From an uncultured virus (IMG/VR IMGVR_UViG_3300021420_000030) (lineage: Duplodnaviria; Heunggongvirae; Uroviricota; Caudoviricetes), in the IMG/VR virus record IMGVR_UViG_3300021420_000030: a stretch of 20,000 nucleotides of DNA; one strand, written 5' to 3'. Shown piece by piece: positions 1 through 20,000 of the stretch (its first letter is position 1; each line of letters begins with the position of its first letter). A program made the position numbers and the translations under genes. The notes below the pieces were generated by a model. The model was not told the DNA's origin. It saw only the letters and a list, made by a program, of their open reading frames with translations, and did not search any database.

Positions 1-439
1 CTGCGGCGGAGTCATTACGATCAAACTCCACATGCACTGCAAATCTCTTGGCATACCCAAGTACCTCCCGTTTCATTACCTCAAAACAAGAGAATTCCTG
101 ATCGCTCAAACCGAAAGAGCGAAGCAAAGAGTTGGCGAAAAGGCCCACAACTGGAGACACGGCAAAACCAAAAAGCAGGAAATATTGAGAAAGTCCAAGC
201 CATACATCGCTTGGCGCAATGCGGTATACCTGCGCGATGATTTTACCTGTCAAAAGTGTGGCGCACACAGCGGTCAAGGCAAAGCCGTATACCTTCACGC
301 GCACCATCACCCCGTTCCCTTCAAAATACTCTGGAAGGAATTTGTGAGTGGCAAGCGTACCAAGGAGAGTTTCTTCGATCCCTCGCTCGGCATTACGCTG
401 TGTCGTCCATGTCATAAACAGATGCACTCAGTTCACTGA
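1..439 (+). CDS. HNH endonuclease, 5'-truncated by the window edge, antisense to the capsid gene
   Basis: Motifs WRNAVYLRDDFTCQKCG...LHAHH...GITLCRPCHKQMH (Zn-binding HNH). The frame is open from position 2 (CGGVITIKLH...), so the true start lies upstream of the window. Stop is TGA at 437-439. Confidence 0.85.
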   Translation, partial: CGGVITIKLHMHCKSLGIPKYLPFHYLKTREFLIAQTERAKQRVGEKAHNWRHGKTKKQEILRKSKPYIAWRNAVYLRDDFTCQKCGAHSGQGKAVYLHAHHHPVPFKILWKEFVSGKRTKESFFDPSLGITLCRPCHKQMHSVH

Positions 440-474
440 TTCTGTAGAAATCTGCAAGGGGCTCATTTTACCGA
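1..474 (-). mobile_element. Putative group I intron in the major capsid gene (5' part only)
   Basis: Capsid-like sequence ends at ...QQRFQDTQDPKIGF. The minus strand reads UUGGGU|UCGGUAAAAUGAGCCC: GGGUUC pairs with GAGCCC, giving a U(475).G(462) wobble at the exon end, as in a P1 helix. The catalytic core and 3' exon are not in the window. Confidence 0.6.
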
Positions 475-1204
475 ACCCAATTTTGGGATCCTGTGTATCT
501 TGAAATCTTTGCTGAGTCTGAAATTTTTCCTTGATATAGGAGTATCCCAAATAGGTCGTCACCAGATGGGTGGGTTCCTTATTGGGCCCGAAGGAGCAGT
601 TGCCAAACTGTTCTTCGAGAGTCGGATACTCAATGGTGCCGTTGACGTTCACCGGAGCCGAGTTGATCGCCGTTCCCACCGCGCCACCCCGGGTGATCGT
701 GCCGTAGGTGGTATAGACGTTCCCGTCCCAGGAGTTGGTCGTGTTGTCGTTCAGGGCTTCGGGCAGCCCGTTGATGTTTTTGGTGTAGTTGGCATTCTGG
801 CCGTTCAGGAACGCCGCAATGTCAATGAAGGCCCCCATGGTCATATAGGCATTGGTGGTGCGGGACTGGATCAGCCGGAAGGCCGCATTCTCGCCCTTGT
901 TGATGACCTGGATGTCTTCTTTGGTCAACGTCACGCCCACTTCCATGAACTTGATGTTGAACTGAAGCTGTTGTTCGATCTGGGGTTCGGAGATATCGAA
1001 GTCCTGACCTTTCGCATAAGGACCGCCGATTAAACCGCCGTAGAAAAAATTTTCCCCAATAAATCGTCCGCCATCATAGTCTTCGCGAACACTCTGTTTT
1101 GCTAAAGCCGCGAGAGCGGCCTCTTGGAACACGAGGTCCACGAGCTTTGGCGTTTCTCGGATGTATCGCTTGGTAGCGACATCGATTGCCGTTAATTCAG
1201 CCAA
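428..1204 (-). CDS. Major capsid protein, exon 1 / N-terminal ~244 aa (interrupted near 475)
   Basis: Directly follows the scaffold. AAGGAG RBS with a TTG start. Capsid-like motifs GG-x-x-I, INGL, EPTHLVTT and QQRF...GF. The last 14 codons (GKMSPLQISTESVN) are probably readthrough into the insert. Confidence 0.85.
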   Translation of the reverse strand: MAELTAIDVATKRYIRETPKLVDLVFQEAALAALAKQSVREDYDGGRFIGENFFYGGLIGGPYAKGQDFDISEPQIEQQLQFNIKFMEVGVTLTKEDIQVINKGENAAFRLIQSRTTNAYMTMGAFIDIAAFLNGQNANYTKNINGLPEALNDNTTNSWDGNVYTTYGTITRGGAVGTAINSAPVNVNGTIEYPTLEEQFGNCSFGPNKEPTHLVTTYLGYSYIKEKFQTQQRFQDTQDPKIGFGKMSPLQISTESVN

Positions 1205-1249
1205 TGGTTACTCCTTTGGCGCAATCGATGCTTCAGTGATGGGCAGGGA

Positions 1250-2053
1250 TTACGCCGATTTTGTGGTGTCTTGCCTCAGCCCTTCAAAGAACGCCTCGCG
1301 GGAGTGCCGTTCCTGATCGTTGTCGGTCATCTTCGATATGTCCTCATTCTTATCGAACATGGGCGAAAACATCTTGGACTGATGGTCGGTCGGTACTGCC
1401 TTGCGGGTAAACCCGTCCCGGATGCCTTCCTGATAGCGGGCTTCGATTTTGGCATTCCAGTCGGCTTCTTCCGCTTTCTTGACGTCGGGTTCCACAAACG
1501 ATTTGTAGGCTTGCTTCAAGGAACCACCCCATTCGGGATGCTCCTTCCAGGCCGTCTCAAAGGTTTTCACATCGAGCGGCTTTTTAAACTTGCCCATGTG
1601 GAATTCCCGCACTTCCAGAAGATCCAGAACCGCAGAGTCGCGCCGCGATAAGACATCGTTCAGCGTGGTCTGCATCCGGGCATCCAGCAGTTTCTCCATT
1701 TCTTCCTTGGTCATACCGAGTCCGGTGTCGTTACCGGAGCCTTCTTTTTTCTCCCGGGGATAGGTCTTCCGGTACCAGTCGAGTTCATTGAGTCCGTTGA
1801 CAAACTCGTTGTACTTCTGTTGTTCCTTGTCATACCACTCCCGGTATTCCTGATCCTTCTCGGCCTTGGTCCGATTGCGCACATCATCCAGATCGTGCGA
1901 ATAGTCGGGCAACGGCTTAAAGCCTTCGGAAAAGGCTTTGGCGAACTTTTCGTTCTCAATCACCGAAGTCACCTTCTGCAGGTCATCCCCTTGCAGACCA
2001 GCCTTGGTGGCGAGTTCGTTCCAGTACGCTTTGATATCATTGACTTTCGGCAT
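1250..2053 (-). CDS. Probable capsid scaffolding protein
   Basis: 267 aa, highly charged and helical, immediately upstream of the capsid gene. GGGAGAG RBS. Confidence 0.7.
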   Translation of the reverse strand: MPKVNDIKAYWNELATKAGLQGDDLQKVTSVIENEKFAKAFSEGFKPLPDYSHDLDDVRNRTKAEKDQEYREWYDKEQQKYNEFVNGLNELDWYRKTYPREKKEGSGNDTGLGMTKEEMEKLLDARMQTTLNDVLSRRDSAVLDLLEVREFHMGKFKKPLDVKTFETAWKEHPEWGGSLKQAYKSFVEPDVKKAEEADWNAKIEARYQEGIRDGFTRKAVPTDHQSKMFSPMFDKNEDISKMTDNDQERHSREAFFEGLRQDTTKSA

Positions 2054-2149
2054 CGTTCTCTCCCAGGAACCTGCCTTGCGGCCTAGTTCCCTAATCGATC
2101 GACTCTACTGCACCGTCATGGCGTAGACAGACAAAACGTCCGTGTTTGT

Positions 2150-2527
2150 CTACATCCCGGTCTGTACCGGAGGCGCTGTTGGGGCCGCATTGGCTTGCGG
2201 GGCTTCCAACCCACTGCCCCCGGATCCCGGAGGATTTCCAGAAATCATGTCGGCGACCTGCTGCGGCACCACCTGCTCCAGCCCGGTAATGATCTGTTGG
2301 ATCCCGGGGGCCAGGGTGGGCAGCAACGAGGCCAGCTCCATCAACTTTTGTTTTGCCTGTCCCATCGCCGCCAGTGTCCGCACCGCTGGACTCGACATAT
2401 CGATGGACTGGCTTTTGCCGTCGCTTCCATCGGAAGCCATCGCCATCAGGGATCGTCCCTGACGGGGAGGCTGGGGCGGAGCCCGGTCCAGGCGGGGACG
2501 GGTGCTGTCGTCGGTGGAAATGTCCAC
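2150..2527 (-). CDS. Pro/Gln/Met-rich head-module hypothetical protein
   Basis: 125 aa. GTG start abuts the TAA of the upstream peptide. Low-complexity ends with a helical core. Confidence 0.65.
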   Translation of the reverse strand: MDISTDDSTRPRLDRAPPQPPRQGRSLMAMASDGSDGKSQSIDMSSPAVRTLAAMGQAKQKLMELASLLPTLAPGIQQIITGLEQVVPQQVADMISGNPPGSGGSGLEAPQANAAPTAPPVQTGM

Positions 2528-2647
2528 TTACTTTTTACCGCCGTATCCCTTCTTCGTCGTCATCTGCATGGGCGTGGTCACCAGGCCCTTGGTATTGCTG
2601 TTGGACTTGACGTAGCCTTTCCCTTTGGTTCCCTTCATTCCCGCCAT
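2528..2647 (-). CDS. 39-aa Lys/Gly-rich basic peptide (not in ORF track)
   Basis: MAGMKGTKGKGYVKSNSNTKGLVTTPMQMTTKKGYGGKK. Strong GAGGAG RBS. Stop abuts the next start codon. Confidence 0.7.
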   Translation of the reverse strand: MAGMKGTKGKGYVKSNSNTKGLVTTPMQMTTKKGYGGKK

Positions 2648-2681
2648 AAATCTCCTCGTGGATACATCCACCGCCGACAGA

Positions 2682-2855
2682 TCATCGGCCATACTTTTTG
2701 TTCTTTCGCGACATCCCGGCTTCTTTCAGACTGATCGCGACAGCCTGAGCGCGGTTCTTTACCAGTGGTCCGGTCGATCGACCGGAGTGAAGTTTTCCTT
2801 CTTTGAAGCGTTTCATTTCCTGATGGACACCCGTAGGCCCCTTAGCAACCGGCAT
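2682..2855 (-). CDS. DUF6496-like small basic protein, 57 aa (not in ORF track)
   Basis: MPVAKGPTGVHQEMKRFKEGKLHSGRSTGPLVKNRAQAVAISLKEAGMSRKNKKYGR matches the remembered pattern M-x-E/R-FK-x-G-x-LHSG...V-x-x-R-x-QA-x-AI-x-L-x-EA. TGATG overlap with the upstream gene. Confidence 0.8.
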   Translation of the reverse strand: MPVAKGPTGVHQEMKRFKEGKLHSGRSTGPLVKNRAQAVAISLKEAGMSRKNKKYGR

Positions 2856-3055
2856 CAGCGTTTCGTCGCATTGATTGCGAAGTTGGCTTTCTGTTTCATC
2901 CCCGGTGAGGCGGTGGGCGACTTCATGGTCTGCCGGGCAAAGGATGGCGTAGACATGCCCTTCTGTTTTGCAGCCGATTTGAAGGACCCTATGGTGCCCT
3001 TGGTTTTCATCCGGCCGACGGCATCTTCAATCCATTCGGGGTTTCCTGCCATCAT
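2855..3055 (-). CDS. Small basic phage protein
   Basis: 66 aa with WI..A...KG..GSF...AK..GMS...FA...KQKANFA.N, a pattern I recognise from small uncharacterised phage proteins. Translationally coupled to the next gene. Confidence 0.7.
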   Translation of the reverse strand: MMAGNPEWIEDAVGRMKTKGTIGSFKSAAKQKGMSTPSFARQTMKSPTASPGMKQKANFAINATKR

Positions 3056-3084
3056 CTGCTCCCTGTCGGGTATCTTACATCCGT

Positions 3085-3378
3085 TTATTGAATATACAAG
3101 ACGTGAATCTTCTGACTCACCGTGCCGAAGACGTAGGTCGAGGCCAGATTGACGTTGTGCCCGGCATCGCGGATGGTGATCCCGTTGGTCGGACCGGCGG
3201 TAATGGAGCGGCCATAATCGGTGGCACTGACGGTCGGGCCCCCCACGGTGACCACGGCATTGCCGGTCTCGGATTCAATTTGAACTTCCCTGGCGTTGAT
3301 CGAGGGAGAGCCCACGGCTGGGGTCAGGAGCGCCTGCGCGATACCCGTTAACGTGACCGTCAAATGATGGACTGCCAT
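3085..3378 (-). CDS. Small beta-strand virion protein (decoration/spike-base-like)
   Basis: 97 aa, Thr/Val/Gly-rich. AREVQIESETGNAVVTVG...VNLASTYV resembles 3704..4057. Confidence 0.6.
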   Translation of the reverse strand: MAVHHLTVTLTGIAQALLTPAVGSPSINAREVQIESETGNAVVTVGGPTVSATDYGRSITAGPTNGITIRDAGHNVNLASTYVFGTVSQKIHVLYIQ

Positions 3379-3642
3379 TTAGAATGTCCTCCGAATCCAG
3401 GCGATAAACCGCCGATACCAGGGAACCCGCATCGCCTCTAATTTCTGATCGAGATCCGCAACCATATCCTGAAGCCGGAGGATTTCCTTATAAATATCCA
3501 GAAGCGGCTTCCCCTCTTCCGGGGCCCGAGGGTAGACATTCTTCTCAATCCAATCGGGGATCGACTGAACCCCAATCATCGGTGCCCCAATCACCGGATA
3601 GTCGGTCACGCTCAATACAGGCACGGCATTCGACTTCGCCAT
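3379..3642 (-). CDS. Hypothetical protein with coiled coil and amphipathic basic C-terminus
   Basis: Likely ATG at 3642 (MAKSNAVP...). Heptad-like LLDIYKEILRLQDMVADLDQKLEAM followed by PWYRRFIAWIRRTF. Confidence 0.6.
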   Translation of the reverse strand: MAKSNAVPVLSVTDYPVIGAPMIGVQSIPDWIEKNVYPRAPEEGKPLLDIYKEILRLQDMVADLDQKLEAMRVPWYRRFIAWIRRTF

Positions 3643-3653
3643 AACACTCGATC

Positions 3654-3716
3654 TCAAACAATAAAGAACATTGTTTTGTCAGACAATAAAAAGCATTGTT
3701 TTATCAAACAATAAAA
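3654..3716. repeat. AT-rich 25-bp tandem repeat (about 2.5 copies) with internal palindromes
   Basis: TCAAACAATAAAGAACATTGTTTTG / TCAGACAATAAAAAGCATTGTTTTA / TCAAACAATAAAA, starting at 3654, 3679 and 3704. Confidence 0.85.
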
Positions 3717-4057
3717 CTCACCAGACAACCCTCCCCGCTGACGGAGGCATCAATCCAGAACTGCTGGAGATTCAAGGCCGCCGGAGCCGAGGGGTTTCCC
3801 CCGTTGGCCGAAGGCGGGGTCGCGGTATTCGATGCCGGAGCCCCCAGGATCGCCAGCACCGTTCCCGAAGGATTGGTTCCGGCCACATTCGCCCGCACCG
3901 TATTGTCATAGCCGACCACGATTCTGCCGGTGTTATTCGGCAATGCCTGAATCAAGACCGACTGGGCCGACTTATGGGACGCGATGACATTCACGGGGAC
4001 TCCGGCCGTGACCACGGTGATGATGCTCGATGTTGGGGTGAGTGGGTTCCAGGCCAT
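3704..4057 (-). CDS. Small beta-strand virion protein (decoration/spike-base-like)
   Basis: 117 aa. AQSVLIQALPNNTGRIVVG...LNLQQFWID; probable paralog of 3085..3378. GGAGG RBS. Confidence 0.65.
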   Translation of the reverse strand: MAWNPLTPTSSIITVVTAGVPVNVIASHKSAQSVLIQALPNNTGRIVVGYDNTVRANVAGTNPSGTVLAILGAPASNTATPPSANGGNPSAPAALNLQQFWIDASVSGEGCLVSFIV

Positions 4058-5371
4058 CTATCCTCCTGCCGCCACGTTTCCATCCGAGACCCGCAGGCCA
4101 CGGGAACTTCCCATGTGCAGGGTATTGGCGTCGTCGCTCCCCGTCGCCGGGACATTCGACTGGGACGATACCGCCACAATGGCGGTCTGCCAGTTGATCG
4201 ACGCGGAATAGGTGAAGTGTCCGGTTGCTCCACCGGAGGCCGTCATGCGCTCCCATTCGGCCCAGATGAAGGCCGAGCCGATGGACACGCTGCTGGCGGG
4301 GTCCTGGGCAAAGGTGCCTTGCGCCACGGCTGCCGAAGGACCAGTCTCGTTCTTCGCCCAGGCCACAAGCAAGGAACTAGCCAGCGCCGTGACGCTCGCC
4401 GAGACCACATCGGTTCCAGGAGCCAACGAGCCAGTGATGGCGGAGGCCACGGGTGTTTTGTTACCGGCATTCTGAATGGCCAGAACACTTATCGCCAGAG
4501 GCACCGGGTTATTAAACGATGCCGTCACCGTATAACCTGCCCCCACGATGCTTAACGCCGAATACCAGATTTCCGAGATCAGGTTGAAGGTCGGGTAGTC
4601 GTTTTCGGTGGGGCCTGCCAGACGATGCCAGGCATTGCCGTTGCTGTCGGTAATGGAGGTCACGCTGATCGGTAAAGACAGCCATACGGGATGGTAGGAG
4701 AAGAACCCAAAGGCGAAGTTCGTTCCTGTCGTATTCATCGCCGCTGTGGTGTGGGCCGCCAAGGGGGAGGCATTCTCATAGCGCGTCGTGGCCAGCGGCA
4801 ACGGAATCGTGTCGCTGGAGCCAATATCGCCGCCATTGAAGGACGCAATCACGCTGCCGCCCGAACCATCGGCATCGTAGACGGAGAGGCCAACGGAACC
4901 TGAAGGAAATGACGCTTCACCGGAAACCGTGTAGAGCGTGACCCCGTTGAACTTGACCGTATGATTGTTGCCGGAGGATTCCAGATGCAGGGTGTTGGTC
5001 CCGGCATTGGGAGTCACCGCGCCAGTTCCCAGTTGAGTAAAGGCCAAAGTGCCGGTATCCACGCACTTGTAGAGGATCGCGGCACCGGAAAACTGGATCA
5101 CCACGTAACAGCTGCCATTGGCCTTCGACTGAATCCGAGTCATGCAGCCATACCAGTCGGCGGCGGTCGGTGTCCCGGTGAAGGTGACTTCCGAGAACTG
5201 GGCATTCCCGATCACGGTACCGGTCAGCATCATGCCGGAATTACTGGCCCCGAGAGTGACGAATGCCCCGGTGGATTTCTGGAGCAGTTGCCATGCCCCC
5301 GGCTGAAGCCATGCCCCCAGTTCCAGGAGTGGATTCTCGGTCCCGGTAAATGACGATTGATAGCTCGCCAT
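4058..5371 (-). CDS. Beta-rich virion surface protein with ConA/lectin-like N-terminal domain
   Basis: 437 aa, Ser/Thr/Gly/Ala-rich. NTLHLESSGNNHTVKFNGVTL...FPSGSVGL resembles ConA-like folds. The second domain contains VTSITDSNGNAW...SEIWY. Confidence 0.6.
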   Translation of the reverse strand: MASYQSSFTGTENPLLELGAWLQPGAWQLLQKSTGAFVTLGASNSGMMLTGTVIGNAQFSEVTFTGTPTAADWYGCMTRIQSKANGSCYVVIQFSGAAILYKCVDTGTLAFTQLGTGAVTPNAGTNTLHLESSGNNHTVKFNGVTLYTVSGEASFPSGSVGLSVYDADGSGGSVIASFNGGDIGSSDTIPLPLATTRYENASPLAAHTTAAMNTTGTNFAFGFFSYHPVWLSLPISVTSITDSNGNAWHRLAGPTENDYPTFNLISEIWYSALSIVGAGYTVTASFNNPVPLAISVLAIQNAGNKTPVASAITGSLAPGTDVVSASVTALASSLLVAWAKNETGPSAAVAQGTFAQDPASSVSIGSAFIWAEWERMTASGGATGHFTYSASINWQTAIVAVSSQSNVPATGSDDANTLHMGSSRGLRVSDGNVAAGG

Positions 5372-5373
5372 AG

Positions 5374-7311
5374 CTACGATTCCTTGGTCACGAGACGGGG
5401 AGTAGACTGTCCTGAACTTTTTCTGCCTGTCGGCGAAACTTGCATTCCAAGTCCCATCTGTTGTTCGGCCAGCAGGCGTGCGGTAATCGTATCGGCTCCC
5501 GCTGGCGGGAGTCCCACGTTCCCGACCCCAAGCGTATCCATTAAAGTCCAGTGGTCGACCAGCCCAGCCCGCGAGAGCTGCAGCATCAACATCTTCTTCT
5601 GCATCTCGGAAGCCGCCAGTAACGACCCTGGAGCCACATGAAAGGAGAACTGCCGCAAAAACTCTTTCGAGCGATCCAGGCGCGGCAATGGCCCCCGGTC
5701 GAGGGCCTTTTGATTCACCGTACCATCATCGTTGAAATCTTCGGGATCGACGAAGTCCGGAACCAGGGACCCTGGATCGAAATCGAAATCTTCCTTCGTC
5801 ACGCCACTGGCTCCAAGAATCGTCATGCGGCGGGGAAGCGTATAGAACTGGGCGAAGTTATACGCCATCATCTGGGCATATTCGCGCATGAAGACCTCGA
5901 TGACGCGGGAGCGCATCCGCCAGGTTAACGACATTGCCTCCATCAGCTGTTCGACCGTATCCGGGGAGGGCATTTGTCCCATCTTCATCATGCTGGAGAG
6001 ATCCTGGGAGCCGGACAGTTCCTTAATCTTCGCTTCGTAATACTCGATGCCTTTCCAGAAATCGGCAGGCAGGGGGTCGGGGCCGACAAACTGGAGGCCG
6101 CTTTTTCCGGTCGTGGGATTGACCCGAATGCGTTTCCCGGCCCTTCGGGTATCGATCTTATTGATCCCATGCTCCGAGATCACCGTCTTATCGGCCCAGA
6201 CATCGGGCCGGGCCAATCGTTCACACCAATCGTCATAGACACGAAGGAGACGGTTGAGGGCTTTGTTTAAGGGGAGTAGATCCCAGAGGGGAGCCTTGCC
6301 GAGAAACGACCACGGCACCGGATCCAGTGTCAGCTTGGGATAGGGGTAGAGCCCGTGCCACCAGGGGGAGGGGCCGTCGTAGAAGGGCTCCGGAAGACCG
6401 GAGCAGAAGACGATCATGCGCTTCCGGGGATACAACCGGTCACCCGGAGCGACGGTATAGGACCAGTTGTTCTTCGGCTTTCCGTCTTTATCGAAGGCTC
6501 CCATGTGGACGTCTTTGGAGGATTCGTTCTCCGTCTGGTCATCGACGTAGACGGTGAAAAGATCCGCCATGGGAACGCGGGGGACATCGCGCTGGGAACT
6601 GTCGCCAAAGAGTCGTTGTTTAAACGGGGAATCCCCTAGCTTCTGGAGGAGAGCCCCGACGCGGGTGTTGCGGAGCGAAGCCCCGGAGGCGGTACCGTCG
6701 CGGTCGGCCTGGATGTATTTTAAAAGATCGGGGCGTTCATAGACGACCTTCGCCAGATACCGGAGATGGTTGACCGTGCGGGCTTTGCGGGTGATGACCC
6801 CGTAGCAGTCCTGAATCGATGGGGAAGGGGTGGGCCGGATCGGCAGGACATCGCGGGGATCCCAGGCTTCGGCACGGAAGTCTTCGATGGCGGTATCCCA
6901 GTATGGTTCCAGATAGGAGGTGCCGCAGGAGATGGCGTACTGGACACAATTGAAGAAGGACATATCCATCTGGCGGGTGATCCAGGTATGTTCGGACAAA
7001 TGTCCATAGATCGAGCACTGGTCTTCAAAGCGTTTGTTGTAGGTGCGGTATTCCCAGAAGGGCTTGATGTCGGTCATCCCCGAGGCCATGTCGAAGAAGG
7101 CCTTCGATGTCTGGTTGCATTCGGTACCGGAGAGGGCCGGGGAACGGAGGTCGGAAGAGGTCCCCATAATCGTTTGGACCGCTTCATCTATCTTCGCATA
7201 GCCCACCTGCGATCTCAGGAAATCGTCTGCCTCCTGAGCCGCTTCTTTCACCCATCCGATGACGCGGTACCCGTAGGCTTCTTGTGCGGGAGGTACCCGA
7301 TCCTCGGGCAC
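5374..7311 (-). CDS. Portal protein
   Basis: 645 aa between terminase and scaffold/capsid. Portal-like features: YAISCGTSYLEPYWD, WDPRDVLP, YPYPKL...PWSFLGKAPLWDLLPLNKALNRL, IKELSG. Confidence 0.85.
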   Translation of the reverse strand: MPEDRVPPAQEAYGYRVIGWVKEAAQEADDFLRSQVGYAKIDEAVQTIMGTSSDLRSPALSGTECNQTSKAFFDMASGMTDIKPFWEYRTYNKRFEDQCSIYGHLSEHTWITRQMDMSFFNCVQYAISCGTSYLEPYWDTAIEDFRAEAWDPRDVLPIRPTPSPSIQDCYGVITRKARTVNHLRYLAKVVYERPDLLKYIQADRDGTASGASLRNTRVGALLQKLGDSPFKQRLFGDSSQRDVPRVPMADLFTVYVDDQTENESSKDVHMGAFDKDGKPKNNWSYTVAPGDRLYPRKRMIVFCSGLPEPFYDGPSPWWHGLYPYPKLTLDPVPWSFLGKAPLWDLLPLNKALNRLLRVYDDWCERLARPDVWADKTVISEHGINKIDTRRAGKRIRVNPTTGKSGLQFVGPDPLPADFWKGIEYYEAKIKELSGSQDLSSMMKMGQMPSPDTVEQLMEAMSLTWRMRSRVIEVFMREYAQMMAYNFAQFYTLPRRMTILGASGVTKEDFDFDPGSLVPDFVDPEDFNDDGTVNQKALDRGPLPRLDRSKEFLRQFSFHVAPGSLLAASEMQKKMLMLQLSRAGLVDHWTLMDTLGVGNVGLPPAGADTITARLLAEQQMGLGMQVSPTGRKSSGQSTPRLVTKES

Positions 7312-7679
7312 TACATACTCCCTTTATCGAAGTGACGGCGCTCGTTCACAACGTGGTTGTCTTTCTCGAAGCGGGCGAGGTCGCGGACATTCAGTTCCAC
7401 TTTTTCATAACCGCGTTGACGCAAGCGTTCAGGCACAGGAACGTCACCCCGGCCAGGATACTGAATCGCACCACCTTCTCGAAGAGAGCGGTAGATGGTG
7501 ACGCGTTCCGATGGGTGGGTATTGGGGTCCAGACCCTTTGACCAGTCCGCATAGTACGGCTCCAGTATCCCATGGCAGTCGCAGCGATACGGTCGGCGTG
7601 GATCATCGAAGCGTTCGGGGTCGACCGTCTGGTTATGAATAACGAGCGAACATCGGTTGCAGATGAGATCATGGATCAC
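7311..7679 (-). CDS. FmdB-like zinc-ribbon protein
   Basis: Likely GTG at 7679 gives MIHDLICNRC...YRCDCHGILE. It starts just after the upstream TAA, and its stop overlaps the portal start. Confidence 0.6.
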   Translation of the reverse strand: MIHDLICNRCSLVIHNQTVDPERFDDPRRPYRCDCHGILEPYYADWSKGLDPNTHPSERVTIYRSLREGGAIQYPGRGDVPVPERLRQRGYEKVELNVRDLARFEKDNHVVNERRHFDKGSM

Positions 7680-7683
7680 CACC

Positions 7684-8070
7684 TTAACGGACCCCCGCGT
7701 ATTCTTCGAGCGCACGTTTGACCGTGAAGGCGACGAATTTGTCAAAGGGCATCCCGAAGCAGCGAGATTTGAGGCGATCCAGAAGATAGGGCGAGAGTTC
7801 CACCGTGGCGTCTCCAACCGCTAATGTGAGAGCCCGCTGGACCATGGAGATCAACTCATGGGGTTCGGAGAAGTTCTTACCGAGAAGCTGTTCCAGGCGT
7901 CTGCGGTCTTGATCGTCAATGACGATGGGTTTGACCGAATCCGATTGGGCCAGCTGAGGCAGGCGTTCGGCGATCAGGTACTCGACGGGCTTCTTGGCCG
8001 CTTTCGCCTGTTCATCGAATTTGAGGAAGACATCTTCGGCAACGGGAATCCGCAAGAGGGTGCTGGGCAT
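7684..8070 (-). CDS. Putative DNA-binding protein with repeated ribbon-helix-helix units
   Basis: Three strand-helix-helix-like segments: LLRIPVAEDVFLKFDEQAKAAKKPVEYLIAERL; PIVIDDQDRRRLEQLLG...ELISMVQRAL; TVELSPYLLDRLKSRCFGMPFDKFVAFTVKRALEEY. Confidence 0.55.
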   Translation of the reverse strand: MPSTLLRIPVAEDVFLKFDEQAKAAKKPVEYLIAERLPQLAQSDSVKPIVIDDQDRRRLEQLLGKNFSEPHELISMVQRALTLAVGDATVELSPYLLDRLKSRCFGMPFDKFVAFTVKRALEEYAGVR

Positions 8071-8076
8071 AGCGAC

Positions 8077-8085
8077 ACTGTATCA
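8077..8085 (-). promoter_or_regulatory. Extended -10 (TGATACAGT), probable leaderless start of the RHH gene
   Basis: TGnTACAGT followed by 6 nt and then the ATG at 8070. No SD sequence is present. Confidence 0.45.
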
Positions 8086-8089
8086 CGGG

Positions 8090-8293
8090 TTAAAAATCCG
8101 GCAGACACTTTCCGTAAGGGACGCCGGTTTTCTTGTGCCTCGGCGAAACCCCGCCGGGTTGATCAGCGATAATCGGTTCCCGGCAGAAGAAGCAGACGCC
8201 GGTCTCCATGGTTGCCGGTAACGCCTTCGCCTTCTTACGCCGAGGCTTGGTCGATCCCTTCGCTGAGTTCGGACCATCTTGTCTCCCAGTCAT
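8090..8293 (-). CDS. Possible small Cys/His protein (start uncertain)
   Basis: Fills the gap after the terminase. CFFC...H...C could bind a metal. Confidence 0.3.
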   Translation of the reverse strand: MTGRQDGPNSAKGSTKPRRKKAKALPATMETGVCFFCREPIIADQPGGVSPRHKKTGVPYGKCLPDF

Positions 8294-9110
8294 CGATCAT
8301 CCTTTCCGAGGAAATATCTTGTTTTTGCCAGTCACTCACCGGCCCGCTACTCACATGCGAGACCACCGGATCAATGGCGAAGGACCAGTTGTGGGCGGCC
8401 CACAGGGCCAAGAGACATGCCGTGACCCGGTCATCGTGGCCACGGGCGGCAGCGCCCCGCAGGCGCACCAGATCCATTTCACAGTCAGCGAATTCCTCCA
8501 CCAGATGCGGGGACTTGAAGATCAGCTGCTTCCGGTGGATGTACCGGAGACCCTTGGTCCACAGATGCTGCATGGACTGCTTGGTCGAGTACCAGCCAAA
8601 GTCAAAGCGAGAACGTTCCGAGGTCATGCCGGTATCGAGATACTGCCAGCGGTACATATTCGTGTAGCCGTAAGATTCCATCATGGTGCGCTGGGTGGGG
8701 CCGCCGGGGCCCGGGTACACTTCTATAATGCAGAGGGCCTGCCCGTCTTCGTTGTTGCCGCCGTAGAGCCGTCCTAGCGCGTTTCCCACTTTGGCCAGAT
8801 CGTAGGGGTCGATGGGGGCGGCATACTCGGCCACCTGCATATCGGGCTTGAAGTGCGGGGAACCGGGTTCCCCTTGACCGACGCGGATGACTTCAATGGC
8901 TCCGTTATCGGTATCGGAGTCATCGCCAATACGATTGTACCTGTTCCAATTTGTGCGTCCCTGCGCAGCGTCAATACCGAGGATATACCTCGATCTTGGA
9001 TTCGGCGGCTCGTACAGCCAAACGATTCCGCGCGGGTCGCCATCGTAGCCGTCTGGCGCTTGAACCAACCGCTGGCGACCACCAATACGAAACTCTGATG
9101 GAGCAATCAT
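8235..9110 (-). CDS. terL: Terminase large subunit, C-terminal RNase H-like nuclease half
   Basis: GIVWLYEPP...YILGIDAAQG...DNGAIEVI...QVAEY...IIEV...HDDRVTA. Has its own ATG (ATGA overlap with the HNH stop) and a GGGAG RBS. Confidence 0.9.
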   Translation of the reverse strand: MIAPSEFRIGGRQRLVQAPDGYDGDPRGIVWLYEPPNPRSRYILGIDAAQGRTNWNRYNRIGDDSDTDNGAIEVIRVGQGEPGSPHFKPDMQVAEYAAPIDPYDLAKVGNALGRLYGGNNEDGQALCIIEVYPGPGGPTQRTMMESYGYTNMYRWQYLDTGMTSERSRFDFGWYSTKQSMQHLWTKGLRYIHRKQLIFKSPHLVEEFADCEMDLVRLRGAAARGHDDRVTACLLALWAAHNWSFAIDPVVSHVSSGPVSDWQKQDISSERMIDDWETRWSELSEGIDQASA

Positions 9111-9559
9111 TGAGCCCTGGTCTCCCTATACGCCTTACTGGCATAGTAACGATGACAAATCCGACAAACCCGCCATCCTCTTTTTTGAATAATCGTATTT
9201 TCTTTCGTATATTCGTGTCCCTGTGGGCAGTGAGTCTTCAATGTTTGACGGATATTGGCCAAGCCTCGCCGACAATTCTCACGGTTCGTTACAGGTTCCA
9301 TATGCCACGGGTTACAGCAGGCTCTCACCCGACATTTGTGATCGAGTTGCAAGCCTTCCGGAATTGTTCCAATTAGGACCGTATAAGAAATCCGGTGCGC
9401 AAGAAAAACGCTCCGATTAATGGTAATGACTCCATATCCTGCCTTAGTACGAGCAGACTTCCACATCCAACATTTAACAGAATCGGAATAGTCTTCGACT
9501 TTCGTCAGAAAATGCAGGAACTGAGAAAATGTCAGGTCGATATTTTTCATCTTCATCAC
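9107..9559 (-). CDS. HNH homing endonuclease between the terL halves
   Basis: CWMW...GYG...AHRISY...LDHKCRVRACCNPWHMEPVT..EN, plus a C-terminal KTHCPQGHEY...CRIC module. Confidence 0.92.
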   Translation of the reverse strand: MMKMKNIDLTFSQFLHFLTKVEDYSDSVKCWMWKSARTKAGYGVITINRSVFLAHRISYTVLIGTIPEGLQLDHKCRVRACCNPWHMEPVTNRENCRRGLANIRQTLKTHCPQGHEYTKENTIIQKRGWRVCRICHRYYASKAYRETRAQ

Positions 9560-10809
9560 AAACCCTCCAACTCGAACGCCACACCTTCAGTCGTGGTCGA
9601 TCTCATAAAGTCTAGGACAACGGGGCTGATCGCACTCTGGGTGGTGGCCTGGAAACTTTGCTCCGGGGTACAGGAGTAGTTGGACAAAAACAAGTTCAGA
9701 GCGTTGTTTTCAATCGCCTCAGAATAAGACGATTCCCACCAGTAGAGCTGTTCCCGCGAGAGCGTCACTTCCTTGCCGACAAACTCCTTACTGGTCTGAT
9801 GGACCTTCCACGCAGTTTGCAAAGTCGCTTCATTGGGGGCCCAGCCCTCCGGCGGGCGGCGGCGGTACTTCCGTGGCTCGGCATAGAATGGAATGAACAT
9901 ATAGTTCCAGCGCGGCATCTTCCCTTTCCGAACTTTCTCCGAAAAGGAATACCACCATCCACCGGGTCCGCTACGCCCCTGAGGTGTCGTTTCTTGCAGG
10001 GAAAAAGTGTAGGGATGCTGCGGTAACGTGGGAAAGAAGTCGAGTTCCAAGGAACGTCCGTAAGGCCACTGGCTCACCTCGGTATTGTGATTCACATCGA
10101 ACTGACGGCCGGTACCGATACCGGACTGCTGGCGGCCATGCTGATAGAGGATGCGGGAGCCATGCTCTTCGCCAAACTGGATATGCTCGGATTTTTTATT
10201 AAAGCCCACCTGTTCCTCACCCCAGCCGTGGGGCTTCAGGAAAAACGGAAGGTGGTCCAGGATCAGCCGGTCCCGGGTGTAGAGTTCACCGACCTTATCT
10301 TCATCGACACTGGCGGCCATGGCGCGGGTGTGGGGCCAGCCCACCAGACGATGCATGGTGACGGCCCGGCCAATGGCGGTGTGGCCCAACGCTCGTCCGC
10401 CCTTGTTGTCACAGATAAGGATACCGTCGCAGGGATAGCCTTTCTCGTAGTCCTCAATATTCTTCTCTTCGAGCTTAATAATCAGATTCATCAGAATCTG
10501 CTGCGATTCCCAAAACGTCTCGCTGAATTTGCCAATGCCACCACCGTCAACCCCGTCCCGCTCAATGGTCATGTAGCGAAGCGAATACCCGAAATCCTGT
10601 TGAAACAGGATCTGTTCATTGCGGATGAAATCGGCGTGTTCCTTATTCTGATACCGGCCGAAGGAATCGGTCAGCTTGCCTTGGGCGTGGAGTTTGGTTA
10701 AGTATTCGGTCGCGTCCCAGGACTCTTGAGGAGAATAACGGTGGAGACGGATTCTTAGTTCAGACTCTATCCTACCAAGCATTTTCTCCGTGACACGATC
10801 ACTGTACAC
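9556..10809 (-). CDS. terL: Terminase large subunit, N-terminal ATPase half
   Basis: Walker A-like KGGRALGHT, GTGRQFDVNHNTEV (Walker B region), coupling motif ETTPQG, FIPFY, and FLSNYSCTPEQSF. Ends at a TGA overlapping the HNH start. Confidence 0.9.
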   Translation of the reverse strand: MYSDRVTEKMLGRIESELRIRLHRYSPQESWDATEYLTKLHAQGKLTDSFGRYQNKEHADFIRNEQILFQQDFGYSLRYMTIERDGVDGGGIGKFSETFWESQQILMNLIIKLEEKNIEDYEKGYPCDGILICDNKGGRALGHTAIGRAVTMHRLVGWPHTRAMAASVDEDKVGELYTRDRLILDHLPFFLKPHGWGEEQVGFNKKSEHIQFGEEHGSRILYQHGRQQSGIGTGRQFDVNHNTEVSQWPYGRSLELDFFPTLPQHPYTFSLQETTPQGRSGPGGWWYSFSEKVRKGKMPRWNYMFIPFYAEPRKYRRRPPEGWAPNEATLQTAWKVHQTSKEFVGKEVTLSREQLYWWESSYSEAIENNALNLFLSNYSCTPEQSFQATTQSAISPVVLDFMRSTTTEGVAFELEGL

Positions 10810-11272
10810 GGGAAAGCCTTAGCCGTTTTTTCTTTAAACGCTGACGCTCAAGATGACAGGCACGACATACTCTTCCAGACTCATACCTATACGTATTTTG
10901 CGGGGTATATTCATGCCCATGAGGACAATGTGTCTTCGCTCTCTGGAGATTTGCGGATTCACCTCGCCGGACATTCTCCCCAATTGTTACCGGCTCAAGA
11001 TGAAATGGATTCACGCACGCACGGTTACGGCAAAGATGATCAAGTTGTAATCCTTCCGGAATCTGACCAATCAAAACAGTATATGAAATGCGGTGCGCAA
11101 GCATCCCCATGAATACTCCGTAACCTGAACTAAGGGCTGCTTTCCATATCCAACACTTACTGGAATCGGAGTGGTCTCCGACTTTTGTCAAGAAATGTAA
11201 AAACTCAGAAAATGTAAGGTTAATGACTGGTTTCTTTTTCTCTTGGATGTGATATGTCCCGATTTGTTTCAC
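10799..11272 (-). CDS. Free-standing HNH homing endonuclease upstream of terL
   Basis: CWIW...GYG...AHRISY...LDHLCRNRACVNPFHLEPVT..EN...KTHCPHGHEY...CRAC. Close paralog of 9107..9559. Confidence 0.92.
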   Translation of the reverse strand: MKQIGTYHIQEKKKPVINLTFSEFLHFLTKVGDHSDSSKCWIWKAALSSGYGVFMGMLAHRISYTVLIGQIPEGLQLDHLCRNRACVNPFHLEPVTIGENVRRGESANLQRAKTHCPHGHEYTPQNTYRYESGRVCRACHLERQRLKKKRLRLSRVQ

Positions 11273-11451
11273 GAAGCCATCTCTTTATAGCGATCCAGCT
11301 CTTCCTTTTTTTCCATAAACGCCGGACATCGCTCGTCCATCGGGATCTCCGGCGAATCACATGCGGCGCACTCCGAACCAATGGTCATCTCATGGAGGAA
11401 AGCGTAGTGACCGCAATTTACACAGATGGCATGTTTATCCGGATTCTTCAT
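11269..11451 (-). CDS. Small Cys-rich protein
   Basis: CVNCGH...H...CAAC...C, overlapping both neighbours. Confidence 0.6.
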   Translation of the reverse strand: MKNPDKHAICVNCGHYAFLHEMTIGSECAACDSPEIPMDERCPAFMEKKEELDRYKEMAS

Positions 11452-11689
11452 CGTCCTTTAGTTTATCCTGACGTTTCAAGTAGGCCATTTCCTCGCGGGC
11501 CCATTCCATTTCTTCATCGACATAATCGACGCTGGGCTCCGAACCTGAGGCGTCGGCCTTCGGCACCTTCATATTGATCCCCGTCTGAGCGAGTTCAACT
11601 TCCATGCAATCGGCGATGCGTTCCAACTGGTCATGAATGGCCCGGAGTTCCTTGACCACCGGCTTCAATCTCAACATCGTGATATTCAC
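11435..11689 (-). CDS. Hypothetical protein
   Basis: 84 aa, helical and acidic. GTGA overlap with the upstream gene. Confidence 0.6.
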   Translation of the reverse strand: MNITMLRLKPVVKELRAIHDQLERIADCMEVELAQTGINMKVPKADASGSEPSVDYVDEEMEWAREEMAYLKRQDKLKDDEESG

Positions 11690-11901
11690 AGGAATTTCCT
11701 TGTAAACAGAAGTTCACGGTTACCGGAAGCCATCGTCCACAACATCAAAGCCGTTCGTCCGTCCGGGAGTGTCTTTGCCCAGCGTTCCTCGGGCTGAAGC
11801 TGTTCCATGAGTTGGACGTAAAACGCGGGGTCCACCTCAATCACACGAATCGCTCCAACCGCAACATCGTGTTCAAAACGAATCTTCTCTTGTTCACTCA
11901 T
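11686..11901 (-). CDS. Hypothetical protein
   Basis: 71 aa, with 4-nt overlaps on both sides. Confidence 0.6.
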   Translation of the reverse strand: MSEQEKIRFEHDVAVGAIRVIEVDPAFYVQLMEQLQPEERWAKTLPDGRTALMLWTMASGNRELLFTRKFL

Positions 11902-12359
11902 GGGAGTTTGGTCGTCCCCTGACTCTCAACATTAAACACGTCTTTCGACTTCTCGTACCGTACCGACGGCTTATCCTCGAAGACCCGGCTCACCGGAGGC
12001 GCACTCATGCGGGGTTCGATGACGACCCAGGCGAGGGAAGGTTCACTGCCGGGAACGCGGGCGTAGGGGACACCGAGCATCCCGATAAAGTGGAAGGCGT
12101 CTCCATTAAATAAGGTATCGGCGATGGCATGGAAGTCCCGATCCGGTCCAATTCCCGGAGAGCCCAGTTTCGTCTTCCAGGAAACCCAGTAGGCCCAGCG
12201 GCCGCCATTAGCACCACCGACGACGGATACCCGCTGCCATACCCGAAGCCCGGCGTCTTTGAAGATGGATCCGGCCGGGAGATCGGGGAGGTCCTGTATG
12301 GCCAAATCATTGGCGGAATCGACGGCATTCGACCAGTCTTCAATCTTGCCGAATTCCAT
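11898..12359 (-). CDS. Hypothetical protein
   Basis: ATG at 12359 preceded by GGAGG (MEFGKIEDW...), 153 aa. Confidence 0.65.
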   Translation of the reverse strand: MEFGKIEDWSNAVDSANDLAIQDLPDLPAGSIFKDAGLRVWQRVSVVGGANGGRWAYWVSWKTKLGSPGIGPDRDFHAIADTLFNGDAFHFIGMLGVPYARVPGSEPSLAWVVIEPRMSAPPVSRVFEDKPSVRYEKSKDVFNVESQGTTKLP

Positions 12360-12585
12360 GTTTCCTCCGGTATTCTTCTTCGCGGGAGACATGCATCATG
12401 CGGGTGCGGAGTTCTTCCTGTTTCGCGTGTAACGTCACCTGACGGCTGATGCCCGGCTTACGGCCTCCCTTACGGCCGTTGATGCGGGAGGCAGCGGCTT
12501 TCTTCTCCGAGCGGGAGGAGCCCAGACACACACTGCAGGTCACAATCATCTTGGCCTGAGGATGCAGGTCACACCTTATCTTCAT
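12340..12585 (-). CDS. Small basic Zn-binding / DNA-binding-like protein
   Basis: CDLH...CSVC followed by SEKKAAASRINGRKGGRKP. Confidence 0.6.
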   Translation of the reverse strand: MKIRCDLHPQAKMIVTCSVCLGSSRSEKKAAASRINGRKGGRKPGISRQVTLHAKQEELRTRMMHVSREEEYRRKHGIRQD

Positions 12586-13195
12586 GACCAGATCCTACCG
12601 CATTGGGTCTTGATGGTTCAAGGGAAATCTCGCGCGTCTTTTTAAGAATGGTCTCCATTCGTTGGTCCGTATTACCGAAGTTCTGGGTCACGGCCACAAG
12701 GGGGCCGGACTGCTTGATGAGCTTGGCGGACTCGAAGACCAGGTCTCGCGCTTGCTTATCTCCAACGCGTCTTACCGTCCCCGTAGATTTACACGTCGGA
12801 CAGTCCCGGGTTTCATCCTTATAAGGAACGAAACCGAACCCATCGCATCTCGCACAGTTCTCCATATGGGTTTTCGCATCTTCGGTGACATCGGCCATTA
12901 ACGAAGGAAGCGAATTGGACATCTGGAGAAGGGCCAGCTGGCGCATGCCATCGGCATAGAGCAGCTGCATCTCATGGAGGGTGACTCCGGCCTTCTTACA
13001 TTGCCAGGCGAAACTCATCTTCGCGTAGGCGGGATCCTGCATGATCAGCATCAGGGTATCGAAACGCTCATTGCCGGAATTCTCCAGAAACTGAGACATG
13101 GCGTCTTTGTCGATATGCTGCGCGAAGCGTTTCATCGGGAGATCCTTGTCCGGATCGGTTTCCCGTAGACGGCGGTGTTTATCGTTCTTCATCAT
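12569..13195 (-). CDS. Probable terminase small subunit with inserted DnaJ-type Zn finger
   Basis: HTH-like SFAWQCKKAGVTLHEMQLLY, then a helix, CARCDGFG...CPTCKSTG, the helix GDKQARDLVFE and a beta tail VAVTQNF. Lies upstream of terL. Confidence 0.5.
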   Translation of the reverse strand: MMKNDKHRRLRETDPDKDLPMKRFAQHIDKDAMSQFLENSGNERFDTLMLIMQDPAYAKMSFAWQCKKAGVTLHEMQLLYADGMRQLALLQMSNSLPSLMADVTEDAKTHMENCARCDGFGFVPYKDETRDCPTCKSTGTVRRVGDKQARDLVFESAKLIKQSGPLVAVTQNFGNTDQRMETILKKTREISLEPSRPNAVGSGHEDKV

Positions 13196-13491
13196 CCTGC
13201 AATTCGCTCATAAGAAAAGGCTAAACGGATTTCATCGTAGAAAAATTCACCGTGGGATTCCGCTTTCATCAAGCCGACAAAATCCTCTTCTGGTACTGCA
13301 CTATACCGATACAAGGACCCATCGAGGAAAGCGACGTAGAGTTCATAGCGGTTTTGATCGTAACCCACGGCCGCAAGGTTGGAGGACACGACCGGGTACA
13401 GGGTAACCCCAGCCAGTTCGGACTCGACCGTGGCGCTTTCCCCGAAATCGCTCCATGCCTCGGTAATAACGCTGATGGGATCATCGGCCAT
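13192..13491 (-). CDS. KTSC domain protein
   Basis: PVVSSNLAAVGYD...LYVAFLDGSLYRYSAVP...LMKAESHGEFFYDEIR. Confidence 0.9.
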   Translation of the reverse strand: MADDPISVITEAWSDFGESATVESELAGVTLYPVVSSNLAAVGYDQNRYELYVAFLDGSLYRYSAVPEEDFVGLMKAESHGEFFYDEIRLAFSYERIAG

Positions 13492-13869
13492 TTAGTTCTC
13501 CGCTTCTCCGCGCATATATCCCGGCTGAATCGGCGGCAAACACTGGATCAAAAACGCCGCCATCTTCTGACTATTTTCCGATAATGGGATGATGACATCG
13601 GTGGACGCATTTGGATTCATCCGGAATCCTGGGCCCATCGCCCCATGATCACGCATGCATTTCATCAGTTGATAGAAGGACAGTTCCTTTTTCGGGATCA
13701 TCAGGAGCAGACCACAATCTTGAGGAAACACAATCACATTTATGGAACGAGACTTCGTTTTAAGATCCCGAGTCAAATCCAGGGCGCATTCCAGGTCACT
13801 ACCGATAATGACCATCCACCACTGGAATGAATTCAACTTTTCGGCGATATCGACTAGGCTGATTTCCAT
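13492..13869 (-). CDS. Hypothetical protein
   Basis: 125 aa, abutting both neighbours. Confidence 0.6.
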   Translation of the reverse strand: MEISLVDIAEKLNSFQWWMVIIGSDLECALDLTRDLKTKSRSINVIVFPQDCGLLLMIPKKELSFYQLMKCMRDHGAMGPGFRMNPNASTDVIIPLSENSQKMAAFLIQCLPPIQPGYMRGEAEN

Positions 13870-14393
13870 TATTTATAGATATCCCAGTCGTTGGTGGAGG
13901 GGTTATGGACGCGCCAGCCGCCTTCCGGTCCCGTATTTGGCTGAATGGAATCCGGGGTATAGGGGATCTCCAGATTGTCCATTAATTTACCGATGACCGC
14001 TTGTGGGCTCATGGTGTAAACGCCGTGGTAGACGTTAGAGTTTTCCAGCGGCGCGTATTGAATGTCGGGTGGTTTAGGTGGTGTCCATTGTGTTCCAACG
14101 CGTGGGGCAAAGGATGCTACCTGAGATGCGATATCGTTCAGCCTAGATGAAAACGAATTCGCCCGATCGGGATGCACCAGACTGGGAACCAGAAACTGTA
14201 ATCCGGAGGCCATCGCGTTTTGCTTGGCGGTGGGCTTATCGCCATAGGGGCGGAGACTCCCGGTATTGTGATTCACTTCAAATAACTGATCCCCGATCGA
14301 AAGCAGGCCGGACTTCAGCGGGGGATTCGATAATATCGAGGACTGTGGTTTGGGCTGCGGCAACGCCGGAGCCAATGGATCATTGGTCGACAT
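13869..14393 (-). CDS. Hypothetical Pro-rich protein
   Basis: 174 aa, overlapping the methyltransferase end and the next start. Confidence 0.6.
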   Translation of the reverse strand: MSTNDPLAPALPQPKPQSSILSNPPLKSGLLSIGDQLFEVNHNTGSLRPYGDKPTAKQNAMASGLQFLVPSLVHPDRANSFSSRLNDIASQVASFAPRVGTQWTPPKPPDIQYAPLENSNVYHGVYTMSPQAVIGKLMDNLEIPYTPDSIQPNTGPEGGWRVHNPSTNDWDIYK

Positions 14394-14880
14394 ACGTCAA
14401 TACCCTCTGGGCCACGGACTCCGGTGAAAAACCGGAGGGACTTTTCTGGAACATTACCCAATAGGTTGAAGTCTTTCTATGATTCAACGTAGAAACAGCG
14501 TGGCCAAACATGGGCTGCCAACCTTCAATCCAGGAAAGAAGAGTGTTTAGACGAACGTCGTGTGTGCTCCATTTGAGAGCCATCAGAGCGTTCCCCGTGG
14601 AACAGCGGAAAGCCTCCTTTACCGAATCGGTCACCGTCGATCGGATATCTTCCGCTTCGTATGCGCCGTAGAACTTCGCCATGTCCGTTCCTTTCCCATG
14701 CATCATATGCGGGGGGTCAAAGACAATCAAATCAAAAGTCCCTTCCTTAAAAGGAAGATGGCGGGTATCGCAGCAGACGGTGGGGTTCATGGACAAACGG
14801 TGATCGACAAAGACGGTATCGGGGTTGAGCCGGTTGAACCAGACTTTCCGGTGACCGGCGGACATATCTAGGATACGCAT
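14380..14880 (-). CDS. SAM-dependent DNA (amino) methyltransferase-like protein
   Basis: ILDMSAG (motif I), CCDTRHLPF, and FDLIVFDPPH (DPPY-like motif IV). Short phage-type MTase. Confidence 0.85.
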   Translation of the reverse strand: MRILDMSAGHRKVWFNRLNPDTVFVDHRLSMNPTVCCDTRHLPFKEGTFDLIVFDPPHMMHGKGTDMAKFYGAYEAEDIRSTVTDSVKEAFRCSTGNALMALKWSTHDVRLNTLLSWIEGWQPMFGHAVSTLNHRKTSTYWVMFQKSPSGFSPESVAQRVLTYVDQ

Positions 14881-15080
14881 TGGGGACAGAGCCAGGAGCG
14901 GTGATAGTCGTGCACCTTGGCGTAGAGGATCTCCCCGTTGTTGCGTTTCAATCCCCGCAGCATGGAACCGGTACAGGGCTCACAGATGAAGATCGTATGG
15001 CAGTCCTCACAGCGATGACGGCGGAGACCATAACAGGCGGAGGTTCGACTCTTCCCCCTGAAGTTTCTCTGGGAACCCAT
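14868..15080 (-). CDS. Cys-rich Zn-finger protein, 70 aa, probably leaderless
   Basis: MGSQRNFRGK...HRCEDC...CEPC...LCPQC. The ATG is 6 nt after a -10 box. Confidence 0.55.
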   Translation of the reverse strand: MGSQRNFRGKSRTSACYGLRRHRCEDCHTIFICEPCTGSMLRGLKRNNGEILYAKVHDYHRSWLCPQCVS

Positions 15081-15086
15081 ACGGCT

Positions 15087-15115
15087 AGGATAGGGAGTCC
15101 TGGTTGGGAAAGCAA
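15087..15115 (-). promoter_or_regulatory. Sigma70-type promoter at the head of the minus-strand operon
   Basis: TTGCTT-17 nt-TATCCT, then AGCCGT-ATG. Confidence 0.6.
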
Positions 15116-15120
15116 GAGGT

Positions 15121-15152
15121 AAAACACAAAAGCCGGAGATTTGCTCCCCGGC
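15121..15152 (-). terminator. Intrinsic terminator
   Basis: GCCGGGGA-GCAAA-TCTCCGGC followed by TTTTGTGTTTT. Confidence 0.75.
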
Positions 15153-15197
15153 CTCTGTGTGCAAAATTTAATGAGATACTCCCCCCGTAAAGGAAGT
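15121..15197 (-). ncRNA. Candidate ~77-nt small RNA
   Basis: TTGACA (15229-15234) and TGcTACTTT (15204-15212) lie upstream. 5' hairpin ACUUCCUU-UACG-GGGGGAGU, an AU-rich linker, then the terminator. No AUG inside. Confidence 0.5.
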
Positions 15198-15237
15198 GTT
15201 GTAAAAGTAGCATGAATAGGTATAGGCTTGTCAAGCC

Positions 15238-15510
15238 ATGGATCGCAAAATCCATATGAGGTATTCGACAGCCCATAAGAACTCCTGGATCCAAACCCCC
15301 TCTCTCGCATGGAAACTGGCCCATCGCGCCGGTACCGATCCGACATTCAATCCCATTAGCCCGATCGACCGGATGCCCCTGGACCCACCCCACGGCCCCA
15401 CCACGGAACGCTTAACGATTCAATCTCTCGATGGGCTCTCGGCCCTCGACGCCAAGTACGCCAAAGAACTGGAAGCAGGCCGTGCTTTGCAGAATCGACT
15501 CGATGATTAA
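15238..15510 (+). CDS. Hypothetical protein (start uncertain)
   Basis: 90-aa ORF whose end overlaps the next ATG (ATGATTAA). Confidence 0.35.
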   Translation: MDRKIHMRYSTAHKNSWIQTPSLAWKLAHRAGTDPTFNPISPIDRMPLDPPHGPTTERLTIQSLDGLSALDAKYAKELEAGRALQNRLDD

Positions 15511-15784
15511 CAGTGGCCGTCTGAGCCGCTATAAAGCTATGAATACGCCAAGCCCCCGGCATTTCTCCCGGTCACGCATGGCCATGGCCGAAGCAGAACT
15601 GATGGTGTTTCCAGTAATTGTCACCGACGCTGATGCCCCGGGAATCCACGGGGCGGTGCGGGGAATGGGACCAGCGGCCCTACCCCGGGAGCTAAGACGG
15701 GGGTTGATCCTACAAGACACCCGAGAATTCCGCCCTTTAATGGGTAATCAGGAAAGAAACCAAGCGTCCCTGAGAGTTCTCTGA
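15503..15784 (+). CDS. Hypothetical protein
   Basis: ATG at 15503 coupled to the upstream stop, 93 aa. Confidence 0.35.
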   Translation: MINSGRLSRYKAMNTPSPRHFSRSRMAMAEAELMVFPVIVTDADAPGIHGAVRGMGPAALPRELRRGLILQDTREFRPLMGNQERNQASLRVL

Positions 15785-16272
15785 AGCTCCCCACAAACCG
15801 TGGATGCTGTTCCCCTATAGCCCGTACCTCATGCAGTTGCTGTAGCCGGTTGCTACGGCGTAAGCAACACAATCGAAACAACTAAGCTCCATACTTACGG
15901 TTTTCCTGCAATGCGGCAATTATTGAGACACCAGGAAATTTTTTGGGAAAGAGCGTGGGGATGCGCCGGGCCGCGACCATGCCTCAACCCCCTGGACAAT
16001 GTATCGGGCACAATGACAATGGATATAGCGCGGATAAGGCTTGACACGCAATGGGGATGGCGGTGTGACGTTCAGTAAAGCGGGGATGGTGTGAGACCTG
16101 AACATCCGTTAGGGACTAATGTCAAGTAAAAGGTGAATGTCTGAATCCGGAGCGAAAGCGCGAGCTTGAGCGAAGGATCGTACCTTATGAATAAGGATTG
16201 ACAATCGCGCATATATATAAGGTCCGGTAGGATACCGGATGCACGTTAGGTTAAATAAGTGCTTGTAGGCTA

Positions 16273-16302
16273 TAGACAAGTACCCAACGCATAGGGTACA
16301 AT
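16273..16302 (+). promoter_or_regulatory. Promoter for the plus-strand arm, with overlapping inverted repeat
   Basis: TAGACA-18 nt-TACAAT, overlapped by GTACCC-N8-GGGTAC. Confidence 0.5.
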
Positions 16303-16509
16303 GTCTTCAGTTTAGTGAGAGTTTGATGTGTTGGGCTTAGGGAAGAGGTAAGCCATTTCGAGAGCCTTCGCGCTACTGCCAGCGGCGCGACAGGCGATGA
16401 CCGATGTTCCTTCCCTTCGGAAAGCGCCCCGTCTGATGTATCTCTCATAAGCTCCGTATGCCTTCGGGAAACTGGGGGTAACGGTATTCACTTGAAAGAG
16501 GATTTCGTT

Positions 16510-17247
16510 ATGGTTCGTAAGAATACAGTTGAGATCGAGGAAGTGGATTCAGTTCCAGAGAACACGGCTATCCTGAATAAGGATGGCGAAGTCACGGGGC
16601 TGAGTAACACGTTTGGGAAAGAAGCGCGGCAGTGTGCGGAGGATTTGGGTAAGGCATTGAAGGGCTCCGGTAGAAAGCTTGAGCTTTCAATCCAGCTTTA
16701 TCAAGTCTATCAGCTGTGGAAGGGAGAGGATAAGACGAAGGGAACGCCGCTATTCGTTTACGAAATAATGGGCGATAAGACATGCCCGAAGTCATACGGA
16801 GCGGTCGGTAGCGATGAACGGAAAAAGGTGAACGGGAACACGGTACACAACGGTGTTCTGCATATGTTCAACAAAATTGCGAAACCGGCTATTGCCGCTC
16901 AAGAGGAGCGGGAAGCACTGGCGGAAAAGGGAGTCGATGTCAAGGACGATAAAGCGGTCATGGCTTTCAAAAAGCAACACAATGCCACAACGAAAGCCGA
17001 TAACCTGGCCGATGCGATTGCACGGTTTAATAAGTTGTGTGTGGCAATCGACCGGGACGGGATTCACAATGAGAGCAATATGAGAGAGCTGCTCTACTTC
17101 GCCGGGTATGAGAAAAACAGCGGTGAAGGCGTAGAAGCCGCATTGACGCCCAATGGTGAGAAGCTGAAAGCTGCTGCGATCTCAGCGATACTGGCAGCCC
17201 GGGGCAAGGTCGCGGTAGACGCGGTAGCCAAAGCAACAGTGAAGTAA
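16510..17247 (+). CDS. Hypothetical early protein (Lys/Ala/Glu-rich)
   Basis: GAGGA RBS before the ATG at 16510. 245 aa. No recognised motif. Confidence 0.8.
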   Translation: MVRKNTVEIEEVDSVPENTAILNKDGEVTGLSNTFGKEARQCAEDLGKALKGSGRKLELSIQLYQVYQLWKGEDKTKGTPLFVYEIMGDKTCPKSYGAVGSDERKKVNGNTVHNGVLHMFNKIAKPAIAAQEEREALAEKGVDVKDDKAVMAFKKQHNATTKADNLADAIARFNKLCVAIDRDGIHNESNMRELLYFAGYEKNSGEGVEAALTPNGEKLKAAAISAILAARGKVAVDAVAKATVK

Positions 17248-17253
17248 TTCGGA

Positions 17254-17285
17254 CACAGGGGACCGTAGAAATACGGTCCCCTGTG
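17254..17285 (+). terminator. Perfect 14-bp hairpin with GAAA loop (terminator or processing/stability stem)
   Basis: CACAGGGGACCGTA-GAAA-TACGGTCCCCTGTG right after the stop codon. The U-tract is weak. Confidence 0.55.
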
Positions 17286-17308
17286 CTGTGTTCCAAGAAA
17301 GGGGAAAA

Positions 17309-17455
17309 ATGAAATTTCGATTCACCCGTGAGTTTTTGTACACATCCGGATCGTATGCCTACCGTGGCTTACTCGATCCAGAAACGTATGTTGTCATGGA
17401 AGATAACTCGATACTCAACATGGCCGACGATTGCACGATTGAGTACAACGAATAA
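17309..17455 (+). CDS. 48-aa hypothetical protein (not in ORF track)
   Basis: AAGGGG RBS. MKFRFTREFLYTSGSYAYRGLLDPETYVVMEDNSILNMADDCTIEYNE, followed by a terminator. Confidence 0.6.
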   Translation: MKFRFTREFLYTSGSYAYRGLLDPETYVVMEDNSILNMADDCTIEYNE

Positions 17456-17475
17456 AAAGTAGGTTTACATAATAT

Positions 17476-17511
17476 GCCGCATGGGATTTATTCTCATGCG
17501 GCTATTTTTTT
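17476..17511 (+). terminator. Intrinsic terminator
   Basis: GCCGCATGGGA-TTTAT-TCTCATGCGGC-TATTTTTTT. Confidence 0.85.
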
Positions 17512-17629
17512 GCCCATTAATGGTAGTCTGGTAGAACGTCATGTCTATAGCAATGGCACAATACACGATACATCGACACATCATAACCAAACACGATAGG
17601 GGCGTCCGGTAGAATACCGGAGAGGAATT

Positions 17630-18058
17630 ATGGGGAATACCTTTGGACGCATTGTTGGTACGGTCTATTACGCCTGTCCCTCCTGTAACGCCGTCCATAA
17701 AGCCAACATGGACGCTACCAAACAAGAAACCCATTGTCCCTCGTGCAATACCACGTGGATTGTCGCCTTAGCCCTATGGGAAAAGCCCCGCGGCGCATGC
17801 CATGTCCCTAGAGACCAGCTCCTCATTGGAGAGAAATTTGCCAACCGCAGGCTCGCCAACCGCGTCTATTGCGATGGCTGTGGCAAAGCCCTGTGGAACG
17901 ATCAAAGCCCTCTAGAGAAAAAGCCCAGAAAGCCCTATACGCGCCCTCCGGGAAAACCCACCGGAAATCCCAGGGGCAGGCCACGGCAATACCCGGAGGG
18001 CGAAAACCCCAACACGCCCCCAAAACCCTGGTGGTTTAAAAAGCCCGGACCGGAGTAA
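17630..18058 (+). CDS. Zn-ribbon protein with AT-hook-like tail
   Basis: CPSC, CPSC and CDGC pairs. C-terminal KPTGNPRGRPR. GGAGAGG RBS. Confidence 0.75.
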   Translation: MGNTFGRIVGTVYYACPSCNAVHKANMDATKQETHCPSCNTTWIVALALWEKPRGACHVPRDQLLIGEKFANRRLANRVYCDGCGKALWNDQSPLEKKPRKPYTRPPGKPTGNPRGRPRQYPEGENPNTPPKPWWFKKPGPE

Positions 18059-18068
18059 AGGAGATATT

Positions 18069-18254
18069 ATGGAATTTCAGAAAGAATTAGAATCGCTCTT
18101 GAATCGCTATAGCCGCGAGAACGCTTCCAATACGCCGGATTTCATCCTTGCGGAGTATCTCGTGAACTGTCTGGAGTCATGGAATCAGGCCACCATCCAT
18201 CGTGAGAAATGGTATGGGCGCGCGCCACAGCCCTCCAAAATTCAAACAGAATAG
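18069..18254 (+). CDS. Small phage protein of unknown function
   Basis: AAGGAG RBS. LLNRYSRENASNTPDFILAEYL, a motif I recognise from small phage hypotheticals. Confidence 0.8.
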   Translation: MEFQKELESLLNRYSRENASNTPDFILAEYLVNCLESWNQATIHREKWYGRAPQPSKIQTE

Positions 18255-18315
18255 GGATTTTGTTACACAACCTCCTTGTTTTGTTTTCAACAACATCCTG
18301 TTGTGTTACACAAAA

Positions 18316-18543
18316 TCACAGGGAAGCCCGTTGCTTCCACTCATGGATCTCTTTAAGCGCCTGTTCCAGAATCTTATTCCGTTCCTTGCAATACGGTTTG
18401 TGCTGCTTGAATAAATAGCGGGCGATATCCAGCCCGCATAGATCGCACGGAATACAACACATAATCGCGTGCTTAAAGCCCCTGTTCTGATGACATTGGC
18501 AATAACAACGATGATCGAGAACACTCTCTTTTTTTTCGCTCAT
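18316..18543 (-). CDS. Cys/His-rich small protein, opposite in orientation to its neighbours
   Basis: CYCQCH...H...CCIPCDLCG...H...C followed by a helical tail. Confidence 0.55.
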   Translation of the reverse strand: MSEKKESVLDHRCYCQCHQNRGFKHAIMCCIPCDLCGLDIARYLFKQHKPYCKERNKILEQALKEIHEWKQRASL

Positions 18544-18655
18544 AGACACACCAATCCTAAAAGAGAACCCCCTAAGAAGAACACTCTACAATCCGGGAAC
18601 CAGATCCAAGACCACTATTCCACGGGCCTCGCACGTGTGAAATCTCTCGAACACC

Positions 18656-18679
18656 AAAAAAAGAACGCTTTGCGCGTTC
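18656..18679 (-). terminator. Intrinsic terminator/attenuator upstream of the Cys-rich gene
   Basis: GAACGC-GCAAA-GCGTTC-TTTTTTT, nested inside an alternative ATCTCTCGAAC/GTTCGAGAGAT stem. Confidence 0.6.
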
Positions 18680-18819
18680 GAGAGATCCACGAAAGCACAT
18701 TCCGTCGGGGTAGCTGCTTTCGAGATCCGACATCCATCCAGCATCATCGCCTTCCTGCGTGACCCATGACTCGGCTAATGGACCCTCGGACAGGTACTTA
18801 CCGGCCTGCTGCTTACGCC

Positions 18820-18897
18820 TTAGCGCAGGGAGAAAAGAACGGCGCTGTAATGTCCGACAGTGGATTCAATTTTTATGAGATCCAAACCGTTATGCAT
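18820..18897 (-). CDS. Possible 25-aa leader peptide
   Basis: GGAG-7 nt-ATG. MHNGLDLIKIESTVGHYSAVLFSLR. Confidence 0.3.
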   Translation of the reverse strand: MHNGLDLIKIESTVGHYSAVLFSLR

Positions 18898-18924
18898 TTC
18901 AACGCTCCAAACCATTTACATTTT

Positions 18925-18996
18925 GAAGCGACGGTCCGGGCAACCCGGTTTGGTAGGCTGTCCTTGGTGGGAGCCAAGTAAGCCCGACCGCACCCC
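18925..18996 (-). ncRNA. Three-way-junction RNA, C4/CI-like antisense RNA candidate
   Basis: Closing stem GGGGUGCGGUC/GACCGUCGCUUC, whose G.U pairs fix the strand. Inner stem GGCU..CUUGG-CUCCCA-CCAAG..AGCC, junction ACCAAA, hairpin CCGGG-UUG-CCCGG. TTGACT lies upstream at 19021-19026. Confidence 0.55.
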
Positions 18997-19072
18997 AAAA
19001 TTCCCATATTTCCACGCTACAGTCAAGAACTATTTTTAGAGCCTCCTCGGCCCTCCCAATGCCCGCAGGCTA

Positions 19073-19101
19073 TTGCCAAGTCCTCAATATTTTGATATAA
19101 T
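19073..19101 (+). promoter_or_regulatory. Strong sigma70-type promoter
   Basis: TTGCCA-17 nt-TATAAT with a TGn extension. Confidence 0.8.
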
Positions 19102-19179
19102 AGTTCTTGTAAGTGGTAATAGATTCAGTGGATTGAGAGAAGTCTCCGGTATTCGACCGGAGGGAAAGGAGACAGGAAA

Positions 19180-19503
19180 ATGGCATTTGATCTGAATAAA
19201 GCCTTGGCTTTCCTGAGGGAGCAGGAGAAGGATGAAGCTCAGGCCAATCATAGCGATGCGGTACGCGCGGCCATCCGCATCCTGGTTCGTGCCAAAGCCC
19301 AGATTCATCAGGAGGCGATGGCGAAAGAAGCGAAGCTTGATCGTATGATTCGGCTTCTCGATGAACAGATTCCGAAAGCTCAGGCGGATACGTCAAAGGA
19401 AACCAATGGCAAGATCCGCCGGGCATTGGCACGGGAGAAGAAACGCCGTCCTGAGGCGTTCCATCCTGAAGTGAAAGTGAATTTTCCCGGCTGGGTGAAA
19501 TAA
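19180..19503 (+). CDS. Hypothetical helical protein
   Basis: 107 aa, AGGAG/AGGA RBS, first gene after the promoter. Confidence 0.75.
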   Translation: MAFDLNKALAFLREQEKDEAQANHSDAVRAAIRILVRAKAQIHQEAMAKEAKLDRMIRLLDEQIPKAQADTSKETNGKIRRALAREKKRRPEAFHPEVKVNFPGWVK

Positions 19504-19542
19504 ACGGCTCCGGTCCGATACCGGAAGAAAGAGGAAAAGCAA

Positions 19543-19836
19543 ATGGTAAAGAAAACTGAAGTAAAGGAAAAAGGACGGCCTGTGATTGTAACTACCGTTC
19601 ATCGCGGCGTGTTTTTTGGGTATGCCGAAGATACTACGGGAGAGACGATCTTCCTGAGACGGTCCAGGCTATGTCTGCAATGGACGGCTGACTTGCGTGG
19701 CTTCATGGGACTTGCCGCAATGGGACCATCCAGTGGATGCAAGATTGGGCCGCCTGCGGATATTACTCTTCGGTCCATAACGGCGGTATTGGAAGTGACC
19801 GCAGAAGCGGAGGCCAAATGGAATTCAGCGAAGTGA
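19543..19836 (+). CDS. DUF6948-like protein
   Basis: GRPVIVTTVHRGVFFG...LRRSRLCLQW...GLAAMGP, followed by a Gly-X repeat ORF as I recall is usual for this family. Confidence 0.75.
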   Translation: MVKKTEVKEKGRPVIVTTVHRGVFFGYAEDTTGETIFLRRSRLCLQWTADLRGFMGLAAMGPSSGCKIGPPADITLRSITAVLEVTAEAEAKWNSAK

Positions 19837-19970
19837 TTGTGAGTCGCGGGGTATTACCCGACTTCATCGAGGCATTCTCCGGGTACGGGTCCGGGTCCGG
19901 GTACGGGTACGGGTACGGGTACGGGTACGGGGACGGGTACGGGTCCGGGGACGGGTGGGGGTGCGGGTAG
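19833..19970 (+). CDS. Gly-X (GY/GD/GS) repeat protein
   Basis: GTGA overlap start (alternative ATG at 19818). SGYGSGSGYGYGYGYGYGDGYGSGDGWGCG. Confidence 0.55.
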   Translation: MIVSRGVLPDFIEAFSGYGSGSGYGYGYGYGYGDGYGSGDGWGCG

Positions 19971-20000
19971 GGGGACCGGGACGGGGACGGGTAAGGGGAC
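19881..20000 (+). repeat. GGGTAC/GGGGAC hexamer tandem repeat
   Basis: The hexamer array runs to the window end and continues past the TAG. Confidence 0.9.

Follow-up and report, generated by a model that had tools for sequence, protein, structure and literature searches.

The locus described here raises the question of whether a phage DNA-packaging motor can be built with its ATPase and its nuclease on two protein chains, and whether the HNH endonuclease gene lying between the two terminase genes is what parted them, as a preliminary description of this DNA had claimed. The window, i.e. the whole stretch of 20,000 nucleotides from an uncultured virus, a soil phage (IMG/VR record IMGVR_UViG_3300021420_000030), that was analysed, carries the following features:

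10809-9556, minus strand: large terminase ATPase chain, 417 aa, with the domain complete up to about residue 390 (from profile and AlphaFold model)
9556..9639, minus strand: C-terminal tail of the ATPase chain, residues 391-417, by comparison the start of the nuclease fold
9559-9107, minus strand: HNH-B, putative free-standing HNH endonuclease, 150 aa (PF13392, phrog_826), overlapping both neighbours
9110-8235, minus strand: large terminase nuclease chain, 291 aa, with D47, E130, D226 and D227 invariant
9122..9126, minus strand: GGGAG, Shine-Dalgarno-like (consensus match only), within the coding end of HNH-B
10799..11272, minus strand: HNH-A, second HNH endonuclease, directly upstream of the ATPase gene and overlapping its start
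12569..13195, minus strand: candidate small terminase, 208 aa, with a zinc-finger-like segment (a lead only)
5374..7311, minus strand: portal protein, 76% identical to the portal of relative L008; packaging module intact
1204-428, minus strand: major head gene, downstream of the terminase genes

The three central ORFs lie where the preliminary description had placed them, joined by four-base overlaps on the minus strand: the ATPase stop and the HNH-B start share GTGA, and the HNH-B stop and the nuclease start share ATGA. An alternative HNH-B start, an ATG one codon further on, would give a TGATG overlap and a better spacing from an upstream GGAGG. The nuclease gene has, as previously noticed, a putative ribosome-binding site of its own, a GGGAG 11 nt 5' of its ATG that is a match to the consensus only. 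The ATPase and nuclease domains are on separate polypeptides, with a stop codon at 9556-9558 and with reading frames that differ and lie 445 nt apart. The order of the portal gene, the candidate small terminase gene and several neighbours is conserved with L008; the candidate matches small terminase clusters at 0.85, below the 0.9 threshold, and has a homologue in 66 of the 113 locus clusters described below. Judged by these annotations, the packaging module appears to hold the portal, with the small terminase as a candidate, and a second terminase may lie elsewhere in the genome, beyond the window. Promoter and terminator scans performed no better than chance.

Neither the ATPase ORF nor the nuclease ORF has a match in Pfam or PHROGs. 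The ATPase profile matches T4 gp17 with E 5e-5, in an alignment over gp17 residues 157-303 that spans what we take, following the T4 names, to be the Walker A, Walker B and coupling motifs. The AlphaFold model of the ATPase chain (pLDDT 94) has as its best match the T4 gp17 ATPase 2o0j (Foldseek E 2e-10), with a VIA Z of 21.8 and an rmsd of 3.4 for 272 aligned residues. All 132 ATPase sequences compared have K136, R139, E244 and E273, and all 116 aligned nuclease sequences have the four acidic residues listed above for the nuclease chain. The nuclease profile reaches RB49 gp17 with an E of 0.45 only; P0059, a relative in the fused state, shares 50% identity with each of the window halves, and its model superposes on the RB49 nuclease 3c6a (Z 22.2, rmsd 2.2) over 189 of the 198 RB49 nuclease residues. 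As modelled on P0059, not on the window chain, the window nuclease would be RNase H-like with an acidic active site. Comparison with relative L001 gives dN/dS of 0.26/3.06 for the ATPase and 0.24/1.34 for the nuclease, while silent sites are saturated against relative L088. These values and the invariant positions show purifying selection on both halves with retention of the catalytic residues, in keeping with the earlier view that both are maintained, and the large terminase is encoded as two functional-looking genes.

Loci were drawn from IMG/VR, metagenomes and GTDB genomes, with the addition of phage Tunturi 1, and were classified by profile; the locus alignment scans used the best 80 of 160 and the best 80 of 252 matches, and the sample is biased to close relatives. 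The 171 stretches (170 loci and the window) comprised 137 split, 11 fused and 23 uninformative cases, the last due in nearly all instances to contig ends. After clustering at 95%, the 113 locus clusters consisted of 92 split, 6 fused and 15 uninformative ones: 92 of the 98 informative clusters are split at the same point, two of the split calls (L006 and L015) being possible frameshift errors in fused genes. Among the matches listed, 116 of 119 ATPase homologues stand alone with the same end point, 2 are fused and 1 is partial; the length limit of this search, 730 aa, left room for fused forms, which measure about 700 aa. Among the nuclease matches listed (proteins up to 510 aa), all 119 are without an ATPase part. 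The best 150 representatives of 50% clusters included 78 fused, 57 alone, 8 long-tailed and 7 partial proteins. A two-gene terminase is therefore a state inherited in a large phage family.

The two halves are adjacent in 43 of the 92 split clusters and are separated by 60-300 nt in 22, by 300-1000 nt in 19 and by more than 1000 nt in 8. The cargo ranges in size from 0 to 3.5 kb, the largest being a 3.5-kb block, and includes DNA methylases, an M15 peptidase, HTH and radical SAM proteins, and proteins of 500-980 aa. A possible start codon at −4 or −1 overlaps the ATPase stop in 71 of the 92, and Shine-Dalgarno motifs are weak or absent at 26 of 42 adjacent junctions. The family consists mostly of uncultured phages, with many contigs of 58-68 kb; a viral scan with the nuclease alone gave no new locus, and a tblastn search of cultured phages with the ATPase gave no match. 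Three genome matches fall in Binatia, Acidobacteria and Pseudonocardiaceae bins.

To trace the history of the junction, a tree was built from the ATPase domains of 229 split and 89 fused proteins, 318 in all, with the 8 long-tailed rows and the partial and short ones omitted. Its root was placed on four one-chain terminases, cultured or annotated, and the P proteins were labelled by their length and profile rather than by DNA context. This tree requires a minimum of 22 state changes, compared with no fewer than 69 in 200 label shuffles; recombination between phages may have raised the former count in part. Every outgroup is fused, as is the whole Tunturi clade (30 rows), and thus the split state is derived; the window falls within an all-split clade (58 of 58 proteins), and the fused proteins P0059, P0263, P0266, P0247 and P0270 adjoin split sisters. 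In a 53-row subset, chosen after the first tree was seen, the AU test rejects monophyly both of the fused proteins (p 2e-59) and of the loci that carry an HNH (p 1e-64). The nesting of fused forms in split clades, together with the AU rejection, indicates that the state of the junction changed on many occasions.

The ATPase domain ends about 27 residues before the cut: the end of the T4 ATPase construct (residue 360) corresponds to window residue 390, and the crystal nuclease domains align to P0059 from residue 373-376, equivalent to window 388-391. Since the nuclease fold starts at 388-391 but the ATPase chain reaches 417, this chain holds the first helix and strand of that fold. Its tail has a helix at 396-405 and then a terminal segment, which is coil in the model of the lone ATPase chain and has as its counterpart a strand (395-401) in the fused P0059 model; after this strand P0059 has, at the cut site, a disordered loop of 24 residues (409-432, pLDDT <50). 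The preliminary description had counted 31 residues after EQSF in the ATPase and 30 before WLYE in the nuclease, and had seen in them a complete interdomain linker; the counts are right, but more than a linker is involved, for the tail of the ATPase matches the opening helix and strand of the nuclease fold. The span across the junction is 82 residues in the window versus 70-110 in the measured fused relatives, and the termini of the window halves align with those of HNH-free relatives.

Covariation between the chains was calculated from 81 split pairs. The top pair, I394-F207, has a z of 8.0, to be compared with maxima of 7.5 in 40 random shuffles and 7.8 in 30 neighbour swaps; the top ten include A411-W31, R403-G78, I394-L233 and V410-Y58, and 5 of the ten use the 27 tail columns out of a total of 395. 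The number of tail pairs averages 1.05 in the random shuffles, of which 0 of 40 reach 5, and 2.8 in the neighbour swaps, of which 3 of 30 reach 5. Covariation of R279-D209 is high in the split set and, separately, in the fused set; tail pairs are outside the top 15 of both the fused and the pooled sets. Covariation of the tail with the nuclease thus suggests, with modest support, a heterodimer formed by fold completion.

We consider it probable that, as a whole, the locus is explained by a working two-gene terminase whose chains are joined by docking of the tail, with HNH-B as a passenger, and the packaging motor most likely works as two protein chains. Both chains would be made from one late message by translational coupling. 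The terminal helix and strand of the ATPase chain would then dock into the nuclease chain and complete its fold, a step that we favour, with some reserve, from the alignments and models. We propose that this docking is what brings the two chains together, the ATPase chain supplying at its end the opening helix and strand of the fold; the outcome would be the usual two-domain subunit, rebuilt non-covalently. The gap between the halves would act as a neutral landing site for accessory genes; HNH-B would be one of at least six endonucleases that entered it in separate lineages, and is probably a selfish homing element whose overlaps would keep the downstream nuclease translated.

According to PMC5389665, the isolated nuclease domains of T4 and Sf6 cut DNA, whereas that of P74-26 neither binds nor cleaves it. 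The inactivity of the P74-26 domain means that an untethered nuclease is not trivially functional; given the different behaviour of the T4 and Sf6 domains, some tether is expected but not certain. It is conceivable, although in our judgement improbable, that the two chains form no stable complex, the ATPase ring translocating alone and the nuclease being recruited transiently via DNA, the small terminase or the ring. Against such recruitment, the tail helix and the terminal aromatic (position 412 is Y or F in 69 of 82 split members) are kept and match parts of the nuclease fold, and the top covariation pairs involve the ATPase tail.

With respect to the origin of the split, HNH-B matches PF13392 (HNH_3) with E 1e-9 and phrog_826 with E 2e-49, and its PF13392 motif and patchy presence beside a conserved gene suggest the free-standing type of HNH homing endonuclease. 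HNH-A, overlooked in the preliminary description, is a paralogue with 65% identity over 130 aa and is absent from the closest relative (L001/L008). That an intact terminase gene was interrupted by insertion of the HNH gene, in the way mobE interrupted nrdA in phage Aeh1, is suggested by the way in which HNH-B fills the gap exactly and overlaps both halves, and by the recurrence of HNH genes in this slot in 6 of 92 split clusters (the window, L010, L024, L058 and L137 by tblastn, and L051 by Pfam, which was applied to 36 ORFs of junction cargo only); a cut made by an ancient endonuclease is also possible. Nonetheless, the HNH-free relatives, with which an alignment had been proposed, prove for the most part to be already split: no HNH was detected between the halves in 86 of the 92 split clusters. 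Among the closest of them, L001 (68%) and L088 (67%) have ORFs of 64 and 61 aa, respectively, and no HNH between the halves, and in L089 (61%) and L093 (51%) the halves are adjacent, which refutes HNH-B as maker of the split. Furthermore, HNH-bearing loci are not one clade, so that HNH genes entered the junction independently, and HNH-B is nearer to HNH-A than to the other junction HNHs (34-40%). We therefore regard breakage by HNH insertion as very unlikely; to judge from these comparisons, HNH-B is a later passenger and not the cause of the split.

The case of Aeh1 is instructive in this regard. Its nrdA-a/nrdA-b genes and mobE resemble the window in that an essential gene is in two pieces around a free-standing endonuclease, without splicing, and, according to PMC3045599, insertion of mobE parted the gene and gave the pieces new tails that are required for activity. 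In the window family the split is older than the HNH and the junction gained no sequence: where an Aeh1-type history would have fused endonuclease-free relatives, 6 of 98 clusters are fused, and where it would have new tails on both pieces, the junction span given above is that of the fused relatives. Since no foreign tails were gained, the precedent that the preliminary description had drawn from Aeh1 is unsupported as a mechanism.

Restoration of a single chain by RNA splicing, bypassing, frameshifting or stop readthrough also appears highly improbable. The nuclease is in the −1 frame at 34 of the 42 adjacent junctions in which a start was found, such that a −1 shift could join the halves, and bypassing has been proposed for the terminase of Streptomyces phage Hau3 (PMC10732093). 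However, the prevalence of the −1 frame is explained by the −4 and −1 overlaps of stop and start that are frequent at adjacent junctions (31 of 43), every stop codon and every frame is represented among the junctions, the cargo is unrelated between loci and can be as long as 3.5 kb, and the window nuclease is both distant from the ATPase and out of frame with it. No Rfam intron family was matched at E up to 1, a search in which divergent cores can be missed, and there are no non-coding bases; an intein was rejected, as stops end both the ATPase and HNH-B. Neither an intron nor an intein was detected, as the preliminary description had argued from the sequence, and its view that the two chains are separately translated is supported.

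An HNH protein, gp74, is a packaging cofactor in phage HK97. That HNH-B has a similar role and is kept between the halves for its function is scarcely credible to us: two HNH genes do flank the ATPase gene, with coupling to the terminase genes, and they have an apparently intact catalytic motif and a mostly silent divergence from each other (pN 0.22, pS 0.78), but a search of the entire flanks detected the family, of the PF13392/phrog_826 type, in no more than 9 of the 113 locus clusters, and the closest relative lacks it. An assembly error or a decaying prophage, both of which the preliminary description had weighed against its own reading, has a negligible chance of being the explanation and is refuted by the family data, i.e. 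the recurrence of this cut in 91 further clusters, purifying selection acting on the halves, and conserved neighbours and portal, even though the sole DNA run with the whole stretch may be its source. In this run (X1) one contig of 64,328 nt covers the region without difference and, being maybe the source of the window, is not independent; a 262-nt contig from an RNA library (run X2, a separate study) matches positions 8847-9108 without difference, and attests to presence only.

The two-gene terminase can be compared with several known systems. The one-chain terminases of the T4 gp17 type (3cpe and 2o0j; RB49, 3c6a; G20c, 5m1o) share with the window the ATPase and RNase H-like folds and the order of the motifs; they differ in that the window has two genes, cut beyond the ATPase domain, and in that the position of the T4 P-loop lysine is H or A in the window family, with a conserved lysine (K136) upstream. 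Among cultured phages, Tunturi 1 and 2 of Tunturiibacter (PP887698, PP885685) are the nearest relatives, with 24% identity over 664 residues of the fused P0059. Described as podoviruses of Acidobacteriota in PMC11924767, they are 63-kb podoviruses with a related portal; unlike the window, they have a terminase of one chain of 723 aa that falls outside the split-rich clade.

Separate genes for the ATPase and nuclease domains are annotated in Arthrobacter phages, namely those of cluster AY (Auxilium, MH834598; BlueShadow) and KellEzio (KU647626), whose hosts differ from those of the window family. The two ORFs are adjacent in Auxilium and five genes apart in KellEzio, which we take to belong to cluster AT. 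A two-ORF terminase is characteristic of most AY phages, according to PMC12820723. Comparison of these terminases with the window-family profiles detected no similarity, and theirs is therefore probably an independent split. Two-gene terminases being already annotated in cultured phages, the surprise is limited; the novelty lies in the family itself, in its repeated changes from one state to the other at a single loop, and in an interface that can be tested. In the literature searched, subscription papers and supplements aside, we found no mechanistic study of a two-chain terminase and no account of how the chains assemble or of repeated re-fusion.

A broader reading, which we put forward tentatively, is that motor and nuclease can do without their covalent link, which has been repeatedly lost and regained at one loop, with the helix and strand of the ATPase completing the nuclease fold, so that the nuclease would be an exchangeable subunit. 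If this were true, the nuclease could be sub-stoichiometric or leave the ring during translocation, and these phages would offer a natural test of whether DNA pumping mechanically requires the nuclease domain or whether this domain serves cutting alone. In the T4 model the nuclease domain, pulled via the covalent linker, helps to move the DNA. In an alternative model, given in PMC5389665, it is merely parked while the ATPase grips the DNA. Fused and split sister phages would constitute matched natural pairs for comparing motor models, and a specific interface is predicted. As neither half is recognised by Pfam or PHROGs, such phages would look terminase-less or broken in surveys, and the junction gap would be a hotspot for accessory genes. 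In Campylobacter phage F379 an endonuclease lies between two terminase ORFs, but the cut is near the N-terminus, with a first piece of 167 aa, and the arrangement is a different one.

A second HNH endonuclease gene flanks the ATPase gene on the side opposite the junction HNH. The features of the window considered here are as follows:

10799-11272, minus strand: second HNH gene, whose product shares 65% identity with the junction HNH
10378-10410, minus strand: deviant Walker A, ATPase residues 134-144
12569-13195, minus strand: conserved gene of 208 aa whose product has a DnaJ-like zinc finger
32-439, plus strand: 135-aa ORF with an HNH-like motif, recognized by eye
19880-20000, plus strand: Gly-Tyr/Gly-Ser repeat-coding stretch at the end of the window

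Silent sites are saturated in the pairwise comparison of the two HNH genes; at this level of identity they are related, and thus related endonucleases lie on both sides of the ATPase gene. The closest relative carries neither.

In the ATPase, the position of the T4 Walker A lysine is occupied by H or A; K136, upstream of it, is invariant among the aligned homologues, and residue 140 is A in the window as opposed to Q in at least 90% of them. In several relatives (proteins P0088, P0111, P0120; loci L012, L021) the stand-alone ATPase has an intein-like insertion in its Walker A region; that of P0120 is PF14890 in the precomputed annotation, and a larger one may be present in L155.

In some relatives the terminase halves are separated by very large proteins of 517-981 aa (L113:1245-2798, L157:702-3461, L025:4681-7626), one with DUF7178, whose genes are coupled to the ATPase and nuclease genes; at L163 two probable virion genes lie between the halves. 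The large terminase of Campylobacter phage F379, annotated as two ORFs around an endonuclease gene (L171:2398-5744), is cut close to the N-terminus. By eye, its ends at the cut resemble split-intein junctions.

One 262-nt metatranscriptome contig from another study matches the 5' part of the nuclease gene (8847-9108) with 0 differences and ends inside the start codon, an end that gives no indication of transcript start. Of the 113 locus clusters, 66 carry the zinc-finger gene upstream of their terminase genes, and it is a candidate small terminase. The 135-aa ORF, which has no Pfam match, overlaps the terminal part of the major head ORF, encoded on the other strand, and may interrupt or follow the major head gene.

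Follow-up and report, generated by a model that had tools for sequence, protein, structure and literature searches.

A conserved three-way-junction RNA with a variable loop and two covarying downstream sites in a tailed phage: a probable RNA switch different from the C4 type

A short minus-strand segment lies among plus-strand genes in the uncultured virus IMGVR_UViG_3300021420_000030, raising the question of whether it encodes an RNA, and if so of what kind. The window (the whole stretch of DNA analysed, 20,000 nt) is part of a tailed phage, with family profile matches to major head, portal, terminase, HNH, and methyltransferase proteins; a 64-kb contig from one soil metagenome run, which may be its source, spans it, and carries the RNA cassette without joints or variants in that one DNA run. 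A preliminary description of the locus proposed a processed antisense RNA of the C4/CI kind, regulating a downstream Cys/His-rich gene. The elements it named (a loop, its sites, a 25-codon ORF, a terminator, the Cys/His-rich ORF, and a plus-strand promoter) are all present where it placed them. What comparison with homologues adds, with very little room for doubt, is that the fold on the minus strand is conserved, and that its barcode loop covaries with two sites downstream. The folded element is probably a real RNA switch, different from the known C4 type.

Three members are known: the window, the related phage G001, and the metagenome contig L061. G001 is a complete 68-kb relative, with a terminase 68% identical to that of the window and a 90% match within the RNA. 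L061 was found with a pattern made from these two (one real match among nine in metagenomes); there the RNA is accompanied by genes for a methyltransferase, an HNH protein, and a CopG-like protein, and the sequence ends about 135 nt after the RNA.

Aligned, the three sequences give a three-way junction of about 62 nt, located at 18928..18993 on the minus strand of the window, where the model R1 finds a single copy. P1 is formed by 18993-18982 with 18941-18928, and is followed in order by UUA, P2, GACA, and P3. In the consensus, P1 has 10 bp and P2 5 bp, while P3 (GCC/GGU) closes a loop of 8-10 nt and rejoins P1 via 0-1 nt. The P2 hairpin (18963..18978) has an invariant YUCCCA loop on a stem that is 100% paired, with four of its five pairs changed on both sides. 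The P3 loop (18946..18955) is the variable, presumptive specificity segment: in the window it contains CCAAACCG (18953-18946), and it differs in every homologue.

Overall, 93% of alignment cells are paired, and five pairs (the four in P2 and one other) show changes on both sides. Only 2-7 of 500 shuffles matched the observed pairing or covariation, and slid controls dropped to 27-56% paired, in a test biased towards the consensus structure since this was drawn from the same three sequences that were scored. Taken singly, the window sequence folds with no more than modest stability (z = -1.46 over 72 nt, and -2.68 over the 81 nt of 18920-19000). P3 itself shows no covariation and has one G-G in G001, where the loop is predicted to be partly paired. 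A second invariant helix, GGCU/AGCC, competes with P3 and the inner part of P1, the two forms differing by 0.8-2.9 kcal/mol in energy folding. This competing form is the fold drawn in the preliminary description, which had put CCAAACCG at the junction; the single-sequence minimum-energy fold agrees, but the three-sequence comparison moves it into the P3 loop. The closed P1 form is predicted to be stable alone, leaving the P3 loop open in the window and L061.

The P2 loop has no consistent complementarity to downstream RNA across the three members. A second pairing proposed earlier, of GCUCC (18974-18970) with GGAGC, does exist in the window as a 5-bp match overlapping site 1 (below), but it shrinks to 4 bp in L061 and is missing within 100 nt in G001. 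Rfam 15 gave no relevant match to the RNA, at E ≤ 5 for the window, E ≤ 10 for 501 nt, and E ≤ 10 for L061 and L206; ARAGORN found no tRNA in the window.

The P3 loop is complementary to two sites just downstream on the same strand. Site 1, UGGUUUGG (18907..18915), begins 14 nt past P1 and allows seven Watson-Crick pairs and one G-U; site 2, CGGUUUGG (18882..18889), lies 25 nt past site 1 and allows eight Watson-Crick pairs. The loops of the two homologues, CUGGAGUC and UCUUGAUC, differ from the window loop and from each other, and in all three members each loop has two complementary downstream sites in its own sequence only. Cognate loop/site duplexes have energies of -11 to -13 kcal/mol, non-cognate ones -4.5 to -7.7. 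Two sites of at least 8 bp arose by chance in fractions of 0.00015 (window), 0.00125 (G001), and 0.006 (L061) of 20,000 dinucleotide shuffles, and the pair of sites is present in 3/3 true members vs. 0/52 pattern decoys. Within the 8-nt cores, four of the five departures from perfect complementarity read as G-U when taken on the minus strand, as expected if the pairing is between RNA segments of that strand. The earlier idea of a structured RNA with a loop directed at two sites of the same transcript is supported by compensatory change in both stems and loop/site sets.

The geometry is also similar: the two sites are separated by 25 (window), 23 (G001), and 25 nt (L061), and site 1 follows P1 by 14, 12, and 28 nt respectively, the last distance including a hairpin. 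In nested folding, the cis loop/site pairing has a probability of about 0.9 in L061 and about 0.01 in the window and G001, under a model that excludes pseudoknots. No genome-wide loop targets were seen at gene starts, and the window heptamer has five matches vs. 2.7 expected. Across the whole G001 record, the octamer GACTCCAG occurs 13 times (4.3 expected) and GATTCCAG nine times (4.9 expected), away from obvious gene starts as judged by eye. Separately, the 10-mer directly after P1 in L061 (139-130, minus strand) is identical to the window loop segment CTACCAAACC; it forms a small hairpin, and with an E of 1.2 in a pairwise search the identity is probably due to chance.

Where would such a transcript begin? 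A -35-like hexamer, TTGACT (19021..19026, minus strand), and a putative weak extended -10-like element, TG-n-GAATTT (18998..19006, minus strand; two of six consensus matches), precede the fold in the window, and would place the start near 18993. A TTGA hexamer is found 33 (window), 35 (G001), and 37 nt (L061) before P1. The L061 promoter was called by a promoter scan (10/12), while that of the window RNA falls under the scan threshold. The regular position of the -35-like hexamer, 33-37 nt before the fold in all three, suggests that the RNA probably starts its transcript, and lends no support to the processing from a longer leader that had been proposed. Back-to-back with the cassette stands a strong divergent promoter, TTGCCA-17-TG-TATAAT (19073..19101, plus strand; scan 11/12), predicted to drive the neighbouring plus-strand genes.

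Both sites fall at the start of a short ORF (18820..18915, minus strand), a candidate leader ORF of 31 codons if read from 18915 or 25 codons (18897-18820) if read from 18897. The GGAG of the 25-codon version is 7 nt upstream of its AUG, within GGUUUGGAGC (18913-18904). Site 1 overlaps the upstream AUG (18915-18913) and the first half of this GGAG, and site 2 covers codons 3-5 of the 25-codon ORF. Over the three members, four of six sites start at the G of an AUG, against a background of 9 of 90 downstream G's preceded by AU. The ORFs opened at the sites have 31/25, 45, 22, and 24 codons; they are unrelated to one another in sequence, mostly lack a clear Shine-Dalgarno, and have no Pfam or PHROG match. 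The 45-codon ORF of G001 has an HTH-like look, but assignment as an HTH protein was rejected, with no support from Pfam or Atlas.

Further downstream the three members have little in common, with no conserved or long ORF after the RNA in any of them; a look through all frames revealed no remnant of a nuclease or of any other family. The intrinsic terminator-like hairpin and U-run of the window (18656..18679, minus strand; hairpin 18679-18663) sits inside a longer alternative hairpin (18642-18686), and is not conserved: there is no sense-strand call at the equivalent place in G001, and a weak one in L061. Beyond it is a gene for a Cys/His-rich small protein of 75-77 aa (18316..18549, minus strand) with the pattern CxCxCH..H..CC..C..C..H. 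This protein belongs, by sequence, to a real but unnamed family (48 matches besides itself at E ≤ 0.001, of 56-83 aa, with eight invariant C/H columns among 38 aligned); it is probably metal-binding, and matches no Pfam or PHROG model. A profile of the family, run over the window, L061, and 39 phage stretches, found it in the window only, and not in G001 or L061. Because of this distribution, and of a promoter-like site at 18641-18614, between the terminator and the gene, control of the Cys-rich gene by the RNA is not upheld. In G001, another small Cys ORF lies about as far from the RNA, but homology of the two was rejected (E 24); the weak promoter-like sites that precede both are at about chance level. 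The window also has a direct repeat, AGAGTGTTCTC, at 18517-18527 and 18577-18587 (minus strand, 60 nt apart), with one copy inside the Cys-rich ORF and the other upstream of it.

The RNA is patchily distributed, occurring in 1 of 18 near-complete related phages. Patterns on the conserved core had 1 of 14, 1 of 26, and 1 of 59 viral loci real, always G001, and none of three genome loci; a pattern on the window loop and site 1 had none of ten. BLAST against GenBank phages and plasmids gave no useful match, and protein anchors adjoining the RNA retrieved no related loci. Over 50 related phage records, and over 1.07 Mb of their DNA, the model R1 found G001 only, plus one weak match without P2; over 151 genomes of one phylum it found no match, in a run made without a positive control. 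A model-free scan of 2.18 Mb for a loop with two sites picked up two of the members, the window and L061, but not G001; among its many background matches no additional member was obvious. Term searches, with most subscription journals outside their scope, did not find the motif described in print.

The G001 cassette heads a long run of co-oriented early genes, and the window cassette (18260-19050) is oriented, relative to its flanking genes, the opposite way from that of G001 (L013, 4500-5100); the one DNA run showed no joint of an inversion. TTGT-N5-ACAA palindromes at 18281 and 18301 mark the border of this inverted segment (18259-18313), with a similar third near 18260; G001 has none. G001 also carries a large sugar-modification cluster (L209, 5000-18600: glycosyltransferases, epimerase, nucleotidyl transferase, SIS, radical SAM, methyltransferases) and a PRTase + SLOG pair (L208).

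A different palindrome, TCCGGT-N5-ACCGGA, occurs perfectly five times in the window (14420, 16223, 17605, 19145, and 19509; 0.1 expected), three copies being just 5′ of the ribosome sites of plus-strand genes, and with a 6-nt spacer at 1721, 2769, 4220, and 8531. Allowing either spacer and one mismatch, there are 11 in the window, 21 in G001, and 0-2 apiece in 12 further related phages, making it a candidate clade-specific operator or leader hairpin. Elsewhere in the window, the terminase (8235-10809, minus strand) is apparently split into ORFs of 417 and 291 aa with an HNH gene (9107-9559) between them, while some relatives have a longer fused terminase of 650-730 aa; and the ORF after the DUF6948 gene contains a Gly-Tyr/Gly-Ser hexamer tandem repeat (19854-20000, plus strand).

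Two groups of known RNAs invite comparison. The C4 RNA of P1/P7 (RF01695; c4-a1b1) likewise has three stems in the order P1-P2-P3, with a variable P3 specificity loop that covaries with its targets (PMC5320573), a target close to a translation start farther down the transcript to which it belongs (PMC5320573, PMC2864571), and a GCY/RGU-like P3 base, as in the C4 rows of the PMC2864571 supplement. The differences are considerable. P2 lacks a tetraloop, having the 6-nt YUCCCA loop instead; the b′ strand, which in C4 pairs over the ribosome site, has no counterpart between P3 and P1; there is no upstream a1b1 target and no GGW start; 5′ processing, by RNase P in C4 and CI, is probably not needed; and a single loop faces two downstream copies, with no icd/ant. 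The Rfam models C4, c4-2, and c4-a1b1 found no match, in searches whose positive control was int-alpA copies and not C4. No upstream target is present within 300 nt in the window or G001, and the two weak upstream loop matches in L061 are both upstream of its promoter. No icd/ant/kil-type family match follows the RNA, and PHROGs and Pfam scans of 56 and 67 G001 ORFs (overlapping sets, from 82 ORFs of at least 90 aa and a few shorter) yielded no integrase, repressor, or antirepressor.

The P4 CI RNA (seqA/seqC) is similar in being a small RNA from an early leader whose own transcript contains the complementary sites (PMC4825925), for which early termination has been proposed (PMC4825925). It pairs both upstream and downstream (PMC4825925, PMC5499578), whereas both sites here are downstream, with no kil-like ORF. 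The isrK model (RF01394) scored 13.4 bits vs. 50, a chance-level match over the terminator. With no Rfam match, no b′ strand, and no upstream site in its transcript, the RNA is not a member of the C4/CI group to which it had been likened.

The closest anatomy is that of the int-alpA leader (Rfam RF02996, typed Gene; sRNA; gathering 35.8 bits). A sample of 19 int-alpA matches in 12 of 151 genomes (18 over the cut-off, three confirmed with Rfam) was used for comparison. These have a three-way junction with stems in the same order, as compared by eye; similar junction letters, though of different lengths (UA / GAAAA / CU vs. UUA / GACA / U here); and a P3 loop with two complementary sites after a 9-14-nt linker, such downstream complements being found for 8 of 18 copies in a crude fixed-window test. 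In several, too, the fold is immediately preceded by a -10-like hexamer. The int-alpA loop, however, is an anti-Shine-Dalgarno (CCUU), while the loop here is free in sequence; its sites are about 13 nt apart, vs. 23-25 nt here; and its site 2 is the ribosome site of a long gene, while the sites here lie over the starts of ORFs of 22-45 codons. P1 here has at least 10 bp, and P2 has its invariant YUCCCA loop. The RF02996 model matched none of five phages, including G001, at E ≤ 10, and found none in the window; a model from the 18 true int-alpA copies gave the RNA no score, and model R1 scored none of the 19 int-alpA matches. By these model tests, the RNA is not a member. The name int-alpA is absent from the main text of PMC5737381, and in the literature passages where it appears it is merely listed or names a gene order.

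How might the RNA work? It may be a two-site leader switch that controls the message it belongs to: the transcript would start at the fold, and the loop, toggling between near and far sites, would gate translation of the short ORF. In our estimation this reading has about an even chance of being right. The promoter would yield a transcript opening with the roughly 62-nt junction, and the 8-nt phage-specific sequence of the P3 loop would then pair with either matching site, 12-55 nt downstream on the same message. These sites lie over the beginning of the short ORF, at its start codon, its ribosome site, or its opening codons. Near and far sites would compete for the loop, either intramolecularly or with another molecule occupying the free site, and this competition would set how often the short ORF is translated, and with it how far transcription or translation proceeds, in a mode of action like that of the int-alpA leader. 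Here we infer the promoter and start point, the translation control, the cis action, and the regulated output. In favour of such a switch are the fold and junction letters kept in three independent sequences, the joint covariation of loop and both sites with cognate-only matching, the retained promoter and site geometry, the stem order, junction likeness, and paired downstream sites shared with true int-alpA copies, and the AUG-anchored position of most sites. Against it are the small number of members, the lack of shared sequence among the short ORFs, of a conserved gene after them, and of a conserved terminator, the weakness of P3 in G001 and the rival GGCU/AGCC helix within 1-3 kcal/mol, the restriction of cis pairing in nested folds to L061, and the failure of any int-alpA model to score the RNA.

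The same features could also serve in trans. A trimmed 5′ fold might accumulate as in C4/CI systems and bind both sites of its own transcripts or of incoming ones with the same barcode, blocking the short ORF and stopping transcription early in an immunity or dosage role. We consider this possible but doubtful. Specificity in trans requires a phage-specific barcode, as found, and the a′ loop of C4 is equally variable (PMC5320573, section 16); the stem order and P3 base are C4-like (PMC2864571), the G001 copy precedes a long co-oriented early region, and the closed P1 form is predicted to persist alone with an open loop in two members. The missing b′ strand, upstream site, and icd/kil/ant genes argue the other way, as do the lack of an integrase or repressor among the scanned G001 ORFs (mostly above about 90 aa), the orientation of the window cassette, pointing away from the adjoining early genes, and the occurrence in a single one of the 18 near-complete relatives, which means that the RNA is not essential to the clade. 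A still more speculative extension, which we think improbable, is a family of barcoded RNAs counting related genomes without a protein repressor: the near site would be bound in cis and the far site by other copies, so that accumulating genomes of one barcode would shut early expression, making an RNA-only immunity or multiplicity sensor for phages in which neither integrase nor repressor was detected.

It is also unlikely, though slightly less so than this counting scheme, that the cassette is an orphaned int-alpA-like leader whose former mobile gene (e.g., an endonuclease) was lost or has decayed. The want of a conserved or long ORF after the RNA in all three members, the patchy distribution, and the inversion relative to G001 would be expected of one; yet no nuclease or family remnant was found downstream, all three retain the fold, the promoter spacing, and both sites intact, and the L061 context reaches only about 135 nt past the RNA. 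That the motif acts as DNA, as a protein-binding site present in one inverted and two direct copies or as local duplications, seems very improbable: the sites are direct repeats at a regular 23-25 bp spacing, but the motif is wholly different in the three members, its mismatches are G-U-compatible on one strand, the inverted copy is the loop of a covarying fold, and there is no common neighbouring protein gene. Hardly any weight can be given to the plus-strand 71-aa ORF (18766-18981) as the selected feature. Its stop and last few codons do recur in both homologues, as the reverse complement of the RNA core, but the open frames have 72, 47, and 34 codons, with indels of 2-3 nt and upstream parts that are unrelated, and there is no homologue candidate in the protein collection or family match. 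The possibility raised in the preliminary description, that this ORF is the conserved translated feature, can therefore largely be set aside.

The RNA adds a motif to which Rfam 15 gives no score, and compensatory changes in nature are evidence for one loop matched to two sites on its own message. It has features in common with the C4/CI antisense systems, which have been tested, as well as with the int-alpA leaders. Its three natural loop/site sets offer a basis for discriminating cis from trans action, which bears on int-alpA-type leaders as well. Action in trans would make the RNA a small orthogonal switch and, for phages, an exclusion signal that needs no protein.
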